Shown piece by piece: positions 1 to 64,000 of a stretch of 64,000 nucleotides of DNA. This stretch comes from Singulisphaera sp. PoT. GTDB taxonomy: Bacteria; Planctomycetota; Planctomycetia; Isosphaerales; Isosphaeraceae. Location of the stretch: positions 2,704,367 to 2,768,366 of the forward strand of contig NZ_CP186274.1 of NCBI RefSeq assembly GCF_049331405.1, written 5' to 3'. Position 1 is the first letter of the stretch. Every line of letters starts with the position of its first letter. The notes under the pieces are model-generated. The model did no database searches, had not been told where the DNA came from, and saw only the letters and a list, made by a program, of their open reading frames with translations. Position numbers and translations under genes: made by a program.

Positions 1-1
1 C

Positions 2-193
2 CTCGCCGGCAAGTTCACCACCCCCGATCAACGCTCGGGGTACATGGCTACCTTCAATTTCACCGCCCAGGTCCTCCTGGGCGACGCCATCGACCCCCGT
101 CTCCCCGGCGTCTTGGCGGTCAGCGTCTTGCCCGTGGTCGCCCTCGCCTGGTTGCTCATCAGGGTCCGCCCGGCATCGGCCCTCGAGGCCTGA
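2..193 (+). CDS. 3' end of a gene running in from the left edge; hydrophobic C-terminus (…LAVSVLPVVALAWLLIRVRPASALEA*), probably a membrane protein; partial
   Basis: Own translation of the frame that is open from the window start to TGA at ~191-193; hydrophobic composition; no start codon inside the window. Confidence 0.4.
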   Translation, partial: LAGKFTTPDQRSGYMATFNFTAQVLLGDAIDPRLPGVLAVSVLPVVALAWLLIRVRPASALEA

Positions 194-230
194 TCGGCGG
201 GAGTCGCCCGGCACAATCGGACCCGCCCCT

Positions 231-644
231 TTACCGCTCGTTAGAATTCAGAAGGTCTTCGGACTCGTCGCCCGGCAGGCTGGCGTCCTCAAGGCTCTCG
301 CACCCATCGCGGCCGTGGCAGCGGCTGATTCGCTCCATGTGCTCGTGGCCCCAGGTGCAGAGCGGGTCGAGGACTTCCTTGAGGGAGACGCCGAACTCGG
401 TGAGGGAATACTCCACCCTCGGCGGGATCTCGTGGAAGACCTCGCGGCGGATGATCCCGTCCGCCTCCATCTGCCGCAGTTGCTGGATGAGCATTTTCTC
501 CGTGATCCCGGTCGCCAGCCGCTTCAACTCGCCGAAACGGCGGGGTTGAGGCAGCAGGACCCACAAGATCACGACCTTCCACTTTCCACCGATGACGTCG
601 AAGGCCGCCTCGATGCCGCTGCTGTAGGCTCGCTTGGACTTCAT
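231..644 (-). CDS. HxlR-family winged-helix transcriptional regulator
   Basis: 137 aa; motif DVIGGKWKVVILWVLL…RFGELKRL…GITEKMLIQQLRQMEADGII is typical of HxlR/MarR-like HTH_5 proteins. It is transcribed divergently from the RND efflux genes. Confidence 0.8.
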   Translation of the reverse strand: MKSKRAYSSGIEAAFDVIGGKWKVVILWVLLPQPRRFGELKRLATGITEKMLIQQLRQMEADGIIRREVFHEIPPRVEYSLTEFGVSLKEVLDPLCTWGHEHMERISRCHGRDGCESLEDASLPGDESEDLLNSNER

Positions 645-1080
645 GGCAATTTGTTCATGGCTAACTTTTTGGTAAGCACCCTACTTTAAGGTAGGTACTT
701 TACCAAAGTAAAGAATCCCCTAGCATGCTTCCAGATTGAAATCGTCATGGGTATCGCGGTCGCCCGGGACGCAAATTTGTCCCGACGATCTCATGAGACG
801 TCCGCGAGTGGGATGTGCTCGCCCTGAGATGAGTCGATCCCGAAAAACCGAAAGGTTCCGTCTCACACCGTCCGAGCCCGCGCCAGCCCGAGAGATGTAG
901 TCCGGGTGCAGGCGACAGTCCGGGGTCGCCGCCCAACGCGGCCGGCCCTATTTCGATCCAACCTCGCGGAAAAAGGGCGATCGCATCGACCGCCCGGTCG
1001 TTCGCGATCCTCGAAGCCTTCGACGGCGGCGAGGACGTGCATCGTGCGCGCGAACTCAATGGCCGGGATGAACGGCCACC

Positions 1081-2445
1081 TTGGAATCAAGAGTGAGGTA
1101 TCCGACCTTGAAACGTGCTCAAGAAAAGACTTCGGTTCTGCTAGGAACGGCAGGTTTCTTCGTATTCCTCACGATCGCCGGCTGCGGGCAAGAGAACTCG
1201 TATGTCCCGCCGGAACCGCCCGAGGTCACGGTGAGCGCCCCCGTCCAGAGGTCCGTGACCAACTACCTCGAATACACGGGGACGACCAAGGCGCTCGAGA
1301 CCGTCGACCTCCGGGCCAGGGTCAAGGGGTTCCTCAAGGAGCGGCACTTCGACGAGCGGACACCGGTCAAGAAGGGGCAACTCCTCTTCGTGATCGACGA
1401 GGAGCCGTTCCAGGTGAGCCTCGCCATGGCGAAGGCCCGCCTGACCGAGGCCGAGGCCGCCCTCAAGCGCGCCGAGCAGTCGAAGGCCAAGGAGGTCGCC
1501 GCCGCCCAGTATGACCTCGACCAGGCCTCGCTCGTGCTCGCCCGCCTCGACGAGCGGCGCAACAAGAACCTGCTCGATCGCAACGCGGGGACCCGCGAGG
1601 CCCTCGACCAGTCGGAGGCGTCCCTGCGCAAGGCCGAGGCCCAGGTGAAGGCGGACAAGGCGAGCCTCGACCAGGCCATCGCCGACTACCAGACCAACAT
1701 CCTCTCGGCCAAGGGGACCGTCGATGCCGCGCGGTCCGAGGTGCGGAACGCCGAGATCAACCTCGGCTATTGCCGGATCACCGCCCCCTACGACGGCCGG
1801 ATCTCGCGCCGGTATTACGACGTGGGCAACCTCGTCGGCGACGGCCAGGCCACCGTGCTGGCGACGATCTACCGCGACGATCATATCTACGCCTACATCA
1901 ACATGAGCGAGAGCGACCTCCTCCGGTTCCGCCAGATGGTCCGAGAAGGCCGGCGTAAGGACCTCGAGCACGGCGACCAGATCCCCGTCGACCTGGGCCT
2001 GGCCAACGAGGTCGGGTTCCCGCACAAGGGGACGATCGACTACTCCGACCCGGCCGTCGACCCGGCGAGCGGCACCGTCCTCTCGCGAGGGCTCTTCATC
2101 AATAAGGACCGGCAGATCGTGCCCGGCCTGTTCGCGAGGATCCGCGTCGCGCTCGAGGAGCGGCCCAATGCCCTGCTCGTCCCCGAGAAGGCCCTCGGCA
2201 CCGATCAGGAGGGGCGGTTCCTGATGATCGTAGGGGACAAGGACGTCGTCGAGAAGCGCAAGGTCCGCGTCGGCGCCCTCGAGGGGAACTACCGGGTCAT
2301 CGAGGAGAACCTCAAGTCGGGCGAGCTCGTCATCGTCAACGGCCTCCAGAAGGCCAGGCCGGAGTCGAAGGTGAAGCCGAAGAAGCAGGAGCAGGGCGAC
2401 CAGGCCATCGCCACCGCGTCCGTCGGCAAATCCCCCCAACAATAA
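1081..2445 (+). CDS. RND efflux periplasmic adaptor (membrane-fusion protein, HlyD/AcrA family), lipoprotein signal (…LTIAGC)
   Basis: 454 aa; N-terminal lipobox; coiled-coil hairpin region (EAEAALKRAEQSKAKE…); beta-barrel/MP domains (RITAPYDGRISRR, VLATIYRDDHIYAY); lies directly upstream of the RND permease. Confidence 0.85.
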   Translation: MESRVRYPTLKRAQEKTSVLLGTAGFFVFLTIAGCGQENSYVPPEPPEVTVSAPVQRSVTNYLEYTGTTKALETVDLRARVKGFLKERHFDERTPVKKGQLLFVIDEEPFQVSLAMAKARLTEAEAALKRAEQSKAKEVAAAQYDLDQASLVLARLDERRNKNLLDRNAGTREALDQSEASLRKAEAQVKADKASLDQAIADYQTNILSAKGTVDAARSEVRNAEINLGYCRITAPYDGRISRRYYDVGNLVGDGQATVLATIYRDDHIYAYINMSESDLLRFRQMVREGRRKDLEHGDQIPVDLGLANEVGFPHKGTIDYSDPAVDPASGTVLSRGLFINKDRQIVPGLFARIRVALEERPNALLVPEKALGTDQEGRFLMIVGDKDVVEKRKVRVGALEGNYRVIEENLKSGELVIVNGLQKARPESKVKPKKQEQGDQAIATASVGKSPQQ

Positions 2446-2473
2446 CGAACGAAGGGCGCGCGAGTCTCGACTT

Positions 2474-5400
2474 ATGTTCACGAAATTCTTCATCGAGCGT
2501 CCGATCTTCGCGAACGTCCTCGCGATCGTCACGATGCTGATCGGCGCGGTCACGATCTTCGTGCTGCCGATCGAGCAGTATCCGGAGATCACCCCCCCGA
2601 CGGTCCAGGTCACGACGACCTACCCGGGGGCCGACTCCAAGACCCTGTCCGACACCGTGGCCTCTCCCATCGAGCAGGAGGTCAACGGCGTGCAGGGGAT
2701 GCTCTACATGTCGTCCACCTGCGCCTCGGACGGCTCGTACAACCTGACGGTGACCTTCGAGGTCGGCACGAACCTGGACATGGCCCAGGTCCTCGTGCAG
2801 AACCGGGTCGCGGTCGCCCAGCCGAGGCTCCCGCAGGAGGTCCAGCGGCAGGGCATCACGACCAAGAAGAAGTCCACAGCCATCATCCTCGTCGTGGCCC
2901 TGACGTCCAAGAAGGACAGCAAGGTCCAGTACGACAGCCTCTTCCTGAGCAACTACGCCACGCTCCGGGTGAAGGACGTTCTGAGCCGGATCTACGGCGT
3001 AGGCGACATCCAGATCTTCGGCTCCAGCAACTACGGCATGCGGATCTGGCTCGACCCCGAGAAGCTGAAGGCCCGCAACCTGACGACGATCGACGTCCTG
3101 ACCGCGATCCAGGAGCAGAACATCCAGGTCGCCGCGGGGCAGGTGGGGGCGCCACCGACGCCGGGCAACCAGGACTTCCAGTACAGCGTGAGGACTCAGG
3201 GGCGGCTCAAGGATCCCGACGAGTTCGGCAACATCATCATCAAGACCAGCTCCGCCCCGGGCAATGAGGGCCTCGGCGCCCGCCTGACGCGCGTCAAAGA
3301 CGTGGCCAGGGTCGAACTCGGTGCCCAGGTCTACGACCAGTGGTGCGACGTCTCGGGCAGGGCCGCCGCGGGGGTCGCGGTCTTCCAGCTCCCGGGGGCC
3401 AATGCTCTGGACGTGGCCGACAAGGTCATCCAGGCCATGGACGAGCTCAAGAAGACCTTCCCCGAAGGCATGGAGTATTCCACACCTTACGATACGACAA
3501 TCTTCGTCCGCGAGTCGATCCACGAGGTCTACAAGACCTTGTTCGAGGCGGGCGTCCTCGTGCTGATCGTGATCCTGCTCTTCCTCCAGGACTGGCGGGC
3601 GACGCTCGTGCCGGCCACGACCGTCCCCGTGACGATCATCGGGGCGTTTGCCGCGATGTTCGCCCTCGGGTTCACGGTGAACCTGCTCACGCTCTTCGGC
3701 CTGATCCTGGCGATCGGGATCGTGGTCGACGACGCCATCGTGATCGTCGAGAACGCCGCGCACCACATCGACCACGACAAGCTCCCGGCCAAGGAAGCCA
3801 CCATCCTGGCGATGGGCGAGGTCATCGGGCCGGTCATCGGGATCACGCTCGTCTTGATGGCTGTGTTCCTCCCGACCGCCTTCCTGGGCGGGATCACCGG
3901 GCAACTCTATCGCCAGTTCGCGCTCACGATCGCGGCGACCGCGGTGATCAGCGCCATCAATGCCGTGACGCTCAAGCCGGCGCAGTGCTCGACGTACCTC
4001 CGCCCCACGCCCGCGAGGAAGAACGCCTTCTACCGGGCCTTCAACGCCGTCTACGACCGCTGCGAGCGCATCTATGTGGCGATTATCACAAGGCTCGTGC
4101 GACATACGGCCATCATGATGCTCGCCTTCGTGGGCCTGACGGTCTTTACGGGCTGGTGGTTCACTCGCCTACCGACGGGCTTCCTGCCGGTCGAGGACCA
4201 GGGGTATGCGATCGTCGGGATCCAGCTCCCGGACGCATCCTCGCAGGACCGCACCCGCGCGGTGGTCACGCAGGTCGAGGAGATCTTCAAGAAGACGGAA
4301 GGGGTCTCGCACTGGGTGATGATCGGCGGCCAGTCGGTCCTGGATCAGACCGTTGCCTCGAACGCTGCGACGATCTACGTCTGCTGGAAGCCTTATGAGG
4401 AGCGGACGACCCCCGAGACGAGCCAGGACGCGATCATCGGCCGGCTCCGCGGCGAGTTCGCCAAGATCGAGGAGGCGATGGTCTTCGCCTTCCCCCCCCC
4501 CGCGATCATGGGGCTCGGCGTGGCCGGCGGCTTCCAGATCCAGATCGAGGACCGCGGCAACGTCGGCCTCAAGGACCTCCAGGACCTGACCGACGACATG
4601 ATCGTCGCGGGCAACGGCCAGAAGGGAGCCGGCGGCCGGGCCAAGCTCCGCTCGCTGAATTCCACCTTCCGCGCGGGGGTGCCGCAGCTCTACGCCGACA
4701 TCGACCGCGTGAAGGCGAAGAGCCTCGACGTGCCGCTCGAGACCGTCTTCAACACGCTGCAATCCTCGATGGGATCGGCGTATGTGAACGACTTCAACCT
4801 CTTCGGCCGGACGTTCCAGGTCCGCGTGCAGGCCGACGACAAGTTCCGGCTCGAGCCGAACGACATCCGCAGGCTCGAGGTCCGCAACCGGACGGGGGCG
4901 ATGCTCCCGATCGGGACGCTCGCCAGCATCCGCGAGGAGCCCGGGCCGCAGATCATCACGAGGTACAACCTCTACCCGTCCGCGTCGATCTCCGGTGAGG
5001 CGGGGGAGGGCTTCAGCTCCGGCCAGGCGTTGACCTTGATGGAGCAGATCGCCGAGGAGAAATTCCCGAGCGGCGTCGGCTACGAGTGGACGGCGATGTC
5101 GTACCAGGAGAAGCGCGTGGGCTCCCAGGCGATCTTCATCTTCGCCCTGGCCGTCCTGCTCGTCTATCTCGTGCTGGCCGCCCAGTACGAGAGCTGGTAC
5201 ACGCCGGCGGCGGTGATCCTGGTCGTCCCCCTGGCTCTATTGGGGACGGTGGCGGCGGTGGCCTATCGGGGGATGGATAACAATATCTACACCCAGATCG
5301 GCATCGTGCTCATCATCTCATTGGCGAGCAAGAACGCGATCCTGATCGTCGAGTTCGCCCGGGAACTGAGGGCCAAGGGGATGAGCATCGTCGAATCGGC

Positions 5401-5632
5401 CGTGCAGGCGTCGAGGCTCCGGTTCCGGCCGATCCTCATGACCTCGTTCGCGTTCATCCTCGGGATCGTCCCCCTGGTGAACGCCCACGGCGCGGGGGCT
5501 GCCAGCCGCCAGGCGCTGGGGACCGCCGTCTTCGGCGGCATGCTCGCGGCGACGCTGCTCGCCGTCTTCTTCGTGCCGGTCTTCTACGTCGTGATCCAGC
5601 GGTTCAGCGAGTACCGGAAGAAGACGAGCTGA
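2474..5632 (+). CDS. RND family multidrug/hydrophobe efflux permease (AcrB/MexB-like)
   Basis: 1052 aa; N-terminus MFTKFFIERPIFANVLAIVTMLIGAVTIFVLPIEQYPEITPPTVQV is canonical for AcrB-type pumps; 12-TM architecture with two large periplasmic loops. Confidence 0.95.
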   Translation: MFTKFFIERPIFANVLAIVTMLIGAVTIFVLPIEQYPEITPPTVQVTTTYPGADSKTLSDTVASPIEQEVNGVQGMLYMSSTCASDGSYNLTVTFEVGTNLDMAQVLVQNRVAVAQPRLPQEVQRQGITTKKKSTAIILVVALTSKKDSKVQYDSLFLSNYATLRVKDVLSRIYGVGDIQIFGSSNYGMRIWLDPEKLKARNLTTIDVLTAIQEQNIQVAAGQVGAPPTPGNQDFQYSVRTQGRLKDPDEFGNIIIKTSSAPGNEGLGARLTRVKDVARVELGAQVYDQWCDVSGRAAAGVAVFQLPGANALDVADKVIQAMDELKKTFPEGMEYSTPYDTTIFVRESIHEVYKTLFEAGVLVLIVILLFLQDWRATLVPATTVPVTIIGAFAAMFALGFTVNLLTLFGLILAIGIVVDDAIVIVENAAHHIDHDKLPAKEATILAMGEVIGPVIGITLVLMAVFLPTAFLGGITGQLYRQFALTIAATAVISAINAVTLKPAQCSTYLRPTPARKNAFYRAFNAVYDRCERIYVAIITRLVRHTAIMMLAFVGLTVFTGWWFTRLPTGFLPVEDQGYAIVGIQLPDASSQDRTRAVVTQVEEIFKKTEGVSHWVMIGGQSVLDQTVASNAATIYVCWKPYEERTTPETSQDAIIGRLRGEFAKIEEAMVFAFPPPAIMGLGVAGGFQIQIEDRGNVGLKDLQDLTDDMIVAGNGQKGAGGRAKLRSLNSTFRAGVPQLYADIDRVKAKSLDVPLETVFNTLQSSMGSAYVNDFNLFGRTFQVRVQADDKFRLEPNDIRRLEVRNRTGAMLPIGTLASIREEPGPQIITRYNLYPSASISGEAGEGFSSGQALTLMEQIAEEKFPSGVGYEWTAMSYQEKRVGSQAIFIFALAVLLVYLVLAAQYESWYTPAAVILVVPLALLGTVAAVAYRGMDNNIYTQIGIVLIISLASKNAILIVEFARELRAKGMSIVESAVQASRLRFRPILMTSFAFILGIVPLVNAHGAGAASRQALGTAVFGGMLAATLLAVFFVPVFYVVIQRFSEYRKKTS

Positions 5633-5651
5633 CCCCGGATCGGATCGAGGG

Positions 5652-5718
5652 CCTTTGACACCGGGGACGTTGCGGGGCTGCCGAGCTTGCTCGGCCCCGC
5701 AGCGACCCGCGTCAAAGG
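5652..5718. terminator. Compound GC-rich stem-loop between convergent genes (RND pump on +, amidotransferase on -); candidate bidirectional terminator
   Basis: Outer inverted repeat CCTTTGAC…GTCAAAGG encloses an inner hairpin GCGGGGC(TGC)CGAGC-TTG-GCTCGGCCCCGC. It sits in the 290 bp gap between two converging stop codons. There is no clear U-tract. Confidence 0.35.
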
Positions 5719-5920
5719 TCGTTCGATGCGCCTATCGGATCAATCGATCTTGAATCGCAAATAGGCGAGTATGAGGAGGGCCGCCGAGGCCGGGATCCTT
5801 CCCGGTTCCGGCGGACTTCATCACGGGATGGCATTTCGAAATGCCGATGGGTTTCACATCGACGCCCCCCTTGCATCGTTGGCAAGGGGCGGGCGTCGGG
5901 TTGTGAAATCCTGGGCATGT

Positions 5921-6685
5921 TCAGCTCGCCTTGGCCAGCGTGAGGGCGGGCTTGGCCGAGTTGGCGTAGTTCAGCGAGGCGGCGGTGAAGGCCTCGATGA
6001 GCTGCATGTCGAGGGAGATGTTCCCCTCGTTCTCGGGGTGCCACTGCACGCCGACGACCCACCAGTTCGCGTCCTTGCCTTCGTAGGCCTCGATCAGTCC
6101 GTCCGGGGCGAGGGCGCCCACGCGGAAGTTCGGGGCGAGCTTGCGGATGCCCTGGTGGTGGTAGCTGTTGACCCGGATCTCTCCCGGGCCGTAGATCTCC
6201 TCCATCCGCGTGCCCGGCTCCATGATGACGGTGTGCCGGTGGGCGCCGCCTTGCGGGTCGCGGTGGGGGATCGAGCGCGGGAGGTCTTCGGGCAGGTGGA
6301 GGTAGATGCCGCCGCCGTTGACGACGTTCAACTCCTGCATGCCCAGGCCGATTCCGAGGACGGGCATCCGCCGCTGCTGGATCAGCTTGCAGAGGAGGCG
6401 GTCGGCCGTCTCGCGACGCTCGGGCATCACGGTGACCGACGGGTGGGGCGACAGGCCCATCTTCTTGGGATCCAGGTCGTCGCCTCCGGTCAGCATCACG
6501 CCGTCGAGGCGGTCGAGGATCGGGGCGAGGTCGTGCTCCTTGATCAAGGGGGGCAGCATGACCGGCAAGGCATTCGCCGAGAGGATGGCGTCGAAGTATC
6601 CGCTGTGCATATAGCTATGCGGAGTGCGGCCCTTGGTGGTGGCGCGATAGTCAGTGTTGATACCGATCAGGGGTCGGTCCTTCAT
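5921..6685 (-). CDS. Class-I glutamine amidotransferase-like protein, gamma-glutamyl-gamma-aminobutyrate hydrolase (PuuD/peptidase C26) family
   Basis: Pattern GINTDY…(D/N)ALP…LTGGDDLDP…P…MPVLGIGLGMQELNV…HHQG… matches C26/PuuD family. The start is taken at an internal Met (MKDRPLIGIN); the long ORF reaches 6760. Confidence 0.75.
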   Translation of the reverse strand: MKDRPLIGINTDYRATTKGRTPHSYMHSGYFDAILSANALPVMLPPLIKEHDLAPILDRLDGVMLTGGDDLDPKKMGLSPHPSVTVMPERRETADRLLCKLIQQRRMPVLGIGLGMQELNVVNGGGIYLHLPEDLPRSIPHRDPQGGAHRHTVIMEPGTRMEEIYGPGEIRVNSYHHQGIRKLAPNFRVGALAPDGLIEAYEGKDANWWVVGVQWHPENEGNISLDMQLIEAFTAASLNYANSAKPALTLAKAS

Positions 6686-7298
6686 GGCGGGCTTCCTTCC
6701 TTGCGTTGGCTTCAGCGAAATCCGTTCGTTGACCGACCTGCCAGATACCCTCGGAGACATCCATGAACTCCGAAGTGGGATGTATCAGGCCAAGCCGGCG
6801 GCCAAGTGCGCGACGATGCACATCCGGATCGCCGCGTCCGCAACTTCCCGGGATCTCCAACCGCAACTTCCGCGACAATCAAGCCGCGACCGATGCGAGA
6901 AGACCGAACCGAATTTTTTTCTCGAGAGGCGTGACGCTAGAGTGGGGACAAATCCGTTTGTTCTTATGGCCTCCTTACCGAAGCAGCGGCCTAAGTCTAG
7001 CCAGCCGAGAATGGCGGCTCAAGGAAATTCACCCGCATTTTCGGCTGTTTTCTCAAGGTTTTCGAAGAGTTGGCCGAGAGGGAAGGCGGGGTGTCAGAGT
7101 GGCGGCGGCTGATGTGACAGCCAGTGTTCAGCCGCCCACCACGAGGGGCCTGAAGGTGACGAAGGCTGCCCATTTTTTTGAGAACGTGGGGATACACCGA
7201 GAGGCCAGGGACACACTTCGCGTCGATTTGAGCTAATCGTGAGCAAGGTCGGATCGGCGTCAAGGCCGATGCAATGTCGGGCACTCCGCCAATGACAA

Positions 7299-7345
7299 CG
7301 CCCTCCCGGTCACGAATGGGCCGGGAGGGCGTTTGGTTCTCTTGG
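7299..7345 (+). terminator. Intrinsic-terminator-like hairpin with an 11-bp perfect GC stem (CGCCCTCCCGG/CCGGGAGGGCG) followed by TTTGGTTCTCTT
   Basis: Read directly from the sequence. The U-tract is better on the + strand. On the - strand it lies ~45 nt after the cytochrome b/c stop and may also terminate that operon. Confidence 0.55.
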
Positions 7346-7376
7346 GTCTGGAGGCCGTCGGGGGACGGGCCCCGGA

Positions 7377-9236
7377 TCACTTCGCGGGGGTGACGGGCTT
7401 GACCGCGACTTCCTCGGTGGGTTCTTCCGCCTTCTTGGAGTTGGGCGCCCCGACGTAATCATCCTTCAGGAAGCGGATGATCATCGTCGTGTCGTTTTCG
7501 CTGAGCTGATCGACGGTGAAGGCGGGCATCCGATCCTTCTCCTCGATGTAGCCGTAGAGCTCGGAAGCCCCCGGCTTGTGGATCATGCGCCTGATCCAGC
7601 GGGTCGAGCCCCAGGCGAAGAGGTTCGGGGAGTCCTTCAGGCCCCCTTCGGTCAGCCCTTCGACGACGTGGCACTTGCCGCAGTCCTCGGTGAACGGCTT
7701 GTAGCCGGGGTGATCGACGATACCTGGCTGGCTGAGCCATTCCTCGGGCGTCGTATCCGGGCCGATCTCGGCGAAGCTCGCCACGAACTTGGCGACGTCG
7801 TCGAGCTCCTTGGACGTGAGCTTGGTGCTCTTCTTCCACTCGGCCATGCCGTCGCAGCCCTTGGCCTTGCCGAAGTAGAGGTCGGACTTCGGATTCTCGA
7901 GCATCCCCCGGAGCCAGGCGTAGGAGCCGAACCCCTTGAGGTCCGAGGCCACCTGCGGGCTATACACGTCCTTGCCGTCGATCTTGGAGAGGATCTGCCC
8001 CTTGCCCGCGAAATAGTGGCAGCTCAGGCACTTGCTTTCGAGGACGGCGTTCCCATGCGTGAACGGATCTCGGACCAAAACATACGTCGCCCCGTCGGGC
8101 GGGACGCCGACGTTGGGGTCGTTCGCGAGCTGGATGGCACGCTGCCTGGAGAGGTCGGCCCGCTGGCGATCGGCCTGGAAGCCCTCGTCGGCCAGGTCCT
8201 CGCGGACCGCCTGGATCGAGAGGAAGACCACGCCCCCCATCAGGCCGAAGATGAACCCGCAGGCGAGAAAGTGGGCCAGCCTCCTGGGGAAGATCCGGTC
8301 GAGCAAGGGCAGGAGCGCCAGGACGGTCACGATCGACGCGGGGATCACGACGGTGGCGATCATCTCGAGCCGACCGGGGAAGACCTTCAGGAGCTGGAAG
8401 AGCGAGAGGAAGTACCACTCGGGCCTTGCCGGGTAGTCGGAGCTCGACGGGTCGGCCGGGGCGTCGAGATTGGCCCCGTGCTGGCTCAGCACGATGGTCA
8501 GCAGGATCCCGAATACCAGGGCGCCCGCCACGGCGTTCATGAAGAACTGCTCGGGCCAGTTCTTGCCCACCGGGAGATGCTCGGAGTTCCTCGCGGGCGT
8601 CAGGCCGTGCCGGCGGGCGAGGGCGATGTGCGCGGTGAGGGTCAGGAACGTCAGCACCGGCAGGAGGCCGACGTGGAGCCCGTAGAACCGCGTGATCGTC
8701 TGATTCCCGTAGTCGGGGCCGCCGATGACGATCTTCTGGATGTAGGGGCCGAGGACGGGGACGCCCCCCATGATGCCCGTGGCGACGCGCGTGGCCCAGA
8801 AGCCCTTCTGATCCCAGGGCAGCAGGTAACCCGTGAGGCTGAACCCGAGGACCAGGAACATGAGCCCCATGCCGAACCACCAGTTGGCCTCGCGAGGGCG
8901 GCGATAGGCGCCGGCGGCGACCACCTGGATCAGGTGCAGCGCCAGCAAGCTCATCATCGCGCCCGAGCCGAAGTGGTGCAGGCCGCGGATGACCCATCCG
9001 AGGGTCATTTTCTCATTGATATAAAAGACACTTCCCCACGCCGTGGACGACGATGGGGAATACGACAGCATCAGGAGCAGGCCGGTCGCGAGCTGCAGCA
9101 GGAAGGTCGTCGACAGGGCCGCCCCGAACACGTACCTGACGCGGGCCCCGCCCTGGATCGGCTCTTCGAGGATCGACTTCAGGGCGTCGCGATAGCCGGT
9201 GCGGTCGTTGATCCAATCGGACAGTGAATTAGTCAA
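7377..9236 (-). CDS. Cytochrome b of a bc-type complex fused to a C-terminal di-haem cytochrome c domain
   Basis: 619 aa; N-terminal 8-TM cytochrome b region with conserved His pairs; C-terminal region has two CxxCH motifs (CLSCHY, CGKCHV). TTG start overlaps the Rieske stop by 8 nt. Confidence 0.9.
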   Translation of the reverse strand: MTNSLSDWINDRTGYRDALKSILEEPIQGGARVRYVFGAALSTTFLLQLATGLLLMLSYSPSSSTAWGSVFYINEKMTLGWVIRGLHHFGSGAMMSLLALHLIQVVAAGAYRRPREANWWFGMGLMFLVLGFSLTGYLLPWDQKGFWATRVATGIMGGVPVLGPYIQKIVIGGPDYGNQTITRFYGLHVGLLPVLTFLTLTAHIALARRHGLTPARNSEHLPVGKNWPEQFFMNAVAGALVFGILLTIVLSQHGANLDAPADPSSSDYPARPEWYFLSLFQLLKVFPGRLEMIATVVIPASIVTVLALLPLLDRIFPRRLAHFLACGFIFGLMGGVVFLSIQAVREDLADEGFQADRQRADLSRQRAIQLANDPNVGVPPDGATYVLVRDPFTHGNAVLESKCLSCHYFAGKGQILSKIDGKDVYSPQVASDLKGFGSYAWLRGMLENPKSDLYFGKAKGCDGMAEWKKSTKLTSKELDDVAKFVASFAEIGPDTTPEEWLSQPGIVDHPGYKPFTEDCGKCHVVEGLTEGGLKDSPNLFAWGSTRWIRRMIHKPGASELYGYIEEKDRMPAFTVDQLSENDTTMIIRFLKDDYVGAPNSKKAEEPTEEVAVKPVTPAK

Positions 9237-9753
9237 GGGAGATCTTCTCCTCGCTCTGGCAGCGGAATCGCGCGAACTTGACCATCACGACGGGGTCGGG
9301 GTCGGGCGAGACCTTGACTTCGAGGGTGTCCATGGGGCGGGGGGGGACGTCGTTCATCGGCTTCCCCGAGAATTCGAAGCGGCTGGAGTGGCAGGCGCAG
9401 TAGAACGTGGTGCGATCGCCCGAGAGGTTGATCGCGCAGCCGAGATGCGGGCAGGTCGAGCTGAAGGCGACGACCGGCTCCTTGGCGTCGTCCGGCTGAC
9501 GGACGAGCCAGACGGCCCCGATCGGCTCCTTGGGGTACTTCACCCAGGCGTCCAGGCGTTCCTCGACGACCGGCACGGCGACGGGCACGCCCACCTTGAG
9601 CTCGTTGAGCTTGGCCATCGGCTGGAAGGCCCCGGCCTTCGACTTCTTGCCCAGCGGGTCGAGCAGGTAGGCAACTCCTGGAATCGCGAGCGCCATCGCG
9701 GCGAGATTGCCCAGCAGTATCGTGCCGTAGCGGTAGAGATTGCGGCGATTCAT
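9229..9753 (-). CDS. Rieske [2Fe-2S] subunit of the bc-type complex, TAT-signal (NRRNLYRYG)
   Basis: Boxes CPHLGC and CACHSSRF are the Rieske cluster ligands. The twin-arginine motif precedes a TM helix. The start is placed at the internal Met before the RR motif; the ORF extends to 9855. Confidence 0.85.
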   Translation of the reverse strand: MNRRNLYRYGTILLGNLAAMALAIPGVAYLLDPLGKKSKAGAFQPMAKLNELKVGVPVAVPVVEERLDAWVKYPKEPIGAVWLVRQPDDAKEPVVAFSSTCPHLGCAINLSGDRTTFYCACHSSRFEFSGKPMNDVPPRPMDTLEVKVSPDPDPVVMVKFARFRCQSEEKISLD

Positions 9754-9981
9754 CGAGGAATCTCCAGTGACTGTCGGGCAGGGAGGACTGACGTCGTCAT
9801 GGCGGGAAGAACGAATCGCAATCGATGTCGGCGAGCTAGCTGGCGGGGGATCCAAAGGCCCAGGGCTGCGGGATTGCGGGCCCGCATTCGCACGTTCGGG
9901 GGGATTGTCGACGAGGCCCGCGTGTGCGGGCCTCGTGTCTACCTCTTACGATACGGCAAAACCGCCGCGGTTCGCGAATGA

Positions 9982-10995
9982 TTATTGGGCCGCGACCGAC
10001 GAATCTTGGGCGAGCAGGGCTTCCTCGACGGCCGCGAGCACGTCCTTGATGCACTGCGAGAGGGGCTCGGGCAGGCTCGCCCCGGCCGCCGCGCGGTGCC
10101 CGCCGCCGCCGAATTTGCCCGCGAGCTTCGAGCAGTCGAGCCCCTTGCGGGAGCGGGCGCTGAGCTTGATCCCCCCTCGGGCCTGCTCGAGGAAGAGGAG
10201 CCCGACCTCGACGCCGACGATGCTGACCGTGAAGTCGACGAGGTCCTCGGTATCCTGCGGGATCGCCCCCGTCCGCTCGATGGCCTCGCGCGTCACGGTG
10301 GCGTAGGCGACCCGCCCGTCCATCGCCGTCTTGAGGTTCGACAGGGTCTCCCCCATCAGGCGGAGCCGCCCCAGGGTACTGCGTTCGAAGAGGGACCGGT
10401 AGATATCGTCGATCGGGGCCCCCGCCTCGAGGAGGTCGGCGACGTTTCGCAAGGTCTGCGGGCTCGTCGACGGATGGCGGAACCAGCCGGTGTCCATGGC
10501 GATGGCGGTCAAGAGCCCCGTCGCGATCTCGGGCGTGAAGGAACCGCCGAGGCTCCGGATCAGCCGCACGATCAGGGTGCCGGTTGCCTCGGCCGTCGTA
10601 TCCTTGAGGAAGGTCGCCCCCAGGTCGTCCTGGCTGACGTGATGGTCGATCACGACGCGAGGCCCCGGAAATTGGCGCATGTACCCGGCCATGTCGCCGA
10701 GTTGGCTCCAGGCCGAGAGGTCGAGGATCACCGCCACCTCGCGATCGGCGAGATCTTCCGGCTGCACCGTCGTCCCGAAGTGCTCGAAGAAGTCCCCCTT
10801 CGGGTCGAGGAAGTCGTAACGGGGCGGGGTCCGGCTGGTGTTCACGACCCGGACGTCCTTGCCCTTCTGACGGAGGAAGCCCGCCATCCCGACCTCGGAA
10901 CCGAGCGCATCGCCGTCAGGGCGGACGTGGGAGGTCACGAGGAAGCGGTCGTGCTTCTCGAGCAGGTCGGCGAGCGGCGTCCAGTCAATGGGCAT
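9982..10995 (-). CDS. DHH/DHHA1 family phosphoesterase (NrnA-like bifunctional oligoribonuclease/pAp phosphatase)
   Basis: Motifs LVTSHVRPDGDALGS, VIDHH, and a C-terminal DHHA1 GGGH (KFGGGGHRAAAG). Confidence 0.85.
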   Translation of the reverse strand: MPIDWTPLADLLEKHDRFLVTSHVRPDGDALGSEVGMAGFLRQKGKDVRVVNTSRTPPRYDFLDPKGDFFEHFGTTVQPEDLADREVAVILDLSAWSQLGDMAGYMRQFPGPRVVIDHHVSQDDLGATFLKDTTAEATGTLIVRLIRSLGGSFTPEIATGLLTAIAMDTGWFRHPSTSPQTLRNVADLLEAGAPIDDIYRSLFERSTLGRLRLMGETLSNLKTAMDGRVAYATVTREAIERTGAIPQDTEDLVDFTVSIVGVEVGLLFLEQARGGIKLSARSRKGLDCSKLAGKFGGGGHRAAAGASLPEPLSQCIKDVLAAVEEALLAQDSSVAAQ

Positions 10996-11309
10996 GTCAC
11001 GACTCGATCGAAAGTGACGAAAAGATTCAAAATAACGAATTCGCGAGAGGCTTCGCAACCCGGTCTTCATGATCGGCCAGCCGCGCAATCCCCCTCCACG
11101 CCGCCTGAATTACTGCCAAATCGACCGACTTAATGAGGTACAAGTCGACTATCCCGCAGGAGATAGTGTCGATGGAAATTCGTTCGTGGATTTGTCGATC
11201 CGGCTTGAAAGAGGGAGTCGATTTCGGTGCAATGAAGTTGAAGATTCAATGAAGGACTTCGCGTGTCCTTCACACGGTCAACGACACATCTGACCGGGGC
11301 AGATCTCAG

Positions 11310-11546
11310 ATGAAGCATCACATCGCAAACGCATTGGTTTGGGTGTTTCTGGTGTCTGGCATGTATGGCGTCGTCGCTTTCCATGCGGGCATGAAGGCCA
11401 GGGACGAGGCCTCGGCGAGTGGCATGGGTCGGGCGCAACACGACCCGAACTGCCATGTCTGCCAGCATTCCAGCAAGGGGCTGCCCGATGAGATCGGGTC
11501 CGAGAACGTCCAGACGTTCATGCCCCAACTGGCGGAATCCAACTGA
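11310..11546 (+). CDS. Small hypothetical membrane protein (78 aa) with a C-terminal Cys/His cluster (DPNCHVCQH)
   Basis: ORF with one predicted TM helix (ALVWVFLVSGMYGVVAF) in a lower-GC intergenic stretch. No homology recognised. Confidence 0.25.
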   Translation: MKHHIANALVWVFLVSGMYGVVAFHAGMKARDEASASGMGRAQHDPNCHVCQHSSKGLPDEIGSENVQTFMPQLAESN

Positions 11547-11583
11547 CCCGACTTGGCCGCCCGACCTTCGCCGACGCGACGGG

Positions 11584-12567
11584 TCAGGTCGTGTAGGTGT
11601 CGACGCGGTAGTCGTTGATGTTCTCGCGGACCCAGGCGATCGTCTCGTCGATCGCCTCTTCCATCGAGTAGCGCGGGGCCCATCCCCAGAGTTCCTGGGC
11701 GAGCTTGGTCCCGGCAAGGAGCCGGCCCACCTCGCTCGCGGCCGGCCTCAGGCGGTCCGTATCGGTCTGGACGGTGATCGGCTTGCCCAGCCTGGCTCCG
11801 ATCAGCTCCACCAGCTCACCAATCGTCAGGTCGTCGCCGCGCCCGATATTCACGGTGCGGCCGATGGCGGCGTCGCAGCCGGCGATCGAGAGGAAGCCGG
11901 AGACGGTGTCCTTGACGTAGGTGAGGTCGCGCCTCGGGTCGAGGCTACCCAGCTTGACGACCGGCCTCGTCAGGGCCTGGCTGATGATGGTGGGGATGAT
12001 CGCCCTGGCCGATTGCCTCGGGCCGAACGTGTTGAACGGGCGGAGGACCGAGACGGGGAGCCCAAACGCCCGGTGATAGCTCTCGCCCAGCGCATCGGCC
12101 CCGATCTTCGTGGCGGAGTAGGGGGATTGCCCGCGCAGGGGGTGCTTCTCGTCGATCGGGACGTATTGCGCGGTCCCGTAGACCTCGGATGTCGAGGTGA
12201 GGACCACGCGCTCGAGCGTGTCGCTCATCCGGCAGGCGTCGAGGACGTGGGCGGTCCCGTTGACGTTCGTCTGCACGACGTCATAGGGGTTCTGATACGA
12301 GTAGGGGATCGCGATCAGGGCGCCGAGGTGGAGGACCCACTCTCGCCCCTGGACGGCGCGTCGGACCGTGTCGGGATCCTTGAGGTCGCCGCGGTAGGTT
12401 TCGAAGGCCGACTGCACGTCGGAGTCGAGTCGGTCGAGGTGCCCCCGATCGTCCCTGCCGTTGTAGCGGACGAAGGCGCGGACCTCATACCCATCGCGAA
12501 CCAGGCGCTCCGTGAGGTGGCTGCCGATGAAGCCGGCGGCTCCCGTCACCAGGACCTTCTTACCCAT
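11584..12567 (-). CDS. NAD-dependent epimerase/dehydratase (UDP-glucuronate decarboxylase / dTDP-glucose 4,6-dehydratase-like SDR)
   Basis: Rossmann motif VLVTGAAGFIGSHL; catalytic S…YxxxK (SPYSATKIGAD). The start is taken at MGKKVLVTG. Confidence 0.9.
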   Translation of the reverse strand: MGKKVLVTGAAGFIGSHLTERLVRDGYEVRAFVRYNGRDDRGHLDRLDSDVQSAFETYRGDLKDPDTVRRAVQGREWVLHLGALIAIPYSYQNPYDVVQTNVNGTAHVLDACRMSDTLERVVLTSTSEVYGTAQYVPIDEKHPLRGQSPYSATKIGADALGESYHRAFGLPVSVLRPFNTFGPRQSARAIIPTIISQALTRPVVKLGSLDPRRDLTYVKDTVSGFLSIAGCDAAIGRTVNIGRGDDLTIGELVELIGARLGKPITVQTDTDRLRPAASEVGRLLAGTKLAQELWGWAPRYSMEEAIDETIAWVRENINDYRVDTYTT

Positions 12568-12892
12568 CCTCGGCCACTCCCTTGGCGGACTGATGCGCGA
12601 GGGGACGATCCCGGATGCTAATTGCCCCGGGCTCCGCTCCGACCTACGCAGACGCACCTCGAACGAAGCCCGGCCCTGCCGATGGCCGCGACTCGAGGCC
12701 CATCCTACGGTTTTTCACGCCCCTGGCAACGCGAAAGAGCCGCGTCAGGGGATAGTCGCCAGGAGATCCGGCATCGAGGCCGGGGAAGGTTCGGTCCCGT
12801 CGGACTACCCACGATTCCATCCGACCTCGAGACTCGCGTCCCCCGTCTTGACGGTCACCGTTTCCGTTTCCAAATGAGGCTCCTCGGCCGGA

Positions 12893-13045
12893 GGCCGAGG
12901 TATCAGGAAGGCCCCCCGAGGGGGCCCGATACGTGAGGAAGCCCCCGTTGGGGGCGATGACTTGAGTCGCTCCGTCGGAGCCCGGTACATGCGGTAGCCC
13001 CCGCGGGGGCGTAAGGCCAGGAAGGCCCCCTCGGGGCCTACGGGG
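12893..13045. repeat. Cluster of four GC-rich palindromic REP-like units (GGAAG-GCCCCC-N3-4-GGGGGC type) immediately downstream of tnpA
   Basis: Units are GGAAGGCCCCCCGAGGGGGCC, GGAAGCCCCCGTTGGGGGCG, GTAGCCCCCGCGGGGGCG and GGAAGGCCCCCTCGGGGCC, read directly. Confidence 0.7.
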
Positions 13046-13471
13046 TTACTCCAGGTTCAACTCGCCCTGCCGACGATCCAGCTCATCCTGCTCGCGGATG
13101 TACTGCCGCACCCGGGCCTCATCAAGGCCCACCGTGCTCACGCAATAACCCGTCGCCCAGAAATGCAGGCCCGTCATCCGGCGCTCCTTCAACAGCTCAC
13201 GATGGATCCGGACGGCGCTCTTGCCCTTCAGGAACCCGATCGTGTTCGCCACGCTATACTTGGGCGGTATGCTCAAGCACAGGTGGATGTGGTCGGGCAT
13301 CGCGTGCCCTTCCAACAGATCGATCCCGCGTTGACGGCACAATTCCCGAAGGATCGGGCCGATCTGATGCCGAAGCCTTCCGTAGAAGACTTTGCGGCGG
13401 TACTTCGGTATGATCACGACGTGGTACTTGCATTCCCACCGGACATGGGAAAGGCTCTGCCATTCGTGCAT
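13046..13471 (-). mobile_element. tnpA: IS200/IS605-family Y1 (HuH) transposase TnpA, possibly a REP-associated tyrosine transposase (RAYT)
   Basis: 141 aa; HuH motif HIHLCLSIP; catalytic Tyr region WATGYCVSTVG; size and layout are typical of TnpA_IS200. It is flanked on both sides by GC hairpins. Confidence 0.85.
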
Positions 13472-13522
13472 AGGCTCCTCCTTCCTGCCCCTCGGGGCCT
13501 TCCTGGAAGGAGGAGCCTATTT
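13472..13522. repeat. Nested palindrome GGCTCCTCCTTCC-TGCCCCTCGGGGC-CTTCCTGGAAGGAGGAGCC on the other flank of tnpA (candidate IS end or REP hairpin)
   Basis: Read directly; it shares the GCCCCTCGGGGCCTTCC core with the REP-like units on the opposite flank. Confidence 0.6.
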
Positions 13523-13669
13523 CATTGCACGTCGGATCGCTCGAAGCTCTTCGGGTCGCACGGCCAGAGGCCGTGGATTTATGACGTATTAAACCCGAAG
13601 AGGAGAAGCCCCACAGTCCAGGCCAAATAAAACGACCTCTAAGCCATTAGTTCCCGCTTCTTAAAGCGA

Positions 13670-14065
13670 TTACGAATGGGATTTCCGGTATCCGAGCTTC
13701 GAGGCGACGCCAAGGATCTCGTTGGAAGTGGGGTGTACGCGACCGGATTGGCTCTTGAATCGCTGCATGGCGTTCATGAACTCAATCTCGTCGTCGGTGT
13801 ACTGCTTCTCGAAAGTCGTGGGATCGACGCGTCGTCGTCGCCCGGGTTTCGGGGCCTTGGCGGTAGCCTTCTCGGCGATGGTGTCGACCGAGATTTCCGC
13901 GCAGCAATCGGCTTCGGTGATGTCGGCTTCGACCTGCATGGGATGCTCTTGGATCAGAAGTTTCTCGGGTGGAACAACGCGATCGAATTTTGAACCCTTG
14001 GGATTCGTCTCTTCGGGAGACGCCATGGAGTTCTCCAGGTCAGGGAACCAACGCCGCTCGGTCAT
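13670..14065 (-). CDS. Hypothetical protein (131 aa)
   Basis: The ORF has reasonable composition. No homology recognised. It is adjacent to the mobile element. Confidence 0.3.
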   Translation of the reverse strand: MTERRWFPDLENSMASPEETNPKGSKFDRVVPPEKLLIQEHPMQVEADITEADCCAEISVDTIAEKATAKAPKPGRRRRVDPTTFEKQYTDDEIEFMNAMQRFKSQSGRVHPTSNEILGVASKLGYRKSHS

Positions 14066-14592
14066 TGGGGGCGGGGTTCCGACGCTTCAATTGCGGGCCG
14101 GGAGGCGAGCTTCCGATGTCTGCACCTCGTCGACGTTGGTGACGTGCCGGTTCCCTTGGCTCGTTGTTCTAACTTTGCTTAGGACACGGAGCCTAATCTG
14201 TCAAACCGGTATAACGCGATCGCCAGGCGTCGAGGCGCCGAAGCTCAGGCCTTCTATCCGGTTCAGTGCGATGCCCGGTGCGACGATTCCGGAGTTTGGC
14301 TCACGTCCGATCCGTGTGGCATAATGAAAAAGACAGCGTGGATCGATCGCGGTCCACGCCTCCTCGGTGCGTATCGATCGCGAATGCGTCGCCTCATGGC
14401 TATTGGTTCCGTTGCGCGTTTTGCGGCGCCCAGTTCAACCGGAGAAACGTCGCGCGGAATGGGGAGATCGGTACTCGTCCGTTTCGATCCGATCACCTTG
14501 TGAACCTGCCACCTGTGGCGTAGATTTGAGATAACTCAGCCAAGCGCCCGTTCCGGTCCGAAAGCCGGTCTCCTTTCTTGAGAGGAACTTAC

Positions 14593-16317
14593 ATGTCCCG
14601 AACCGCGCGAATGTGGAAAGGCGTCGGGCCGTTGACGCTGGGCGGCCTGGTCCTATCCGGCGCCCTCTGCGGGGCCGCCGAACCCGCGTCGCTGCCCGAC
14701 CAGTTGAACATGCTGGGTCGCCAGGCCCTCGCCCAGGGCGAGAAGGATCACGCGGCGACGTTCTTCCGTAAAGCCCTCGCCCTCGACCCGGCGAACACCG
14801 AGGCCCGCAAGGCCCTCGCCCGTGTCGGCAAGGTCGAGAGAGTCGCCCTCCAGGATCCCGCTCCCGAAGCACCTCCCGCCGACGCGACGGTGGCCCCGGC
14901 TCCCGCACCCGCGGATGAGCCCGTCCCCGCCTCGCCCCCGCTCGAGAACGCTCCGGTTCTTGGCAATGCCCATCGGCCCCAGGCCACCATCGAAGAGGCC
15001 GAGCGCACCGCGGAAGTGATGCGGCAGCAGTTGACCGCCGACATCCGGCAGCGCGAGCAGGTCGCCCGCGATCAGGTCACGGCCGGCCAGCCCGAAGCCG
15101 CCCTCAACACCCTCCGGCTCGCCCAGACGGTGATCCGGTCCTCGACCGACGTCGCCGAGACGACCCGGAACGCCCTCGATCGCGAAGTCCAGGCCCAGAT
15201 CCTCTCGACCGTCAGGGCCGAGGAACAGATCGTCCAGGATCGCGCCGAGAAGCTCCGCGTCGAGGCCGCGGCCGAGCAACAGGTCCGCGCCCTGGATCTG
15301 CTGACCCGCAACCACGACACGGTCAGCACCATGATGATCCAGTTCGACAGCCTCATGGCGCAGGGCCAGTACAACGTGCTGTTCAACGGCGGCACCGGCG
15401 ACATCATCGCCACGACGGCCCCGTTCTACGAGGCTCGTCTGCTCGCCCAGAAGGCCCGAGCCCTGGTGCCGAACGACCCGACCCCCCGGGCCGGCGTGTT
15501 CGTCTCCTCGACGACCGGCTTCCTCGCCCAGGAGATGGCCTACGAGCAGTTGAAAGAGTTCCGGTTCATGCTGTCCATGCAGGACGCGGAGCGAGCCGCC
15601 GTTCCGTTCCCGGACACGATCACGATCGAGTACCCCGACGCCGAGATCTGGCGGACTATCTCGGAGAAGCGGATCAAGCGCTACGGCAAGGCCGTCGACC
15701 TGCTCGACCGCGACCCGAAGACGAAGAACATCATCGAGAAGCTCAATGAGCCCATCACGATGTCCTTCCCCAACGAGACGCCGTTCGAGGAAGTCCTCAA
15801 GTACATCAAAACGGCGACGACCGGGGCCAATGACTCGGGCATCCCGATCTACGTCGATCCCGTCGGCCTGCAAGAGGCCGAGAAGACGATGTCCTCGCCG
15901 GTCACGCTCGACCTCGAAGGCGTCCCCCTCAAGACGACCCTGCGGCTGATCCTCAAGCAGCTCACCCTCACCTACACGGTGAAGGACGGCATGCTGACGA
16001 TCACCTCGGAGAACGCTGAGGACACTCCGACCGAGATCCGCGTCTACCCGGTCGCCGACCTCGCCATCATCCCAATCTCCCTCATCCGCGGCGGTGGCGG
16101 TGGTGGTATGGGCGGCATGGGCGGCGGTATGGGCGGTGGCATGGGCGGCGGTGGTATGGGTGGCATGGGCGGCGGTGGTATGGGCGGCATGGGCGGCGGC
16201 ATGGGTGGTGGCGGCGGCATGGGGATGATGTCCGTCCCGCCTCGCGACCCGAATGCGGCCGATGAAGCGTCCACGCCCCCAAGCACCTCCAGCTTCGCGG
16301 AAAAAAAAAGCAGCTAG
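14593..16317 (+). CDS. Secreted protein: signal peptide, N-terminal TPR-like region, secretin/TonB-type N-terminal (STN-like) beta-domain, and a C-terminal Gly-Met-rich low-complexity tail (GGMGGMGGGMGGG…)
   Basis: The signal peptide reads MSRTARMWKGVGPLTLGGLVLSGALCGAA. The segment ITMSFPNETPFEEVLKYIKTATTGANDSGIPIYVDPVGLQEAEKTMSSPVTLDLEGVPLKTTLRLILKQLTLTYTVKDGMLTITS resembles secretin-N/STN domains. The ORF ends at TAG immediately after an A9 run. Confidence 0.75.
   Translation: MSRTARMWKGVGPLTLGGLVLSGALCGAAEPASLPDQLNMLGRQALAQGEKDHAATFFRKALALDPANTEARKALARVGKVERVALQDPAPEAPPADATVAPAPAPADEPVPASPPLENAPVLGNAHRPQATIEEAERTAEVMRQQLTADIRQREQVARDQVTAGQPEAALNTLRLAQTVIRSSTDVAETTRNALDREVQAQILSTVRAEEQIVQDRAEKLRVEAAAEQQVRALDLLTRNHDTVSTMMIQFDSLMAQGQYNVLFNGGTGDIIATTAPFYEARLLAQKARALVPNDPTPRAGVFVSSTTGFLAQEMAYEQLKEFRFMLSMQDAERAAVPFPDTITIEYPDAEIWRTISEKRIKRYGKAVDLLDRDPKTKNIIEKLNEPITMSFPNETPFEEVLKYIKTATTGANDSGIPIYVDPVGLQEAEKTMSSPVTLDLEGVPLKTTLRLILKQLTLTYTVKDGMLTITSENAEDTPTEIRVYPVADLAIIPISLIRGGGGGGMGGMGGGMGGGMGGGGMGGMGGGGMGGMGGGMGGGGGMGMMSVPPRDPNAADEASTPPSTSSFAEKKSS
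16081..16250 (+). repeat. Tandem nucleotide repeat (ggc ggc atg ggc ggt ggt atg … units) encoding a (G2-4M)n tail
   Basis: Read directly. The complementary strand yields a spurious PPPMPPP ORF. Confidence 0.8.
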
Positions 16318-16457
16318 AGGCGGCCAAGGCCAAATCTGCGGGTAATACGGCTTCTAAACAAGCCAAGAAACAGGGTCAGCGGGGGTCAACCTCCGCTGAT
16401 CCTGTTTCCGTTTCCCCATCCCCCAAGTCGCGCAAACCCGGCCAGAACGACCCGCTC

Positions 16458-17663
16458 ATGGTCGTGCCGGCGAAGCCAGGCTCCAGCAACTCGGGTCTCC
16501 TCGAGATCAAACCGGGTGCGGGCACTGCCACTCATAAGGCCGCCAGCAAGAATGCCGCCGCGACCGATCAGTATTGGCTTAACTATTACAAGACCCACGA
16601 AGAAGAGCCGAAGGACCTGAGGGAGAAGGTCTCGCTCCTGAATGTGAACAAGAAAACACAGGATGTCGAAGGCGCCCTCAAGGGGTATCTCACCTATCAT
16701 TCCAAGAATGCCGAGCCCTGGATGTATGAGGCCCTCGCCCTCGCCATCAAGATGAACAAGGGGAAGGATTCCGACATCCAGTCCGCGCTCGGCCATGCGG
16801 CCGACCTGGCCGAGGCGAGCCAGAACCCCAACTACCTCGTCAGCGTAGCCGACCTGATGTTCATCCACGGCTACGACCAGCGCGTGGGCAAGCTCCTCGA
16901 CCAGGCGATGGACAAGATCCCCCATCGCGGCGAGCCGATGATCATGTCGATCAACCTCGCCCAGCGGACGAAGGACCCGAAGCGCATGGCGACCTCGGTC
17001 GACCGGCTCCTCTCGCTCGGCTGGCCTGGCATCGACGACCAGATCCGTCGCGACGCGAGGCAACAGGTCGAGACCCTCGCCAAGTCCCTCCGCGACGAGG
17101 GGCAAAACGAGGAAGCGGACGCCATGACCCAGCGCCTGACCGACTCGGAGACGCGAGATCTCTTCGTGCGGCTGAGCTGGTCGGGAGACGCCGACCTAGA
17201 CCTCGCCGTCGACGAGCCCCTCGGAGCCACCGCGCACTACCAAACGCCCCGCACGGTCTTCGGCGGCTCGATCGTCCGGAACGGCTACGGCAAGCACCCC
17301 GAAGAGGTCTACGTCTGCCCCAGAGCCTTCGACGGCCAGTACACGATCCGGGTCGAGACGATCTACAACAACCCGGAAAAGCCGGCGCTCCAGGCGACGA
17401 TCGAGGTCTTCACTCACGAAGGCGCGAGCGACGAGAAGAAGGAGACGAAGACGATCAACATCGGCAGCAAGTCGCCCGCCCCGCTCGTCGTCACGCTGAA
17501 GGGGGGCCGCCGCAAGGAGGTCCTGCCGTTCCTGGCTCCGACCCCCATCCCGACGCCCGTCATCGCCTCGCAAAAGAAGGCCGATGTCGCCAAGGCGCAG
17601 ACGAAGACCCCCGCCACTCCCAAGGCCGGCAAGCCCGATCAGGGCAAGGCCAAGCCTCGTTGA
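16458..17663 (+). CDS. Hypothetical protein (401 aa as called). Its reading frame is open upstream to ~16266 and may be the C-terminal part of the preceding gene via a -1 shift at the A9 run.
   Basis: Alpha-helical N-terminal half, beta-rich C-terminal half, Lys/Pro/Thr-rich tail. No RBS-like sequence before the annotated ATG. Confidence 0.55.
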   Translation: MVVPAKPGSSNSGLLEIKPGAGTATHKAASKNAAATDQYWLNYYKTHEEEPKDLREKVSLLNVNKKTQDVEGALKGYLTYHSKNAEPWMYEALALAIKMNKGKDSDIQSALGHAADLAEASQNPNYLVSVADLMFIHGYDQRVGKLLDQAMDKIPHRGEPMIMSINLAQRTKDPKRMATSVDRLLSLGWPGIDDQIRRDARQQVETLAKSLRDEGQNEEADAMTQRLTDSETRDLFVRLSWSGDADLDLAVDEPLGATAHYQTPRTVFGGSIVRNGYGKHPEEVYVCPRAFDGQYTIRVETIYNNPEKPALQATIEVFTHEGASDEKKETKTINIGSKSPAPLVVTLKGGRRKEVLPFLAPTPIPTPVIASQKKADVAKAQTKTPATPKAGKPDQGKAKPR

Positions 17664-17712
17664 TGACGAGGGTCGGTTTGATTCTCGGGACGAACCGCCG
17701 CGGGGGCCTCGA

Positions 17713-18864
17713 TCAGAGGACCCCAGCGGTGATCTCCGAGAGGGCGGCGATGAAGGTCTCGATCTCCTCGACCGTCGTGAACGGCCCAGGGCTGAGACGC
17801 AAGGTCCCGTCCGGGAACGTCCCCAGGGCCTGGTGGGCGTAGGGCGAACAGTGCAGGCCGGGCCGGACGGCGATCTCGAAGCTCGCGTCGAGGATCGAGC
17901 CGAGGTCCTGCGGCGTGAGCGTGTCGGGGACGATCAGGGAGAGGGCCCCGACGTGCGTGGCCGGATCCCAGCGCCCGGCGATGCTCCAACCTTCGGCGGC
18001 CTCCGCCCAGGCGACCACGCGCTCGAGCAGCGAGACCTCGTGGAGCCGGAGCGAGTCGACCCCGCGCTCGGCGACCCAGGCGATGCCGGCGGCCAGGCCG
18101 GCGACCCCCAGCACGTTGGGAGTCCCCCCCTCGTAGTAGTACGGCAGGAGCGTCGGCTGCGTCTCGCTCGACGAGTCGCCGCCGGTGCCCCCTTCGCGCC
18201 AGGTGCGGAGCTTGGCCGCGCGAGGCCCGACATACAGCGCCCCGGTCCCCGTGGGACCGTAGAGGCACTTGTGGCCGGGGAAGGCGAGCAGGTCGATCGG
18301 AGTGGCCTTCAGGTCAATCGGCACGACCCCGGCTGACTGGGCGGCGTCGACGAGGAACAAGGCGCCCGACTCCCGGACGATCGGCGCGATCGCCTCGATC
18401 GGCTGGACGGTCCCGAGCACGTTGGAGGCATGCGTCAGGGCGACGAGCGTCGTCTTCGGCGTGAGTGCAGCCTTGATCGTCTCGGGGTTGAGGTAACCTC
18501 GCTCCGAGGCGACTCGCGTCAGGGTGATGACGCCGGCCTTCTCCAGCGCCCGCAGTGGGCGGCTCACCGAGTTGTGCTCGAGGTCCGACGTGATGACATG
18601 GTCGCCGGGGTTCACGCTCCCCTTGATCGCCATGTTCAGGCCGTCGGTGCAGTTGAGCGTGAAGATCCAGCGCTCGGGGGTCTCACCTCGGAAGAACTGG
18701 TTGAGCGCGTGTCGCGTGTCGTCGAGCGTACGCTCGGCCGAGACCGCCATGCGGTGCCCTGCGCGTCCGGGGTTCGCCAGGCTCGTGCGGGCGAACTTAT
18801 CCAGGGCCTGATAGACCGGCTCGGGCTTGGGGAAACTGGTCGCGGCGTTGTCGAGATAGATCAT
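17713..18864 (-). CDS. Class-V aminotransferase-fold cysteine desulfurase (Csd/SufS/IscS-like)
   Basis: PLP-lysine region FPGHKCLYGPTGTGALY; active-site Cys loop GLHCSPYA; motif MIYLDNAATSFP at the chosen start. It is the last gene of the riboswitch-controlled operon. Confidence 0.85.
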   Translation of the reverse strand: MIYLDNAATSFPKPEPVYQALDKFARTSLANPGRAGHRMAVSAERTLDDTRHALNQFFRGETPERWIFTLNCTDGLNMAIKGSVNPGDHVITSDLEHNSVSRPLRALEKAGVITLTRVASERGYLNPETIKAALTPKTTLVALTHASNVLGTVQPIEAIAPIVRESGALFLVDAAQSAGVVPIDLKATPIDLLAFPGHKCLYGPTGTGALYVGPRAAKLRTWREGGTGGDSSSETQPTLLPYYYEGGTPNVLGVAGLAAGIAWVAERGVDSLRLHEVSLLERVVAWAEAAEGWSIAGRWDPATHVGALSLIVPDTLTPQDLGSILDASFEIAVRPGLHCSPYAHQALGTFPDGTLRLSPGPFTTVEEIETFIAALSEITAGVL

Positions 18865-18991
18865 GGCAAAGAACCCCGTGAGAGCGATCCGCGGTCGAGT
18901 CGAACTCGTCTCGGCCTGGGCCCGGAGGCTCTCCCCATTCAAGGGGGGATGGCCGGGCCCGGCGCGATCCGACCTGTTCAACCCGGCCGGC

Positions 18992-20038
18992 TCAGCTCCC
19001 CACAAACTGGGCGTAGAGCGTCCGGGCCTTGGTGATGTCGTTGGTTCCCTTGATGATCGCGCGACCGTCGGGGAAGACCGTGAACTCGTGGCCTTCCGCC
19101 GCGAAGCGGAGCATGAAGTTGTTGTGCCGCACTTCGCCCAGGGGGGACAACCGGGTCGCGAGTTCGGGGAAGTTGAGCGGCTCGGCGCGTCGGGTGGCGA
19201 TCTGGACCGCGTTGCGGCCGCAGAGCGTGGTCGTGTGGGAGCCGAGAGCCCCGTCGAGCCACTCGAACTTGCGCTGACGACAGCAAGGGCAGTCCACCTT
19301 GCCGAGCAGGCCGGCCACCTTGAGACGGCGGAAGCTCCACTCCCAGATGTCGACCATGATCAGCTCGTTGTTCAGGGCGTCGGTCGCGCCGCTGAGGAGC
19401 TTGATGGCCTCGATGGCCTCGAACGAGGCGATGACCGAGACCGCGGGGCCGAGCACGCCGGCCGTCTCGCAGGTGGGGGTCATGCCCGGCGGCGGGCTCG
19501 TCTCGATCAGGCAGCGGATGCAGGGGGTCTTGCCCGGGATGATGGTCATCGTCTGACCTTCGCTCCCGATGACGCCGCCGAAGATCCAGGGCTTGTCGAG
19601 CTTCACCGCCGCGTCGTTGATGAGGTAGCGGGTCTCGAAGTTGTCGGTGCCGTCGAGGATCAGGTCGGCGTCCGAGACGAGGTCGAGGATGTTCGTGTGG
19701 TCGATGTCGGTCACGACCGACTCGATCGACACCGCGCTGTTGATCAGGCGGAGCTTGCGTGCGGCGGCCTCGGCCTTCGGGAGATTGTCCGCGACGTCCG
19801 TCTCGTCGAAGAGGATCTGGCGCTGGAGGTTGTGCGTCTCGATGAAGTCGCGGTCGACGATCCGGATGTGGCCGACGCCCGCGCGGACCAGGTGATTGGC
19901 GAGGACCGTGCCCAGGGCGCCGCAGCCGCAGATCGTGACGCGGCTCTGCATCAACTTGCGCTGACCTGCTTCTCCGAGAGCCGGGAAACGGACCTGGCGG
20001 CTGTACCGATCGAGCGGGTCTGGCGAGGCGGCGGACAT
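18992..20038 (-). CDS. E1-like adenylyltransferase of the ThiF/MoeB/MoeZ family, with a C-terminal Cys-rich extension (CPCC…C) of unknown fold
   Basis: Motifs RYSRQVRF, the nucleotide-binding loop ICGCGALGT and DRDFIETHNLQRQ; the C-terminal CxxC…CPCC zinc-site pattern is common in MoeB/MoeZ. Confidence 0.9.
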   Translation of the reverse strand: MSAASPDPLDRYSRQVRFPALGEAGQRKLMQSRVTICGCGALGTVLANHLVRAGVGHIRIVDRDFIETHNLQRQILFDETDVADNLPKAEAAARKLRLINSAVSIESVVTDIDHTNILDLVSDADLILDGTDNFETRYLINDAAVKLDKPWIFGGVIGSEGQTMTIIPGKTPCIRCLIETSPPPGMTPTCETAGVLGPAVSVIASFEAIEAIKLLSGATDALNNELIMVDIWEWSFRRLKVAGLLGKVDCPCCRQRKFEWLDGALGSHTTTLCGRNAVQIATRRAEPLNFPELATRLSPLGEVRHNNFMLRFAAEGHEFTVFPDGRAIIKGTNDITKARTLYAQFVGS

Positions 20039-20150
20039 GAGCGATTCCCTGGGCTTTGGGCCTTGCTAAGAGTCGATTCGGGTCGTTCGTATCAAATCAA
20101 ATCAAGATCACTGGACTCGAAAGGCATCAACAGGAGGTCGACGGCCGATC

Positions 20151-20423
20151 TCAGCCGCCGGCGACGGCCGGGATGATGTCGACGACGTCGCGGTCGGCGA
20201 CGGGCGTCTCGAGGTCTTCGAGGAAGCGGATGTCTTCGCTGTTCACGTAAACATTCACGTACTGCTGGAGCTCTCCGCTCGCGCTGAAGATCCGCTTGTG
20301 GAACTCGGGGTAGCGGGTGCCGAGGTCGCTGAGGATCGCGCCCACGGTGGCCCCCTGGGCCTCGACGCGGGTCTGCCCATCGGTGTGGGGGCGGAGCGGG
20401 GTGGGGATGGTGACGACGGGCAT
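20151..20423 (-). CDS. MoaD/ThiS/CysO-type sulfur-carrier protein ending in a free Gly-Gly
   Basis: About 90 aa from MPVVTIPTPL; the C-terminus reads …DIIPAVAGG* (ubiquitin-like beta-grasp with a terminal GG). The ORF could extend to 20525. Confidence 0.8.
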   Translation of the reverse strand: MPVVTIPTPLRPHTDGQTRVEAQGATVGAILSDLGTRYPEFHKRIFSASGELQQYVNVYVNSEDIRFLEDLETPVADRDVVDIIPAVAGG

Positions 20424-20673
20424 GTTGCTGAACCTTCTGGCTAGCCAGGCTAGGAAACGTTGGGGGCGAAGGAAGAGGAGAGGGGTCCGCCCTCGGACCG
20501 GCCTCGCCTTGGCCATCTCATTCATTTTATTGTACGGCAGGACCCAGCCGCTTCGGGGCGGGTCCTGCCCGTGGATGTTGCCCGTTCGCGGCGACGGGGC
20601 ATCCCGACGACGCCGGGGCTGGGCTCGCGCCCTCGCCGGTTTGGCTGCCGGCGTCGGGCGGCCTCGCTCAGGC

Positions 20674-21948
20674 TCAGGCCGTCGTGGCCGTGAGCTCGTT
20701 GGCTTCGACCCCGACCAGGGCCTCGAACTCGTCGAGCGACGGCTTGATGACGACCGGCTTGGCGATCTTGCCCAGCAAGGCCTCCTGCGTCTTCAGGCCG
20801 TTGCCCGTGATGCAGAGGACGGTCGAGCCGTCGCGATCGATCTTGCCCTGGGCGATCAACTTCTGGGCAACCGCGACGGTCACGCCGCCGGCGGTCTCGG
20901 CCCAGATCCCTTCGGTCTCGGCCAGCAGTCGCATCGCGGAGACGATCGCGTCGTCGTCCACGTCCTCGCTCCAGCCGCCCGTGTCTCGGATCAGCTTGGA
21001 GGCGAAGTAGCCGTCGGCGGGATCGCCGATGGCGAGGCTCTTGGCGATCGTGTTCGGGTTCCGGACCGGCTTGACCTTCAGGGCGTCGGTCTTGACCGTG
21101 TTCGAGATCGGGTTGCAGCCGGTGGCCTGGGCACCGTACATCTTGGTGTTGACGGGCCCTTCGATCAGGCCGAGGAGCTCCAGCTCCTTGAACGACTTGT
21201 GCAGCTTGCCGATCAGGCTGCCGCCGGCCATCGGGGCGACGACGTGGTCGGGGATCTTCCAGCCGAGGTCTTCGGCAATCTCGAAGCCCATCGACTTCGA
21301 ACCTTCGGCGTAGAAGGGGCGGAGGTTGACGTTCACGAAGCCCCAGCCGAACCGGAAGGCGATCTGCGAGCAGAGCCGGTTGACGTGGTCGTAGTTCCCC
21401 TCGATGGCGATGACCTTCGCGCCATAGATGGTCGCCCCCAGCACCTTGCCCTGCTCGAGGCCGTCGGGGATCAGGACGTAGGCCTTCAGGCCGGCCGCGG
21501 CGGCGTTGGCCGCCACGCTGCCGGCGAGGTTGCCGGTCGAGGCGCAACCGACCGTCTCGAACCCGAGCTCGACCGCCTTGGACAGCGCCACGGCGACGAC
21601 ACGATCCTTGAACGAGAGCGACGGGTGGCTGACGGCGTCATTCTTGACGTAGAGCTCGCGGACGCCCAGCGCCTCGGCGAGGCGGTCCGCCTTGATCAAG
21701 GGGGTGCAGCCGACGTGCTTGCCGACGGTCGGCTCGCCGTCAAGCGGCAGGAGCTCGCGATACCGCCACATCGTCCGGGGTCGGGCTTCGATCGCCTTGC
21801 GGGTGAAGGATCTGGCGACCGCCTCGTAGTCGTATGCGACTTCGAGAGGGCCGAAGTCCTCCGTGCAGAAGTTCAACGCTTCTTTGGGGTACAACTTGCC
21901 GCAGAGGCGACACTTCAAGCCTTGGACGAGATCTCCAGACACCGGCAA
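20674..21948 (-). CDS. Threonine-synthase-family fold-II PLP enzyme with an N-terminal zinc ribbon. Context suggests a homocysteine synthase that uses a protein thiocarboxylate (MetM-like) rather than a housekeeping ThrC.
   Basis: N-terminus has LKCRLCGKLYP…C; the PLP lysine region SLSFKDRV is present. It is the first gene after the SAM-I riboswitch. TTG/GTG start. Confidence 0.85.
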   Translation of the reverse strand: MPVSGDLVQGLKCRLCGKLYPKEALNFCTEDFGPLEVAYDYEAVARSFTRKAIEARPRTMWRYRELLPLDGEPTVGKHVGCTPLIKADRLAEALGVRELYVKNDAVSHPSLSFKDRVVAVALSKAVELGFETVGCASTGNLAGSVAANAAAAGLKAYVLIPDGLEQGKVLGATIYGAKVIAIEGNYDHVNRLCSQIAFRFGWGFVNVNLRPFYAEGSKSMGFEIAEDLGWKIPDHVVAPMAGGSLIGKLHKSFKELELLGLIEGPVNTKMYGAQATGCNPISNTVKTDALKVKPVRNPNTIAKSLAIGDPADGYFASKLIRDTGGWSEDVDDDAIVSAMRLLAETEGIWAETAGGVTVAVAQKLIAQGKIDRDGSTVLCITGNGLKTQEALLGKIAKPVVIKPSLDEFEALVGVEANELTATTA

Positions 21949-22139
21949 TTCTCCTGTGGTCCTCTCCGCAACCGTGGGCAGACGGCCGCGAGGCGGGACG
22001 GTGAGATAGAACGATTACCCCGAGGGATAAACGCCCCGATGCGCGATGATCCAGAACTCATGAGGGGAGACGAATGGAATGGATGAGGTAGGCCGAAGGC
22101 GAGCCGTTTTGCGATGAAAACGAAGATTCGCCGGAGGCC

Positions 22140-22276
22140 ATCTTATCTATCCCATCGGCACATCGAGCGTTTCAGCGTCGATGCACTGGGCAGGAGTTAG
22201 CACCAGCATTCACCCGATGGTGAACCGGTTGCTGTGGCGTCGCAGGGCCCGTCCCTCAGCCACTCTGGATAAGATG
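22140..22276 (-). ncRNA. SAM-I (S-box) riboswitch in the leader of the thrC-like/moaD-like/moeB-like/csd operon
   Basis: The minus-strand read TCTTATCCAGAGTGGCTGAGGGACGGGCCCTGCGACGCCACAGCAACCGG…GGTGCTAACTCCTGC…GATAGATAAGA matches the S-box conserved blocks (CTTATCaAGAG.GG.GGAGGGAC.GGCCC..GA..CC..GCAACC / GGTGCTAA.TCCTGC / AGATaAG). Further downstream there is a large imperfect palindrome (expression platform) and then the TTG/GTG start at 21948. Confidence 0.7.
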
Positions 22277-22371
22277 CGCACCAAATTGTGATCGAGTTAC
22301 TGTATGCCGATGGGCGACCATCCGTCAAGTCCCCGCGATGCGGGACCGCCGAATTTCAACGCTCATACACA

Positions 22372-22410
22372 AGCCCAAAACGAGCACGGCGGCCATGTTG
22401 AGGCCGCCGC
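22372..22410 (-). terminator. Intrinsic terminator of alaS: 8-bp GC stem (CGGCGGCC/GGCCGCCG), 7-nt loop, then CGTTTTGGG on the minus strand
   Basis: Read directly, about 40 nt after the alaS stop. Confidence 0.55.
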
Positions 22411-22449
22411 ACCCGGTCATCTCGGATGATGTTTCAAGCCGGCTTGGGC

Positions 22450-25068
22450 TCAACCCTGGAGCTTGGCCTTGACGTGGGCGAGGGCCTTCTCGAGGGCCTC
22501 GGCGACCTTGCTCGGATCTTTGCCGCCGGCCTGGGCGAGGTCGGGCCGGCCACCGCCGCCGCCCCCCACCACCGGGGCCACGTCCTTGAGCCAGTGGCCG
22601 GCGTTCAGGACCTTACTCTCGACGATGTCGGGGGTCAGGCCCGCGGCCAGGTTCACCTTGCCGTCGACCACCGAGGCCAGCAGGACGGCCAGGCCCGTGC
22701 CCACCTTACGCCTGAGGACGTCAATCAACTGGCGGAGGTCGTCGGGCGAGACGTTCTCGAGGGCGTGTGCGATGACCTTCAAGTCATTCACGGCCGTCGC
22801 CGAGGCGAGCAGCTCGTCGGGGGACGCCTTGGTGGACGGCCCCTCGGCTTTCCGCTGCTTGGCCTCTTTCTTGAGGGTCTTGATCTCCTCGAGGATCGTG
22901 TTGACGCGATCGACGACCATCGCCGGCGAGACCTTGAGGCTCTGGGCGACCTCGGAGAGGATCTCCTCCTCCTGGCGGACATAGTCGATCGCCGCCTGAC
23001 CCGTCAGCGCCGTGATGCGCCTGACACCCGCCGAGACCGATTCCTCGGAGACGATCTTGAACAGGCCGACCTGGCCGACGTTGTCCAGGTGTGTGCCGCC
23101 GCAGAGCTCGCGAGAGAACTCGCCCATCTTCACGACGCGGACGATATCCGGGTACTTCTCGCCGAAGAGGGCCATCGCGCCGAGCGACCGGGCCTCTTCG
23201 ATCGGCATCGTCGACCAGGAGACGTCCTCGCCCAGGAGCACGCGTTGATTGACCGTCTCCTCGACCAGTCGCAAGCGATCGCGGCCGACCGCCTCCGGAT
23301 TCGAGAAGTCGAAGCGGAGCCGGTCCGGCTCGACCTTGCTCCCCGCCTGCTGCGCGTGCTTGCCGAGGTGCGTGTGGAGCGCGTGGTGGAGCACGTGGGT
23401 CGCCGAGTGGGCGCGGCGGATCGCCTGACGCCTCGTCGGGTCGACCACGGCCTTGGCGCGATTCCCCACCGCAACCTTGCCCTCGACGACGTTGCCGATG
23501 TGGATCGTGAAGTCGTTATCTTTCTTCGTATCGATGACCTGGAAGACGAAGCCCTCGCCCCGGATCTCGCCGAGGTCGCCGACCTGCCCGCCGCTCTCGC
23601 CATAGAAGGGCGTGCGATCCAGGATCAGGGCCACGGGCGTGGTCCCGCCGACCTGGGCCGAATCGGCGAGGTTCTTCTGCTCGATGATCCCGATCACCTC
23701 CGAATCCGATTCGGTGGTCTCGTAACCGAGGAACTCGCTGCCCCGGTGGTAGGACTTCTTGAGCGTATCGAGCGGCCCCGTCGCGAAGACGGCGGCCGCC
23801 TCGGTCGTGCCTCGCGAGATGGCCCCGTGCTTGTCAGACGCCTCCTCGAAGGCCTTCATGTCGACGCGGAGGTTCTGGTCGTTCGCCAGGCTCTCGGTGA
23901 CCTCGATGGGAATACCGTAGGTCGAGTGCAGCACGAACGCCTCGGCACCCGAGAAGGTGTCCGAGCCGGCGGCCTTCGTCTTGCTGAAGGTGTCGTTGAG
24001 GCGCTTGAGCCCGTTCTCCAGGTTATTGAGGAACTGCTCTTCTTCCTCCCGCACGACGGTCTGGATGCGCTTGACGCTCTCCTGAAGCTCCGGATAGGGG
24101 CGCTTCATCACGTCGGCAACCGTCGGGATGATCTGGTAGAGGAACGGCTCGCGATATCCCATCTGGTAGGCGTCGAGCACCGCGCGACGCAGCAGACGCC
24201 GGATCACATATCCCTGCTTCTGCTTGTCGGGCTTGACGTTCTCGTGGATGCAGAAGGTCAAGGCGCGGGAGTGATCCGCCATCCGGCGGATCCGGATGCC
24301 GTCGAGGCTGCTCGCGTCATACTTGACGCTCAACTGGTCGGAGACCGCGGCGACGATCGGCTTGAAGATGTCGGTCGCGAAGACGGTCGGCACCCCCTGC
24401 AAGCAGGCCGCCGCGCGCTCAAGGCCCATGCCCGTGTCGATGTTCTTGCTGGGCAGGGGCTCGAGCTGCCCGGGCCCGACGCGGTTGAACTGGGTGAAGA
24501 CGAGGTTCCAGATCTCGACTTCCTTGGGGCCGTTGCCGTGATAGAAGATCTCGGAGCAGGGGCCGCAGACCCCGTCGGGGCCGTGCGTCGGCGCGCCCGC
24601 CGGCCAGAAGTTGTCGTCCTCTCCCATGCGGGTGATCCGCGAGGCGGGGACCTTGATCTCGTCGTGCCAGATGTTGAACGCTTCGTCGTCGTCGAGGTAG
24701 ACCGTGATCGTGAGCCGCTCGCGGTCCATCTTGAGGACCTTGGTGAGGAACTCCCAGGCCCAGTGGATCGCCTCGCGCTTGAAGTAGTCGCCGAAGCTGA
24801 AGTTCCCGAGCATTTCGAAGAATGTCTCGTGGAACGACGTCTTGCCGACGTTCTCGATGTCGCCGGTGCGGATGCACTTCTGGCACGTCGTCGCGCGGGT
24901 GAAGTTCGGGTCTCCGAGGCCCATGAACTCCCGCTTGAACTGGTTCATGCCTGCCGGCGTGAACAACACGGTCGGGTCGTTCGGGACCAGCACGTCGCTG
25001 GGACGGCGGACGCAGCCCTTGGAGACGAAGAAGTCGAGATATGCTTCGCGAAGTTCGTCGGTAGTCAT
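22450..25068 (-). CDS. alaS: Alanine--tRNA ligase
   Basis: 872 aa; canonical N-terminus MTTDELREAYLDFFVSKGC…; editing-domain HxxxH motifs and a C-terminal DHHA1-like domain. Confidence 0.97.
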   Translation of the reverse strand: MTTDELREAYLDFFVSKGCVRRPSDVLVPNDPTVLFTPAGMNQFKREFMGLGDPNFTRATTCQKCIRTGDIENVGKTSFHETFFEMLGNFSFGDYFKREAIHWAWEFLTKVLKMDRERLTITVYLDDDEAFNIWHDEIKVPASRITRMGEDDNFWPAGAPTHGPDGVCGPCSEIFYHGNGPKEVEIWNLVFTQFNRVGPGQLEPLPSKNIDTGMGLERAAACLQGVPTVFATDIFKPIVAAVSDQLSVKYDASSLDGIRIRRMADHSRALTFCIHENVKPDKQKQGYVIRRLLRRAVLDAYQMGYREPFLYQIIPTVADVMKRPYPELQESVKRIQTVVREEEEQFLNNLENGLKRLNDTFSKTKAAGSDTFSGAEAFVLHSTYGIPIEVTESLANDQNLRVDMKAFEEASDKHGAISRGTTEAAAVFATGPLDTLKKSYHRGSEFLGYETTESDSEVIGIIEQKNLADSAQVGGTTPVALILDRTPFYGESGGQVGDLGEIRGEGFVFQVIDTKKDNDFTIHIGNVVEGKVAVGNRAKAVVDPTRRQAIRRAHSATHVLHHALHTHLGKHAQQAGSKVEPDRLRFDFSNPEAVGRDRLRLVEETVNQRVLLGEDVSWSTMPIEEARSLGAMALFGEKYPDIVRVVKMGEFSRELCGGTHLDNVGQVGLFKIVSEESVSAGVRRITALTGQAAIDYVRQEEEILSEVAQSLKVSPAMVVDRVNTILEEIKTLKKEAKQRKAEGPSTKASPDELLASATAVNDLKVIAHALENVSPDDLRQLIDVLRRKVGTGLAVLLASVVDGKVNLAAGLTPDIVESKVLNAGHWLKDVAPVVGGGGGGRPDLAQAGGKDPSKVAEALEKALAHVKAKLQG

Positions 25069-25344
25069 GGGAAAAGTCGTTTACTTGAGTCCTAGGGCTG
25101 GGTCACGCACAAGAGACAGACGATTCGGGAGCGGCCTCATCTCGGCCCCTCCGTCGGGGCCGGTCCTCAACGCTCGGGGACCTACCTCCACGGAGAACCT
25201 TAATCGGAAACCGGGTTCGGACGCCTGGCGGATTCGCAACGGATTCTACGCCCTGAGCGCCGACAATGCGATAATGGCGAGTCCGGGATGGACCGCCTGG
25301 CCGACCCGAGGCCTATAAACCTCGGGGCCGGCAGCTTTCCGGCC

Positions 25345-26751
25345 CTATTTGACCGTGACGGGGCCGATATCGGTCAACACAGTGACGGGGCCGTCGCGAC
25401 CGGCGATCGCCTTCGAGAATTCCGCCGGGCTGCGGACGGGCTTGCCCTCGACGGATCGGATCAACTGCCCCTGCTTGAGCCCGGCCTTCTCGGCGGGAGA
25501 GCCCGTCTCGACCTCGACGATGACCACTCCCCCCATGGAGAGGGCGCCGACGAAGTCGCCGCCGAGCATCCGCGTGGGCAGCGTGCTTGTAAAGTCGACC
25601 CGGGCGCCTCGCCAGGGCAGGGGACGGTTCGTGGCGATCACCTCGCCGTCGACCCTGAACTTGGCCAGCTCCACCGTGCGCTCGATCGTCTCGTTGCGGC
25701 GGCGGATCTTGAGCGGAATCTGAGTGCCGACCGGCACCGAGTTGATCGCCAGCACGAGGTCGTCGACGTCGTGCAGTTCCCTGTCGCCGACGGAGAGGAT
25801 CTGGTCATCGAGCAGGATGCCCCCCATCGCCGCGGGCGAACCCGGCTGGGCCTGGGTCACGCGGGTCGTCCTGGTCTGACGATCGAGGCCGATGCCGAGG
25901 TAGCCGTACTCGACTTCCTTCCCCTCGCGGAGCGCGTTGATGGCCCGCCGCCCCATGGCGTCGATCGGGATCGCGTAGCCGGCCAGGGCGTCGAACCCGG
26001 CGGCGTTGGCGCTGCTCGATGTCAGGCCGACCAGCTCTCCCTTCAGGTTGACGACCGCGCCGCCGCTCATGCCGAGGTTGAGCTTGGAGTCGAGCTGCAG
26101 GAGCGTCGGGTAATTCTTGAGCGAGAGGGGCTGCGTCTCGTCGAGCTGCTCGATCCGGCGTGCGATGTTCGAGAGGATCCCCCAACTCGCCGAGGGTCGC
26201 CCATCCCGGATCGCCGCGTTGAACGGGTTCCCGAGCGCCACGAGGAACGAGCCCTTGCGGAGCTTGGTGGCATCGCCGAGCGAAATCGGCGTGAACTTGA
26301 GGGCGCGGGCCGTCCTGACCTCGCGGGGCATGACCACCGCCAGGTCGCTCCTGGGGTCGGCGGCGATGATCTCGGCCTCGAATTCGGGGTTGCCGATCGA
26401 GCGGATGTGGATCCGGCTCGCCCCCTTGACCACGTGGAAGGCCGTGAGGATCTCTCCCTTGTCCCCGATCACCACGCCGGAGCCATAATCGAAGGTGAGC
26501 GTGTCGGGCCCGAACGGGTCGGACGGAGGCGCGGGATTCTTGCCGCGGATGGCCGTGGTCACGTCGTTCTCGGCCCGCTCCCGGGCGATCGCGACGACCG
26601 AGGGCTCCGCCTTGGCGATGGCGTCGGCCAGGGCCGTCTCCAGGGCCGTCGCGACGTCGATCGCCGCCGGTGGGGGGCTGGGTGCGGGGGCAGGTGCGGG
26701 ATTGTCGGCCCCGAGGACGAGGAGGCAGGCCAACGGGAGTATGTTCGGCAT
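25345..26751 (-). CDS. Periplasmic trypsin-like serine protease of the HtrA/DegP family with two PDZ domains
   Basis: Signal peptide; catalytic triad context (TAFHVV, DLAV, GMSGGAV); C-terminal PDZ segments. Confidence 0.9.
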   Translation of the reverse strand: MPNILPLACLLVLGADNPAPAPAPSPPPAAIDVATALETALADAIAKAEPSVVAIARERAENDVTTAIRGKNPAPPSDPFGPDTLTFDYGSGVVIGDKGEILTAFHVVKGASRIHIRSIGNPEFEAEIIAADPRSDLAVVMPREVRTARALKFTPISLGDATKLRKGSFLVALGNPFNAAIRDGRPSASWGILSNIARRIEQLDETQPLSLKNYPTLLQLDSKLNLGMSGGAVVNLKGELVGLTSSSANAAGFDALAGYAIPIDAMGRRAINALREGKEVEYGYLGIGLDRQTRTTRVTQAQPGSPAAMGGILLDDQILSVGDRELHDVDDLVLAINSVPVGTQIPLKIRRRNETIERTVELAKFRVDGEVIATNRPLPWRGARVDFTSTLPTRMLGGDFVGALSMGGVVIVEVETGSPAEKAGLKQGQLIRSVEGKPVRSPAEFSKAIAGRDGPVTVLTDIGPVTVK

Positions 26752-27173
26752 CAACGATCACCTCGCCCGGAGTCCGAGAGGCTCGACATTTCGAATGGAG
26801 AGCCCACTTCCTCTTGGGCATCCTCTAATTTATCTTTTCGAGTTCTCGGCGGTTGAGCAACCCAGGATTGCCCGAACCACGACCATTGTCGATGCCTCGG
26901 GCATGAGAAATCCCCCCCTGCAATGGTCGGTTGCAAAAGCGTCGAGCGGCAGTTGACTTCCCCAAGCCTCCATCGGATAGTGGATGCATTGGGTCATCGA
27001 GAAAGAGCTTCCGTGCTGCGATCGCGAGGCTTTTGATGCCGCTTTGGGGCTCGCATCGGCGGTAGCACTCCGCTCGGCGCAAGACGCGGCCCATGAGCGA
27101 GTCAGTCACCGTTCATTGGTTCAAGCCAACACATCACATGACGGCGATTTCACCCTCCAGGGAGATACCGGCG

Positions 27174-28022
27174 ATGCCGACGTTGCCCCAATCGATGGTC
27201 CTTGGGAGCGGACGGGCGAAGGCGTGGATCCTGTTCGTGGTGGGGGTCCTGTTCACCCTGTCCCTGATGCCGGCACCGGCCGCCCGGGCGCAAGAGCCCG
27301 CCAAGGACGAGGCGGCGAAGGCCGCCGCTGCGCCCGCCCCCGCCGCGGCGGGGAGCACAAGCGACGTCGCCCCCCCCAAGACCAAGTCGATGCTCCGCTG
27401 GGCGCTCGAGGCGTCGGGCCCCATCGGCGTCTTCCTGCTCTGCCTCTCGGTCTACTTCACCTCGGTCGTCATCAAGCTCTTCCTGGAGATGCGGGTGAGC
27501 GAGAACGTCCCGCCTGCGCTCGTCGAGAAGATGGAGGCGGCGATCCGCGACCGCAAGTTCCAGGAGCTCTACGACGCCTGCCGCGACAACGAATCGTTCC
27601 TGGCCAAGGTCGTCCGCACGGGCGTCGCCAACCTGCCCAACGGCCGCCCCGAGGCCAAGGAAGCCATGAACGCCGTGACCGACGAGATCGTCACCGGCAT
27701 GGAATCCAAGATCAGCTACCTCGCCATCATCGGGCAGCTCGGGCCGATGATCGGGCTGGTCGGCACGATCTGGGGCATGATCATGAGCTTCCAGGAAATC
27801 GCCACCGCCGCCGGCTCTCAGCCCAAGCCCGAGAAGGTGGCCGAGGGGATCTCGACGGCCCTCTTCATCACGCTCGAAGGGGTGGCCCTGGCCGTCCCGG
27901 CGATCTTCTTCTTCTCCTTCTTCCGGAACCGGATCGCGACGATCGCCATGGAGGTCACCAAGGTGGCCGACCGCACGATCGCCTCGCTGGTCCAGGCCGC
28001 CAAGCAGTCCAAGACCGTCTGA
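27174..28022 (+). CDS. MotA/TolQ/ExbB-family proton channel (cassette 1)
   Basis: Hallmark region GPMIGLVGTIWGMIMSF…EGISTALFITLEGVALAVPAIFFFSFFRNRI. The start is taken at an internal Met; the ORF extends to 27093. Confidence 0.9.
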   Translation: MPTLPQSMVLGSGRAKAWILFVVGVLFTLSLMPAPAARAQEPAKDEAAKAAAAPAPAAAGSTSDVAPPKTKSMLRWALEASGPIGVFLLCLSVYFTSVVIKLFLEMRVSENVPPALVEKMEAAIRDRKFQELYDACRDNESFLAKVVRTGVANLPNGRPEAKEAMNAVTDEIVTGMESKISYLAIIGQLGPMIGLVGTIWGMIMSFQEIATAAGSQPKPEKVAEGISTALFITLEGVALAVPAIFFFSFFRNRIATIAMEVTKVADRTIASLVQAAKQSKTV

Positions 28023-28076
28023 TCGGACCGGATCCGGACGGGCACAACGAGCAGGAAGTGGAGAGGAGACGCGACC

Positions 28077-28544
28077 ATGTCCGCCTCGATGAGTTCCGAG
28101 ATGTCGGCGGAGCCCAATCTCACCCCCTTGCTGGACGTCGTCTTCCAGTTGATCACGTTCTTCATGCTCGTGATCAACTTCAGCAACGAGAACTACGACC
28201 AGCGCATCAAGCTGCCGGTGGCGGGCTCGGCCCAGCCCACCGAAGATGGGCAGAAGGGGGTCGACGAAGACCGGCTGGTCCTCAACATCAGCAACCAGGG
28301 GCACCTCCTGGTCAACGGCAAGGACCTGCCGTCCGATAAGGCCGGCGCGGAGATCCGGCACCTGGCGGACCTCACCCGCCGCAACCTGGACGCGGCCGGG
28401 GTCAAGAAGTCTGCCGACCTGCCCACGACGATCATCCTCCGGGCCGACAAGGGCACCGAGTTCTCCGACCTGTACGCCCTGATCACGCAGTGCCAGGCCA
28501 ATGGCTTCCGCAAATTCGCCCTCAAGGCGATGAGCGGAGAATAA
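28077..28544 (+). CDS. ExbD/TolR-family protein (cassette 1, type a)
   Basis: N-terminus NLTPLLDVVFQLITFFMLVINF is the ExbD signature TM segment. Confidence 0.9.
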   Translation: MSASMSSEMSAEPNLTPLLDVVFQLITFFMLVINFSNENYDQRIKLPVAGSAQPTEDGQKGVDEDRLVLNISNQGHLLVNGKDLPSDKAGAEIRHLADLTRRNLDAAGVKKSADLPTTIILRADKGTEFSDLYALITQCQANGFRKFALKAMSGE

Positions 28545-28599
28545 TGACGCCGATCGGTTCCTCCCAGCGGATCCATTCAGCTTTGCGGGGGTTATTCTC

Positions 28600-29121
28600 T
28601 TGAGCCAGAATCGTGGCCGGAAGAAGAAAGCTCACACGAGCCTGGAAATCCCCGTCACGCCCATGCTCGACATGGCCTTCCAGTTGCTCACCTTCTTCAT
28701 CCTGACCTATCACCCGATGCCGTCCGAGGTCCAGTTCGTCATGAACCTGATGCCGGCGGCCCCCGCCACCGACATCAACGCCCAGCAGCCCGAGGCGGCC
28801 GAGGCCAATCCCGACCTCCCCGCCTCGCTCAAGACCCTGGAGACCACCTTGCGGGCCGGGGAAGGGGGCTCGCTCGGCCGGATCATCCTCGGTGAGAATG
28901 AGATCCAGGGGGGCCTCGACGCCCTGAAACGCGAGCTCGACGCCAACTTGACCGACCCGACCCTCCCCTTCGAGCAGACCCTGCTGAAGGTCGACCCCGA
29001 GCTCAAGTACGACGCCTTGATGAAGGTGATCGACGTCTTCTCCAAGGCCTTCTCAGACGCGAAGAAGGAGCCCAAGGTCGCCTTCGCCGAGCTGAGCGCC
29101 GAGGAGAAGGCCGCGCAGTGA
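28600..29121 (+). CDS. ExbD/TolR-family protein (cassette 1, type b)
   Basis: Signature segment IPVTPMLDMAFQLLTFFILTYHP. Confidence 0.9.
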   Translation: MSQNRGRKKKAHTSLEIPVTPMLDMAFQLLTFFILTYHPMPSEVQFVMNLMPAAPATDINAQQPEAAEANPDLPASLKTLETTLRAGEGGSLGRIILGENEIQGGLDALKRELDANLTDPTLPFEQTLLKVDPELKYDALMKVIDVFSKAFSDAKKEPKVAFAELSAEEKAAQ

Positions 29122-29200
29122 TCGCCCGGCAACCCTGCGGGATCGGGCCCTCGGGGCGTCGGGCAACGCCAACACGGAGCGTCCGGGGAAGAGGGCCGTC

Positions 29201-30097
29201 ATGAGCCAGTCGAACACGTTCTTCCGCGGGTCGGAGTTCCCGAGGCTCCTCGTCCTGCTCGCGATCCTCGTCGGCGGCTCGGCCCTGCTCTACGCCTACC
29301 TCTACGACCGCGACAAGGGGATCGACGGCGGCCCCGTGGCCACCGTCCCCCTCACGCCGATCGTGCCGGACAGGTCGACCGAGTTCGAGACGGTCGAGGA
29401 TAAGACCTCGATCGGCCTCCGCGACATGGCGGCCTACAAGAAGCTCCTGCAGCAGGCCGAGAAGCGCACGCCGGTCGAGCTCGACAAGGAGAGCCGACGC
29501 GACGTCCTCTCGATCCAGATCTGGGAGCATCCCAACAGCTACCGAGGCGTGCCCATCCACATCCTCGGCACCGTCCTCCGCGTCATGACCTACGAGAGCA
29601 AGCTCGTCCCCTCGGGCCGCCTGTACGAGGCCTGGATGGTGACCTCCGACAGCCAGCGCAACTTCTATGTCTGCGTCTTCGAGGACGCGCCGAAAGGGTT
29701 CCCGGTCGGCGACAACATCTCGGAGCGGGTGGTCTTCAACGGCTACTTCCTCAAGCTGATGAAGTACCAGTCGGGCAAGGACCTGGGCTACTACTCCTCG
29801 CCCGTCCTGATCGGCCGGATCGGCTGGAACGCCCCCACCAAGGCTCCCGCCGACAAAACGCCCGGCCCGGTGAAGTGGATGGCCGTCGCCGTGGCCCTGA
29901 TGTTCGTCCTCTCATTCTTCCGCTGGCTAGGGGGCCTGCGCAAGTCCTTCGCCCCGAGGTCGATCGCTTCGACCCTCCGCGAGCGCCCCACCGAAGAGAT
30001 CTCGCCCGAGGACCTCGCCGCCTGGGTCCAGAGCGTCCCGCAAGAGGAAGCCGAGATCGGCGAGGACGAGCCGCCTCGCCACGACGGCAAGGCCTGA
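29201..30097 (+). CDS. Conserved two-TM protein of unknown function that terminates the ExbB/ExbD cassette (paralog of 42464..43180)
   Basis: N-terminal TM (LLVLLAILVGGSALLYAYLY), periplasmic beta-rich domain with motif YEAWMVTSDSQRNFYVCVFED…FNGYFLKLMKYQSG, and a C-terminal TM. Confidence 0.7.
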   Translation: MSQSNTFFRGSEFPRLLVLLAILVGGSALLYAYLYDRDKGIDGGPVATVPLTPIVPDRSTEFETVEDKTSIGLRDMAAYKKLLQQAEKRTPVELDKESRRDVLSIQIWEHPNSYRGVPIHILGTVLRVMTYESKLVPSGRLYEAWMVTSDSQRNFYVCVFEDAPKGFPVGDNISERVVFNGYFLKLMKYQSGKDLGYYSSPVLIGRIGWNAPTKAPADKTPGPVKWMAVAVALMFVLSFFRWLGGLRKSFAPRSIASTLRERPTEEISPEDLAAWVQSVPQEEAEIGEDEPPRHDGKA

Positions 30098-30363
30098 TCG
30101 CCCGGCTTCCGCCCATCGAACCGCAAGCATTCCTTCCTGCATCGAACTTCGATCGACCGTAGACAGCTCGTTCGCGTCCCACAAATAACACACATGTCGA
30201 ACAAAAATATCATCAATTCTATCCATAAAGTCATAATTCTTTACGAACCGAAGTATTCAGCGATCTCCGGTATGACTTGGTCGCGCACTCCCTTCAAAGT
30301 CTGTGGATTTAATCCCAAGGATCGAATGCGAGGGTTTGGAAAAGCGGGGCGTTTCGCGGAGGC

Positions 30364-30392
30364 TTGACAGTGCGAGTGATCGGCCTTATGGT
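30364..30392 (+). promoter_or_regulatory. Sigma70-like promoter: TTGACA - 17 nt - TATGGT, ~55 nt upstream of the ATPase-SPFH start
   Basis: Read directly. A ~150-bp AT-rich block (30180..30330) lies just upstream. Confidence 0.5.
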
Positions 30393-30448
30393 CGAGTTTT
30401 CTTTGTCTCGCCCGCCGCGAACGATTCCCACCGCCTGGGGCTAACGGG

Positions 30449-33400
30449 ATGCACCGCGAATATCATCCCGCCGACATGCACCGACTGCGTGCGCACGCCT
30501 TCGAGGGAGAAGGCGGAGGGGAACCCGGCCGTCGCGAGGATCATCGGGGCCTCTATGCCCTGACGACCATCCTGGGGTTGCTGATCGGCGGGGACATCCT
30601 CTTCGCGTACCTCGGCCTGGAGTCCTGGAGGGCCCCGGCGGGCATCTCGCTGGTCAAGGCCGCCGCGATCCTGGGGGGGATCCGCATCGTCTACGGGGCC
30701 CTTGAGGCCCTCGCCCAGAAGCGCATCGGCGCCGATCTCGCGCTGGCCCAGGCGTGCATCGCCGCGTTGGTGATCGGCCAGCCGTTCGTCGCCGCCGAGG
30801 TCGTCTTCATCGCGTTGGTGGGGGAGGTCCTTGAGGCCCTCACCTTCGAGCGGACCCAACGCGCGATCCATCGCCTGCTCGATCAGGCCCCGCGCACGGC
30901 TCGAATACGCCGCGACGGCCGGGAGCACGAGATCGAGGCCCGGTATGTCGCCGAGGGGGACACGGTCATCGTCCGGCCCGGCGAGCGGATCCCGGTGGAC
31001 GGGCCGGTCCTCGTCGGGCGATCCTCCGTGGACCAGGCGGCGCTCACGGGGGAGTCGCACCCGGTCGACAAGGGGGTCGGAGACCCGGCCTTCTCGGGCA
31101 CGATCAACCAGTTCGGCGTCCTGGAGATCCGGGCGGAGAAGGTCGGCCACGAAACGACCCTGGGCCAGGTGTTGCGCCTGGTAGCCGAGGCGCAGCAGCG
31201 CAAGGCTCCGATCCAGAAGACGGCCGACCGGCTCGCCGGCTACTTCCTCCCGGTCGTCGAGAGTGTCGCCGCCCTGACGCTAATTTTCGGGTACCTCCTG
31301 CGCTGGCCCGACGTCTGGATGAGGACGGTCGCCGTGCTGGTGGTGGCCTGCCCGTGTGCCCTGGTCCTGGCCACGCCGGCCGCCATCCTCGCGAGCATGG
31401 CCTGGCTGGCGCGGCATGGCATCCTCATCAAGGGGGGCGAGGCGCTCGAACGGCTGGCCGCCTGCGACACGTTCGCGTTCGACAAGACCGGCACCCTGAC
31501 ACTGGGCCGGCCCGAGGTCACGAGCCTCGTCCCGCTCGACGGCTGGACCGAGGCCGAGATCCTGACCCTCGCCGCGATCGCCGAGTCGTCGAACCCGCAT
31601 CCGCTGGCCGTGGCGATCGTCGAGGAAGCCCGTCGGCGCGGCCTGAAACCGGGGACCGCCACCGAGGTCCTCGCCCAGCCCGGGGCGGGGGTCTCGTCCC
31701 GCTGCCAGCTCGACGCCGGGGGCTCGATCGCGGTCCTCGTGGGCAATCAGCGGCTCTTGAATGAACATGCGATCGAGATTTCAAACGAGGCGGCCGACGC
31801 CCTCCAGGCCCTCGACGCCCGCGGCGATACACCGCTTTTGGTCGCGGTCGAGGGGAAGCTCGCGGGCATCCTCGGGGCGCGCGACCGGATCCGCCCCGAG
31901 GCCCAGGGGGTCGTCTCCGAGCTGAAAGCCCTGGGCTTCCGCGAGGTCGCCATCCTGACCGGCGACCGCGCCGCGGCGGCCGAGGTCGTCGCCAGGAAGA
32001 CGCAGGCCACGAGCGTCGAGGCGGGCCTGCTCCCCGCCGACAAGGCGCACTGGGTCCAGGAACGTCAATCGGCCGGCAAGCGCGTGGCGATGGTCGGGGA
32101 TGGGATCAACGACGCCCCGGCGCTCGCGGGGGCCCACGTCGGGATCGCCCTCGGCGGGATCGGGGCCGACCTCGCGGCCGAGGCCGGCGACTTCGTCGTG
32201 CTCGGCGAACCCCTGGCCTGGCTCCCGGAACTCGTGCAGCTCTCGCGATCGACGGTCGCCGTCATCCGCCAGAACATCCTCATCTTTGCATTCACATTGA
32301 ACGCTGTTGCGATGGGGCTGGCCGCCCTGGGGATCCTGGGGCCGGTGCCGGCGGCGATCCTGCACCAGGCGGGGTCGCTGCTCGTCCTGCTGAACGCCAT
32401 GAGGCTCCTGGCGTTCGGGGAATGGAGACGACTCAGGCCCTTCCATCGGATCAACTCGCTCCTCGAATGGATGGCAAGGATCGACGACCGCCTCGATCCG
32501 ACGGATTACCTGGGTCGCCTGCTCTCGCACTGGCGAGGTTTCGTCGCCCTGATGGTTGCAGTGCTAATCGCCCTGGGCCTGACCTCGGGCTGGACGGCCA
32601 TAGGCCCTGGCGAGGTGGGGCTCGTCCAGCGGCAGGGGCGTTACTTGCGGGCGCTGGAGCCGGGACTCCACCTGCGCTGGCCCCCGCCGTTCGAGCGCGT
32701 GGTCCGGCTCCGGCCCGATCGGCTGAGGAGCCTCGAACTCGGCTTCCGCTCGAACGAAGGAGGCGACTCGGGGCCGGTGCGGTGGGAGTCGCGGCACGAC
32801 CGAGGCGCCGTCGCCCGAGCCGAGGACGAGTCCCTCCTGCTCACGGGCGATGGCCAGCTCGTCGAGCTCGCCGCGACGGCGCAGTACCGGCTCGATACAT
32901 CAAAGCCCGAGTCGCTGCGATCCTACGCCTTCGCCATCGCCGAGCCCGACCGCGCATTGCGTCCTCTCGGCGAATCGGCGATCCGCGCGGTCGTGGGGCG
33001 TCTGACGCTCAACGATTTGCTGACCACGGGGCGACAATCCGCCGAGAAATCGGCCGTGAGCTTGCTCCAGGAGCGGGCGGATCGCTACGGCATGGGGCTG
33101 TTCATCGCGGGGGTCGAATTCCAGGATGTTCATCCCCCGCTGCCGGTGGTGGACGCCTACCGCGACGTCTCCCGGGCCGAGAGCGAACGGGCCAAGCGCG
33201 ACAACGACGGCAAGGCCTACGAGGCCAAGGTCGTCGCCGAGGCCCAAGGCCGTGCCGACGCACTCCGCAACCAGGCCCTCGCCGCGATGTCTTCGCGTGT
33301 GACCCGTGCAGACGCGGAGTCGAGCACCTTCCTCGACCTGCTCTCCGCTCGTTCGACGGCCCCCGCGCTGACCGACCTCCGGCTCTATTGGGAGCGGATC

Positions 33401-33553
33401 GAGGAGTCGCTCGCTGGCAAGTCGAAGGTCGTCACGGAGCCCGACTCCACCGGCCGACGGATCCGGATGATCCCCGACCTCCCCTTCGAGGGCCGGGCCC
33501 TCGCCCCCGAGCCTAATCCCACCCCCGACCCCTCGGCTCGGAGAACGCCATGA
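30449..33553 (+). CDS. P1B-type heavy-metal-translocating P-type ATPase fused in-frame to a C-terminal transmembrane helix plus SPFH/band-7 (HflK-like) domain
   Basis: ATPase motifs: TGES (actuator), CPC in TM6 (VACPCALVLATP), DKTGTLT, GDGINDAPAL, and a TM8 HQAGSLLVLLNAMRLL. After residue ~640 comes a new TM (FVALMVAVLIALGL) and an HflK-type SPFH domain (GPGEVGLVQRQGRYLRALEPGLHLRWPPPFERVV…). There is no N-terminal CxxC HMA domain; the N-terminus is His-rich. Confidence 0.85.
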   Translation: MHREYHPADMHRLRAHAFEGEGGGEPGRREDHRGLYALTTILGLLIGGDILFAYLGLESWRAPAGISLVKAAAILGGIRIVYGALEALAQKRIGADLALAQACIAALVIGQPFVAAEVVFIALVGEVLEALTFERTQRAIHRLLDQAPRTARIRRDGREHEIEARYVAEGDTVIVRPGERIPVDGPVLVGRSSVDQAALTGESHPVDKGVGDPAFSGTINQFGVLEIRAEKVGHETTLGQVLRLVAEAQQRKAPIQKTADRLAGYFLPVVESVAALTLIFGYLLRWPDVWMRTVAVLVVACPCALVLATPAAILASMAWLARHGILIKGGEALERLAACDTFAFDKTGTLTLGRPEVTSLVPLDGWTEAEILTLAAIAESSNPHPLAVAIVEEARRRGLKPGTATEVLAQPGAGVSSRCQLDAGGSIAVLVGNQRLLNEHAIEISNEAADALQALDARGDTPLLVAVEGKLAGILGARDRIRPEAQGVVSELKALGFREVAILTGDRAAAAEVVARKTQATSVEAGLLPADKAHWVQERQSAGKRVAMVGDGINDAPALAGAHVGIALGGIGADLAAEAGDFVVLGEPLAWLPELVQLSRSTVAVIRQNILIFAFTLNAVAMGLAALGILGPVPAAILHQAGSLLVLLNAMRLLAFGEWRRLRPFHRINSLLEWMARIDDRLDPTDYLGRLLSHWRGFVALMVAVLIALGLTSGWTAIGPGEVGLVQRQGRYLRALEPGLHLRWPPPFERVVRLRPDRLRSLELGFRSNEGGDSGPVRWESRHDRGAVARAEDESLLLTGDGQLVELAATAQYRLDTSKPESLRSYAFAIAEPDRALRPLGESAIRAVVGRLTLNDLLTTGRQSAEKSAVSLLQERADRYGMGLFIAGVEFQDVHPPLPVVDAYRDVSRAESERAKRDNDGKAYEAKVVAEAQGRADALRNQALAAMSSRVTRADAESSTFLDLLSARSTAPALTDLRLYWERIEESLAGKSKVVTEPDSTGRRIRMIPDLPFEGRALAPEPNPTPDPSARRTP

Positions 33554-33873
33554 ACGCGATCGCCCCGGCCATCCGCCTGCGATTCACCCTGGCCCAGTTG
33601 CTGTCCCTGGTCATCCTGAGCACCCTCTGCATGGCCCCGCTGATGGCCTCGCTCAAGTCGGGGAAGGGAATGCTCATCCTCGCGGCCGTCACGCTCGACG
33701 TCTTCATCGCCCCGATGATCGAGACGGTCATCGTGATGGCCTATGTCCGCTCGCCCGAGCGTCGCGATTGGATCGTCCGAGCAATCTGGGTGATCCCCGC
33801 GCTGTTCGTGGGGGCCTTCCTGACCGTCCTGGTTCCGATCCTGCTGTTCGTCAACGACCCGTTCTCGCGCTGA
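33550..33873 (+). CDS. Small polytopic membrane protein (107 aa), translationally coupled (ATGA) to the ATPase-SPFH gene
   Basis: Three predicted TM helices. Its start codon overlaps the upstream stop codon. Confidence 0.5.
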   Translation: MNAIAPAIRLRFTLAQLLSLVILSTLCMAPLMASLKSGKGMLILAAVTLDVFIAPMIETVIVMAYVRSPERRDWIVRAIWVIPALFVGAFLTVLVPILLFVNDPFSR

Positions 33874-33927
33874 GGTTTGCCTCGCGAGCCGCAACAGAAT
33901 CTGTCGAGCTTCCCCGAGACCTCCGCA

Positions 33928-34881
33928 ATGACACGCCCCTTCCGCTGGCTGACTGCCCTCATCGTGCTCGGCCTCGTCGCGCTCTTCGGTTTCCGAGGTT
34001 GGGTCATCGTCGACGAGACCGAGTACGCGGTGATCACCGACTTCGGCCGGATCGTGAAGGTCTACGGGGCGGAGCCGGGGTTGCACGCCAAATGGCCCTG
34101 GCAGTCGGTGGAGACCATCGACCGCCGACTCCAGGTGTTCGACCCGCCCCCTCGCGAGATGATCACGGGGGATAAGCGGAACCTCGAGGTCTCCAGCTAC
34201 GTCGTCTGGCGCGTGGCCGACGCCGTCCGCTTCCTACGCTCGGCGGCGACCCTCGAGACGGCGGAAGCCCGCCTCAACGAGCGGGTGACCGCCGCACTGA
34301 GTCATGCGGTAGGGAGCCGCGAACTCCGGACGCTCGCCTCCACCGATCCAAAGGTCTGGAAGCTCGACGCGATCACCGAGGAGGTCCGCACGAGCATCGC
34401 CCCGGGCGCCCGCGAGGAACTCGGGGTCGAGGTCGTCGACGTGAGGCTCCGTCGCTTCAACCATCCGACGGAAGTCCGGCCCGCGATCTTCGAGCTGATC
34501 AGGAGCGAGCGGAAGCAGGTCGCGGCGAGCCTCCGGGCCGAGGGCGAGGCCCGCTACCTCTCCCTCACGAGCCAGGCCGACCGCCAGCGCGACACCATCC
34601 TCGCCGAGGCCGAGGCGGAGGCCGAGCGGATCAGGGGCCAGGCCGAATCCGAGTCGACCCGGATCTACAACAAGGCCCACTCCCAGGACCCGAAGTTCTA
34701 CGAGTTCGTGCGGACGCTCGAGTCGTACCGGGCCTTACTCGACGAAAAGGCTACCGTCGTCCTCTCGTCCGCGAGTCCGCTGCTCCGGCTCCTGACTCAA
34801 GGGCCCTCCGAGGACCTACTCCGGGGTCCCGCCCGCGATAAGGCGGCGGTGACGCCCTCGCCGACTGAGACAAAGCCATGA
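33928..34881 (+). CDS. SPFH/band-7 protein, HflC-like
   Basis: N-terminal TM, then VIVDETEYAVITDFGRIVKVYGAEPGLHAKWPWQSVETIDRRLQVFD (HflC signature) and a coiled-coil tail. A TTG alternative start lies at 33877, directly after the upstream stop. Confidence 0.85.
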   Translation: MTRPFRWLTALIVLGLVALFGFRGWVIVDETEYAVITDFGRIVKVYGAEPGLHAKWPWQSVETIDRRLQVFDPPPREMITGDKRNLEVSSYVVWRVADAVRFLRSAATLETAEARLNERVTAALSHAVGSRELRTLASTDPKVWKLDAITEEVRTSIAPGAREELGVEVVDVRLRRFNHPTEVRPAIFELIRSERKQVAASLRAEGEARYLSLTSQADRQRDTILAEAEAEAERIRGQAESESTRIYNKAHSQDPKFYEFVRTLESYRALLDEKATVVLSSASPLLRLLTQGPSEDLLRGPARDKAAVTPSPTETKP

Positions 34882-35789
34882 GCCGGAACGTATTCCGCTG
34901 GCTCCTCGCGTCATTCGTCCTGGCGGCGATCGCCTACGGGCTGTCGGGGGTCGTCGTGGTCGCCCCCGGCGAGGTGGCCGTGGTCCGCAGGTTCGGCCGG
35001 GCGCTGGCGAGGCCCTTGCCGCCGGGTCCGCACTGGTTGCTCCCCGCGTGGATCGACCGGATCACGCGAGTCCGCACCGACACCGTGCGACGGCTCGAAG
35101 TCGGGCTCGTCGGCACGCCGGGGCCCGACGCCCTCGCCGACGACGGAGAATACATCACCGGCGACCTGAACATGCTGCGTGCGTCTGGCGTCGTGCAGTA
35201 CCGGGTATCCGACCCCATCGCGTTCACCCTCCGAGCCAAAGAGCTCGAACCGATCCTCACGCGGTTGATCGAATCGACCTTGAGCCGATCCCTGGCGCGA
35301 GTGTCCATCGACCTCGCGCTCCGGTCGGGCCGGGCCGAGATCGCCCGCGAGATGGAAGGGGAGCTCTCCCAGGCCGCCGCACGCTATGGCCTGGGGATCT
35401 CGATCCTGGGCGTGAGCCTCACCGAGGCCCGGCCCCCCGTCGAGGTCGCGCCCGACTTCGCCTCGGCCCAAGCCGCCCAGAGCGAACGCGACGGCCGGAT
35501 CCGCGAGGCCCAGACTTACGAGGCGACGGCTTTGACAGGTGCCAGGGCCTCGGCCCTGGCCACGAAGGAGAAGGCCAAATCACGGGCCGACCGCTCGCTC
35601 GCACTGGCGAAGGCCCGCGCAGCCCGTTTCGAGACGCTGCTGGCCGAGGCCTCGGGCTGGAGGCGATTGACGATCCGTCGGCTCTACCTCGACACCTTGC
35701 GAGAGCTCTGGCCGAAGGCCAAGCGCAAGATCATCACGAGCCCCGACGAGCCGGTCGACCTCAGCATCCTCGACGACACTCGTCAGTAA
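34878..35789 (+). CDS. SPFH/band-7 protein, HflK-like; start overlaps the HflC-like stop (ATGA)
   Basis: N-terminal TM, then VVAPGEVAVVRRFGRALARPLPPGPHWLLPAWIDRITRVRTD and a coiled-coil C-terminus. Confidence 0.85.
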   Translation: MSRNVFRWLLASFVLAAIAYGLSGVVVVAPGEVAVVRRFGRALARPLPPGPHWLLPAWIDRITRVRTDTVRRLEVGLVGTPGPDALADDGEYITGDLNMLRASGVVQYRVSDPIAFTLRAKELEPILTRLIESTLSRSLARVSIDLALRSGRAEIAREMEGELSQAAARYGLGISILGVSLTEARPPVEVAPDFASAQAAQSERDGRIREAQTYEATALTGARASALATKEKAKSRADRSLALAKARAARFETLLAEASGWRRLTIRRLYLDTLRELWPKAKRKIITSPDEPVDLSILDDTRQ

Positions 35790-35792
35790 GGC

Positions 35793-36617
35793 TCAGCGCC
35801 CGCCTCGAGGGCGCTGACCGCCCCCCGATGGACGCGACCGCGGCTGGGACGATCCCGACTCTTCCCAGGCATCGAGGTCGCACCAGGGGCCTCGGCTCCG
35901 GAACGTGGGTAGCGGGAGGCTGTTGGCGGCGTTGAGGGCCTCGGAGCGGGTGAGGCCGTCGCGACGGATCGCCGTGCCCCGGAAGATGCGGAGGCCCCGG
36001 CTGCGCGCCAGGATCTCGCGCCGGGAGCGGCCCTCGGGGGCGTCGGGCCAGGGGTCGGGATGTTCCGCAAACTCGAAGAAGACCGGGATGACCTTCTTGA
36101 TGAATTCCCAGTAGTCGGGGTTATCCGTCTGGATGACGAAGAGCCCGCCGGGCGCGAGGCCCCTGTGGAGGTCGGCGAGGAATTTCGGGGCGACCAGGCG
36201 CAGGTGGGCGCGGCGAGGGTCGTGGTAGGGTTGCGGGTGATAGAGGTGGGCCTCGGCCAGGCTCCCCTCGGGCACGTATTCGGAGACGAAGGACTGGCCG
36301 TCCCTGACGGCGAACCGGACGTGATGGAGGCCTCGCTGATTCCCGCGCCGGGTCGCGTAGCGGATCACGACGGGGAGCAGGTCGATGCCGATGTGGTCGC
36401 ACTCGGGGCGATTGAGGGCACTCAGGAGGGTATAGCGGCCGTTGCCGCAGCCGAGTTCGAGGACGACGGGGGCCTTCCTGCCGAAGATACCTTCCCAGTC
36501 GAGCGGGCCCGAGGGGGGCAGGTGCTTGATGGCCGTCCTGGCCCACTGGTCTTCGGGGAGGATCTGCCCGGGGATGGGGACGCCGAACTCCGTCTCGATT
36601 TCGCCGGGGACTGGCAT
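35793..36617 (-). CDS. trmB: tRNA (guanine46-N7)-methyltransferase
   Basis: SAM-binding motif VLELGCGNGRYTLLSA…HIGIDL and the conserved TrmB C-terminal half. Confidence 0.85.
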   Translation of the reverse strand: MPVPGEIETEFGVPIPGQILPEDQWARTAIKHLPPSGPLDWEGIFGRKAPVVLELGCGNGRYTLLSALNRPECDHIGIDLLPVVIRYATRRGNQRGLHHVRFAVRDGQSFVSEYVPEGSLAEAHLYHPQPYHDPRRAHLRLVAPKFLADLHRGLAPGGLFVIQTDNPDYWEFIKKVIPVFFEFAEHPDPWPDAPEGRSRREILARSRGLRIFRGTAIRRDGLTRSEALNAANSLPLPTFRSRGPWCDLDAWEESGSSQPRSRPSGGGQRPRGGR

Positions 36618-36767
36618 AACTCGTCGTCCTCTCTCGCGGTCGGCCGATGATCCGTCGGGGCTCGCCTCGGATGGCGGGGACTTTATCGCCCCCGTCCCGA
36701 AGGTCGCGTGCCGGTCCGACCCCCGAGATCAGGATAAAGCTGAGCCCGGGGGCCAGGATCGACTCGA

Positions 36768-38852
36768 TCATACGACCTGCTTGGAGGAGACATCCAGATC
36801 GACCCTGTGGGTTTGCTTCCGCTTCCGCTCGACCCGATCCTCGCGGCACCTCCAGAGCTGCCAGATCCCGATCACGACGCCGAGCGAGAGGGCGGGCCTG
36901 GCGGCCTTCGTCGCCTCGGGGTCCTCGCCGCTCGACGGGGCCGGGGGCGGGACCTCCATCGGCTGATCGGGGGTGGCCGGGAGCGTCCCGGGCGCCTGTC
37001 CCGCCTCGGGGACGACGGGGGCCTTGTCCCGCTTGGAGTCGAGAGTCTGCCCGGCCTTCAGGTCGGCCTTGCCGGGGTCGGCCTTGCCGGGGTCGGCCTT
37101 CGGGGTCGCGGCCTTCGCGTGGGCGTTCGTCCCCGTCGTCGCCTGCGTGCGGTCCGCCTTGCGACGGTTCACGACCGACCGGGCGAGCGGCTGGTCCTCG
37201 GTGGCCGACCGGAGGAAGAGCGTCCCGCGCGGCTCGGGGAGCGACTGCCCGAGCGAGGCGCCCGCGATGGTCGACTCCGACGTGCTGGTCGCCGAGGCGG
37301 TCGTCGTGCTGGTGCTCGTGCTGGAGTTCGTCTCAGTGGTCGAGGTGGGGACCACCGTGAAGACCGCCGTGGACTGGCTCGCGGTCGTGGTGGTGGTTGT
37401 GGTCGTCGTGGTCGTGCTGGTCGAGGTCGAGGTCGAGGTCGGCGTCGTGAACTGGCGGGGGCCGGGGCCGTGAGGCCCGCTATGGGGCGGAGGCTGCGTC
37501 GGGCCGTCGTGCGTCGAGCCCGAGCTGCCAGAGCTACCGGAAGACGTCGTGCCGGTGGTCGTGGTGGTCGTCGTGGTGGCGGAGGCCAGGAACGTGGCAA
37601 GGCTGCTGGCCTTGGGACTGCCAAGGCCGGTGACGAGGTCGTAGCCGCGGCCGGCCTGGTAGTACGCGTTGTAGCCGGTGGTGATGTCGTTGAAGTAGGT
37701 CGACGGGGTCGACTGATACTCGGTCGCGGCCTTGCTGTAGAGCAGGCTCAGCGTGTCCTGCGAGTCGAGCGAGGAGAGCCCGGAGAGGGACCGACCCTGG
37801 TCGGCGATCGCGACGAGGGCCGACCATTGCGGGGCCCCGGCGCTGGTGCCGCCGACCTCGAACCAGCCCGACTGGCCGGACACGCCCAGCGAGTCATACA
37901 CGGCGTAGCCGTTGGTGGCGCTGGCGTCGTACGAGACGTCGGGGGTCGAACGCGCCGGGAGTTGGTTGCCGAAGACCGACGTCTGATAGCTCGGGGTCGA
38001 CTCGTACTGACTGAGCCCGCCGCCGCTGCCTTGCGAGTAGTAGCCGCTCCAGGCGGTCTCACCCTGGTAGGTGCCGGTGGTCGAGGCGGAGAGCGTGGTG
38101 CCGCCGACGCTGACGACGTTGGGCGAGGCCGCGGGCCACTCGGCCCCCGAGATGCCCCCCGAGTCGCCCGAGGAGGCCACGAAGGTGACGCCGGGGACGT
38201 TGAAAAGGGAGTCGAGCGAGGTCTCGCCCAAGAATTCGCCGGTTCCCCAGCTCATCGAGACGACGTTCGCCTGGGTGGAGGCGTACTTCACCGCGGCCGT
38301 CAGGTCGCTCAGGCTGCTGGAATTCGCCTCGACGAGCAGGATCTTGGCGCCAGGGGCCATCGCGTGGGCCCACTCGACGTCGAGCGAGATTTCCAGGGCC
38401 CAGCCGGCGTCGGTGGCCGGGAGCGAGGTCGTGCTGCCGGACTGGTTCACGACGGTCAGGCTGGCGGAGGGGAGGTTGTACTGGCTGTCGAACTTCGCGA
38501 GGTCGGCGGCGATGTTCGGGTCGTTGTAGGCGTCGACGATGGCGATGGTCTCGCCGGTGCCGTCCCCCTTGACCGATTTCGTTCCCGAGTTGAATACGAT
38601 CTGGCTGAAGCCGTATGCTTGGCTCACCTGGCTCGGGGTCAGGCTCCCGGCGACCGGGCTCGAGACGACCGTCGTCCCCGTGGAGCCGAGGCCGCTGCGG
38701 TCGGCCGCGACCGACGGGGCCACCACGATATCGCTGAGGGATGTGAGGAGATGACGAGACTCCATCGACTCGACCCGAGGAACGTTCCCCCTCCGTGTCC
38801 GCGTGCGGACGGAGGCGCACCCGCGCCCTCCCTGCGTCTTCGTTCGGCGCAT
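36768..38852 (-). CDS. Secreted sedolisin/subtilase-type (S8/S53) serine peptidase with a long Thr/Ser-rich linker and a C-terminal membrane anchor
   Basis: N-terminal ESMESRHLLTS motif (as commonly described for planctomycete secreted proteins); catalytic Ser motif GGTSAGAPQWSAL; Asp box IAIVDAYNDP; poly-Thr stretch of >60 residues; C-terminal TM ALSLGVVIGIWQLW. Start approximate; the ORF extends to 39044. Confidence 0.8.
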   Translation of the reverse strand: MRRTKTQGGRGCASVRTRTRRGNVPRVESMESRHLLTSLSDIVVAPSVAADRSGLGSTGTTVVSSPVAGSLTPSQVSQAYGFSQIVFNSGTKSVKGDGTGETIAIVDAYNDPNIAADLAKFDSQYNLPSASLTVVNQSGSTTSLPATDAGWALEISLDVEWAHAMAPGAKILLVEANSSSLSDLTAAVKYASTQANVVSMSWGTGEFLGETSLDSLFNVPGVTFVASSGDSGGISGAEWPAASPNVVSVGGTTLSASTTGTYQGETAWSGYYSQGSGGGLSQYESTPSYQTSVFGNQLPARSTPDVSYDASATNGYAVYDSLGVSGQSGWFEVGGTSAGAPQWSALVAIADQGRSLSGLSSLDSQDTLSLLYSKAATEYQSTPSTYFNDITTGYNAYYQAGRGYDLVTGLGSPKASSLATFLASATTTTTTTTGTTSSGSSGSSGSTHDGPTQPPPHSGPHGPGPRQFTTPTSTSTSTSTTTTTTTTTTTASQSTAVFTVVPTSTTETNSSTSTSTTTASATSTSESTIAGASLGQSLPEPRGTLFLRSATEDQPLARSVVNRRKADRTQATTGTNAHAKAATPKADPGKADPGKADLKAGQTLDSKRDKAPVVPEAGQAPGTLPATPDQPMEVPPPAPSSGEDPEATKAARPALSLGVVIGIWQLWRCREDRVERKRKQTHRVDLDVSSKQVV
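37250..37620 (-). repeat. Low-complexity ACC/ACG/AGC codon repeat encoding the poly-Thr/Ser linker of the peptidase
   Basis: Read directly; it generates spurious ORFs on the opposite strand. Confidence 0.7.
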
Positions 38853-39179
38853 GGCAGACCCTTGTTGTCGTTCTGGTGATGCGTGACTCGGCGGCCGGAC
38901 ACCGCGAATCGCATTCGCGGCTGCTAATCCGACCGAAGGCCAGCCGATCCTCGCGACGGGGGGGGGTCGAGGAAACGGTGCGACATGAATGCACCCATAC
39001 GTCGGGTGCATTCCAAGGTTAGCCCGCTCTCGAAGGTTATTCAAGGAGAAGTTCGGGGTGGCTATGACGAATGCCGTAAAGTTTCCTTAACCCCGAGAGC
39101 GGTCACGAGTGCCGATATAGGCCCCCATCGATGAACGTCCAACGGGACCCTTGACATCCAATTTCGAGGACATGATCTG

Positions 39180-39518
39180 ATGTCGAATCCTTCCATGATT
39201 CATGCGTTGATGGCCCTCATCGCCGAGCGCAAGGCGAACCCCCCGGCCGAGCGTTCCTACGTCGTCTCGCTGATCCAGTCGGGCGACGCCAAGATCCTGG
39301 GCAAGATCGCCGAGGAGACCGCCGAGGTCATCGAGGCCGCCGCCGAACCTGGCGAAGAAGGGCGGGCCCACCTCGTCAAGGAGGCCGCCGACCTGATCTT
39401 CCACGCCCTCGTCCTACTGGGCCGACACGACGTGGCCTGGGGCGACGTGGAGGCCGAGCTGGCCCGCCGATTCGGGATCAGCGGGATCGTGGAGAAGGAG
39501 TCGCGCGCCTCGAAGTGA
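39180..39518 (+). CDS. hisE: Phosphoribosyl-ATP pyrophosphohydrolase
   Basis: 112 aa MazG-like; motif SYVVSLIQSGDAKILGKIAEETAEVIEAA…HLVKEAADLIFHALVLL. Confidence 0.85.
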   Translation: MSNPSMIHALMALIAERKANPPAERSYVVSLIQSGDAKILGKIAEETAEVIEAAAEPGEEGRAHLVKEAADLIFHALVLLGRHDVAWGDVEAELARRFGISGIVEKESRASK

Positions 39519-39641
39519 GCCCGCCCCAGGCTCGGCGCGGGCCGGCGGGCGCAAAGGTCCTGTTGTGGCTCGTCGGCTCGAACGTGTACGATGGTGCGGT
39601 GAACCAAGTTCGGGCCTCCTTGATTTCGGGAACGCGGGCGC

Positions 39642-40733
39642 ATGGGTAGTCGGGTCGTCCTGGCGATGAGTGGCGGAGTCGACAGTTCCGTCGCGGCGCA
39701 CCTGCTCAAGGAGCAGGGGCATGAGGTGATCGGCCTCTTCATGCGCACGGGTGCTCATGAAGGGGGACTCGAGCGCCGGGCGAAGACCTGCTGCAGCGCC
39801 ACTGACGCCGTCGACGCCCAGAACGTGGCGGACCGGCTCGACATCCCCTTCTACGCCCTCGACTTCGAGCGAGACTTCAGCCGAATCATGGACCAGTTCG
39901 CCGACGAGTATGCCGCCGGCCGGACGCCCAACCCCTGCGTGATGTGCAACATCTGGCTCAAGTTCGGCAAGCTCTGGTCGTACGGAAAGCAGGTCGGCGC
40001 CGACTTCGTGGCGACAGGGCACTACGCCGGGATCGTGAACGACGCCGACTCGGCACCGAGGATCGCCCGCGCCCAGGATCGCTCCAAGGATCAGTCCTAC
40101 GTCCTGTTCGGGCTGCGCCGCGAGTTGCTGCCGCACGTCCTCTTCCCGGTCGGGCACCTGCCCAAGTCCGAGATCCGGGAACTGGCGAAGGACCTCGGCC
40201 TCCCCGTTCACGACAAGCCCGATAGCCAGGAGATCTGCTTCGTCCCCGACGACGACTACCTCGAGTTCGTCCGCAACCGCCGCCCCGACCTCGACACGAA
40301 GGGGGATATCGTGGACGAGGATGGCAAGGTCGTCGGCAGCCACGCGGGGATCGAGGGGTTCACGATCGGCCAGCGCCGGGGGCTCGGCATCGCCGTGGGC
40401 GCCCCGCGTTACGTCGTCGAGATCGAGCCGATGAGCCGGACGGTCACGATCGGCGGCAGGGGCTCGCTCGAGAAGCGCGTCCTGGAGGCCTCGAGGTTCA
40501 ACTGGCAAGGGCCCATGCCCGACGGCCCGATCACCTGCGACGCCCAGATCCGGGCCAGGCACACTGCTGCGCCCGCGACGGTCCATCCGGTCGGCTCCGA
40601 CAAGGTTCGTGTTGTTTTCGAGCAACCTCAGTCCGCGATCACCCCCGGCCAGGTCGTCGCCCTCTACCAGGGGGATATGGTCCTCGGCGGCGGTTGGATC
40701 GACCGCGCCCTCGACGAACTCCCCCCCGGCTGA
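39642..40733 (+). CDS. mnmA: tRNA-specific 2-thiouridylase (tRNA s2U34 synthase)
   Basis: PP-loop SGGVDSSV; the catalytic cysteines and canonical MnmA domains are present. Confidence 0.95.
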   Translation: MGSRVVLAMSGGVDSSVAAHLLKEQGHEVIGLFMRTGAHEGGLERRAKTCCSATDAVDAQNVADRLDIPFYALDFERDFSRIMDQFADEYAAGRTPNPCVMCNIWLKFGKLWSYGKQVGADFVATGHYAGIVNDADSAPRIARAQDRSKDQSYVLFGLRRELLPHVLFPVGHLPKSEIRELAKDLGLPVHDKPDSQEICFVPDDDYLEFVRNRRPDLDTKGDIVDEDGKVVGSHAGIEGFTIGQRRGLGIAVGAPRYVVEIEPMSRTVTIGGRGSLEKRVLEASRFNWQGPMPDGPITCDAQIRARHTAAPATVHPVGSDKVRVVFEQPQSAITPGQVVALYQGDMVLGGGWIDRALDELPPG

Positions 40734-40808
40734 GTCCTGCCCGCCAGCCTGAGCCTGCTGCGTCCCTACTTTCCCAGCCTCGACGACGGTGTCATTGGAG
40801 TTGCCACG

Positions 40809-41117
40809 ATGCTAACCGTGGGCATGTATTACGACGTGCTGCCAGACAAGGTGGACCTTTTCACCACGAAGTTCCAGGATGTTTTGAGATTACTCGAGAC
40901 AATTCCCGGGCATTCGACCAGCTTCCTCTATCAGCGCGTGGACGACCCGCTCTCGTACGCGATCCTCAGCGAGTGGAGCGACGAGAAGGCCTTCCGCGAC
41001 TTCATCCGCTCGGCCGCCTTCCACCAGGTCACGTCCTGGGGCAAGGAGCAGGTCCTCCGCTCGGCCCCTCGCCACAAGGTCTACCCCCGGACCGAGGACG
41101 TCGGCCGCCCTTCCTGA
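40809..41117 (+). CDS. Antibiotic-biosynthesis-monooxygenase (ABM)-fold / Dabb-like small protein
   Basis: 102 aa; beta-alpha-beta ferredoxin-like pattern with FRDFIRSAAFHQ. Confidence 0.55.
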   Translation: MLTVGMYYDVLPDKVDLFTTKFQDVLRLLETIPGHSTSFLYQRVDDPLSYAILSEWSDEKAFRDFIRSAAFHQVTSWGKEQVLRSAPRHKVYPRTEDVGRPS

Positions 41118-41297
41118 ACTCGGATTGCCAAGTTTGCGTGTAGGAAATAGGATTTCCTCACCGTGCCGCAGGGAAGAGCCCGCAGATATGCCAAACTGTT
41201 CAATTTCCCTGGCTTACGGCCTAGACATCCTCAATTCCACATCCCGAGTCCCGAGGCCGCAACGCGAGGGACGACGAAAGGGAGCCTGGGGCGATCA

Positions 41298-42512
41298 ATG
41301 GCTCAGCTTAGCCTTATACTTCCGGTGACCCCGCGTGTATCCCCGGCGGTTGAGCCGATCCGTGATCTCTGCTCGAACCTGAACGCCCTGGGGCATACGG
41401 TCGACTGCATCATCTCCCTCGACCCTGGCGCGGTCTCGGACCCAAAATTTGCGGATACGGGATGGAGCGTCTGCACGGCCAAGAATCCGGGGCTGTCCGC
41501 GGCGGCCGTCGCGGGGCTGGCGCAGGCGCAAGGTGACGTCCTGCTGCTCCTCGATGGCACCAGGAATTACTCGATCGAGGATCTCAAACGGGTCATCGAG
41601 CCGGTCGTCCAGAATGAGGCCGACCTCGTCATCTCGAGCCCGAGGGTCGAAGGCGGGAAGGGGACTCGCTGGCCTCTCCAGAAGCCGGTCGGCACCCTGT
41701 CTCGACGCCTGCTCGGCACGTCTGACCCGCTCTCGGGGCTCGTCGCGATCTCGCCGAAGCTGCTGGCGACCACCGAGTTCTTCCCGATCGGCTCCCTCTT
41801 CGCGCTGGAACTAGCGATCCGGGTCGATGCCCGGCGCCTCGACGTACCGCTCTCGAGGGCGGTCGGCTCCCCGCACCGGCACTGGTCGATCGACGACCTC
41901 CGGTTCGCCAAGCGCTTGTCGGAGGAGCGTTTCGGCAACTTCTCGCGGCTGATCCAGTTCTGCCTCGTGGGCGCCTCGGGGATGATCGTCGACCTGAGCT
42001 GCTACGCCCTCTTCCAGTGGCTCCTGTCGAAGACCTCGCTGGCCTCGGCGCAGATGCCCCTGATCGGCGGGCCGCTGACGCTGGCCGTGGCGGCCGCCCT
42101 GGCGATCGGGATCGCCCTGACCTGGAACTTCTCGCTCAATCGCCGGCTCACATTCAGTTATGCCCGGGGCGAGTCGATCCTCAAGCAATTCTTCGCTTAT
42201 GCGTTGAGCAACGCCCTCGGGATCGTCCTGAGCTACTCGCTGCGGCTGCTCCTGCCCCGGCACGTCGGCTACTTCCAGCGCCACAAGCTCGCCGCCGCGC
42301 TGGTCGGCATCGTCTGCGCGACGGGCATCAGCTTCTCGATGGCCCGCTGGTTCGTCTTCGCCAGGCGGCACAACTCGGACATGCCCGAGGCCACCGGGGT
42401 CGTCGAGGCCAAGGTCGTCGAGGCGGTCCCCGCTTCTCGAGAAGCCGGCGATTCGACTTCCAGTTACACCTCGCCCCGCAACCTGTCGGCCTCGGCGCTC
42501 GAGGCGCTCTGA
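41298..42512 (+). CDS. Family-2 glycosyltransferase (dolichyl/polyprenyl-phosphate sugar synthase-like) fused to a C-terminal GtrA-like 4-TM domain
   Basis: GT-A region (ISLDPG…LLLDGTRNYSIEDL…DLVISSP) followed by GtrA-type helices (FSRLIQFCLVGASGMIVDLSCYALF…). Confidence 0.75.
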   Translation: MAQLSLILPVTPRVSPAVEPIRDLCSNLNALGHTVDCIISLDPGAVSDPKFADTGWSVCTAKNPGLSAAAVAGLAQAQGDVLLLLDGTRNYSIEDLKRVIEPVVQNEADLVISSPRVEGGKGTRWPLQKPVGTLSRRLLGTSDPLSGLVAISPKLLATTEFFPIGSLFALELAIRVDARRLDVPLSRAVGSPHRHWSIDDLRFAKRLSEERFGNFSRLIQFCLVGASGMIVDLSCYALFQWLLSKTSLASAQMPLIGGPLTLAVAAALAIGIALTWNFSLNRRLTFSYARGESILKQFFAYALSNALGIVLSYSLRLLLPRHVGYFQRHKLAAALVGIVCATGISFSMARWFVFARRHNSDMPEATGVVEAKVVEAVPASREAGDSTSSYTSPRNLSASALEAL

Positions 42513-43180
42513 CCCTCGGAGTCCGTCGAGGTCGTTCCCTCCGGCGCGAGGAACTGCAACGGTTCGTCTCGGGTCGGGGGGGCCGGGCGTCGTCGAGGGC
42601 GGCGGGCGTACTGATTGAACATGACGGCGACGAACACGACCAGCGCGCCCAGGGCGATCGCCCAGTCGAGCTGGTTCGATCGTTTCCGGGGAGCCGGCGC
42701 GGCGGGACTTTGCGCGCCGGCCTTCGGCGGTTGGCTCCCCACGATGAGCGGGGCACCCCGCACGGCGTCGCCCCCTTCGTAGCGGACCTTCTTGAGGTAC
42801 ATCCCCGCGAATTGGAGCGTGCCGGTCTTCGGCAGGTCGATTCCCTTCTCATCGGGGAAGACGACGCAGAAGGGGTCTCCCGCCGGCGAAATGAGCCAGG
42901 CCTCGGTCAGCGAGGGGAAGGTGCCGAACGGCGGCTGATGGAAGCGGCGGGCGAGCCGGCCTTCCACCTGCACGAATTTGCCCTCGAATTCAGCGCCGCG
43001 GAACCAGAGGTCGCGGAAGGTGACCCGACTCGGGGGCGTCTTCGGCCGGTTCGACTCCGTGAGTGCCGCGCGGTACGCGGGCAAGTCGACGAGTTCGAGT
43101 TTGGAATCGGCGAGGAGCCGGGCGGCGGCGAGGTTCGAGATCGCCAGGGCGAGGCTCGCGATCGCCTTGCGTCGGGTCAT
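42464..43180 (-). CDS. Conserved two-TM protein ending ExbB/ExbD cassette 2 (paralog of 29201..30097)
   Basis: Shares motif TEAWLISPAGDPFCVVFPDE…LQFAGMYLKKVRYEGG with the cassette-1 protein. N- and C-terminal TM segments. Confidence 0.7.
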   Translation of the reverse strand: MTRRKAIASLALAISNLAAARLLADSKLELVDLPAYRAALTESNRPKTPPSRVTFRDLWFRGAEFEGKFVQVEGRLARRFHQPPFGTFPSLTEAWLISPAGDPFCVVFPDEKGIDLPKTGTLQFAGMYLKKVRYEGGDAVRGAPLIVGSQPPKAGAQSPAAPAPRKRSNQLDWAIALGALVVFVAVMFNQYARRPRRRPAPPTRDEPLQFLAPEGTTSTDSEGQSASSAEADRLRGEV

Positions 43181-43713
43181 GGTATGGTCTTCGTCGCGGG
43201 AGAGTCGGGCTGAAACTCGCTCGAAGGATTGGCGAGGCGGATCGTGGTCGCCCCCGCGCTCGAGATCGCGGCGACGAGGCGCGCGGCCTCTTCATAGCGT
43301 AAGGCGTCGTCGGCCGCGAGCCTGACGCGGAGCGGACGGCCTTCGAGGACCTTGACGTAGCGCTGGAGCCGTTCGCCCAGCGTCGAGACGTCGGGGATGG
43401 CGAGTTCGCCCAGGCGAAGACCCTTCAGGTCGCCGAGCTCATTGGCCTCGGCCCTGACGAAGAGGTCGTTCTCGAGGTCGGTATCCACCCGCCTGGCCGG
43501 GTTGGGCCGGGCCGTCCCCTTCGTCTCGCCCGGCAGGGCCAGGGGTGTGGCGGGGAGGTCGAGGTCGATGTGGGTTTCGAGCGAGGGGGACTGGAAGGTC
43601 AGCACGAAGAAGGCCAGGAGCTGGAAGGCCATGTCGAGCATCGGCGTGACGGGGAACTGGACCCCCTCGTCGGGCTTGTGCCGGACCTTCGGCTTACCAT
43701 GCGGGTAACTCAT
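43177..43713 (-). CDS. ExbD/TolR-family protein (cassette 2, type b)
   Basis: Signature segment FPVTPMLDMAFQLLAFFVLTF. The start is taken at MSYPHGK. Confidence 0.85.
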   Translation of the reverse strand: MSYPHGKPKVRHKPDEGVQFPVTPMLDMAFQLLAFFVLTFQSPSLETHIDLDLPATPLALPGETKGTARPNPARRVDTDLENDLFVRAEANELGDLKGLRLGELAIPDVSTLGERLQRYVKVLEGRPLRVRLAADDALRYEEAARLVAAISSAGATTIRLANPSSEFQPDSPATKTIP

Positions 43714-44180
43714 CGCTCTTGGCCTCGCATGACGACCAGCGTGAAGTGGGCGAATCCGCGTTCCTGGGCGATCGCGAGCGTCCGGCGGACCTTCCCATAA
43801 GGGACGTCGCGGTCGGCCCTGATGATGACGACCGTCTGGATCTCGAGCGTCGGACCTCCGAGCGTCTCCTGGCCGGCGACCCGACGCTTGCCTTGTTCGG
43901 CCCACCAGGCGTCGGCAGCGTCGCCGTCGATCGCGCCCGAGTCGAGCAGGATCTTCCCCTCGCGATCCATGAGCACGACCAGGCGGTCGAGGCTCAGGTC
44001 CTTGCCCGGCAGCGCCGCGGGCGCGATCGGGAGCCGGATGTCCTTCGTCGCCCCCTCGAGCTTCGAGCCGAAGTGGATCAGCATCATGAAGAACGTGATG
44101 AGCTGGAGCACGACGTCGAGCAACGGCGTCAAATTCAGGTTGAAGACCTCTTCGCCACGGTTCCAGGGTTTGCGGGGCAT
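43710..44180 (-). CDS. ExbD/TolR-family protein (cassette 2, type a)
   Basis: Signature segment NLTPLLDVVLQLITFFMMLIHF. The start is taken at MPRKPWN. Confidence 0.85.
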   Translation of the reverse strand: MPRKPWNRGEEVFNLNLTPLLDVVLQLITFFMMLIHFGSKLEGATKDIRLPIAPAALPGKDLSLDRLVVLMDREGKILLDSGAIDGDAADAWWAEQGKRRVAGQETLGGPTLEIQTVVIIRADRDVPYGKVRRTLAIAQERGFAHFTLVVMRGQER

Positions 44181-44310
44181 GGCGAATTCTCGCAGGGCCT
44201 CTCGGCCGTTGTCTTCGGGCGACTTGACGCGTTGAGGGGCGTGGACGACGAGGAACCGGGACAACCTCCGCAACCGCATCTTCAGGGATCGAAGCGGTCC
44301 GCGCGGGCGA

Positions 44311-45153
44311 TCACTTCTCGTAAGGGGGCAGGGCGGTGGTCGGCCTGGGCGCCGCGACGACCGGCGCGGTCGAGGCGGAGGCCAGCGGGTGCAGCGACCG
44401 GATGCCGGGGGCGAACTGCTCCAGGAGCGTCTCTGAGGTCAGGGCCACCTCGAGCGAGATCCGGGCGATCCGGTTCCGGAAGAGCGAGTGGAAGTAGATC
44501 GCGGGGATCGACAGCGCGATCCCTTCCAGCGTGGCGAAGAGTGCCGTCGAGATCCCCTCGGCGAGCTGACTCGCCTGGGGCGAACCGCCGGCCGTCGCGA
44601 TCACGCGAAAGCTCATGATCATGCCATAGACCGTCCCCACCAGCCCGATCATGGGGCCGAGGGTGCCGACCGTCGCCAGGTAGGTCGTCTGGTGCTCGAG
44701 CTCCATGGTGGCGTCTTCGTTGGCCATCTCCATCGAGCGTTGCGCGGGGCCGGCCCCCGACGGCAGCTTGCGGACGCCGGCGCCCAGGACCCTGGCCAGG
44801 AACGACGTGTTCACGACGAGCCGCTGGTAGGCCTCCTCATACAGCTTCTGGCCGAGGAGGTTGCTCAGTTCGTTGAGCAGCGACGCGGGGATGGCCACCG
44901 ATCGCCGGCACTGGAAGGCCATCCAGGCGACGAGGGCGATCAGGTAGAAGGACATCACCGCGATGATGAGGCCCATCGGCCACGAGGCGCGCATCATCCA
45001 GTGGAGGAAGGACTCGGAGCCTTCGGCCTGGGCCGCCGCGGCCGCGGCAGCCTCCGGGGCCTGGGCCGCTTCCTGCGCGAAGGCCGGGGCGAAGACGCCC
45101 AGGCCCATCAAGATGGCGATGGCGATCAGCGTGTGTCGGAAAGTCGAAGACAT
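44311..45153 (-). CDS. MotA/TolQ/ExbB-family proton channel (cassette 2)
   Basis: Signature segment GPMIGLVGTVYGMIMSFRVIA…EGISTALFATLEGIALSIPAIYFHSLFRNRI. Signal-peptide-like N-terminus. Confidence 0.9.
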   Translation of the reverse strand: MSSTFRHTLIAIAILMGLGVFAPAFAQEAAQAPEAAAAAAAQAEGSESFLHWMMRASWPMGLIIAVMSFYLIALVAWMAFQCRRSVAIPASLLNELSNLLGQKLYEEAYQRLVVNTSFLARVLGAGVRKLPSGAGPAQRSMEMANEDATMELEHQTTYLATVGTLGPMIGLVGTVYGMIMSFRVIATAGGSPQASQLAEGISTALFATLEGIALSIPAIYFHSLFRNRIARISLEVALTSETLLEQFAPGIRSLHPLASASTAPVVAAPRPTTALPPYEK

Positions 45154-45460
45154 GGGACGACGAACTCCCCGGCCGGCATGAGCAAGCGCACACGCGAGGC
45201 ACCAAGGTCTTAATCGGCAGGTCCGATCCCGGGCAACGGGCTCAGCTTAGCCGATACCCCCATCGTCGACAACTCCACCAATCCATCCCACCGTCCCATA
45301 AATACGGCTCTCCTATGCGAGCAGGAAAGACGGGTAAGTGAGAGCGCCGCGCGGGGCGTATCACCGGCCGCTCCTCGACACTTGCGACGGCCCATTGGGA
45401 CTGCTCTAATCCTTCTCCGTCCGTTCTTCCCGCCTTCTCATCCTCCCGCCGGAGTTCGTC

Positions 45461-47512
45461 ATGCCGAGACGCCGGACGTCCATTCTCAGGGGTGCAGGGC
45501 TCGCCGCCCTCCTCCTCGGATCCCAGGGCTCCCTCCCCGCCGCCGAGCCGAAGCCGATCGAGGCTTCCGTCGCCAAGGCCCTCGCCAAGGAAGTCATCGG
45601 CCCCCGCCAGACCCAGGCCGAGGTCGCCGACTATTGCGAGACGGCCATCCCCGCGATGCCTCGCCTCACGACCGTCGCCGACTGGGAGGCCTACGCCCGG
45701 GAGGTCCGGTCGAAGGTCTTCGACCAGGTCATCTTCCGGGGCGAGGCCGAGCGCTGGCGCGACGCCAAGGGGCGCGTCGAGTGGTTCGAGACCCTCAAGG
45801 GGGGCCCCGGCTATCGGATCAAGAGGCTCCGCTACGAGGCGCTCCCCGGGCTCTGGATCCCGGCCCTGCTGTACGAGCCGGAGAAGCTCGAGGGGAAGGT
45901 CCCCGTCGTCCTCGACGTCAACGGCCACGAGAAGGTCGGGAAGTCGGCCGACTACAAACAGGCGATCTGCATCAACCAGGCCAAGCGCGGGATGCTCGCC
46001 CTGAACATCGAGTGGTTCGAGATGGGCCAGCTCACGGGGGGCTATCGACATGACCTCATCAACCACATCGACCTCACCGGGACGTCCGGCATCGCCGCCC
46101 ACTATCTCGCGATGACCCGGGGGATCGACGTCCTCCTCGCCCACGAGCACGCCGACCCGACCCGCGTCGCGGTGACGGGGCTCTCCGGCGGCGGCTGGCA
46201 GACCATCTTCGTGAGCGCCTTCGACACCAGAGTGACGCTGGCCGACCCCGTCGCCGGCTATTCGAGCTTCCGGACCCGCGCCCGCGTCCTGAGCGACCTG
46301 GGCGACTCGGAGCAGACCCCCTGCGACCTCGCGACGGTGACCGACTACGCGACGATGACGGCGATGCTCGCCCCCAGGGCCGCCCTCCTCACCTTCAACG
46401 CGACGGACAACTGCTGCTTCGCGGCAGGCCACGCCCTCCCGCCGCTCCTGGAAGCCGCCAAGCCCGTCTATCAGCTCTACAACAAGGCGGACCGCCTCCG
46501 CTCGCACGTGAACACCGACCCCGGCACGCACAACTACCTCGTCGACAACCGCCAGGCCTTCTACCGGATGGCCGGCGACCAGTTCTACAAGGGGGACAGC
46601 AGCTACGACCCGAAGGAGATCCCGTCCGACTCCGAGCTGAAGTCGGCCGAGGAGCTCTCCGTCCCCCTGCCCAAGGACAACGCCACCTTCCACAGCCTCG
46701 CGCTCAGCCTGAGCGAGAAGACCCCGGCCATCGCGAACCTCCCGAAGGATGACGACGGCGCCCAGGCCTGGGGCGACTCGCATCGCGCCAAGCTCCGCGA
46801 CCTCGTCCGGTTCAAGAGCTACAAGGTCCAGGTCGTGTCCAAGTCCGAAGCCGAGGAGGCGGGCATCCGCACGACCCACTGGCGCCTGAAGGTCGGGGAA
46901 TGGTCGGTGCCGGCCGTCGAGTTCGTGAAGGGCAAGCCCGAAGGGGCGACGGTCATCCTCGGCGACTCCGGTCGCAAGGGGCTCTCGAAGGAGATCGCGA
47001 GCCGTCTCGAGAAGGCCGAGGCCGCCCGCTTCGTGGCGATCGACCCGTTCTACCTCGGCGAGGCGAGCGTGAACGATCACGGCTACCTCTACGCCCTCTT
47101 GCTGAGCGCGGTGGGAGACCGGCCGCTCGGGTTGCAGGCGAGCGAGGTCATCGCCGTCGCGGGCTGGATCAAGGAGGCCCGGGGGCTCAACTCGATCGAC
47201 ATCGAGGCGTTCGGTCCCCGGACGAGCCTCATCGCCCTCGTCGCAGGAGCCCTGGGAGTCGACGAGATCGCCAAGGTGACGCTCACCGACTCGCTCGGCA
47301 GCCTCCGCGAGCCGATCGAGTCGAACATGGTCTACAACGACGCCCCCGAGATCTTCTGCTTCGGCCTTTTGAGGCAGTTCGACATCCCGACCCTCGCGGC
47401 GCTCGTGGCCCCTCGCCCCGTGACCTTCGAGCATCAGTCCGACCGCCTGAAGACGACGATCAAGGATCTGGCCGCCTGGTACGCCCACTGGGACTCGAAG
47501 TCCAAGCCCTGA
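45461..47512 (+). CDS. Secreted two-domain alpha/beta-hydrolase-fold protein (acetyl-xylan-esterase / dienelactone-hydrolase-like)
   Basis: Signal peptide; nucleophile elbow VTGLSGGGW in the N-terminal domain; C-terminal second hydrolase-like domain. Confidence 0.7.
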   Translation: MPRRRTSILRGAGLAALLLGSQGSLPAAEPKPIEASVAKALAKEVIGPRQTQAEVADYCETAIPAMPRLTTVADWEAYAREVRSKVFDQVIFRGEAERWRDAKGRVEWFETLKGGPGYRIKRLRYEALPGLWIPALLYEPEKLEGKVPVVLDVNGHEKVGKSADYKQAICINQAKRGMLALNIEWFEMGQLTGGYRHDLINHIDLTGTSGIAAHYLAMTRGIDVLLAHEHADPTRVAVTGLSGGGWQTIFVSAFDTRVTLADPVAGYSSFRTRARVLSDLGDSEQTPCDLATVTDYATMTAMLAPRAALLTFNATDNCCFAAGHALPPLLEAAKPVYQLYNKADRLRSHVNTDPGTHNYLVDNRQAFYRMAGDQFYKGDSSYDPKEIPSDSELKSAEELSVPLPKDNATFHSLALSLSEKTPAIANLPKDDDGAQAWGDSHRAKLRDLVRFKSYKVQVVSKSEAEEAGIRTTHWRLKVGEWSVPAVEFVKGKPEGATVILGDSGRKGLSKEIASRLEKAEAARFVAIDPFYLGEASVNDHGYLYALLLSAVGDRPLGLQASEVIAVAGWIKEARGLNSIDIEAFGPRTSLIALVAGALGVDEIAKVTLTDSLGSLREPIESNMVYNDAPEIFCFGLLRQFDIPTLAALVAPRPVTFEHQSDRLKTTIKDLAAWYAHWDSKSKP

Positions 47513-47619
47513 TCCCGGCGCAACCCACTCTCACGCCCGAGAACGCGACGGAGGCAGTGCACGCCGGGAAACCGGCCTGCCTGCCTCCGCGTTCGTTTCG
47601 CGTTCGTCCTCGGTGCTGA

Positions 47620-49023
47620 TCAGACGGCGGCGCCGCTGAAGAGTGGGGCGATGACCTGGCCTCGGTTCAGCTCAAGGGGTCGGCCCAGGGGATCCATGAC
47701 CATGCTCGACGGGTCGACACCGAGGACGCTGTAGATCGTCGCGCCGAGGTCGGACGGATAGAAGCCCCGGGTCGCCGGATAGGCGCCGATCTTGTCCGAC
47801 TTGCCGATGAACTGGCCGCCCCGAACCCCCGCGCCGGCGAAGAGGGCGGAGAAGACCCCCGACCAGTGGTCGCGGCCGACCTTCGCCGGGTTCGTGCTGC
47901 CGACGTTGGGAACGAGCTTCGGCGTGCGGCCGAACTCGCCCACCATCACGACAAGCGTGTCGTCGATGAGGCCGGTGGCGTTCAGGTCGTCGAGTAAGGC
48001 CGAGACGGCCTGGTCGAGCGGGGGCAGGAGCCTGGTCTTGAGCTGCTCGCAGTTGTCGTTGTGCGTGTCCCAGTTGTTCATCGAGCCCATGTTGGCCTGG
48101 ATGATCGGGACCCCGGCCTGCACGAGCCTCCTGGACAGCAGCAACGACTGGCCGAAGAGGTGTCGCCCATAGCGGTCGCGGACCCGCGGATCCTCGCGCT
48201 CGAGGGCGAAGGCCCGCTTGACCTTGCCCGAGGTCAGCATGGTGAATGCCTTGTCCTGCAGGCCGCCGAACTCGTTCCTCGACGACATGCCGTCGATCCG
48301 GGCGTGCTGGCCGTCGATCTCCTGCAGGAGCGCCCGGCGATTCCCGAGCTGGTCGGCGGTCAGGCCGACGGGGAGCGTCAGGGACTCGATCTGGAAATTG
48401 GCCGCGCTCGGGTCCTGGGTGATGTGCCAGGGGTCGAACTTCGACCCGAGCAGCCCGGCGTTCTGGCCCGAGAAGCCGTAGCCGTTATTCAGGTACGTCG
48501 GCAGCATGACCCCGTTGGGGATCCCGTCGTTGCGGGGCCGGACGAAGTCGAGCCCCGACGCATAGCAGGGCCAGTCCGACCTCGACGCCATGTGGGTCGA
48601 GCCCGGCGGCATCTTGTCGATGCCGGTCAGCACCATGTGGGTCCCGTGCTCGTGGCTCGGGATCTCGTGCGTCATCGACCGGATCACCGCGTATTGATCG
48701 GCGCGCGAGGCGAGTTGGGGGAGATGCTCGCAGATCGAGACCCCCGGCAGTTTGGTCGGGATCGGCTGGAAGCCACCCCGGACCTCGGCGGGCGCCTCAG
48801 GCTTCATGTCGAACGTGTCTATGTGGCTCGGTGCGCCGGTCAGGAAGATCAGGATGACCGACTTCCCCCGACGCGGCATGACCTCCGCATTCGCCCTCGC
48901 CTGCCCGCCGAGCAGGCTGGGCAGACCCATCCCCATGAGCCCCGAGAAACCGACCTGGAGCAATTCGCGGCGATGGAAACCGATGGAATGCGAATGTCCA
49001 CGCACGGAGAGTCTTCGATCCAC
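47620..49023 (-). CDS. DUF1501-family protein (sulfatase-like fold) with twin-arginine signal
   Basis: TAT motif HRRELLQVGFSGLMGMG; conserved DUF1501 blocks (ILIFLTGAPSHIDTFDMKPEAP, GRDHW). Confidence 0.85.
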   Translation of the reverse strand: MDRRLSVRGHSHSIGFHRRELLQVGFSGLMGMGLPSLLGGQARANAEVMPRRGKSVILIFLTGAPSHIDTFDMKPEAPAEVRGGFQPIPTKLPGVSICEHLPQLASRADQYAVIRSMTHEIPSHEHGTHMVLTGIDKMPPGSTHMASRSDWPCYASGLDFVRPRNDGIPNGVMLPTYLNNGYGFSGQNAGLLGSKFDPWHITQDPSAANFQIESLTLPVGLTADQLGNRRALLQEIDGQHARIDGMSSRNEFGGLQDKAFTMLTSGKVKRAFALEREDPRVRDRYGRHLFGQSLLLSRRLVQAGVPIIQANMGSMNNWDTHNDNCEQLKTRLLPPLDQAVSALLDDLNATGLIDDTLVVMVGEFGRTPKLVPNVGSTNPAKVGRDHWSGVFSALFAGAGVRGGQFIGKSDKIGAYPATRGFYPSDLGATIYSVLGVDPSSMVMDPLGRPLELNRGQVIAPLFSGAAV

Positions 49024-49237
49024 GGTTCACCTCGCGATCACGGACGGCGGGATACTGCGGAGACCCTCCTTTATGCCCCATAAAGCCGATTTGTTCAACA
49101 GAAATCAAATTCGGTTCTTTGCGCGTCGGGAGGCTGGAGGAAACAGGCAACTACGGACCTGGAGTTCGGCGTACCGACCGACTCAACCCTGCGGTCTCAT
49201 TGCCGACATCTCCGGGTTCGGAACGGGTTCGGGCGGC

Positions 49238-49909
49238 TCAGTGACCCGACTGCGGCGCGACGAGGACCTTGCCGGCGGCCTCGGCACCGAGGGCGACCGT
49301 GCGGTTCTCGAGCCGGATGACCAGCGCGCCGGACTCGGGCCGGTTCTCGGCGAGCTCTCCCGAGGCGTTCAGGTCGAGGCCGCACTCGGTCAGATACCGG
49401 AGAAAGGCGGGGTCCTGGTCGACGACCCGGACGACCCGGAAGGACTGCCCACGGGGGAGCTTGGCCAGGGGGGTCCCCTCGATCTCGGCGAGCGAGCCGT
49501 CCGCCGTGGGGATTGGGTCGCCGTGCGGGTCGACCGCCGGATGCCCGAGGAAAGCGTCGATCCGGTCGATCAGGCGCTCGGAGGCCGCATGCTCCATGTG
49601 CTCGGCCTCCTCGTGGACCTCATCCCAGGGCATGTCCAGCGTCTTGACCAGGAAGAGCTCCAGGAGGCGATGGCGGCGGATGACCTTCATCGCCAGGCGC
49701 TGGCCGGACTCGGTGAGGCGGGCCCCTTCATAGGGGGTGTATGTGGCGAGACTCGCCTCGGAGAGGGTCTTGAGCATCCCGGTCACGGTCCCGGGAGAGA
49801 CCCCCAAGGCGTGCGCGAGGACCCCCGTCGCCACCGCGGAATGCCCCCCGTCGCGGGCGGCGATCTGGGCGATGGCCTTCACGTAGTTCTCGACGGTCAA
49901 ACTCGCCAC
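49238..49909 (-). CDS. DtxR/MntR/IdeR-family metal-dependent repressor with a C-terminal FeoA/SH3-like domain
   Basis: HTH region LTVENYVKAIAQIA…VATGVLAHALGVSPGTVTGMLKTL; metal-site residues in the dimerisation domain; C-terminal SH3-like segment LAKLPRGQSFRVVRV. Confidence 0.85.
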   Translation of the reverse strand: MASLTVENYVKAIAQIAARDGGHSAVATGVLAHALGVSPGTVTGMLKTLSEASLATYTPYEGARLTESGQRLAMKVIRRHRLLELFLVKTLDMPWDEVHEEAEHMEHAASERLIDRIDAFLGHPAVDPHGDPIPTADGSLAEIEGTPLAKLPRGQSFRVVRVVDQDPAFLRYLTECGLDLNASGELAENRPESGALVIRLENRTVALGAEAAGKVLVAPQSGH

Positions 49910-50209
49910 GAAGAACCGCCTCCTCCAGGGGAAGGTCGTCGTCCGCCGACGGACGACCTATTTCTCGCTCCGGCTTGCACCCATGGTACGCAAGAGCCGG
50001 GTGGGTGGGGAAGGAACCAACGCCGAGATCGTCCTAAATCTCGAATTGCACGCAAGTTCGGCTCACAAGAGAGGGGCTCGATCGGCCTACCTACGCTCGA
50101 TCCCGGACTCGACGCCCGGGCCCTGGAGCCGGACTTGTGTGCATACGATGCAAGCATCCCGCCCCGCGAGACGCATGTCAGCTCGACCCATTCGAGGCGG
50201 GGTCGGGCG

Positions 50210-51592
50210 TCAATCGAAGTCCTCGGGCTCTCCCTCGTCTTCGCCCTCATTATTCTCGAGGGTCTCGATCGTGGTCAGGCCGGTGGGCTCGCCGATCCGG
50301 AGCCAGATCGCCTTGAGGTAGGACCCTTCGAGGGCTTCCAGGCCGATCGGGTGATCGGGAGAGGCCCCGGTCACGTTCAGGACCTGGACCGAGCGCCTGG
50401 CCTTCCTCGCGGCGGCCCGCAGGAGGATCAGGAACTCCTCGGCGGAGAGCAGGCCGGAGCAGGAGCAGGTCAGGAGCAGGCCCCCGGGCTCGACCAGGGA
50501 CATGGCGAGGACGTTGAGGTCGAAGTACTTGCGCTTGCCGGCCGAGATGTCGAGCCGGCCGGGGATCAGCTTGGGAGGGTCGAGCACCACGACGCCGTAC
50601 GAGCGGCCGTTGACCACCATCTGCCGCATGTAGCTGAAGGCGTCGGCATGCACGAAGGTCGGCCGGACCTGGTTCAGGTTGCCGTTGTCGCGGGCCCAGC
50701 CGATGGCCTTCTCGTCGAGGTCGACGCAGGTGACCTCGCTGGCCTTGCCCCGGGCGAGCGCCGCGACGCCGAAGCCGCCGGAGTAGCAGCAGAGGTCGAG
50801 CACCGTGCGGCCGGGGGTGAACCGGGTCAGGGCGAGCCGGTTCTCGCGCTGATCGCAGAAGAAGCCGGTCTTGTGGCTCCCCTCGAAGTTCACCCGGTAG
50901 CGGACGCCGTTCTCGTGGATCGTGACCCGAGGGGGGAGCTTGGGGCTGATCACCGGCCTGCCGGGGAAGTCCTCGGCAAGGGCGATCCGCTCGTCGACCT
51001 GGACCCGGAAGTGCTTCGTCCCCAGGCGTTCCGAGAAGATCTCGAGGATCGGCCCGATCCGCTGATACATCCCCAGACTGAAGATTTCGACCGAGAGCAC
51101 GTCGTCGAACCGGTCCATGATGAGGCCCGAGAGGCCGTCCCCTTCGGCGTGGACGACCCGATAGGCGTTCGTCACCTCGTCGAGGCCGAGGGCCTCGCGG
51201 CGGAGCGAGATCGCCCGCTCGGCCCGATGGACCCAGAAGTCGGCGCCAGGCGCATCGACCCCCTGGGCCAGGAGCCGGATATTGATCTGGGATCGGCTGT
51301 TCCAGAGCCCGAAGCCGACCGGGAGCCGGTCGCGGTCGACGACGCGGACGAGGTCGCCGTCGGAGGGGCGCAGGTGGCCGACCGTGCTGACCACCATCTT
51401 GCGGTAGACGAAAGGATGATGCCCGGCGGCGCGGATGGAGACGATCGGCAGGTCCCCGTCGACGTCGAGCGGGCGGTCGGGGACCCCCGCGAGGAAGTTG
51501 GACGGCTCGTTCTGGCGGTACGGGGGTCCGCCCTGGTCGTATCCCCCGCGTCGAGGCGGCTGGTTGGGTCTCGGGTGGTCGGGTCTTGGCAA
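50210..51592 (-). CDS. rlmI: Class-I SAM-dependent rRNA methyltransferase with N-terminal PUA-like domain (RlmI/RlmK-like, 23S rRNA m5C)
   Basis: Methyltransferase motif VLDLCCYSGGFGVAA; D(L)PP box VVLDPPK; the N-terminal region is PUA-like. Confidence 0.75.
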   Translation of the reverse strand: MPRPDHPRPNQPPRRGGYDQGGPPYRQNEPSNFLAGVPDRPLDVDGDLPIVSIRAAGHHPFVYRKMVVSTVGHLRPSDGDLVRVVDRDRLPVGFGLWNSRSQINIRLLAQGVDAPGADFWVHRAERAISLRREALGLDEVTNAYRVVHAEGDGLSGLIMDRFDDVLSVEIFSLGMYQRIGPILEIFSERLGTKHFRVQVDERIALAEDFPGRPVISPKLPPRVTIHENGVRYRVNFEGSHKTGFFCDQRENRLALTRFTPGRTVLDLCCYSGGFGVAALARGKASEVTCVDLDEKAIGWARDNGNLNQVRPTFVHADAFSYMRQMVVNGRSYGVVVLDPPKLIPGRLDISAGKRKYFDLNVLAMSLVEPGGLLLTCSCSGLLSAEEFLILLRAAARKARRSVQVLNVTGASPDHPIGLEALEGSYLKAIWLRIGEPTGLTTIETLENNEGEDEGEPEDFD

Positions 51593-51782
51593 GGGACGCC
51601 TCGGGTCGTCTCGGGAAAATAGGCGGATCGTCGGGGGATCTATCGTCGCTATCCACAGAGCATCGCGGCTGATTTCCCCCTCGTAACCGCGGGAAAATCA
51701 GCCGTGCAAGGTCTCGGGAAAATTCCCCGGACCGGGATCGTGTCATGAGATCGACGGGGCGAGGGCCTCGCGAGCCCCGGCG

Positions 51783-52109
51783 TCAATTCTCGTCGAATTC
51801 CTCGCCATCATCGTCATCGTCGGGGCCGACCGTGCCGGTGCGCTCGAGTCGTCGCAGGCGGACGAGCAGGGCGGTGGCGTAGCGTTGCACGGCGAGCTGC
51901 TTCGTCATCACCGCCTCGTTGGCGGCCTCGAGGGGGATCGTCGCCAGGATCCGGTGGGACGCGAGCAGACTCTCCCAGCCGATCTTGAGGGTTCCTCGGG
52001 CCGCCTGAGGGTTCTCCCTGGACAACCGAAGCGCCTGCCTCGCCTTCTTCATTCCCGCCTGCGCCTGCTGGAGTTGACGAAGCGCGGTGCCTGGGCTCAT
52101 CTCGGGCAT
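51783..52109 (-). CDS. Hypothetical helical protein with an acidic tail (DDDDDGEEFDEN)
   Basis: ORF only; divergent from clpS. Confidence 0.3.
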   Translation of the reverse strand: MPEMSPGTALRQLQQAQAGMKKARQALRLSRENPQAARGTLKIGWESLLASHRILATIPLEAANEAVMTKQLAVQRYATALLVRLRRLERTGTVGPDDDDDGEEFDEN

Positions 52110-52219
52110 GGAAACTCCTCGGAACCATCGTGAGAAAACATTGCCAATTGGCGGGCAAGAGAACACGATATCGTAGTCCAGACCCGGTTCGTCCTTCAAT
52201 TCGGATTCGGAATTCCTCG

Positions 52220-52594
52220 ATGAATGAAGAGCTTCCCCTCGAGCCCGACGCCGCAGAAACGGTGGTCACGACCCAGTCCGCCCCCCGGGCCGAGGAAGTC
52301 GTGGAGACGAAGACGCGGCGGCAGCCGCCGTACAATGTCATCGTCCTGAACGACGAGGATCACACGTTCGAATATGTCATCGGGATGCTCATGAAATTAT
52401 TCGGCCACTCGATGGCGACGTCGGAGGAGCTGGCCCACCGCATCGACAAGGAAGGCCGCGCCATCGTCTACACGACCCATCTCGAGAAGGCCGAGCTGAA
52501 ATGCGACCAGGTCATCACCTACGGCCCCGACCCCCGCAACGAGAAGCCGCACGGCCCGCTCGGCTGCTACATCGAGCCCGCGCCCGGCGCCTGA
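52220..52594 (+). CDS. clpS: ATP-dependent Clp protease adaptor ClpS
   Basis: Core YNVIVLNDEDHTFEYVIGMLMKLFGHS…AIVYTTHLEKAE is the ClpS signature. Confidence 0.85.
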   Translation: MNEELPLEPDAAETVVTTQSAPRAEEVVETKTRRQPPYNVIVLNDEDHTFEYVIGMLMKLFGHSMATSEELAHRIDKEGRAIVYTTHLEKAELKCDQVITYGPDPRNEKPHGPLGCYIEPAPGA

Positions 52595-52600
52595 CCCGAG

Positions 52601-53485
52601 TCACCGGAGGGCGTCGGCGAGCCCGGTGGTGATATCCGGATAGATCAAGTCCACCCCGAGCCCTTGCCGGAGCCGACGGTTGGAGATCCGCTTGTTCGAG
52701 GCGTCACGCCTGGCCTCGGGGCTCCCCGGGGCCGGGGTCTCGAACCTCGGAGGCGGGGCGTCGAGCAGACTCGCGGCGAGCCCGTAATACTCGCCACGGT
52801 GCACGGGGCGATCGTCGCAGACGAGGTAGCAAGCCTCGGGCTGCTGCGCATCGAGTGCGGCGACGACGGCCTGCGCCGCATCGTCGATGTGGACGAGGTT
52901 GAGGAACTTCTCGGGATCCCCCGCGATCGGCTCCCCGCCGCAGAGCGCCGCCCGCCTGACGATCCGCCCTGGTCCGTACAGGCCGGCGAAGCGGAGGACG
53001 ACGGCCGAATGACTCGCGTCGGCCTGGGCCCGGATGAGTTTCTCGGCATCGAGGCAGACCTGCCCCGATTCGTGGGTCGGTTCCGCCGGCGAGTCCTCCG
53101 TCACCCAACTCCCGTCAGACTGGCCGTAGACCCCCGTCGAGCTCGCGTAGACGAGCCGCTCGTATCGGCCGACCCTCGCGTCGAGGAACGCCCGCAGGCC
53201 GTCGACGTAGACCGACCGCATCGAGGCGCCGGCCTTGCGGTCGAAGCCGACGCAGTAGACGATCCGCTCGGCATCCGGGATCGCCTGGAGCGACTCGGCC
53301 GAGAGCACATCCGCGATTTGCGGCTCGATCCCGAGTTCGGCGAGTTGGGCCGCACGCTCGGGGGATCGGACCGTCCCCAGGACCCGTTCGCCCGAGGCGA
53401 TCAGCCGGCGGCCGACGACCTGGCCCAGGTAGCCGCAGCCCACGATCAGGGTGGTCAACTCAGGGGTTCTCCTCGGCGTCGGCAT
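52601..53485 (-). CDS. NAD(P)-binding Rossmann-fold protein (SDR/epimerase-like)
   Basis: Motif LIVGCGYLGQVVGRRL and YxxxK-like motifs downstream. Confidence 0.7.
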   Translation of the reverse strand: MPTPRRTPELTTLIVGCGYLGQVVGRRLIASGERVLGTVRSPERAAQLAELGIEPQIADVLSAESLQAIPDAERIVYCVGFDRKAGASMRSVYVDGLRAFLDARVGRYERLVYASSTGVYGQSDGSWVTEDSPAEPTHESGQVCLDAEKLIRAQADASHSAVVLRFAGLYGPGRIVRRAALCGGEPIAGDPEKFLNLVHIDDAAQAVVAALDAQQPEACYLVCDDRPVHRGEYYGLAASLLDAPPPRFETPAPGSPEARRDASNKRISNRRLRQGLGVDLIYPDITTGLADALR

Positions 53486-53957
53486 CAGAGTCGGATTCGG
53501 CCTCGACCGGGTCTGCGAGGGGTGCCGCGGGGGCTTCCTCCTCGGGACAGCCGGCGTCGAGGTAGTTCTGGAGCAGGATCCGGGCCGCGAGCATGTCGCG
53601 GAGCCCTTTCCGCTTCTTACGCTTGAAACCGACGTCCATGAGGCTCTCTTCCGCCTCCGACGTCGTGTAACGCTCGTCGTAGAAGGTGACGGGCAGGTTC
53701 GTCTTCTCGGCGAGCCAGGCCCCGAACTTCCTGGCGAGGATCGCCGACGACCCCTCGCGCCCCCCCGTGTGCAGCGGGAGCCCGATGACGATGCGCTCGA
53801 CCTCGTGCTCGACGACGAGCTTCTGGTAATGGGCGGCGTCGCGCACGGGGACGATCCGCTCGTAGACTTCGAGCGGGGTCGCGATGACGCCGCGGGGGTC
53901 GCTGATGGCCGCCCCCACGCGACGCGTCCCGAAATCGAGGCCGAGGATCCTGGGCAT
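53460..53957 (-). CDS. ruvX: Holliday-junction resolvase-like / pre-16S rRNA nuclease YqgF
   Basis: Motif ILGLDFGTRRVGAAISD and the RNase-H-like fold. It overlaps the downstream gene by ~25 nt. Confidence 0.85.
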   Translation of the reverse strand: MPRILGLDFGTRRVGAAISDPRGVIATPLEVYERIVPVRDAAHYQKLVVEHEVERIVIGLPLHTGGREGSSAILARKFGAWLAEKTNLPVTFYDERYTTSEAEESLMDVGFKRKKRKGLRDMLAARILLQNYLDAGCPEEEAPAAPLADPVEAESDSDADAEENP

Positions 53958-54011
53958 CAGTCGTTTCCTCGTTCGCAGGAGGCGTCGGCGGCGTCCGGGT
54001 CTTGCATGGGG

Positions 54012-55091
54012 TCAGAGTGTCGAGCCGAAGCCCGCCTTGTCGAGGCCTTCCACGAGGGCCTTGAGCTTGTCGAGCTGGTCCTTCTTCGCGACGAGCGTCG
54101 CGCCGCCGGCCTGGACGATGACGAGGTCGTCGACGCTGAGGGTCGCGATCAGGCCGCCGTCGTCGGAGACGATGATGGAGTTCGTCGTCTCTTTGGCGAG
54201 CACACTCCCCTGGGTCGTGTTCCCCTGGGCGTCGGCCGCGACGAGGGCGGTCAGGGCCCGCCAGTCTCCCACGTCATTCCAGTCGTAGACGACCTCGAGG
54301 ACGTAGATGTTCTCGGCTTTCTCCATCACGGCCTTGTCGATGGGGACCTTCTCCATCGCCGGGTATTCGCGGGCGATGGTCTCGGCCTCGGAGGGGGTGC
54401 CGAGGGTCTTGCCGACGCGGTCGAGCGCCTCGGCGAGGCCGGGCCGGTGCAGCTTGAGGGCGTCGAGGATCGCGCGGGCGCGCCAGACGAAGATGCCCGA
54501 ATTCCAGGAGAAGCGGCCTTCGGCGAGGAACCTCTCGGCCGTCGCCAGGTCGGGCTTCTCGCGGAACTGGGCGACGCGGTTCACGGCGATGCCGTCGATC
54601 GCCGGCGACTCCTCCCCGCGCTCGATGTAGCCGTATCCGGTCTCGGGGCGGGTCGGCTTGATGCCGAAGGTGATGAACGCGGTCGGATCCTTGTCGAGGA
54701 TCGAGACGGCGGCGTTCACGGTGCGCTGGAATTTCTCGGGGGGCTCGATGACGTGATCGGCGGGCATCACGATCATCGTCCCTTCGGGGTCGCGCCTGGC
54801 GACGATCTCGGCGGCGAGGCCCACGCAGGCGGCCGTGTCACGCGGGCAAGGTTCGGCGACGACGTTCTCGGCCGGCAGCTCGGGCAACTGGGCCCGGACG
54901 GCCTCGGCCTGGTCGGCGCCGGTGATGATCAGGACGCGCTCGTGGCTGACCAGCGGCGCGATGCGCGCGACCGTCTGCTGGAGCATCGTCGCGTCGCCGT
55001 AGAGCTTCAGCAACTGCTTCGGCTTGTTCCGGCGGCTCTTGGGCCAGAAGCGGGTTCCACTTCCACCGGCCATGACGACGGCGTAAAGCAT
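54012..55091 (-). CDS. manC: Mannose-1-phosphate guanylyltransferase (GDP-mannose pyrophosphorylase; no PMI domain)
   Basis: N-terminus VVMAGGSGTRFWPKS; nucleotidyltransferase fold plus a left-handed beta-helix C-terminus. Confidence 0.85.
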   Translation of the reverse strand: MLYAVVMAGGSGTRFWPKSRRNKPKQLLKLYGDATMLQQTVARIAPLVSHERVLIITGADQAEAVRAQLPELPAENVVAEPCPRDTAACVGLAAEIVARRDPEGTMIVMPADHVIEPPEKFQRTVNAAVSILDKDPTAFITFGIKPTRPETGYGYIERGEESPAIDGIAVNRVAQFREKPDLATAERFLAEGRFSWNSGIFVWRARAILDALKLHRPGLAEALDRVGKTLGTPSEAETIAREYPAMEKVPIDKAVMEKAENIYVLEVVYDWNDVGDWRALTALVAADAQGNTTQGSVLAKETTNSIIVSDDGGLIATLSVDDLVIVQAGGATLVAKKDQLDKLKALVEGLDKAGFGSTL

Positions 55092-55344
55092 GACTCTTTC
55101 CGTTTACCTTGTCCGAGTGAAAGGCCTCGAGATCGACGACCTCGAGGCAGGAAGGGGTGGACCGGCCTCCACCGGATGGTCAAAGGCCGAGGAGAAGGCC
55201 CGATCCGCCCGTCGAATCTCGGGCGGGCCCGGCCTCCTCGCTTCGTCCAAACCCTTGGCTAGTCTCAGGTAACCTAGAACAAGATCCTCCAGGGTACCCG
55301 GATGGCTCGCGGCACCACAAGGACGCCGCGGCCTCACTCACCGG

Positions 55345-56772
55345 TCAACGCAGGTAGGTCGCCTTGTCGACGACGAGGCCGGGCTCGAGCTTGTGCTTGA
55401 GCTCTTCGGCGTCGAGGGCGAGGAGCGGGCTGATCTCGATGCCGAAGGGGACCGAACCGTCGGGCAGCCGGTTCACCACGGCCCCGGCTCGTTCGAGCCA
55501 GTTCGCGTAGAGCTCGGTCATGCGCTTGCGGACGCTCTCGGGAGAGTCGGAGCCCGTCGCGTTCTTGAGCGGCTCGAACTCGATCGCCCGGTCGGTCTCG
55601 ACCATCGTCGAGTTCTCGGCCATGGGGAGGGCATCGAAGATGAACCGTTCGAACTTGATCGCGTTCGGCTCTTTCGGAGAGACGAAGTTCCCCGACTCGT
55701 CGACGTAGGGGACCTTCTTGACGGCGCGATGGAAGGGGAGCCTGAGTCCTTCCAGGAGCCGCTCGATGAAGCCTCGCTCGATGATGTGGACGGCGATGCT
55801 GCCGGCCCAGAGCTGCAACGTCCCTTCCGGCTCGCGACGCTCGGCGAGCTCGCTGGGGAGGTCGGAGTATTCGATCACCTGCGGCTTGCCGTCGACGCGG
55901 ACGACGAGGCCCACCTTCTCATCCGGGGTGAGCTTCTCGATGACCTTGAACGACATCTCGGCGTCGGCCTGGCGATGCAGGCCGATGAACGCCGGGTCGG
56001 CGATCTTGACCATCGGGTTGTCGACCTGGAAATAGAAGAGGGTGCGAACGCCGAGTTCGCGCATCTCATCAAGGCAGCTCGGCTTGCCGTCGAGGCCGGG
56101 GACGGCGAGGGCGGCGAGGGTCCCGCCGTGGCCGTCGGGGCTGAGGGCGAGCCGACCCTTGTCGGCGAGGAGGACCTTGCCCGTCTCGCGGTCGATGGCC
56201 GGCATCTGCCCCTGGACGAAGAAGCGGACGTGCTCCAGGCCGAAGTTCTTGTTCTCGGCGAAGAAGGCGACCGTCGTGTCGTTGTTCTCGGGGCTGGTCA
56301 TCACGTAGAGGGGCACGGTCTTGCCGTGCCTCCGCCCCAGCGCGACGATCTTTTCGGCGTGGATCTGGAAGAGGCTCGCGCCCGAGACGGGCCCGATCGG
56401 GTACGTCCCCTTGGGTCCTTCGAACCCGAGGCGGGTGCCCGAGCCCCCCGCGACCAGGATCACGCCCACCTCGCCGGCGGCCAGGGCGGCATTGCCGACC
56501 TCGGTGATGTGGCGACGCGCGACTCGCTCCCCGTCCGTCTTGGGCAGGCGGAACACCTCGATCGGCTCCACCTTGTCCCAGGCGGCCGGCTCGTCACCCG
56601 AATCGCCCTTCAGCATCTTGGCGACGAGCTGGTCGAGCTGATCCAGGTCGAGGGCCTCGACCTCTCGCGCGAGCCGGACTTGCTGGCCCTCGTCGAGTTC
56701 GGACCACCACCGGAGGAGGTGTTCCTGACCGTGCTGCGTTAACCGCTCCAAAAGTTCGCGGTCGGGGGGCAT
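55345..56772 (-). CDS. UDP-sugar / UDP-N-acetylhexosamine pyrophosphorylase (UAP1/USP family, UTP--glucose-1-phosphate uridylyltransferase superfamily)
   Basis: Glycine-rich loop LVAGGSGTRLGFEGPKG plus the family-specific blocks. The start is taken at MPPDRELL. Confidence 0.8.
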   Translation of the reverse strand: MPPDRELLERLTQHGQEHLLRWWSELDEGQQVRLAREVEALDLDQLDQLVAKMLKGDSGDEPAAWDKVEPIEVFRLPKTDGERVARRHITEVGNAALAAGEVGVILVAGGSGTRLGFEGPKGTYPIGPVSGASLFQIHAEKIVALGRRHGKTVPLYVMTSPENNDTTVAFFAENKNFGLEHVRFFVQGQMPAIDRETGKVLLADKGRLALSPDGHGGTLAALAVPGLDGKPSCLDEMRELGVRTLFYFQVDNPMVKIADPAFIGLHRQADAEMSFKVIEKLTPDEKVGLVVRVDGKPQVIEYSDLPSELAERREPEGTLQLWAGSIAVHIIERGFIERLLEGLRLPFHRAVKKVPYVDESGNFVSPKEPNAIKFERFIFDALPMAENSTMVETDRAIEFEPLKNATGSDSPESVRKRMTELYANWLERAGAVVNRLPDGSVPFGIEISPLLALDAEELKHKLEPGLVVDKATYLR

Positions 56773-56858
56773 GCAATGCGACTCCCAACGTTCACCGCCA
56801 TGGGGCTCGAGGGAGGTTGCCTCCCCCGGCCGCCTGCGCGGCATCGAAAGTAAGAATT

Positions 56859-57662
56859 TCAAAATTCCAGGGCGAGGCCATCGTAGGCCAGGGCAACTTG
56901 GGGGGGCAAGGTCGACTCGGTCGGGCCGTGGTCGAAACTGTGCGAGAGATGCGTGAAGAAGGTTCGTCGGGGCTTGAGCCGCTCGACGACCTCGAGGGCC
57001 TGTTCCAGGTTAAAGTGGGTCGGGTGCGGCTCGAACCGGAGGGCGTCGAGGATCAGGGTGTCGAGGCCTTCCAGGAGCGGCCAGCTCGCGTCGGGGATCT
57101 TGCGGACGTCGGTGCAATAGGCGAGGTCGCCGATCCGGAAGCCCACGACATTGAATCGGCCATGCTCGAGCCTGATGGGCAGGATTCGTTCGCCGAGGAC
57201 TTCGAATGGCACGGCGGGGGCGATCGACTCGAACCGGAGCTTGGGCAGGTGGCCCGGCGGCAGGTTCATGCCGAGCTCGTTGAAGGCGTAGTGGAAGACG
57301 CTCCGGATCGTCGCCTCGGTCTCGGGCTCGCAATAGATCGGGACCGGCCCCCCCAGGAACTTGGGGAAGAGCCGGGCGTCGTCGAGCCCGAACAGGTGGT
57401 CGGCGTGGTTGTGCGTGTAGGCGATGGCGTGGACGAGCTTGATCCGCTCGCGCAGGAGTTGGATGCGCATCTCCGGCGTGGTGTCGATCAGGAGGTTCCC
57501 CTGCGGGAACTGCAGGAGGACGCTCGGCCTGGTGCGCGAATTCCGAGGGTCGGTCGAAGAGCAGACGGCGCAATCGCAACCGAAGACGGGCACGCCCGTG
57601 GACGTGCCGGTGCCGAGGAACAAGAGCCGCCTGCTGCGGGTGGTTGCAATCATTTCCGGCAA
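56859..57662 (-). CDS. MBL-fold metallo-hydrolase (PhnP/YhfI-like)
   Basis: HxHxDH motif YTHNHADHLFGLDD. It overlaps the downstream gene start by 4 nt. Confidence 0.8.
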   Translation of the reverse strand: MPEMIATTRSRRLLFLGTGTSTGVPVFGCDCAVCSSTDPRNSRTRPSVLLQFPQGNLLIDTTPEMRIQLLRERIKLVHAIAYTHNHADHLFGLDDARLFPKFLGGPVPIYCEPETEATIRSVFHYAFNELGMNLPPGHLPKLRFESIAPAVPFEVLGERILPIRLEHGRFNVVGFRIGDLAYCTDVRKIPDASWPLLEGLDTLILDALRFEPHPTHFNLEQALEVVERLKPRRTFFTHLSHSFDHGPTESTLPPQVALAYDGLALEF

Positions 57663-57974
57663 GCCACTGACCTCCGATGCCGCGATGCGAACCGAGCCGA
57701 CGGCGCGTCGTCCCCCCTCTTCCGGCCCTGCCTAGAATCGGGACGGGATATTGTACGACCTTGCCGCGGGATCTTCGACGGCAACTTGATCGCGACGGAA
57801 CGAGCCGGGCGAAGTTTACGCAGGTCATTGTCCCATGAAGGTTAGAGTGCGGCGTCTCGGGACGGGTCTCACCCCGCCATTCCGCTTGACGGAGGGTCGC
57901 CGGCAGTTGTAAGATCGCTGCTACAATCGACTTATTCCGACTACAATGCTCTTCGGGGCAGGGCGAATTCGGCA

Positions 57975-60900
57975 ATGGAACTGCTTAGCGAAATTTGGGA
58001 TAAGACGAACGACGCGTTCTCTGCGATGTCTGAGGGGGTCTCCGAAGGGCTGATCCGCCTCTTCGGGAACTCGAACGAACGTCAGATCCGCCGAATGCGG
58101 CCGATCGTGGCTCGAATCAACGAACTCGAGCCGTCGATGCAAAGCCTGACCGATGACCAGCTCTACGCCAAGACGGAGGAGTTCCGGTCTCGGCTGGCGA
58201 AGGGCGAAACCCTGGACGCCCTGCTGCCCGAAGCCTTCGCCGCCTGCCGCGAGTCGGGCCGGCGGTTCCTCAAGATGCGGCACTACGACGTCCAACTCAT
58301 GGGCGCCATGGTGCTCCACGGCGGCAACATCGCCGAGATGGTCACCGGCGAAGGCAAGACCCTCGTCGCCACCCTCGCCGCCTACCTCAATGCCCTCACC
58401 GGCAAGGGCGTCCATGTCGTCACGGTGAACGACTACCTCGCCCGCCGCGACGCCGAGTGGATGAGCCCGCTCTTCAGCGGCCTGGGCATGACCGTCGGCG
58501 CCATCCAGTCCGAGATGGACTCGGAAGAGCGTAGGGAAGTCTACTCCCGCGACGTCACCTACGGCACGAACAACGAGTTCGGCTTCGATTATCTCCGCGA
58601 TAACATGAAGCCGACCAAGGACCTGCAGGCGCAGGGGCCGCTCAACTACGCCATCATCGACGAGGTCGACAGCATCCTCATCGACGAGGCGAGGACGCCG
58701 CTCATCATCTCGGGCCCGGCCTTCGACGACGTCCGCAAGTATGCCGAGGCGGACCGGATCGCACGCCTCCTCCGCAGGGACGTCCACTTCGAGGTCAAGG
58801 AAAAAGAGCGGACCTGCCACCTCAACGACGAGGGCATCCGCGAGGCCGAGAAGATCGCCGGGATCGAGAGCTTCTACACGCCCGGCAACATGGAATGGCC
58901 GCACCTCATCGACAACTCGCTGAAGGCGCACCACCTCTACAAGCGCGACCGCGATTACGTCGAGATGAACGGCGAGATCGTCATCGTCGACGAGTTCACG
59001 GGTCGCCTCATGACCGGCCGGCAGTGGTCGGACGGGCTCCACCAGGCGGTCGAGGCCAAGGAACGCGTCAAGATCAAGGAAGAGAACCAGACGCTCGCCA
59101 CCATCACCCTCCAGAACTTCTTCAAGCTCTACAAGAAGCTCTCGGGGATGACCGGCACGGCCATGACCGAGGCCAACGAGTTCTACAAGGTCTACCACCT
59201 CGACGTCGTCGCCATCCCGACGAACCGGACCCTGACCCGGCAGAGCTACGCCGACGTGATCTATCGCTCGGATCGGGAGAAGTTCAACTCGATCCTGAAG
59301 GAGATCCAGGAGGTCCACGCGACCGGGCGGCCGATCCTCGTCGGCACGACCTCGATCGAGAAGTCGGAAGAGATCGCCGACCTGCTCAAGCGGCACGGCA
59401 TCCCGCACCAGGTGCTGAACGCCAAGTACCACGAGCGCGAGGCCGAGATCGTCGCCCAGGCCGGCCGGAAGGGGGCCGTGACGATCGCCACCAACATGGC
59501 CGGCCGCGGCACCGACATCATCCTCGGCGGCAACCCCGAGTTCATGGCCTGGGCCGACCTGAAGCGCCTCACGAACGAGGACGGCCGGCCCCTCTATCCG
59601 ACCCGGCTCGAAGTACCGCCCCAGGTCTGGGTCGCGGCGGTCGAGAAGTACGCGCCCGAGATGAAGGCCGAGGGACGCGAGGTCGCCGAGGCCGGCGGCC
59701 TGCACATCATCGGCACCGAGCGCCACGAAAGCCGCCGGATCGACAACCAGCTCCGCGGTCGCGCCGGCCGTCAGGGGGACCCGGGAACGTCCCGATTCTT
59801 CCTCTCGCTCGAAGACGACCTGATGCGGAAGTTCGCCGGGGAGTGGGTCTCGAACGTGCTCACCCGCCTCGGCATGGAAGAGAACGAGGCCATCGAGAGC
59901 AAGCTCGTCTCGCGCCGGATCGAAGGGGCCCAGAAGAAGGTCGAAGAGCGCAACTTCGACTCTCGTAAGAACCTGCTCGAATACGACGAGGTCATGGACG
60001 AGCAGCGGAAGCGGATCTACTCCTTCCGGCAGCGGCTCCTGGACGGGTACCCGGCCAAGGACTCGATCCTCGACATGATCGACGAGCAGGTCAAGGGCGC
60101 GGCCGACCGCTTCCTGGCCGACGACTATGGGACCGCCAGCTTCGCCGAATGGGCCGGCCAGCGGCTCGGCGTCGAGCTTGCGGCCAGGGACTTCCGCGGA
60201 TCCGAGTTCCAGGACGCCGAGGAAGAGGCCAAGCGCCAGGCCGAGCGGCAAGCCAACGACCAGGTCCGCGAGGCGATCGAGGAGAACCTGCCCCCCGACG
60301 CCGACCCGTCGGAGTGGACCTGGCAGTCGCTGGCGTCCTGGGCCAACACCCGCTACAGCCTCAACCTCAAGGACAAGGACCTTCGCAAGTTCGGGAGCTA
60401 CGAGGGGGGCGAGTTCGAGCTCGACCGAAACGGCCTCGAAGACTTCCTGGTCCAGAAGGCCAACCACACGATCACGACCGTCGACCTCGCCCCGTCCCAG
60501 GAGTTCCTCAAGGGCGACTGGGGCCGGCGCTCGCTGGCGGGCTGGGTCCACCACAAGTTCGGGCTCGCGATCGACCCGGCCGAATGGGAGCAGCTCTCCA
60601 AGGCCGAGATCGTCCGCAAGATCCAAACTCAGACCCGAGAGCTCTACGCCCGCAAGGAGGCCGAGTTCCCGGTCCAGGTCGGCCTGACCAAGTTCCTGGC
60701 CGAGCGTTCCCAGAACCAGAGCCCCCGGTACGACCGCGACGGCCTGGCCCTCTGGGCCTCGGAGCGGTTCCGCACGGCCGTCGACCCCGAGGAACTCCGG
60801 CCGCTCCTGCGTCCCGAGATCGAGGCCTTGCTCCTCGAAGTCGCCCGCAAGCACTATCGAGGCGCCAAGCTCGCCGAGGAGCTCGAGCGTCGGATCGACG

Positions 60901-61610
60901 CCGCCTACGGGCCCAGGCCCGAGGAGACCCGATTCGGCCCCGCCCCCTCCCCGGCCCCCGACGCCAAGAAATTGGCCGAGCTGGTGGCCTGGGCTCGCGC
61001 CGAGCTCGGCGTCGACGCGAACGTCGAGGAGATGACCGACGAGGGTCGCGAAGAGGCCCGACTCGAACTCTTCAACGCGCTCGACTCGCAGCATCGGCCC
61101 GAGATGCGCGAGATGGAGAAGGTGCTCGTCCTCCAGATCCTCGACTCGAGCTGGATGGAGCACCTCCGGGCGATGGACCACCTCCGGAGCTCGGTCGGCC
61201 TGCAAGGGTACGCCCAGATCGACCCGAAGGTCGAATACAAGCGCGAGGGCATGCGGATCTTCTCGGAGATGTGGACCGGCGTCTCCGACAAGGTGACCGA
61301 CCTGATCTTCCGCGTCGAGCAGTTCGATCCGGAGTTCCTCTCCTACCTGGGGAGCCGCTGGCAGCTCGACCGCGCCCAGACGATCCACCAGGCCCCGGCC
61401 TCCGAGCTTTCCGCCGCCAGCCCCGCCTCCGGCATCCGCGCCCAGCAGGAAGCTGCGATCGCCTCGAGCCAGCAGTCGACCGAGAAGAAGGCCGAGCCGG
61501 TCCGGAACCTCGGGAAAAAAGTGGGTCGAAATGACCCCTGCCCCTGCGGATCCGGTAAAAAATTCAAAGCTTGCTGCATGAGGAAAGAGGCCGCGGCCGA
61601 TTCTTTCTGA
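57975..61610 (+). CDS. secA: Preprotein translocase ATPase SecA (long form, 1211 aa, with a large insertion and a C-terminal zinc-finger tail)
   Basis: Walker A (MVTGEGKTLVATL); DEAD-like motor; C-terminal CPCGSGKKFKACC. Confidence 0.97.
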   Translation: MELLSEIWDKTNDAFSAMSEGVSEGLIRLFGNSNERQIRRMRPIVARINELEPSMQSLTDDQLYAKTEEFRSRLAKGETLDALLPEAFAACRESGRRFLKMRHYDVQLMGAMVLHGGNIAEMVTGEGKTLVATLAAYLNALTGKGVHVVTVNDYLARRDAEWMSPLFSGLGMTVGAIQSEMDSEERREVYSRDVTYGTNNEFGFDYLRDNMKPTKDLQAQGPLNYAIIDEVDSILIDEARTPLIISGPAFDDVRKYAEADRIARLLRRDVHFEVKEKERTCHLNDEGIREAEKIAGIESFYTPGNMEWPHLIDNSLKAHHLYKRDRDYVEMNGEIVIVDEFTGRLMTGRQWSDGLHQAVEAKERVKIKEENQTLATITLQNFFKLYKKLSGMTGTAMTEANEFYKVYHLDVVAIPTNRTLTRQSYADVIYRSDREKFNSILKEIQEVHATGRPILVGTTSIEKSEEIADLLKRHGIPHQVLNAKYHEREAEIVAQAGRKGAVTIATNMAGRGTDIILGGNPEFMAWADLKRLTNEDGRPLYPTRLEVPPQVWVAAVEKYAPEMKAEGREVAEAGGLHIIGTERHESRRIDNQLRGRAGRQGDPGTSRFFLSLEDDLMRKFAGEWVSNVLTRLGMEENEAIESKLVSRRIEGAQKKVEERNFDSRKNLLEYDEVMDEQRKRIYSFRQRLLDGYPAKDSILDMIDEQVKGAADRFLADDYGTASFAEWAGQRLGVELAARDFRGSEFQDAEEEAKRQAERQANDQVREAIEENLPPDADPSEWTWQSLASWANTRYSLNLKDKDLRKFGSYEGGEFELDRNGLEDFLVQKANHTITTVDLAPSQEFLKGDWGRRSLAGWVHHKFGLAIDPAEWEQLSKAEIVRKIQTQTRELYARKEAEFPVQVGLTKFLAERSQNQSPRYDRDGLALWASERFRTAVDPEELRPLLRPEIEALLLEVARKHYRGAKLAEELERRIDAAYGPRPEETRFGPAPSPAPDAKKLAELVAWARAELGVDANVEEMTDEGREEARLELFNALDSQHRPEMREMEKVLVLQILDSSWMEHLRAMDHLRSSVGLQGYAQIDPKVEYKREGMRIFSEMWTGVSDKVTDLIFRVEQFDPEFLSYLGSRWQLDRAQTIHQAPASELSAASPASGIRAQQEAAIASSQQSTEKKAEPVRNLGKKVGRNDPCPCGSGKKFKACCMRKEAAADSF

Positions 61611-61655
61611 ATGGCGACGCGAACTCATGAGGGTTCATACCCTCGCTGACACGAG

Positions 61656-61690
61656 CATGCCGAGCCTAGCCGCTCGGCATGTTCGTTTCC
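61656..61690 (+). terminator. secA intrinsic terminator: perfect 10-bp stem CATGCCGAGC/GCTCGGCATG, 6-nt loop, then TTCGTTTCC
   Basis: Read directly, 45 nt after the secA stop. A second small hairpin GAGGGTTCATACCCTC lies between the stop and this stem. Confidence 0.55.
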
Positions 61691-61933
61691 CGGCGGATAC
61701 AACATTGTGCCGCATCTCATTCAAGAGGCCGGAGTTAGGTTCGACGGGCGGCGAACGCTCGTCGGATCGACGCAGATCGTAGGCTGAGTTCTTCCGACTC
61801 ATCCCGGGCAAGGGCCCGGGATGGGGGGTGTTGCACGCGGATACCGAGGTGAATCGGGCACACGAGTTGCTTTAACGGGTGACTGTTCCGGTTACGCCGG
61901 AGTACGCGATGCTGGTCCGGGAAAGGATTCCCC

Positions 61934-63238
61934 ATGCCGTTGCTGTTGAATCTCGTCTATCTCGCCCTTTTGACGGCGTGTGCTCCCCTCCTCATCATCA
62001 GGGGGCTGCGAACGGGTCGATACCGCGAGGGATGGCCTGAGAAGTTCCTCGGCCGGGCCCCGATCCGGATCTCCGACCGTCCCTGCCTCTGGTTCCACGC
62101 GGTGAGCGTCGGCGAGGTGCATTTATTGCAACCACTGGTCCAGGAGCTCGCCCGCAGGCGGCCCCGCTGGGACGTGGTGATCTCGACGACGACGACCACC
62201 GGGCTGGCCTTCGCGAGACAGACTTTCCCCGACCTCGTCACCTTCTACGCCCCGCTCGACTTCAGCTGGGCCACCCAGCACGCGATCAGCCGGGTCCGGC
62301 CGACCGTCCTGGCCCTCGTCGAGCTCGAGCTCTGGCCCAACCTCGTCTGGGCCGCGAAGCAGGCCGGGGCGCGGGTCGCGATCGTCAACGGGCGACTAAG
62401 CCATCGGAGCCACCGCGGCTATCGCAGGCTCCGGGGCCCTCTCGGCTCGACCCTGCGTCGGATCGACGCGGTGACGGCCCAGACCGACGAGTACGCCGCG
62501 CGTTTCATCGACCTCGGGGTGCCGAGCCAGCGGGTCCGCGTCACCGGCTCCATCAAGTATGATGGCCTGGAGTGCGACCGAGCGAACCCGAGGACCCTCG
62601 CCATGCGTCGGGCGCTCGGCCTCTCGGCCTCCGACCTCATCTTCGTGGCGGGGAGCACCATGGAAGGGGAAGAGGCCGCGGCCCTCGCCGCCTTCCACGC
62701 CGCGAGAACCAGGCACCCGAAGCTGCGGCTCGTCCTGGTCCCCCGGCACCAGGATCGGTTTGAAAAAGTTGCAGAGTGGCTCCGCTCGAAGGGTGAAACC
62801 TTCGTCCGCAGGAGCGAGGGGCTCGAATCCCCCTCGATCCGGAACCCGGCGCCGATTATCCTGGTGGATAGCATCGGCGAGCTCTCGGCGGTCTGGGGCC
62901 TGGCCGACGTGGCGTTCGTCGGCGGCAGCCTTCTGCCTGGGCGTGGCGGCCAGAACATGATGGAGCCGGCCGCCTTCGGCGCCTCGGTCATGTTCGGGCC
63001 TTACACCGAGAACTTCCGCGAGACGGTCGAGCAACTGCTCTCGAGGCGAGGCGCGCGTCGGGTCTCCAGCGCCGACGAGCTGACCCATGCCCTGATCGCC
63101 GACCTGGACGATCCCGAGGCCGCCGCCGAGCGTGGCGAGTCGGGTCGTGCCTACGTCCTGGCCCAGCACGGGGCCTCGCACCGGACCCTCGCCGAGCTCG
63201 ACCGCCTGGTCGACGCCACTCCGGCACTGGCCAATTGA
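61934..63238 (+). CDS. waaA: 3-deoxy-D-manno-octulosonic-acid (Kdo) transferase
   Basis: N-terminal membrane anchor; GT30 motifs (WFHAVSVGE, RHQDRF, GGSL…GGQN). Confidence 0.9.
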   Translation: MPLLLNLVYLALLTACAPLLIIRGLRTGRYREGWPEKFLGRAPIRISDRPCLWFHAVSVGEVHLLQPLVQELARRRPRWDVVISTTTTTGLAFARQTFPDLVTFYAPLDFSWATQHAISRVRPTVLALVELELWPNLVWAAKQAGARVAIVNGRLSHRSHRGYRRLRGPLGSTLRRIDAVTAQTDEYAARFIDLGVPSQRVRVTGSIKYDGLECDRANPRTLAMRRALGLSASDLIFVAGSTMEGEEAAALAAFHAARTRHPKLRLVLVPRHQDRFEKVAEWLRSKGETFVRRSEGLESPSIRNPAPIILVDSIGELSAVWGLADVAFVGGSLLPGRGGQNMMEPAAFGASVMFGPYTENFRETVEQLLSRRGARRVSSADELTHALIADLDDPEAAAERGESGRAYVLAQHGASHRTLAELDRLVDATPALAN

Positions 63239-63535
63239 CAGGCCCCTCGACCGCCCGCGATACTCTCGAAAGCGTCCCGGGCGGTTCCGCGGGAAGGCCT
63301 GAGCCGGCCGGCATCTCGAAGCACGAAGTCCCGGCTTGCCCGCGAGTCGAAGGCGGATCCTTCGGCCCGTGGGCTTACTGGTTAATCGCCTCTCGCGGAG
63401 CAAATCGCCCCGCCGTGCGGCTTTGGAATCGCCCTAGAGGTAACTCCGGGCGGTTGTGAGGTCTCAAGCGGGTGTGGTACGCTCGGCTCCCATCGCCGCT
63501 ATGGCGCCGGGAGAAGTGATAATAGGGAGATCGAA

Positions 63536-63934
63536 ATGAGCGAACTAGAGAATCCTGAATCCGCGGCGGGCTCGCAGCACCATCCGATCCAGCAGCAGAC
63601 GACGGAAGTCGTCGTCGACGATTCGGGGACGGTGCCCTCGTACTCGAATTTCTGCCGGGTGACGGCGACGCCCGAGGAAGTGATCCTCGACTTCGGCCTG
63701 AATCCCCAGCCGTTCGCCACGGGTCGCCAGGAGGTCAAGGCGAACCAGCGGATCGTCATGAACTTCTACACGGCCAAGCGGTTGCTGACCGCCCTGGGCA
63801 TGACCATCCAGCGCCATGAGCAGACGTTCGGCTCGATCGAGCTCGACGTCCGTCGTCGCGCGGGCACCGCCCAGCAGCAGTTCCCGCAGCCGACCGCCGG
63901 CCGCCCCACCGGCCCCAAGGGCGTCGTCGAATAA
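63536..63934 (+). CDS. DUF3467-like small protein
   Basis: 132 aa; conserved core YSNFCRVTATPEEVILDFGLN…RIVMNFYTAKRLLTAL. Confidence 0.6.
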   Translation: MSELENPESAAGSQHHPIQQQTTEVVVDDSGTVPSYSNFCRVTATPEEVILDFGLNPQPFATGRQEVKANQRIVMNFYTAKRLLTALGMTIQRHEQTFGSIELDVRRRAGTAQQQFPQPTAGRPTGPKGVVE

Positions 63935-64000
63935 TCACGCCCCGACCGAGACAAGGCGGCCCGGACCGGCCCTCGCCTCGACGGGCCGGCCTCGCCGTCG

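What the first reader, a model, noticed from the sequence alone, without database searches (positions are those of the whole stretch)
16266..16460. A9 homopolymer at a frame junction: a -1 slip would fuse the TPR/STN/Gly-Met protein to the downstream 401-aa ORF
The upstream gene ends …FAEKKSS-TAG immediately after AAAAAAAAA (16301-16309). The frame of the downstream ORF is already open from ~16266. A -1 slip on the run gives …A AAA AAA G, where A AAA AAG is the dnaX-type slippery heptamer. A slip would read straight through a Lys/Ala/Ser-rich linker (…KKKQLEAAKAKSAGNTASKQAKKQGQRGST…) into the second ORF, which has no obvious RBS of its own. A-runs of 9 or more are classic sites of programmed transcriptional slippage and -1 ribosomal frameshifting, as in Thermus dnaX and IS elements. 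They are also classic sites of sequencing or assembly error. Either way, the two ORFs are probably one gene or a regulated pair of isoforms.
Basis: seen in the sequence. Interest (0 to 1): 0.65.

Follow-up and report, generated by a model that had tools for sequence, protein, structure and literature searches.

The report
Conserved A9 recoding site joining two genes
A run of exactly nine A's, kept unchanged in about sixty related planctomycete genomes, is very probably a programmed slip site that lets the cell make a short protein and a long protein (gene 1 fused to gene 2) from one locus, and it is always accompanied by a very stable RNA hairpin whose role is unknown.

Summary
In detail: A9 lies at 16301-16309, ORF1 stops at TAG 16315-16317, and the -1 frame is open from 16266 to 17663.

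It is not a sequencing error. All 61 Isosphaeraceae species genomes that cover the junction, eight of them cultured isolates, have exactly A9 in the same arrangement.

The linker after the run evolves as coding sequence in the -1 frame, even upstream of any start codon. Four species have no start codon before the folded domain.

Pirellulales encode both halves in one ORF. A standalone paralog encodes the junction peptide PFAEKKRQL in one frame, with AAG codons.

The best reading is programmed recoding that gives a short isoform and an ORF1-ORF2 fusion of about 1023 aa. I favour RNA-polymerase slippage (A9 to A10) over -1 ribosomal frameshifting for three reasons:
- The run length is invariant.
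- No stimulator lies near the site.
- The +1 frame is also closed within 3-14 codons.

New finding: a covarying hairpin of 14-20 bp (16367-16408) sits 39-68 nt downstream. It occurs only at recoded loci and may be a translation-sensitive terminator.

I found no published description. This is a new member of a known kind.

The parts
14593..16317 (+). ORF1, the short isoform. It has a signal-peptide-like N-terminus, TPR repeats, a coiled region, an STN-like domain (~15748-16032), a Gly-Met repeat and the tail ...FAEKKSS*. A TTG at 14578 is the mechanical ORF start. Orthologs begin MSRTARLWKG, so ATG 14593 is the likely start.
16087..16230 (+). Gly-Met low-complexity repeat (RGGGGGGMGGMGGG...GMGMM) near the end of ORF1.
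   Evidence: In several nanopore MAGs an indel here produces spurious 'fused' database proteins.
16263..16265 (+). TGA that closes the -1 frame upstream. The ORF2 frame is open from 16266.
16301..16309 (+). The A9 homopolymer, which is the recoding (slip) site. Exactly nine A's are present in 61 of 61 Isosphaeraceae loci that cover the junction.
16302..16308 (+). A_AAA_AAA, the slippery heptamer in phase with ORF1. It is relevant if the shift is ribosomal.
   Evidence: phase worked out from the ORF1 codons
16315..16317 (+). The 0-frame stop (TAG), two codons after the run. Its position is conserved at 1-2 codons after the run in all 39 clean loci, while the stop codon type varies.
16343..16345 (+). 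First stop (TAA) in the +1 frame after the run. This is the frame that A8 or A11 transcripts would be read in. In orthologs this frame closes 3-14 codons after the run.
16308..16562 (+). Linker of the fusion protein in the -1 frame (KQLEAAKAK...), predicted to be disordered. It is under coding constraint in this frame, with a third-position substitution excess and indels only in multiples of 3.
16367..16408 (+). Conserved, very stable RNA hairpin: a 19-bp stem with a 4-nt loop, and -35.9 kcal/mol for the 46-nt window that contains it. It lies 57 nt after the run and is followed by CGTTTCC.
16458..16460 (+). First ATG of the ORF2 frame, which is the mechanical start of the 401-aa ORF. It lies in the disordered linker, it is not conserved, and it has no SD-like motif.
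16563..17498 (+). Folded part of ORF2: a TPR-like helical repeat (residues 36-230) followed by a beta-sandwich (residues 233-347).
17499..17663 (+). Disordered Lys/Pro/Ala-rich C-terminal tail, ending at the stop TGA 17661-17663.

Best explanation
The A9 run is a conserved programmed recoding site.

Standard decoding gives the short protein. ORF1 ends two codons after the run.

A fraction of expression events shift to the -1 frame within the run. These produce a fusion of about 1023 aa, ...SSFAEKK-KQLEAAK..., which carries the ORF2 module (TPR-like repeat plus beta-sandwich) behind ORF1's export signal. The fusion has the same architecture that Pirellulales encode in one uninterrupted ORF.

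The most likely shift mechanism, at roughly 60:40, is transcriptional slippage. RNA polymerase adds one A, making A10 mRNA, which ribosomes then read normally into ORF2. A8, A9 and A11 mRNAs all terminate within a few codons and give the short form.

What is shown:
- The site, its conservation and its frame logic.
- Coding selection on the linker.
- The lack of an independent start for ORF2.
- Homology across the junction.
- A covarying hairpin 39-68 nt downstream that occurs only at recoded loci.

What is inferred:
- That the fusion protein is actually made.
- Which machine slips.
- That the hairpin acts as a terminator or 3'-end element for ORF1, and that ribosomes translating in the -1 frame melt it.
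For: 1. Conservation of the site. Exactly A9 is present in 61 of 61 Isosphaeraceae loci that cover the junction. These include isolates of Singulisphaera, Paludisphaera, Tundrisphaera and Tautonia. The 0-frame reads [C/G]AA AAA AAA AGC AAC TGA and the -1 frame reads KKKQL. In 536,650 nt of these loci there are only 14 other A/T runs of 7 or more.

2. No independent start for ORF2. The position of the first ATG/GTG/TTG after the run ranges from codon 5 to beyond the linker. L005, L029, L035 and L054 have none before the folded domain.

3. Coding selection on the linker. Upstream of any start codon and outside the hairpin, substitutions at codon positions 1/2/3 number 133/114/201, p about 8e-7. 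The pairs compared are not independent. All length differences are multiples of 3.

4. Homologs that join the two halves.
- Pirellulales proteins P0077 and P0078 and loci L066, L070-L073, L075 and L078-L080 carry both halves in one ORF, with junction peptides such as FAVKDELRL.
- The conceptual window fusion aligns collinearly with P0077.
- The standalone paralog P0154 encodes PFAEKKRQL in one frame as GAG AAG AAG CGG, with no A-run and no hairpin.

5. Export logic. ORF1, the Pirellulales fusions and the standalone ORF2-type proteins all have a hydrophobic N-terminal segment. The window's ORF2 has none.

6. Points favouring polymerase slippage over ribosomal frameshifting.
- The run length is invariant at 9, although 7 would suffice for a ribosomal slip. 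It stays at 9 in L044, where the codon phase differs, and in L049, where the 3' base is C.
- The +1 frame closes 3-14 codons after the run in 39 of 39 clean loci. The same relative frame elsewhere in ORF2 runs a median of 61 codons.
- No conserved structure lies 5-9 nt downstream of the run.
- Nine is the length at which bacterial A/T runs become slippage-prone, and T. thermophilus dnaX uses A9 (PMC1088944).

7. The hairpin.
- 90-94% of cells are paired, and 10 of 11 and 13 of 15 pairs show compensatory changes. None of 500 shuffles reached the observed values, and slid controls pair at 27-51%.
- A covariance model finds it on the + strand in about 56 loci, including 17 that were not in the seed. 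It finds none in the non-recoded homologs.
- It is the most stable 46-nt window in the 64 kb.
Against: There is no RNA or protein data, so the existence of the fusion product is inferred.

Nothing here strictly separates polymerase slippage from -1 ribosomal frameshifting:
- An in-phase A_AAA_AAA heptamer exists in every locus, including L044.
- Ribosome sliding on poly(A) is a third possibility.

The early stops in the +1 frame could partly be a by-product of the conserved -1-frame peptide, for example CTT GAT.

The statistical tests use phylogenetically related sequences, so the p-values are overstated.

The terminator reading of the hairpin is weak. The U-tract is poor or absent in many species, and the terminator-like count in the window scan is not above the shuffled expectation.
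Confidence: 0.8

Rival explanations
1. The fusion is made by -1 programmed ribosomal frameshifting, or by ribosome sliding on poly(A), rather than by polymerase slippage. The tRNA-Lys pair would slip on A_AAA_AAA (16302-16308) and translation would continue into KQL...
For: An in-phase X_XXY_YYZ heptamer is present in all loci, including the phase variant L044. A 0-frame stop follows closely, at 1-2 codons. The product would be identical to the slippage product. Poly-A heptamers are established frameshift sites (PMC3711429).
Against: No conserved stimulatory structure lies 5-9 nt downstream of the run, and no SD-like element lies upstream. The conserved hairpin is 39-68 nt away with variable spacing.

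The two A's outside the heptamer are invariant across 61 genomes.

The +1 frame, which a -1 ribosomal shift never enters, is nevertheless closed within 3-14 codons.
Confidence: 0.3
2. ORF1 and ORF2 are two independent genes. ORF2 would be translated from an internal start (ATG 16458 in the window), and the A9 run would be conserved for another reason, such as a Lys-rich C-terminal tail on ORF1.
For: Gene callers annotate ORF2 separately everywhere, at 334-547 aa. SD motifs are generally weak in planctomycetes (my own knowledge), so a missing RBS is not decisive.
Against: Start positions are not conserved, and four species have no ATG/GTG/TTG before the folded domain.

The linker upstream of every possible start codon is under coding constraint.

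Where no shift is needed, the same peptide is encoded with AAG codons, so the protein sequence does not require A9.

ORF2 on its own lacks the signal-like segment that its standalone homologs carry.
Confidence: 0.07
3. The split is an artefact or a genetic accident: a homopolymer sequencing or assembly error, a pseudogene, or a DNA-level phase-variable switch between A9 and A10.
For: Homopolymers are classic sites of sequencing error and of phase variation. A few database proteins do appear fused (P0004, P0007, P0068, P0069).
Against: A9 is identical in 61 of 61 genomes produced by different technologies, including finished isolate genomes.

A junction-spanning search of 5.8 billion protein clusters found no Isosphaeraceae-type protein that is fused in frame.

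The apparently fused database proteins change frame inside the Gly-Met repeat, not at the run. P0004, P0007 and P0068 carry ncbi/ena source tags like the error-prone MFD MAGs; P0004 lies on contig_87992, the contig of L009, and P0068 shows several other out-of-frame stretches.

ORF2 is strongly conserved and folds with confidence.
Confidence: 0.02

Closest known systems
Thermus thermophilus dnaX (tau/gamma made by transcriptional slippage on A9)
   Same: It is a cellular, non-mobile gene with a run of exactly nine A's in the sense strand. Two protein isoforms share an N-terminus, and the non-productive frames terminate soon after the run (PMC1088944).
   Different: In dnaX the templated A9 gives the long form and slippage gives the short form. 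Here the logic is reversed: the templated run gives the short form and A10 gives the long one. The gene family and phylum are unrelated. No distal hairpin has been described for dnaX, as far as I know.
E. coli dnaX and IS3/IS1-type -1 programmed ribosomal frameshifting
   Same: Both have a lysine-codon slippery heptamer, a -1 shift, an orfA-orfB style fusion and a 0-frame stop close to the site.
   Different: Those sites use A_AAA_AAG or A6G with a hairpin or pseudoknot 5-9 nt downstream, and often an upstream SD-like element. Here neither stimulator is present. The run is nine long, and the only conserved structure lies 39-68 nt away.
IS-element transposases and the Mg-chelatase cluster expressed through A9-A11 runs (Baranov 2005; Antonov 2013)
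   Same: Two ORFs are joined by a poly-A run. In E. coli reporters, efficiency rose with run length: 10% at A7, 40% at A9 and 63% at A11 (PMC3711429).
   Different: In those families the run length varies among members. Here it is fixed at nine across a whole bacterial family. The gene is a single-copy cellular gene for an exported TPR/STN protein.
Stem-loop-stimulated transcriptional slippage (Roseiflexus IS630, Penno et al. 2015)
   Same: An RNA hairpin is associated with a polymerase slippage motif.
   Different: There the hairpin lies immediately 5' of the slip motif and acts on the RNA-DNA hybrid. Here it lies 39-68 nt 3' of the run, so it cannot act on the polymerase while the polymerase is on the run.
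Intrinsic terminators and transcription attenuators
   Same: The hairpin has a long G+C-rich stem and sits 31-60 nt after a stop codon. It resembles hairpins found at gene ends in the same window (7291-7336, 61645-61690, 17689-17734).
   Different: The U-tract is weak or absent in many species. The hairpin lies inside sequence that is coding in the recoded frame.

Membership tests
Programmed transcriptional slippage site (dnaX-Thermus type) | A homopolymeric A/T run of about 9 or more in the coding strand, conserved among orthologs | tested here: met
   Exactly A9 in 61 of 61 loci. Other A/T runs of 7 or more are nearly absent in 537 kb.
Programmed transcriptional slippage site (dnaX-Thermus type) | Adding or removing one base in the run gives access to a conserved ORF that lacks its own start | tested here: met
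   A10 places ORF2 in frame. Start codons are not conserved, and four species have none before the folded domain. The linker is under coding selection.
Programmed transcriptional slippage site (dnaX-Thermus type) | All other frames reachable by slippage terminate quickly | tested here: met
   The 0 frame stops after 1-2 codons. The +1 frame stops after 3-14 codons, against a control median of 61.
Programmed transcriptional slippage site (dnaX-Thermus type) | The run length is heterogeneous in RNA but fixed in DNA | not testable with these tools
   The DNA side is met: A9 is invariant, and no fused alleles exist in 5.8e9 protein clusters. No RNA reads are available.
-1 programmed ribosomal frameshifting (dnaX/IS3 type) | An X_XXY_YYZ heptamer in phase with the 0 frame | tested here: met
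   A_AAA_AAA at 16302-16308. It is also in phase in the variant L044.
-1 programmed ribosomal frameshifting (dnaX/IS3 type) | A stimulatory hairpin or pseudoknot 5-9 nt 3' of the heptamer | tested here: not met
   RNAalifold on 36 sequences predicts nothing next to the run. The only conserved structure starts 39-68 nt downstream, with variable spacing.
-1 programmed ribosomal frameshifting (dnaX/IS3 type) | An SD-like stimulator 5' of the site | tested here: not met
   The upstream consensus ...GCGCCTTCnTGC contains no GGAGG-like element (by inspection).
-1 programmed ribosomal frameshifting (dnaX/IS3 type) | A trans-frame protein is made from mRNA of the templated length | not testable with these tools
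   This needs proteomics together with cDNA sequencing.
Phase-variable contingency locus (DNA slipped-strand mispairing) | Repeat length is polymorphic between strains or genomes, with ON and OFF alleles | tested here: not met
   All 61 genomes have A9. No in-frame A10 allele was found.
Intrinsic terminator / attenuator (for the hairpin) | A stable G+C-rich stem-loop shortly after a stop codon | tested here: met
   The stem is 14-20 bp with -18 to -44 kcal/mol, and it begins 31-60 nt after the 0-frame stop. It shows strong covariation and strand specificity.
Intrinsic terminator / attenuator (for the hairpin) | A U-rich tract immediately 3' of the stem | tested here: inconclusive
   The window has GTTTCCGTTT, which the scan flags at a count no higher than in shuffles. 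Many orthologs have only CGTTTC or no T-run at all.
Intrinsic terminator / attenuator (for the hairpin) | Transcript 3' ends map to the element | not testable with these tools
   This needs Term-seq, 3' RACE or a Northern blot.

The most novel reading that the evidence does not exclude
The A9 run and the distal hairpin may work together as one device. On A9, A8 or A11 transcripts the ribosome stops just after the run, the hairpin folds, and it ends or stabilises a short ORF1-only mRNA. On A10 transcripts, or after a ribosomal slip, the coupled ribosome translates through the hairpin, prevents it from folding, and lets the polymerase complete the ORF2 part. Recoding and transcription attenuation would then be mechanistically coupled, and together they would set a fixed ratio of short to long isoform. 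That would be a regulatory logic not described for any known recoding site.
Probability: 0.25. Interest if true: 0.8.

Novelty: new member of a known kind. Interest (0 to 1): 0.66.

Why it matters
Conserved recoding in bacterial cellular genes is rare once mobile elements and phages are set aside. The known cases include dnaX, prfB and a handful of others.

This case would be the first I could find in Planctomycetota. It is conserved across a whole family, including easily cultured type strains, so it can be tested directly.

It has practical consequences for annotation. ORF2 is currently annotated in hundreds of genomes as a separate hypothetical protein with arbitrary start codons.

It also offers a natural comparison of three states: in-frame fusion in Pirellulales, a standalone form with its own signal peptide, and A9 recoding in Isosphaeraceae. 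This can show why a lineage replaces a single ORF with a two-isoform system.

The invariant run length, the closure of all non-productive frames, and the hairpin that accompanies recoding give concrete handles. They can be used to separate polymerase slippage from ribosomal slippage, and to ask whether recoding can be coupled to termination.

Tried and rejected
- Metagenome DNA scan for run-length variants (AAAAAAAAN{0,3}GCAACTGA). The pattern was too unspecific.
- Search for a ribosomal-frameshift stimulator next to the run, and for a hairpin just upstream of it as in the Roseiflexus type. RNAalifold on the region from -60 to +130 predicted no structure there.
- Rfam search of 16150-16550. 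It returned only sub-threshold microRNA noise.
- Pfam on ORF2 found nothing. P0154 gave only a faint DUF2135 hint. Foldseek of the AlphaFold model against the PDB returned only generic TPR proteins, so it gave no functional assignment.
- Full-length and junction-spanning protein searches for naturally fused Isosphaeraceae proteins. None exist. The four long database proteins are frame errors inside the Gly-Met repeat.
- The idea that the C-terminal KKSN is a sorting motif shared by other STN/Gly-Met proteins. I rejected it because the paralogous sigma factors and kinases end differently, for example in GGGFR.
- The idea that the hairpin terminates an antisense transcript. I rejected it for two reasons. 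The T-rich stretch on the opposite strand is specific to the window. The covariance model also scores the + strand about twice as high as the - strand.
- Literature searches for planctomycete recoding. Nothing relevant was found.
Full report
**1. The observation**

The window reads TTC GCG GAA AAA AAA AGC AGC TAG at 16294-16317. This is a run of exactly nine A's at 16301-16309, with the ORF1 stop at 16315-16317.

ORF1 is 14578/14593..16317. It has TPR matches, a weak STN match and a Gly-Met repeat at 16087-16230.

The -1 frame is closed by the TGA at 16263-16265. It is then open through ...GKKKQLEAAKAKSAGN... to the TGA at 17661-17663. Its first ATG is at 16458, and no SD-like motif precedes it.

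The run is the only A/T homopolymer of 8 or more in a 64-kb window of 66% GC. Outside the run, the two ORFs use AAG 52 times and AAA 10 times for Lys.

One correction applies. In the ORF1 phase the slippery heptamer is A_AAA_AAA (16302-16308), not A_AAA_AAG.

**2. It is not an error, a pseudogene or a phase switch**

ORF1 orthologs at 43-76% identity are 565-616 aa long. Almost all of them end in ...[E/Q]KKSN*.

A scan of one genome per species returned 80 loci. L001-L065 are Isosphaeraceae. They include isolates of Singulisphaera (three), Paludisphaera soli, Tundrisphaera (two) and Tautonia (two).

Every locus that covers the junction has exactly A9, which is 61 of 61. Nearly all share the same phase:
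- The 0 frame reads [C/G]AA AAA AAA AGC AAC TGA.
- The -1 frame reads AAA AAA AAG CAA CTG, which encodes KKKQL and continues into ORF2.

In the 536,650 nt of these loci there are 61 A9 runs. Other A/T runs of 7 or more number only 14: 4 A7, 4 A8, 2 T7, 3 T8 and 1 T10.

Several variants are informative:
- L044 carries the run in a different codon phase, and L049 follows it with C. Both still have nine A's.
- In L031 and L033 a -1-frame TGA overlaps the first A of the run. The shift therefore has to occur inside the run.

No Isosphaeraceae-type protein that is fused in frame exists among 5.8 billion protein clusters. The four long database proteins (P0004, P0007, P0068, P0069) change frame inside the Gly-Met repeat, not at the run. 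P0004, P0007 and P0068 carry ncbi/ena source tags like the error-prone MFD MAGs, and P0004 sits on the contig of L009.

**3. ORF2 is translated as a continuation of ORF1**

(a) Database ORF2 homologs are 334-547 aa long and start at unrelated positions. The position of the first ATG/GTG/TTG after the run ranges from codon 5 to beyond the linker. L005, L029 (P. soli), L035 and L054 have none before the folded domain.

(b) The 67-102-codon linker never contains a stop in the -1 frame. All length differences between relatives are multiples of 3. Substitutions are concentrated at third codon positions. Over the whole linker the counts are 198/183/366. Restricted to codons upstream of any start codon and outside the hairpin, they are 133/114/201, p about 8e-7. 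In the Singulisphaera trio the counts are 6/4/21, 5/4/16 and 6/3/12. The pairs compared are related to one another, so the p-value is only indicative.

(c) Pirellulales homologs carry both halves in one ORF. This holds for proteins P0077 and P0078 (1361 and 1375 aa, with an extra N-terminal vWA domain) and for loci L066, L070-L073, L075 and L078-L080. Their junction peptides, such as FAVKDELRL and FSVKDDLNAL, correspond to the trans-frame FAEKKKQLE. The conceptual window fusion aligns collinearly with P0077: residues 13-500 match 283-789, and residues 667-983 match 906-1221.

(d) P0154 (locus L201) is a standalone ORF2-type paralog with its own signal-like N-terminus. It encodes ...NPFAEKKRQLMEIG... 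in one frame, as CCG TTC GCG GAG AAG AAG CGG CAG CTC. The junction peptide is therefore a real protein sequence. When no shift is needed, it is written with the preferred AAG codons and without an A-run.

(e) ORF1, the Pirellulales fusions and the standalone ORF2-type proteins (P0154, L069, L074) all have a hydrophobic N-terminal segment, with Kyte-Doolittle 15-residue maxima of 1.75-2.9. The window's ORF2 reaches at most 0.39. If the module works outside the cytoplasm, it can only get there when fused to ORF1. This step is inference.

(f) In the AlphaFold model of ORF2, residues 1-33 after the ATG are disordered. A TPR-like helical repeat spans residues 36-230 and a beta-sandwich spans residues 233-347. 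The mean pLDDT is 80. Foldseek against the PDB returned only generic TPR proteins.

**4. Which machine slips?**

Both known routes give the same product.

In favour of -1 ribosomal frameshifting: an in-phase A_AAA_AAA heptamer is present in every locus, and a 0-frame stop lies 1-2 codons after the run.

In favour of polymerase slippage:
- The run is invariant at nine, although seven would be enough for the ribosome. It stays at nine when the phase or the flanking base changes.
- No conserved structure lies 5-9 nt downstream and no SD-like element lies upstream.
- The +1 frame can be reached only from A8 or A11 transcripts. It closes 3-14 codons after the run (median 5) in 39 of 39 clean loci, at several different positions. 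The same relative frame elsewhere in ORF2 runs a median of 61 codons, and only 15% of control positions reach a stop within 13 codons.

Nine is also the length at which selection against A/T runs appears in many bacteria. It is the length used by T. thermophilus dnaX (PMC1088944). In E. coli reporters, poly-A shift efficiency rose from 10% at A7 to 40% at A9 (PMC3711429).

I put polymerase slippage against ribosomal frameshifting at about 60:40. Only RNA data can settle the question.

**5. A conserved hairpin that accompanies the recoding site (new)**

The apparent linker peptide motif RDQRG..PAGPG is in fact the two arms of an RNA hairpin.

- In the window it lies at 16367-16408, with a 19-bp stem and a 4-nt loop. 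The 46-nt window containing it folds at -35.9 kcal/mol. The 130-nt region folds with z = -5.4.
- It is the most stable 46-nt window in the whole 64 kb, where the mean is -13.8 and the sd is 4.5.
- All 39 clean loci have it, with 14-20 bp stems at -18 to -44 kcal/mol. Its main stem starts 39-68 nt after the run.
- Covariation is strong. On alignment A2, 93.7% of cells are paired against 75.8% in shuffles, and 10 of 11 pairs show compensatory changes. On A3 the figures are 90.5% paired and 13 of 15 pairs. None of 500 shuffles reached the observed values, and slid controls pair at 27-51%.
- In the window the encoded peptide differs (QGQRGSTSADP) but the pairing is kept, so the constraint acts on the RNA.
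- A covariance model finds the hairpin on the + strand at the expected place in about 56 loci, including 17 that were not in the seed. Scores there are about twice those on the - strand. It finds none in the Pirellulales fusions or in the standalone paralog. Those linkers also lack any comparable stem.
- No Rfam family matches.

The spacing is too large and too variable for a classical frameshift stimulator. The hairpin also lies on the wrong side of the run to stimulate slippage.

Its position is 31-60 nt after the ORF1 stop. Its form resembles hairpins at gene ends in the same window: 7291-7336, 61645-61690 and 17689-17734. This suggests a terminator or 3'-end element for ORF1 that a ribosome translating in the -1 frame would melt. 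That reading is inference. The U-tract is weak or absent in many species.

One anecdote bears on this. L020 has a tandem ORF1 duplicate (5402-7276) with no ORF2 behind it. Its run has decayed to GAAAAGAAAAGC, while the hairpin is retained. The duplicate is partly 100% identical to the first copy and comes from a nanopore MAG, so this is weak evidence.

**6. Comparison with known systems, and novelty**

The closest analogues are these:
- T. thermophilus dnaX, which uses A9 slippage to make two isoforms, but with the opposite polarity.
- E. coli dnaX and IS3-type -1 frameshifting, which use a heptamer with nearby stimulators that are absent here.

GeneTack (2013) covered only two Planctomycetes genomes. 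The word stem 'planctomyc' does not occur in the held text of the 2016 recoding review, of which the first 300,000 characters are held. Targeted searches found nothing on this gene.

My verdict is that this is a real, conserved recoding site, and a new member of a known kind. The associated distal hairpin could make it a new variant if it proves to be functionally coupled to the recoding.

**7. Limits**

- I have no RNA or protein evidence.
- The function of the protein is unknown.
- The statistics rest on related sequences.
- The single metagenome scan was wasted on a pattern that was too loose.

Noticed in passing
window 16367-16408 (and the equivalent place in L001-L065): A very stable, covarying RNA hairpin lies 39-68 nt downstream of the A9 run. 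It is the most stable 46-nt fold in the window. It is present only at loci that have the recoding site, and it matches no Rfam family.
   Followed up: yes
L020 5402-7400: A tandem second copy of ORF1 has no ORF2 behind it. Its A-run is interrupted (GAAAAGAAAAGC) but the downstream hairpin is kept. Part of the copy is 100% identical to the first copy, which may reflect gene conversion or an assembly artefact in a nanopore MAG.
   Followed up: partly
L201 4001-5494 (protein P0154): A standalone ORF2-type paralog has its own signal-like N-terminus. It encodes the junction peptide PFAEKKRQL in one frame with AAG codons, and it has neither an A-run nor the hairpin. It looks like a fossil of the fused reading frame.
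   Followed up: partly
proteins P0079-P0120: The STN-like domain, often repeated and often followed by a Gly-Met tail, is attached to the C-termini of sigma-70-family factors, Ser/Thr kinases and WD40 proteins in the same lineages. This suggests a shared periplasmic or envelope-anchoring module.
   Followed up: no
proteins P0004, P0007, P0068, P0069; loci L009, L010, L021, L026, L047, L056-L065: Many MFD long-read MAGs have indels in the Gly-Met repeat or in ORF2. These create spurious fused or truncated gene calls. The A9 run itself is still read as nine in all of them.
   Followed up: partly
window 13046-13471 (-): A 141-aa ORF (MHEWQSLSHVRWECKYHVVIIPKYRRK...) resembles an IS200/REP-associated Y1 tyrosine transposase. 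This assignment rests on my own knowledge and was not tested. It lies about 1.1 kb upstream of ORF1.
   Followed up: no
window 4492-4501, 38958-38966, 9339-9346, 27370-27377: Long G/C homopolymers are present: C10, G9, G8 and C8. I did not examine them for frame junctions.
   Followed up: no
window 7291-7336, 61645-61690, 17689-17734, 47545-47590: Other near-perfect G+C-rich hairpins have short T tails. Three of them lie at gene ends: between convergent ORFs, or about 38 nt after a long ORF. They may show what terminators look like in this organism.
   Followed up: partly
window 14296-14325: This is the only sigma-70-like promoter match in 14000-18200 (TTGGCT-18-CATAAT with an upstream TG). 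It lies about 270 nt upstream of the ORF1 start.
   Followed up: no

What the first reader, a model, noticed from the sequence alone, without database searches (positions are those of the whole stretch)
17713..21948. Riboswitch-controlled operon that looks like a protein-thiocarboxylate-dependent homocysteine (methionine) pathway
The gene order on the minus strand is: ThrC-family PLP enzyme; a ~90-aa MoaD/ThiS-like carrier that natively ends in Gly-Gly (no JAMM protease needed); a MoeB/MoeZ-like E1; a class-V cysteine desulfurase. Together these form a complete sulfur-relay module: Cys to persulfide to carrier thiocarboxylate to C-S bond formation by the PLP enzyme. A SAM riboswitch in front argues that the product feeds methionine/SAM rather than threonine or cysteine. 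This matches the logic of the CysO/CysM cysteine pathway of mycobacteria and, as I recall it, a ThrC-like MetM plus carrier MetO homocysteine route described in Streptomyces. If that is right, the gene annotated as threonine synthase is a homocysteine synthase acting on O-phosphohomoserine.
Basis: inference. Interest (0 to 1): 0.8.

Follow-up and report, generated by a model that had tools for sequence, protein, structure and literature searches.

The report
Riboswitch-controlled MetM/MetO-type homocysteine operon
A planctomycete gene annotated as threonine synthase most likely makes the methionine precursor homocysteine using sulfur carried on a small protein, a route first described in Streptomyces in 2024; here the sulfur-loading enzymes sit in the same SAM-riboswitch-headed gene cluster.

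Summary
On the minus strand there is a promoter-like site, a SAM-I riboswitch (22140-22275, 77 bits), a ThrC-family PLP enzyme, a 90-aa CysO/ThiS-type carrier ending in Gly-Gly, a ThiF/MoeB-type E1 and a class-V cysteine desulfurase. The window is Singulisphaera (Isosphaeraceae).

The ThrC-like protein belongs to a clade that is 52-90% identical internally and only 34-39% identical to canonical threonine synthases (separated in 200/200 bootstraps). It carries 24 clade-specific residues. In 73 of 80 genomes from more than 12 phyla it is followed directly by a CysO-like carrier. In 35 of 80 it is preceded by a SAM-I riboswitch. Several genomes also hold a separate canonical ThrC close by.

This matches the MetM/MetO pathway of Streptomyces albulus (Hasebe et al. 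2024): O-phosphohomoserine plus carrier thiocarboxylate gives homocysteine. I could not align the S. albulus sequence directly.

- The E1 has no rhodanese domain, so it is MoeB-like, not MoeZ-like.
- A JAMM hydrolase may still be needed to release the product, and none lies in the 64-kb window.
- Co-transcription of all four genes is unproven.

I could not test whether the genome has a second thrC.

Verdict: a new member of a known kind, with a planctomycete-specific E1 plus desulfurase add-on.

The parts
22299..22328 (-). Sigma-70-like promoter, TTGACG-18-TACAGT, ending 24 nt upstream of the riboswitch aptamer
   Evidence: Promoter scan: 1 site found against 0.2 expected. Both hexamers are conserved in Singulisphaera acidiphila.
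22140..22275 (-). SAM-I (S-box) riboswitch aptamer
   Evidence: Rfam RF00162, 77.3 bits (gathering score 44.4), E=2e-16, full model 1-108. Orthologous aptamers sit upstream of the ThrC-like gene in 35/80 other genomes.
21943..22139 (-). Leader between aptamer and start codon. The expression platform is unresolved.
   Evidence: No intrinsic-terminator-like site lies between aptamer and gene. The fold is not distinctive, z=-1.8. The SD AGGAG at 21951-21955 and the GTG context are conserved with S. acidiphila.
20674..21942 (-). ThrC-family PLP enzyme of the MetM-like clade (422 aa): predicted carrier-thiocarboxylate-dependent homocysteine synthase. It has an N-terminal C-x2-C...C-x2-D zinc-ribbon-like extension (residues ~9-35) and the PLP lysine K112 (SFKDR).
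   Evidence: Tree and bootstraps. 24 signature positions. Pairwise identities. AF2 model pLDDT 85 with ThrC structures as best fold matches.
20536..20570 (-). G+C-rich hairpin in the spacer between the ThrC-like gene and the carrier gene. It is not followed by a T-run and its function is unknown.
   Evidence: Seen in the sequence and in the fold. Not conserved in S. acidiphila.
20151..20423 (-). CysO/MetO-like ThiS-MoaD family sulfur carrier, 90 aa, with a native C-terminal Gly-Gly
   Evidence: PF02597. Best solved relative is M. tuberculosis CysO, 3DWG_C, E=7e-24, aligned end to end including PAVAGG. 100% identical to a Singulisphaera sp. PoT protein. The C-terminal motif PA[IV]AGG is conserved in carriers next to ThrC-like genes in 73/80 genomes.
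18992..20038 (-). ThiF/MoeB-type adenylyltransferase (E1), 348 aa. It has a GCGALG nucleotide loop, Zn motifs C173-x2-C176 and C250-x2-C253, and crossover-loop Cys190 (equivalent to ThiF Cys184). An uncharacterised C-terminal domain (residues ~254-348) carries the motifs LCGRNAVQ and DGRAIIKGT. There is no rhodanese domain.
   Evidence: PRK12475 matched over its full length, 362 bits, below the 510 cutoff. Aligned to E. coli ThiF and MoeB over residues 10-253. Motifs and conservation. The C-terminal domain has no Pfam or PDB match.
17713..18864 (-). Class-V (SufS-like, TIGR01977 family) cysteine desulfurase, 383 aa, with PLP lysine K199 (GHK) and catalytic Cys339 (HCS)
   Evidence: Aligned with archaeal/bacterial SufS-type structures, including the HK and HC motifs. 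Motif positions.

Best explanation
This is a MetM/MetO-type, protein-thiocarboxylate-dependent homocysteine (methionine) biosynthesis locus of a Singulisphaera-like planctomycete.

Proposed mechanism:
1. The desulfurase takes sulfur from L-cysteine as an enzyme persulfide (Cys339).
2. The E1 adenylates the C-terminal Gly-Gly of the 90-aa carrier with ATP.
3. Persulfide sulfur is delivered to the acyl-adenylate, possibly via E1 Cys190 or the E1 C-terminal domain. After reduction this gives carrier-Gly-Gly-COSH.
4. The ThrC-like PLP enzyme binds O-phospho-L-homoserine and eliminates phosphate to form a PLP-bound vinylglycine-type intermediate.
5. Instead of adding water at C-beta, as threonine synthase does, it adds the carrier thiocarboxylate at C-gamma.
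6. Hydrolysis of the resulting acyl adduct, either directly or by a hydrolase encoded elsewhere, releases L-homocysteine and regenerates the carrier.

When SAM is abundant the SAM-I riboswitch shuts down at least the first gene.

Shown here: gene identities, motifs, clade membership, conserved linkage and riboswitch association.
Inferred: substrates, sulfur source, order of transfer steps, release step, and co-transcription of all four genes.
For: (1) Every part has a strong family assignment.

(2) The ThrC-like protein is not a canonical ThrC.
- It scores 154-205 bits against solved ThrCs. The genuine Nostoc ThrC paralogue scores 439-475 bits.
- It is 52-90% identical to clade members and 34-39% to canonical ThrCs.
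- The clade separates in 200/200 NJ bootstraps.
- At 24 positions the clade is at least 90% conserved and differs from the invariant canonical residue. The window protein has the clade residue at all 24. Examples: the canonical GNAGN loop is AGGSL, and canonical Arg162 (Aquifex numbering) is Tyr211 with a new Arg208.

(3) Five genomes hold a second ThrC-family paralogue within about 0.3-7.5 kb of the carrier-linked gene (L026, L032, L034, L064, L067). Four are canonical short forms and L064 is a diverged Zn-ribbon form. All four tested (L026, L032, L064, L067) pass TIGR00260.

(4) A CysO-like carrier gene lies directly downstream in 73/80 genomes from more than 12 phyla, at a median gap of 81 nt. 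The carrier's best solved relative is CysO, which donates sulfur to the PLP enzyme CysM (PMC12910592).

(5) A SAM-I aptamer sits directly upstream on the same strand in 35/80 genomes, in S. acidiphila and in Actinoplanes. There is never more than one per locus.

(6) The literature describes exactly this chemistry for the S. albulus ThrC homologue MetM with MetO, with a SAM riboswitch upstream.

(7) The four-gene order ThrC-like, carrier, long E1, desulfurase is conserved in S. acidiphila despite different flanks, and in Gemmataceae and other Planctomycetota (L001, L003-L005, L007, L008, L040). L006 has the first three genes but no desulfurase within the locus. The planctomycete ThrC-like clade (window, L001, L003-L008) is monophyletic in 193/200 bootstraps.

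(8) The catalytic residues are intact: K112 in the PLP enzyme; Zn cysteines and Cys190 in the E1; K199 and C339 in the desulfurase.

(9) NIL domains, known from methionine systems, are fused to or placed next to the carrier in other phyla.
Against: - No direct alignment with the biochemically characterised S. albulus MetM/MetO was possible. The paper and the sequence are not held, so family membership rests on a transitive identity argument.
- PMC12172450 reports that the Microcystis clade member shows threonine synthase and threonine deaminase activity in vitro and did not raise methionine in vivo.
- I could not check whether Singulisphaera has a separate canonical thrC, a homoserine kinase, or other homocysteine routes.
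- No JAMM/Mec hydrolase lies in the window or in any planctomycete locus, although such genes accompany the module in other phyla.
- Intergenic gaps of 110-250 nt and a strong hairpin after the first gene leave riboswitch control of the carrier, E1 and desulfurase unproven.
- The expression platform was not identified.
- NCBIfam still scores the protein above the thrC cutoff.
Confidence: 0.75

Rival explanations
1. The ThrC-like enzyme is bifunctional or is the cell's only ThrC-family enzyme. It would make threonine with water and homocysteine with carrier thiocarboxylate from the same O-phosphohomoserine pool, with the carrier supply setting the partition.
For: The Microcystis clade member is reported to have threonine synthase activity in vitro. 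The protein passes the TIGR00260 cutoff. O-phosphohomoserine-binding and PLP residues shared with ThrC are conserved (shared invariant list). No second thrC could be looked for in this genome.
Against: A SAM OFF-switch on the only threonine synthase would starve the cell of threonine when SAM is high. Other genomes keep a separate canonical ThrC close to the carrier-linked paralogue. The 24 clade-specific substitutions include residues in the canonical phosphate and PLP loops.
Confidence: 0.1
2. It is an ordinary housekeeping threonine synthase. The carrier, E1 and desulfurase next to it serve something else, such as molybdopterin, thiamin, tRNA thiolation or SAMP-like protein conjugation.
For: Every database source names it threonine synthase. 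NCBIfam's best hit for the carrier is SAMP1/MoaD, 58.9 bits against a cutoff of 60. The E1 resembles B. subtilis-type MoeB. Gaps between the genes are large.
Against: A carrier lies directly downstream in 73/80 genomes across more than 12 phyla, which unrelated functions cannot explain. No MoaE, ThiG or TtuA-type partner lies in the cluster. The SAM riboswitch fits methionine, not threonine. The clade is distinct from true ThrCs.
Confidence: 0.05
3. The module makes cysteine or another thio-amino acid or thiol metabolite, for example from O-phosphoserine as CysM/CysO does, rather than homocysteine.
For: The carrier's closest solved relative is CysO. CysM-like PALP genes co-occur in some clusters (L020, L051). 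ThrC paralogues such as cysteate synthase do perform C-S chemistry on phosphoserine.
Against: Using cysteine (via the desulfurase) as sulfur donor to make cysteine would be futile. SAM riboswitches typically govern methionine/SAM genes. The characterised homologue MetM makes homocysteine from O-phosphohomoserine.
Confidence: 0.04

Closest known systems
MetM/MetO pathway of Streptomyces albulus (Hasebe et al. 2024, Appl Environ Microbiol 90:e01247-24; summarised in the GapMind 2026 preprint and PMC12172450)
   Same: A ThrC-homologous PLP enzyme works with a small ThiS/CysO-type carrier. A SAM riboswitch lies upstream. The predicted chemistry is O-phosphohomoserine plus carrier-COSH giving homocysteine. 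Both are misannotated as threonine synthase. The identity pattern fits the same clade.
   Different: S. albulus is described as using MoeZ (E1 with a sulfurtransferase function) and the hydrolase Mec, listed as separate steps. Here a rhodanese-less MoeB-type E1 with an extra C-terminal domain and a dedicated cysteine desulfurase sit in the cluster, and no Mec/JAMM gene is nearby. The carrier ends natively in Gly-Gly. The zinc ribbon is CCCD rather than CCCC. A direct sequence comparison could not be made.
CysM/CysO/Mec+/MoeZ cysteine pathway of Mycobacterium tuberculosis
   Same: A carrier thiocarboxylate attacks a PLP-bound intermediate derived from an O-phospho-amino acid. The carrier here aligns end to end with CysO (3DWG_C, E=7e-24).
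   Different: The PLP enzyme there is a CysM/CysK-type cysteine synthase acting on O-phosphoserine (beta-replacement). Here it is ThrC-type acting on a C4 substrate (gamma-replacement). The E1 there is MoeZ with a rhodanese domain. Mec+ is part of the mycobacterial operon.
HcyS/HcyF/HcyD/MetY homocysteine pathway of Wolinella succinogenes (Krishnamoorthy and Begley 2011; cited in PMC5764234 and PMC8191291)
   Same: The product is homocysteine and the sulfur donor is a protein thiocarboxylate made by an adenylating enzyme.
   Different: The PLP enzyme there is fold-type I MetY using O-acetylhomoserine. The carrier needs JAMM (HcyD) processing. The sulfur comes from sulfide rather than from a co-encoded cysteine desulfurase (last two points from my own knowledge).
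Canonical threonine synthase (ThrC; PDB 2ZSJ, 6CGQ, 1UIM, 2D1F)
   Same: Same fold (Foldseek probability 1.0, TM about 0.82 relative to the target). The PLP lysine, the STGN loop and many core residues are shared. The likely substrate, O-phosphohomoserine, is the same.
   Different: Only 34-39% identity. The window protein has an extra ~55-aa N-terminal zinc-ribbon-like extension and 24 clade-specific substitutions, including in the GNAGN loop and the phosphate-site Arg. It differs in the linked carrier gene and the SAM riboswitch.
ThiS/ThiF and MoaD/MoeB sulfur-carrier activation with cysteine desulfurases (IscS/NifS-type)
   Same: The E1 aligns with E. coli ThiF and MoeB, including both CxxC zinc motifs and the equivalent of ThiF Cys184. 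A cysteine desulfurase is the ultimate sulfur source (established for ThiS and MoaD).
   Different: The consumer of the thiocarboxylate is a PLP amino-acid synthase, not thiazole or molybdopterin synthase. The E1 carries an extra, uncharacterised C-terminal domain.

Membership tests
MetM (carrier-thiocarboxylate-dependent homocysteine synthase, ThrC homologue) | Fold-type II, ThrC-family PLP enzyme with the Schiff-base lysine | tested here: met
   PF00291 E=8e-67 and TIGR00260 283 bits. K112 lies in SFKDR. AF2 model pLDDT 85, with ThrC structures as best fold matches.
MetM (carrier-thiocarboxylate-dependent homocysteine synthase, ThrC homologue) | Groups with the characterised S. albulus MetM rather than with canonical ThrC | tested here: inconclusive
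   The S. albulus sequence was not obtainable. Indirect evidence: the window protein is 57% identical to the Microcystis protein that PMC12172450 reports as 51.6% identical to MetM. MetM is reported as 33% identical to B. subtilis ThrC, and the window protein is 37%. The clade separates from canonical ThrC in 200/200 bootstraps.
MetM (carrier-thiocarboxylate-dependent homocysteine synthase, ThrC homologue) | Partner gene for a MetO/CysO-type sulfur carrier | tested here: met
   A 90-aa ThiS-family gene lies 250 nt downstream. The same adjacency occurs in 73/80 genomes. The Microcystis neighbour is reported as similar to metO.
MetM (carrier-thiocarboxylate-dependent homocysteine synthase, ThrC homologue) | SAM-responsive leader upstream, as reported for S. 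albulus metM | tested here: met
   RF00162, 77.3 bits, at 22140-22275. Also present in Actinoplanes L083 and in 35/80 other loci.
MetM (carrier-thiocarboxylate-dependent homocysteine synthase, ThrC homologue) | Catalyses O-phosphohomoserine plus carrier-COSH to homocysteine, and is required for methionine prototrophy | not testable with these tools
   Needs enzymology and genetics.
MetM (carrier-thiocarboxylate-dependent homocysteine synthase, ThrC homologue) | The genome also has a separate canonical ThrC and lacks, or supplements, the acyl-homoserine routes | not testable with these tools
   Only 64 kb of this genome is available. No Met or Thr genes occur elsewhere in the window.
CysO/MetO-type sulfur carrier (ThiS/MoaD beta-grasp) | ~90-aa ThiS-family protein with a C-terminal Gly-Gly available for adenylation | tested here: met
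   PF02597. Ends PAVAGG-stop. Aligned over residues 3-90 with CysO 3DWG_C, E=7e-24.
MoeZ (E1 fused to a rhodanese sulfurtransferase domain) | C-terminal rhodanese domain with a catalytic cysteine | tested here: not met
   Pfam finds only ThiF, residues 12-241. The MoeZ model NF005902 matches only residues 6-241 and scores 199 against a cutoff of 647. The C-terminal 95 aa have no Pfam or PDB match.
ThiF/MoeB adenylyltransferase (E1) | Rossmann nucleotide loop, two CxxC zinc motifs, crossover-loop cysteine | tested here: met
   GCGALG at residue 38, C173-x2-C176, C250-x2-C253 and Cys190, aligned with E. coli ThiF 1ZFN. PRK12475 is matched over its full length but below the cutoff, 362 against 510.
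Class-V cysteine desulfurase (TIGR01977 subfamily) | Score above the curated cutoff, PLP lysine, catalytic cysteine loop | tested here: met
   TIGR01977 395 bits against 377. GHK at 197-199 and HCS at 338-340, aligned with SufS-type structures. Activity on cysteine rather than selenocysteine was not tested; the SclA model scores 306 against 525.
SAM-I riboswitch (RF00162) | Score above the Rfam gathering threshold over the full model, upstream of a gene and on the same strand | tested here: met
   77.3 bits against 44.4, model positions 1-108. Ligand binding and the switching mechanism were not tested, and no terminator was found.
Canonical threonine synthase (housekeeping ThrC) | Close similarity to characterised ThrCs, including the GNAGN PLP-phosphate loop and the phosphate-site Arg | tested here: not met
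   34-39% identity. 154-205 bits against PDB ThrCs, compared with 439-475 for a true ThrC. GNAGN is replaced by AGGSL, and Arg162 (Aquifex numbering) by Tyr211. It still passes the broad TIGR00260 cutoff.

The most novel reading that the evidence does not exclude
In Isosphaeraceae, Gemmataceae and related planctomycetes the MetM/MetO module may have become a self-contained cysteine-to-homocysteine sulfur relay. This would be a protein-mediated alternative to transsulfuration that never releases sulfide.

A dedicated TIGR01977-type desulfurase would hand its persulfide to a rhodanese-less E1. The E1's uncharacterised ~95-aa C-terminal domain (conserved LCGRNAVQ and DGRAIIKGT motifs) would replace the rhodanese domain of MoeZ. 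Product release would need no JAMM hydrolase.

A further possibility not excluded here is that this enzyme is also the organism's only ThrC-family protein.
Probability: 0.3. Interest if true: 0.6.

Novelty: new member of a known kind. Interest (0 to 1): 0.4.

Why it matters
- **Annotation.** A gene that every database calls threonine synthase is most likely a homocysteine synthase, in planctomycetes and, by the same criteria, in at least a dozen other phyla. This changes predictions of methionine and threonine auxotrophy from genomes.
- **Practical markers.** The work gives usable discriminators for the MetM-like clade. They are the N-terminal zinc ribbon, AGGSL in place of GNAGN, 24 signature positions, the adjacent PA[IV]AGG carrier and the SAM-I leader.
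- **Sulfur source.** The planctomycete operon names candidate enzymes, an E1 and a cysteine desulfurase, for loading the carrier. That makes the sulfur source of this pathway directly testable.

Tried and rejected
- **Hasebe et al. 2024.** The paper is not held under its DOI or its PMC id, so I relied on three papers that cite it.
- **Streptomyces MetM sequence.** The third homologue search, seeded with the actinobacterial representative P0247, returned only Micromonosporaceae. The Actinoplanes locus it led to has the SAM-I leader but no carrier within 6 kb.
- **First genome scan.** A second thrC in Singulisphaera could therefore not be sought.
- **E1 structure.** AF2 on the single sequence failed (pLDDT 34). 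Only window sequences or homologue-search hits may be submitted, so no E1 alignment could be used. Pfam and PDB searches with the E1 C-terminal 95 aa found nothing.
- **Expression platform.** No intrinsic terminator was found here or in two low-GC relatives. The leader fold is unremarkable.
- **JAMM/Mec hydrolase.** A motif search plus Pfam on 43 window ORFs found none.
- **Genes inserted inside planctomycete clusters.** These are Uma2 endonucleases, DinB_2 proteins and one NIL protein, not a missing pathway enzyme.
- **NCBIfam.** It has no MetM-specific model, so family libraries cannot separate MetM from ThrC.
- **Rejected readings.** Housekeeping ThrC, Moco/thiamin carrier and CysM-like cysteine synthesis; see the rival explanations.

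Full report
**What is in the sequence**

The region holds four real genes on the minus strand.
- ThrC-family PLP enzyme, 20674-21942. The listed ORF starts at TTG 21948. GTG 21942 lies 8 nt after an AGGAG and gives the 422 aa seen in all close homologues.
- ThiS/MoaD-family protein, 20151-20423, 90 aa, ending PAVAGG-stop.
- ThiF/MoeB-type E1, 18992-20038, 348 aa.
- Class-V cysteine desulfurase, 17713-18864, 383 aa. It passes the TIGR01977 cutoff.

The only Rfam hit in the 64-kb window is a full-length SAM-I riboswitch at 22140-22275 on the same strand (77.3 bits against 44.4). It sits 197 nt upstream of the first gene. A TTGACG-18-TACAGT promoter-like site lies just before it and is conserved in Singulisphaera acidiphila. 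The upstream gene is alaS, which has its own terminator-like hairpin.

The carrier is 100% identical to a protein of Singulisphaera sp. PoT, and the PLP enzyme is 90-95% identical to Singulisphaera proteins. The window is therefore Isosphaeraceae.

**Is the ThrC-like protein a threonine synthase?**

All sources name it threonine synthase, and it passes the broad TIGR00260 cutoff. Several tests say it is not a canonical ThrC.
- Solved ThrCs match it only from residue ~56 onward and score 154-205 bits. The genuine ThrC of a Nostoc genome scores 439-475 bits against the same structures.
- The first ~55 residues form a zinc-ribbon-like extension, C-x2-C...C-x2-D, that the solved ThrCs lack.
- A scan of one genome per species returned 80 loci from Planctomycetota, Verrucomicrobiota, Acidobacteriota, Nitrospirota, Nitrospinota, Cyanobacteriota, Chloroflexota, Desulfobacterota, Actinomycetota and others.
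- In a neighbour-joining tree these proteins and the window protein form one clade. It separates from canonical ThrC paralogues and from other zinc-ribbon ThrC-like representatives in 200/200 bootstraps.
- Identities are bimodal: 52-90% inside the clade and 34-39% to canonical ThrCs.
- At 24 alignment positions the clade is at least 90% conserved and differs from the invariant canonical residue. The window protein has the clade residue at all 24. The canonical GNAGN loop is AGGSL, and canonical Arg162 (Aquifex numbering) is Tyr211 with a new Arg at 208.
- Five of the loci hold a second ThrC-family paralogue within about 0.3-7.5 kb of the carrier-linked gene. Four are canonical short forms and one (L064) is a diverged zinc-ribbon form. 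The two forms therefore coexist.
- An AF2 model (pLDDT 85) has the ThrC fold. No MetM structure exists in the PDB.

**Conserved context**

A ThiS-family ORF with the C-terminal motif PA[IV]AGG lies directly downstream of the ThrC-like gene in 73 of 80 loci, at a median spacing of 81 nt. The window carrier's best solved relative is M. tuberculosis CysO (3DWG_C, E=7e-24, aligned end to end). CysO is the thiocarboxylate donor for the PLP enzyme CysM (PMC12910592).

A SAM-I aptamer lies directly upstream, on the same strand, in 35 of 80 loci. The count comes from nhmmer with the conserved 5' core, and Rfam confirmed the aptamer in every such locus it was run on.
- It is also present in S. acidiphila and in Actinoplanes derwentensis (72.7 bits).
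- It is absent from the cyanobacterial, Nitrospirota and Nitrospinota loci.
- One acidobacterial locus has a SAM-II hit instead.

Other recurring neighbours point the same way.
- Short MoeB-type E1s occur in several phyla.
- Prok-JAB/JAMM hydrolases lie within 0.5-5 kb in about a dozen loci.
- CysM-like PALP genes appear in some clusters.
- NIL domains are fused to the carrier or stand next to it.

**Link to the known pathway**

[quoted passage not shown] 2024).

PMC12172450 adds three facts.
- S. albulus metM has an upstream SAM riboswitch.
- The Microcystis 'ThrC' is 51.6% identical to MetM.
- The neighbour of that Microcystis gene resembles metO.

A 2026 preprint gives 33% identity between MetM and B. 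subtilis ThrC. The Microcystis orthologue is in my clade and is 57% identical to the window protein. The window protein is 37% identical to B. subtilis ThrC. The reported numbers for MetM therefore fall in the in-clade and out-of-clade ranges respectively.

I could not obtain the S. albulus sequence. Family membership is strongly indicated but not directly demonstrated.

**What is particular to the planctomycete version**

The long E1 and the desulfurase accompany the pair only in Planctomycetota loci.
- The order ThrC-like, carrier, E1, desulfurase occurs in S. acidiphila, the L003 MAG, two Gemmataceae, L007, L008 and L040. It is sometimes interrupted by Uma2 endonuclease genes. L006 has the first three genes only.
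- The flanks differ between the window and S. acidiphila, so the four genes travel together.

The E1 has these features.
- It aligns with E. coli ThiF and MoeB over residues 10-253, with both CxxC zinc motifs and the equivalent of ThiF Cys184 at Cys190.
- It has no rhodanese domain, so it is not MoeZ-like.
- Its last ~95 residues carry conserved LCGRNAVQ and DGRAIIKGT motifs. This architecture matches NCBIfam PRK12475 over its full length but has no Pfam or PDB counterpart.

The desulfurase keeps the PLP lysine and the catalytic cysteine.

No JAMM hydrolase was found in the window or in any planctomycete locus. The native Gly-Gly end removes the need for carrier maturation. In the CysO and HcyS precedents, however, a JAMM enzyme also releases the amino acid from the carrier (my own knowledge of those systems). 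The release step here is therefore open.

**Mechanism proposed**

1. Cysteine is converted to a desulfurase persulfide.
2. The E1 adenylates the carrier, which then receives the sulfur and becomes carrier-COSH.
3. The ThrC-like enzyme eliminates phosphate from PLP-bound O-phosphohomoserine.
4. It adds the thiocarboxylate at C-gamma.
5. Hydrolysis of the adduct yields homocysteine.
6. SAM binding to the leader turns the first gene off. From my own knowledge, characterised SAM-I riboswitches are OFF switches.

The parts, motifs, linkage and clade are shown. The substrates, the sulfur source, the route of sulfur through the E1, the release step and the riboswitch's reach beyond the first gene are inferred. 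I found no terminator or clear SD-sequestering helix in the 197-nt leader. The spacers of 110-250 nt, and a strong non-conserved hairpin after the first gene, leave the operon structure unproven.

**Caveats and rivals**

- PMC12172450 reports threonine synthase and deaminase activity for the Microcystis clade member and no rise in methionine in vivo. However, methionine reversed the induction of the gene and of its metO-like neighbour.
- A bifunctional enzyme, or an enzyme that is the sole ThrC of the cell, cannot be excluded without the rest of the genome.
- A housekeeping ThrC with unrelated neighbours is contradicted by the linkage statistics and by the clade separation.
- A cysteine-forming role is illogical with a cysteine desulfurase as the sulfur source.

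**Verdict**

The system is a new member of a kind described in 2024, with a lineage-specific sulfur-loading add-on. Its main value is re-annotation across many phyla and a testable proposal for the sulfur source.

Noticed in passing
L020:11152-11784; L040:11787-12077 (also L021, L023, L025, L029, L035 by C-terminal motif): NIL domains (PF09383) recur with the ThrC-like/carrier module. They are known from MetN and from the DUF39 homocysteine pathway. In Desulfobacterota-like loci the NIL domain is fused to the C-terminus of the carrier, which would block the Gly-Gly end unless it is cleaved. In a planctomycete locus it is a separate ORF between the carrier and the E1.
   Followed up: partly
L062:11229-12296: In an Actinomycetota MAG the carrier is fused to the N-terminus of the E1 (ThiS plus ThiF in one 355-aa ORF), directly after the ThrC-like gene. 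A Prok-JAB gene lies 1.6 kb upstream.
   Followed up: partly
window 21855-21915 (residues 11-29 of the ThrC-like protein): The N-terminal zinc-ribbon-like motif is C-x2-C...C-x2-D in Planctomycetota and Verrucomicrobiota, including 119 of 120 close homologues. It is C-x2-C...C-x2-C in most other phyla. It is degenerate in Microcystis.
   Followed up: partly
L004:14452-15090; L007:14311-14922; L006:13473-13847: Uma2-family putative endonuclease genes are inserted between the E1 and desulfurase genes in three planctomycete loci, without breaking the gene order.
   Followed up: partly
window 30449-35789 (+): A P-type (E1-E2) ATPase carries a C-terminal SPFH/Band 7 domain in one 1034-aa ORF. Two further Band 7 genes follow it. 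This is an unusual fusion.
   Followed up: no
window 13046-13516 (-): IS200-like Y1 transposase (PF01797, E=3e-35), about 4 kb from the cluster.
   Followed up: no
window 14578-16317 (+): A 579-aa TPR-containing protein has a long Gly/Met low-complexity stretch (GGGGGGMGGMGGGMGGG...) near its C-terminus.
   Followed up: no
L024:8728-8801: A SAM-II (RF00521) hit, 37.5 bits and just above the gathering score, lies about 1.2 kb upstream of the ThrC-like gene in an Acidobacteriota MAG that lacks SAM-I. This suggests riboswitch class turnover at this locus.
   Followed up: no
window 20536-20570 (-): A strong G+C-rich hairpin lies in the spacer after the ThrC-like gene. It is followed by an A-rich stretch rather than a T-run and is not conserved in S. 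acidiphila.
   Followed up: partly
L051:8093-13149; L056; L081 (Nitrospirota): Extended clusters read CysM-like PALP, E1, ThrC-like, carrier, second E1, Prok-JAB. One carrier system may serve both cysteine and homocysteine synthesis there.
   Followed up: partly
L083:5852-7284 (Actinoplanes derwentensis): A SAM-I riboswitch directly precedes a clade member that has no carrier gene within 6 kb. The carrier can therefore be encoded elsewhere in Micromonosporaceae.
   Followed up: partly

What the first reader, a model, noticed from the sequence alone, without database searches (positions are those of the whole stretch)
22087..22276. SAM-I (S-box) riboswitch on the minus strand upstream of a thrC-like operon
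All three conserved S-box blocks (CTTATCaAGAG.GG.GGAGGGAC.GGCCC / GGTGCTAA.TCCTGC / AGATAAG) can be read on the minus strand in the right order and spacing, ending ~190 nt before the first ORF of the operon. Between the riboswitch and the start codon lies a large imperfect palindrome (GGCCTCCGGCGAATCTTCGTTTTCATCGCAAAACGGCTCGCCTTCGGCC) that could be the expression platform, whether transcriptional or translational. S-box elements have mostly been reported in Firmicutes and a few other phyla. One in a planctomycete-like genome, controlling a non-canonical gene set, is worth noting.
Basis: partly seen in the sequence, partly recalled or inferred. Interest (0 to 1): 0.75.

Follow-up and report, generated by a model that had tools for sequence, protein, structure and literature searches.

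The report
SAM riboswitch before planctomycete homocysteine operon
This is a genuine SAM-sensing (S-box/SAM-I) riboswitch in a Singulisphaera-like planctomycete that most likely shuts off a four-gene operon making the methionine precursor homocysteine by a recently described protein-thiocarboxylate route. It is an ordinary kind of element in a little-studied phylum, with an unusual and still unresolved way of passing its signal downstream.

Summary
Rfam RF00162 (SAM-I) matches window 22275-22140 (minus strand) at 77.3 bits (threshold 44.4, E 2e-16). It covers the full model, and P1-P4, the k-turn and the pseudoknot are all readable. The same aptamer precedes the same gene in 79 of 80 related Isosphaeraceae/Gemmataceae loci.

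The 'thrC-like operon' has four genes: a ThrC-family PLP enzyme, a CysO-like sulfur carrier ending in -GG, a ThiF/MoeB-type E1 and a cysteine desulfurase. This order is conserved in 60 of 81 loci. It matches in kind the MetM/MetO thiocarboxylate pathway (O-phosphohomoserine to homocysteine) described in Streptomyces albulus in 2024, where metM also carries a SAM riboswitch.

The switching elements are elsewhere. A downstream block (E1+E2, 22056-22034) pairs with the 5' flank plus the P1 5' strand. The flank part of this helix covaries across the family, and the helix competes with P1.

No intrinsic terminator is present. The output step is unresolved. The candidates are exposure of a C-rich strand that loads Rho, and occlusion of the ribosome-binding site.

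Verdict: a real riboswitch and a new member of a known kind, of modest interest.

The parts
22299..22328 (-). Sigma-70-like promoter: -35 TTGACG (22328-22323), 18-nt spacer, -10 TACAGT (22304-22299). It implies a transcription start about 16 nt before the aptamer.
   Evidence: 1 site found against 0.2 expected. TTGACG-N17/18-TAnnnT, with the -10 ending 22-25 nt before the aptamer, recurs in 53 of 73 related leaders.
22276..22286 (-). 5' flank AUUUGGUGCGC. It is the 5' strand of an outer long-range helix ('P0') that pairs with E2.
   Evidence: Duplex with E2 is -12.9 kcal/mol. The flank and its downstream partner covary: class-level permutation 5 of 200,000; pair count in a flank-blind register 61.9% paired against 30-50% when slid, and 19 double-change cells against 10.1 expected.
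22140..22275 (-). SAM-I (S-box) aptamer. P1 is 22274-22268 with 22147-22141. P2 has a GA/GA k-turn. The P2-loop CGGG pairs with CCUG in a pseudoknot. P3 is present, and P4 carries a 28-nt insertion.
   Evidence: RF00162 at 77.3 bits, E 2e-16, full length. Across 73 aptamers, 99.1% of core cells are paired, the pseudoknot is 94.5% paired, and 57 columns are invariant.
22091..22139 (-). It is a stable hairpin directly after P1, conserved in position and fold but not in sequence.
   Evidence: -17.8 kcal/mol, z -2.8. There are 61 distinct sequences in 62 loci, mean z -2.39, and 92% have z below -1. No U-tract follows it.
22048..22090 (-). Pyrimidine-rich strand of 43 nt (C16, G5, U15, A7). It comprises a degenerate 'B' copy of the P1 5' strand (family consensus CCUUAUCC; here UACCUCAUCCAU), a C-rich linker, and E1 (UUCUGGAUC, 22056-22048). 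E1 is complementary to the P1 5' strand plus J1/2 (AUCCAGA).
   Evidence: Blocks are conserved in the alignment. Family composition is C 0.40 and G 0.20. The best 78-nt leader window sits at the median 99.5th percentile for C-G in its own locus. Predicted unpaired probability rises from 0.30 to 0.46 when P1 is enforced, in 51 of 52 loci, and from 0.37 to 0.52 in the window.
22034..22045 (-). E2, CGCGCAUCGGGG. It is the 3' strand of the outer helix P0 and is complementary to the 5' flank.
   Evidence: Together with E1 it pairs with flank + P1-5' + J1/2 at -22.8 kcal/mol, against -7.7 kcal/mol for P1.
21940..21955 (-). Ribosome-binding region: SD AGGAG (21955-21951) and the probable GTG start (21942-21940).
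   Evidence: Read directly from the sequence. CgGTGtc is conserved at the start of the gene in relatives.
20674..21942 (-). ThrC-family PLP enzyme (422 aa) with a Cys-rich N-terminal extension of about 55 aa. Proposed MetM-like homocysteine synthase.
   Evidence: PF00291 at 8e-67. TIGR00260 at 282.8 bits, but PRK08197 is below its cut-off. Solved ThrC structures match only from about residue 55.
20151..20423 (-). ThiS/MoaD-fold sulfur-carrier protein (90 aa) ending in ...AVAGG. Proposed MetO-like carrier.
   Evidence: PF02597 at 1.4e-17. The closest solved relative is M. tuberculosis CysO, 3dwg_C, E 8e-24. Translation.
18992..20038 (-). ThiF/MoeB-type E1 adenylyltransferase (348 aa) without a rhodanese domain.
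   Evidence: PF00899 at 1.1e-76; PRK12475-like over its full length; solved ThiF and MoeB structures at 1e-40.
17713..18864 (-). Class-V aminotransferase-fold cysteine desulfurase (TIGR01977 family), the presumed sulfur donor. It is the last gene of the unit, and the next gene is convergent.
   Evidence: TIGR01977 at 395.8 bits, above its cut-off of 377; PF00266 at 4e-78. The gene order is conserved in 60 of 81 loci.

Best explanation
A sigma-70-type promoter starts a transcript whose first ~150 nt fold into a SAM-I aptamer. When SAM is bound, helix P1 (UCUUAUC with GAUAAGA) is locked. When SAM is scarce, P1 (only -7.7 kcal/mol) is displaced. Its 5' strand, together with J1/2 and the 11-nt 5' flank, pairs with a downstream block E1+E2 (-22.8 kcal/mol in the window). 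In most relatives its 3' strand also pairs with a decoy copy of the 5' strand (B), across hairpin H1. The flank:E2 part probably forms in both states as an outer closing helix. Locking P1 therefore leaves the C-rich, G-poor B-linker-E1 strand largely single-stranded.

I commit to the following output step. The exposed strand serves as a Rho loading site, so that transcription stops in the ~100 nt before or early within the first gene. This may be reinforced by pairing of the pyrimidine strand with the purine-rich SD.

The operon being switched off encodes a self-contained sulfur relay. A cysteine desulfurase supplies sulfur, an E1 adenylates a CysO-like carrier, the carrier becomes a thiocarboxylate, and a ThrC-family enzyme uses it to convert O-phosphohomoserine to homocysteine. 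This is feedback control of methionine/SAM synthesis.

Shown: aptamer identity and architecture; conservation of aptamer, promoter, H1, B, E1, E2 and gene order; covariation of flank with E2; absence of a conserved terminator; the C>G bias.
Inferred: SAM binding, OFF logic, the strand swap, the Rho step and the enzymatic function.

My probabilities: real SAM-I riboswitch repressing this operon, about 0.9. MetM/MetO-type homocysteine function, about 0.7. P1 competing with the E1/E2 helix, about 0.7. Rho as the main output, about 0.4.
For: Aptamer: RF00162 at 77.3 bits, E 2e-16. It is found in 11 of 11 relatives scanned with Rfam and 79 of 80 by nhmmer. The core is 99.1% paired and the pseudoknot 94.5%.

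Alternative helices: conserved blocks. The combined 5' strand finds a -20 to -30 kcal/mol partner 70-110 nt after the aptamer in nearly all loci. Flank variants have matching partners: GGTGTGC with GCACACC, GGGACGC with GCGTTCC, GGTGAG with CTCACC. The permutation test gives 5 of 200,000, and the flank-blind pair count supports the helix. In unconstrained ensembles P(P1) is 0.008, P(3' strand pairs downstream) is 0.74, and the holo state costs 9.5 kcal/mol, which is the order of ligand binding.

Exposure: unpaired probability of B..E1 rises from 0.30 to 0.46 in 51 of 52 loci.

Rho-compatible features: no terminator in the window leader. Only 16 of 73 leaders have weak terminator-like matches, at inconsistent places. 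The alaS terminator next door shows that U-tract terminators exist in this genome. The best 78-nt window averages C 35 and G 15, at the median 99.5th percentile. Spacers are long, 86-289 nt. There is precedent for Rho-coupled riboswitches (PMC5499598) and for C>G-biased rut sites (PMC13650167 abstract).

Operon: domain calls, CysO-like carrier, gene order conserved in 60 of 81 loci, and no internal promoters or terminators beyond chance. The MetM/MetO pathway and its SAM riboswitch in S. albulus are described in bioRxiv 10.1101/2024.10.14.618325 and PMC12172450.
Against: Nothing here tests ligand binding or regulation directly.

The exposed strand is short for a rut site (43 nt in the window). 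The best C-rich 78-nt window overlaps the structured H1. The C>G bias would equally suit an anti-SD role.

In the predicted holo state, B and E1 can pair weakly with each other (-5.2 kcal/mol), which would reduce exposure. Enforcing P1 removes partners by construction, so one search is partly circular.

Most of the flank:E2 covariation signal comes from one split between the two families, so few independent events support it.

In the window B is degenerate, so the 3'-strand decoy seen in relatives is weak here.

Function: NCBIfam's thrC equivalog model is passed. I could not compare the protein with S. albulus MetM. There is no Mec/JAMM gene in the operon, and the E1 has no rhodanese domain.
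Confidence: 0.45

Rival explanations
1. The aptamer and strand swap are as above, but the output is purely translational. In the SAM-bound state a freed pyrimidine-rich element pairs with the SD/start region and blocks initiation. That element would be the C-rich linker in Isosphaeraceae, or E2 (CUCACCCC) in Gemmataceae after the 5' flank is captured by the tail of B. Any drop in transcript level would be secondary.
For: Translation attenuation is the commonest predicted mechanism outside Firmicutes (PMC2258182). In Gemmataceae the elements form a textbook relay: flank GGUGAG, B tail UCACCAG, E2 CUCACCCC and SD GGGGUG. The predicted holo fold of L064 pairs E2 with the SD. Across the family the SD/start is slightly less accessible with P1 enforced (0.36 to 0.32, 48 of 73 loci, Wilcoxon p 7e-4). 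There is weak covariation between the B..E1 strand and the SD window in Isosphaeraceae (z -2.3, p about 0.012). The window linker contains UCUCC, complementary to GGAGA in the SD.
Against: In the window and its closest relatives the predicted SD accessibility does not change (0.43 against 0.42; L001-L003 0.25 against 0.25). There is no covariation between E2 and the SD/start region (z +2.1 in Isosphaeraceae, -1.4 in Gemmataceae). The best SD partner overlaps the flank-binding site in only 29 of 73 loci. The SD lies about 95-135 nt beyond the switching elements, with variable hairpins in between. Spacers this long are not needed for SD occlusion.
Confidence: 0.3
2. The riboswitch is real, but the operon does not make homocysteine. 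It could be a genuine threonine synthase that happens to sit next to a sulfur-carrier system. Alternatively the cassette could make cysteine or another thio-compound, as with CysO/CysM in M. tuberculosis or thiosugar and thio-cofactor pathways.
For: The enzyme passes NCBIfam's thrC equivalog model (TIGR00260, 282.8 against 167.1), and public sources name it threonine synthase. The carrier's nearest solved relative is CysO of the cysteine pathway. No MetM reference sequence could be compared.
Against: A SAM-sensing OFF switch fits a methionine-branch enzyme, not threonine or cysteine synthesis. The ThrC fold uses O-phosphohomoserine, and the tight, conserved linkage to carrier, E1 and desulfurase (60 of 81 loci) has no role in threonine synthesis. 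GapMind's authors state that MetM is often misannotated as threonine synthase (bioRxiv 10.1101/2024.10.14.618325). S. albulus metM is reported to carry a SAM riboswitch (PMC12172450). The protein fails the PRK08197 threonine-synthase cut-off (276 below 303) and has an extra N-terminal domain absent from solved ThrCs.
Confidence: 0.15
3. The aptamer acts through an intrinsic (factor-independent) terminator, as in classical Firmicute S-boxes. The terminator would be H1 or another hairpin lacking a canonical U-tract.
For: H1 is a stable GC-rich hairpin immediately after P1. In Gemmataceae it is followed by a U-rich stretch, CGUUCUCUUAUCU. High-GC bacteria are thought to use some terminators without U-tails (mentioned in PMC2258182).
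Against: The scan finds no terminator in the window leader. After H1 the window reads UACCUCAUCC, with no U-tract. H1 forms in both predicted states, so it cannot be the regulated element. Terminator-like sites occur in only 16 of 73 leaders, at inconsistent positions. A normal U-tract terminator exists 100 nt upstream after alaS, so the genome does use them.
Confidence: 0.07

Closest known systems
SAM-I / S-box riboswitch (Rfam RF00162), e.g. the B. subtilis yitJ/metI leaders and T. tengcongensis metF
   Same: The aptamer architecture is the same: a four-way junction P1-P4, a k-turn in P2, a pseudoknot between the P2 loop and J3/4, and a conserved core. It sits upstream of sulfur/methionine genes, and OFF logic is presumed.
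   Different: There is no terminator/antiterminator platform. The main competitor of P1 pairs with the 5' strand plus J1/2 and the 5' flank, from about 85-105 nt downstream. A decoy copy of the 5' strand and an outer closing helix are also present. The spacer to the start codon is long, 197 nt. The host is a planctomycete.
metM-metO of Streptomyces albulus: thiocarboxylate-dependent conversion of O-phosphohomoserine to homocysteine (Hasebe et al. 2024, known to me only through PMC12172450 and bioRxiv 10.1101/2024.10.14.618325)
   Same: A ThrC-homologous enzyme sits next to a small sulfur-carrier protein, preceded by a SAM riboswitch, and is routinely annotated as threonine synthase.
   Different: Here the E1 and a cysteine desulfurase are in the same operon. 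The E1 has no rhodanese domain, unlike MoeZ. The carrier already ends in -GG, and no Mec/JAMM hydrolase gene is in the cassette. Orthology to S. albulus MetM was not tested.
CysO-CysM-MoeZ-Mec cysteine pathway of Mycobacterium tuberculosis
   Same: The carrier protein is closest to CysO (3dwg_C, E 8e-24). A protein thiocarboxylate delivers sulfide to a PLP enzyme acting on a phosphorylated amino-acid precursor.
   Different: The PLP enzyme here belongs to the ThrC family, not the CysK/CysM family. The expected substrate is O-phosphohomoserine. Regulation is by SAM.
Riboswitches that act through Rho and/or translation in Gram-negative bacteria (E. coli thiM/thiC, ribB, lysC; Salmonella mgtA)
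   Same: They have no intrinsic terminator. Ligand-dependent refolding changes the accessibility of a downstream single strand, and translation control and Rho termination can be coupled (PMC5499598, PMC10946432).
   Different: The aptamer class and the phylum are different. Nothing here has been tested experimentally, and the rut-like character rests on composition only.

Membership tests
SAM-I riboswitch (RF00162) | Covariance-model score above the curated gathering threshold, over the full model | tested here: met
   77.3 bits against 44.4, E 2e-16, model positions 1-108 of 108. Clan competition retained SAM-I rather than the SAM-IV or SAM-I/IV variants.
SAM-I riboswitch (RF00162) | Four-way junction with helices P1, P2, P3 and P4 | tested here: met
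   The alignment to the model shows all four helices. Of 2190 pair cells in 73 relatives, 99.1% form standard pairs, against 40-51% when slid. Most pairs are invariant, so this shows compatibility rather than independent covariation.
SAM-I riboswitch (RF00162) | Kink-turn in P2 (tandem sheared G.A pairs) | tested here: met
   G19-A20 opposite G35-A36 in the window aptamer. All four positions are invariant in 73 sequences. The geometry itself is not testable here.
SAM-I riboswitch (RF00162) | Pseudoknot between the P2 loop and J3/4 | tested here: met
   CGGG (positions 25-28) pairs with CCUG (82-85). It is 94.5% paired across the family, with GU/AU/GC alternation at one pair and 2 double changes at another.
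SAM-I riboswitch (RF00162) | Binds S-adenosylmethionine and discriminates against SAH | not testable with these tools
   This needs in-line probing, ITC or equilibrium dialysis.
SAM-I riboswitch (RF00162) | Lies in the 5' leader of a methionine, cysteine or SAM metabolism gene | tested here: met
   It lies 197 nt upstream of a ThrC-family/sulfur-carrier operon on the same strand, downstream of a conserved promoter. It holds the same position in 79 of 80 loci.
Classical S-box terminator/antiterminator expression platform | Intrinsic terminator hairpin with a U-tract after the aptamer, competing with an antiterminator that uses the P1 3' strand | tested here: not met
   There is no terminator-like site between 22140 and 21942. 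Only 16 of 73 relatives have weak, non-homologous matches.
MetM/MetO thiocarboxylate homocysteine pathway | ThrC-homologous PLP enzyme encoded next to a ThiS/MoaD-fold sulfur carrier with a C-terminal Gly-Gly | tested here: met
   The adjacency is conserved in 76 of 81 loci, and most exceptions are truncated contigs.
MetM/MetO thiocarboxylate homocysteine pathway | SAM riboswitch upstream of metM, as reported for S. albulus | tested here: met
   The S. albulus statement comes from PMC12172450.
MetM/MetO thiocarboxylate homocysteine pathway | Carrier-activating MoeZ (E1 plus rhodanese) and the Mec hydrolase | tested here: not met
   The E1 has a ThiF domain only and resembles PRK12475 rather than MoeZ (199 bits against a cut-off of 647). 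There is no JAMM gene in the four-gene unit. A cysteine desulfurase is present instead. These functions could be encoded elsewhere in the genome, which was not searched.
MetM/MetO thiocarboxylate homocysteine pathway | Sequence orthology to the characterised S. albulus MetM and MetO | not tested
   The reference sequences and the original paper (PMC11497804) were not available.
MetM/MetO thiocarboxylate homocysteine pathway | Catalyses O-phosphohomoserine plus carrier-COSH to homocysteine | not testable with these tools
   This needs an enzyme assay or genetic complementation.
Rho-dependent riboswitch attenuator | C-rich, G-poor, weakly structured rut region exposed in the OFF state | tested here: inconclusive
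   The C>G bias is strong and conserved, and predicted exposure rises with P1 enforced. However, the exposed strand is only about 43-56 nt, and Rho dependence cannot be tested in silico.

The most novel reading that the evidence does not exclude
Planctomycetes of two families use a SAM-I riboswitch with a previously undescribed expression platform. It would be a four-strand swap ({P1, B:E1} against {A:B, P1-5'/J1-2:E1}) enclosed by a covarying outer helix formed by the very 5' end of the mRNA. It would signal through Rho rather than through a terminator or direct SD occlusion. It would control a self-contained four-gene variant of the thiocarboxylate homocysteine pathway (desulfurase + rhodanese-less E1 + GG-ended carrier + N-terminally extended ThrC-like synthase). 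That cassette may be the sole route to methionine in these organisms.
Probability: 0.3. Interest if true: 0.5.

Novelty: new member of a known kind. Interest (0 to 1): 0.35.

Why it matters
Three points follow.

(1) The result gives a safe functional re-annotation. The 'threonine synthase' downstream, and its relatives in at least 80 Isosphaeraceae/Gemmataceae genomes, is very probably a homocysteine synthase of the MetM type. The riboswitch is independent evidence that the cassette belongs to methionine/SAM metabolism. This extends a pathway so far characterised in Streptomyces to another phylum, in a more compact form that supplies its own sulfur.

(2) Very little is known about RNA-based regulation in Planctomycetes. 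This leader has a conserved promoter, aptamer and four conserved downstream elements, and it is available in about 80 natural variants. That makes it a ready-made system for asking how riboswitches signal in a high-GC organism that does not use a terminator here.

(3) The 5'-strand competitor with a covarying outer helix is a design worth testing, but it is a variation on known riboswitch logic, not a new principle.

Tried and rejected
- Intrinsic terminator. I scanned the window and all leaders and found no conserved terminator.
- H1 as the regulated element. Rejected, because it forms in both predicted states.
- Leader peptide. The window has a 15-codon ATG ORF across E1/E2 (CUCAUGAGUUCUGGA...). 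It has no SD, and the ATG is absent in L001, so I dropped it.
- E2 as a sequestor of the start codon (CACCGG with CCGGUG). This is attractive by eye, but there is no covariation with the SD/start window, and the flank:E2 helix persists in the predicted holo state.
- Single best RNAduplex site for the SD. Too noisy in GC-rich sequence, with only 29 of 73 overlaps.
- Column-wise alignment of E2. The E1-E2 spacing varies from 2 to 20 nt, so about half the sequences are out of register. I used the alignment anyway as a conservative test.
- Extra genes in the Gemmataceae operon gaps. They are unrelated insertions and uninformative.
- The original MetM paper (PMC11497804) is not held, and no preprint was found.
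- Literature on SAM-I in Planctomycetes. Nothing specific was found in searchable text.
- A permissive Rfam scan of 17500-22500 found no further RNA family. One MIR3444 hit at E 0.29 is chance.
- I could not fetch Streptomyces or cyanobacterial metM loci, because the single genome-contig scan returned only the 80 best relatives, all planctomycetal.
Full report

Yes. A scan of the whole 64-kb window on both strands against all 4227 Rfam families returns a single hit above threshold. It is RF00162 (SAM riboswitch, S-box leader) at 22275-22140 on the minus strand. The score is 77.3 bits against a gathering score of 44.4, E = 2e-16, and the match covers the full model (reproduced).

The alignment to the model shows the following features.
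- P1 is UCUUAUC (22274-22268) with GAUAAGA (22147-22141).
- P2 has the GA/GA kink-turn signature, G19-A20 opposite G35-A36.
- The P2 loop CGGG can pair with CCUG in J3/4 to form the pseudoknot.
- P3 is present.
- P4 carries a 28-nt insertion at its tip.

The spacer to the ORF is 191 nt to the TTG that the ORF listing reports (21948). It is 197 nt to the GTG at 21942, which I take as the real start. AGGAG lies 8 nt upstream of that GTG, and CCGGTG is conserved at the gene start in relatives.

**2. Organism and conservation**

The ThrC-like protein is 90% identical to that of Singulisphaera acidiphila and 95% identical to a protein on a 10.9-Mb NCBI contig.

A scan of one genome per species returned 372 relatives. 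The 80 best are all Isosphaeraceae or Gemmataceae, apart from two oddly labelled MAGs. Rfam finds RF00162 on the same strand just upstream of the gene in 11 of 11 loci scanned (62-79 bits). nhmmer finds the aptamer in 79 of 80 loci, and the one miss lacks upstream DNA.

Across 73 distinct aptamers, 57 columns are invariant. The core pairs are standard in 99.1% of cells, against 40-51% with the partner slid. The pseudoknot is paired in 94.5% of cells. Because most pairs never vary, this shows compatibility, and the model score remains the main evidence.

A sigma-70-like promoter (TTGACG, N17-18, TAnnnT) ends a fixed 22-25 nt before the aptamer in 53 of 73 loci. In the window it lies at 22328-22299. 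The transcript should therefore begin only about 16 nt before the aptamer.

**3. What is controlled**

Four genes follow on the minus strand.
- (i) 21942-20674: a 422-aa PLP enzyme of the threonine-synthase family. PF00291 scores 8e-67. TIGR00260 is passed, but PRK08197 is below its cut-off. Its first ~55 residues, a Cys-rich segment (CRLC...C), have no counterpart in solved ThrCs, which match only from about residue 55.
- (ii) 20423-20151: a 90-aa ThiS/MoaD-fold protein ending in AVAGG. Its closest solved relative is M. tuberculosis CysO, the thiocarboxylate sulfur carrier (3dwg_C, E 8e-24).
- (iii) 20038-18992: a ThiF/MoeB-type E1 without a rhodanese domain.
- (iv) 18864-17713: a cysteine desulfurase of the TIGR01977 family, at 395.8 bits against a cut-off of 377.

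The order enzyme > carrier > E1 > desulfurase is kept in 60 of 81 loci, and most exceptions are truncated contigs. There are no internal promoters or terminators beyond chance. The next gene is convergent.

This is the parts list of a protein-thiocarboxylate sulfur relay feeding a ThrC-like enzyme. Exactly such a route was described in Streptomyces albulus in 2024: O-phosphohomoserine plus MetO-thiocarboxylate gives homocysteine, catalysed by the ThrC homologue MetM. GapMind's authors summarise the pathway and warn that MetM 'is often misannotated' as threonine synthase (bioRxiv 10.1101/2024.10.14.618325). Another paper states that S. albulus metM has an upstream SAM riboswitch (PMC12172450). 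The 'non-canonical gene set' is therefore explained, and control by SAM is logical end-product feedback.

The cassette differs from the Streptomyces description in three ways. The E1 and a desulfurase are in the operon. The E1 is not MoeZ-like. The carrier needs no C-terminal trimming, and no Mec/JAMM gene is present. I could not obtain the original paper or the reference sequences, so orthology to MetM is inferred from context and was not tested.

**4. The expression platform**

There is no intrinsic terminator in the window leader. Only 16 of 73 relatives have weak, non-homologous terminator-like matches. Meanwhile alaS, 100 nt upstream, ends with a normal hairpin plus U-tract.

The spacer from aptamer to start codon is long in every locus, 86-289 nt. 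Alignment of the spacers reveals conserved blocks in both families.
- A: the P1 3' strand.
- H1: a hairpin with 61 different sequences in 62 loci, all folding (mean z -2.4).
- B: a copy of the P1 5' strand, CCUUAUCC. It is degenerate in the window, UACCUCAUCCAU.
- A C-rich linker.
- E1: CUCUGGAU, complementary to the P1 5' strand plus J1/2.
- E2: complementary to the 5' flank.

E2 and the flank change together. GGUGCGC goes with GCGCACC in Isosphaeraceae, and GGUGAG with CUCACC in Gemmataceae. Individual variants match too: GGUGUGC with GCACACC (L011), GGGACGC with GCGUUCC (L045), and GGUUUGC with GCAGACC (L026).

Two tests avoid fitting the register to complementarity.
- I anchored on the invariant part only and compared each flank class with each downstream window, double-centred. 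Only 5 of 200,000 permutations reach the observed value.
- I located E2 by aligning the downstream windows blind to the flank. This gives 61.9% paired cells against 30-50% when slid. There are 19 double-change cells against 10.1 expected (2 of 500 shuffles), and the covariation score is 0.183 against 0.148 (1 of 500).

The caveat is that the largest contribution comes from the single split between the two families.

**5. Thermodynamic picture**

In the window, P1 is worth -7.7 kcal/mol, while [flank + P1-5' + J1/2] with [E1 + E2] is worth -22.8 kcal/mol.

In unconstrained ensembles of 73 leaders, P1 forms with probability 0.008. The P1 3' strand pairs downstream with probability 0.74, and the 5' strand pairs downstream with mean probability 0.47. 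Enforcing P1 costs 9.5 kcal/mol on average, which is the order of magnitude that ligand binding could pay.

In the predicted folds of the window and of L001, the flank:E2 helix is present in both states and acts as an outer closing helix. What differs is the partner of the P1 5' strand, which is A in one state and E1 in the other. The simplest description is a strand swap, {P1, weak B:E1} against {A:B, P1-5'/J1-2:E1}.

Enforcing P1 raises the unpaired probability of the B-linker-E1 strand from 0.30 to 0.46 in 51 of 52 loci, and from 0.37 to 0.52 in the window. This result is partly built into the constraint.

**6. Output step: unresolved**

The exposed strand is C-rich and G-poor. The family means are C 0.40 and G 0.20, and the window has C16 and G5 in 43 nt. 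The best 78-nt leader window averages C 35 and G 15 and sits at the median 99.5th percentile of its own locus, or 0.97 after correcting for taking a maximum. That fits a Rho loading site, and riboswitches coupled to Rho are known (PMC5499598, PMC10946432).

It would also fit an anti-SD role. SD/start accessibility falls slightly with P1 enforced (0.36 to 0.32, 48 of 73 loci, p 7e-4), but not in the window (0.43 against 0.42). Covariation between the exposed strand and the SD window is weak (z -2.3), and it is absent for E2.

In Gemmataceae the elements form a cleaner relay of anti-anti-SD, anti-SD and SD.

I commit to Rho-dependent attenuation as the most likely main output in the window, at about 0.4. 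Pure translational control is at about 0.3. A non-canonical intrinsic terminator is unlikely, at about 0.07.

**7. Comparison, novelty and score**

The aptamer meets every sequence-level criterion of the SAM-I family. The classical terminator platform is not present. The operon matches the MetM/MetO pathway in kind, but with a different activating and sulfur-donor arrangement.

I found no paper in the searchable library that discusses SAM-I riboswitches in Planctomycetes. From my own knowledge, and not verified here, Rfam-based annotation pipelines will already mark this element in deposited Singulisphaera genomes.

I therefore rate it as a new member of a known kind. It is a solid and useful annotation: it re-labels a widespread 'threonine synthase' and extends a new methionine route to another phylum. 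Its expression platform deserves an experiment, but it is not a surprise to a specialist. Interest 0.35.

Noticed in passing
L052:3450-4064 (MAG contig JAKAUH010000172.1): After a 5'-truncated metM-like gene, metO and E1, the contig carries a second SAM-I aptamer (3450-3610) and a second metM-like start (3859 onward) where the desulfurase should be. This is either a tandem duplication of the riboswitch-metM unit or an assembly wrap-around.
   Followed up: no
L056:4614-4726 (Gemmataceae MAG): Rfam Acido-Lenti-1 RNA (RF01687) scores 45.4 bits against a threshold of 37 on both strands. It lies in the gap between the carrier and E1 genes of the same operon. Its function is unknown.
   Followed up: no
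window 22405-22373 (minus strand): A GC-rich hairpin followed by UCGUUUUGGG lies right after the alaS stop codon. It is an ordinary intrinsic terminator that separates alaS from the riboswitch promoter, and it shows that this genome does use U-tract terminators.
   Followed up: partly
window 14578-16317 (plus strand): A 579-aa protein has an N-terminal TPR repeat and a striking C-terminal Gly/Met repeat (GGGGGGMGGMGGGMGGGMGGGGMGG...). The neighbouring 401-aa ORF (16458-17663) has no Pfam match.
   Followed up: no
window 21942-21780 (minus strand; residues 1-55 of the ThrC-like protein): An N-terminal extension has a conserved CxxC...C pattern (LKCRLCGKLYPKEALNFCTEDFGPLEV, also present in Gemmataceae). 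It has no counterpart in any solved threonine synthase. It may be a metal-binding or carrier-docking module specific to this subfamily.
   Followed up: partly
L064, L067 and other Gemmataceae loci, leader region (e.g. L064:5660-6000): In Gemmataceae the decoy element B is UCUUAUC+UCACCAG. Its tail is complementary to the 5' flank CUGGUGAG. E2 (CUCACCCC) is complementary to the SD (GGGGUG). This is a more explicit three-element relay than in the window's own family, which suggests the two families may read out the same switch differently.
   Followed up: partly
window 20673-20424 (minus strand): The intergenic gap between the ThrC-like gene and the carrier gene is unusually long at 250 nt, against about 90-180 nt in most relatives. 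No Rfam hit and no convincing promoter or terminator lie in it.
   Followed up: partly
L050:1-311 (minus strand): Bacterial RNase P class A RNA (185.8 bits, truncated by the locus end) lies about 5 kb upstream of the riboswitch in an Isosphaeraceae MAG. This is incidental.
   Followed up: no
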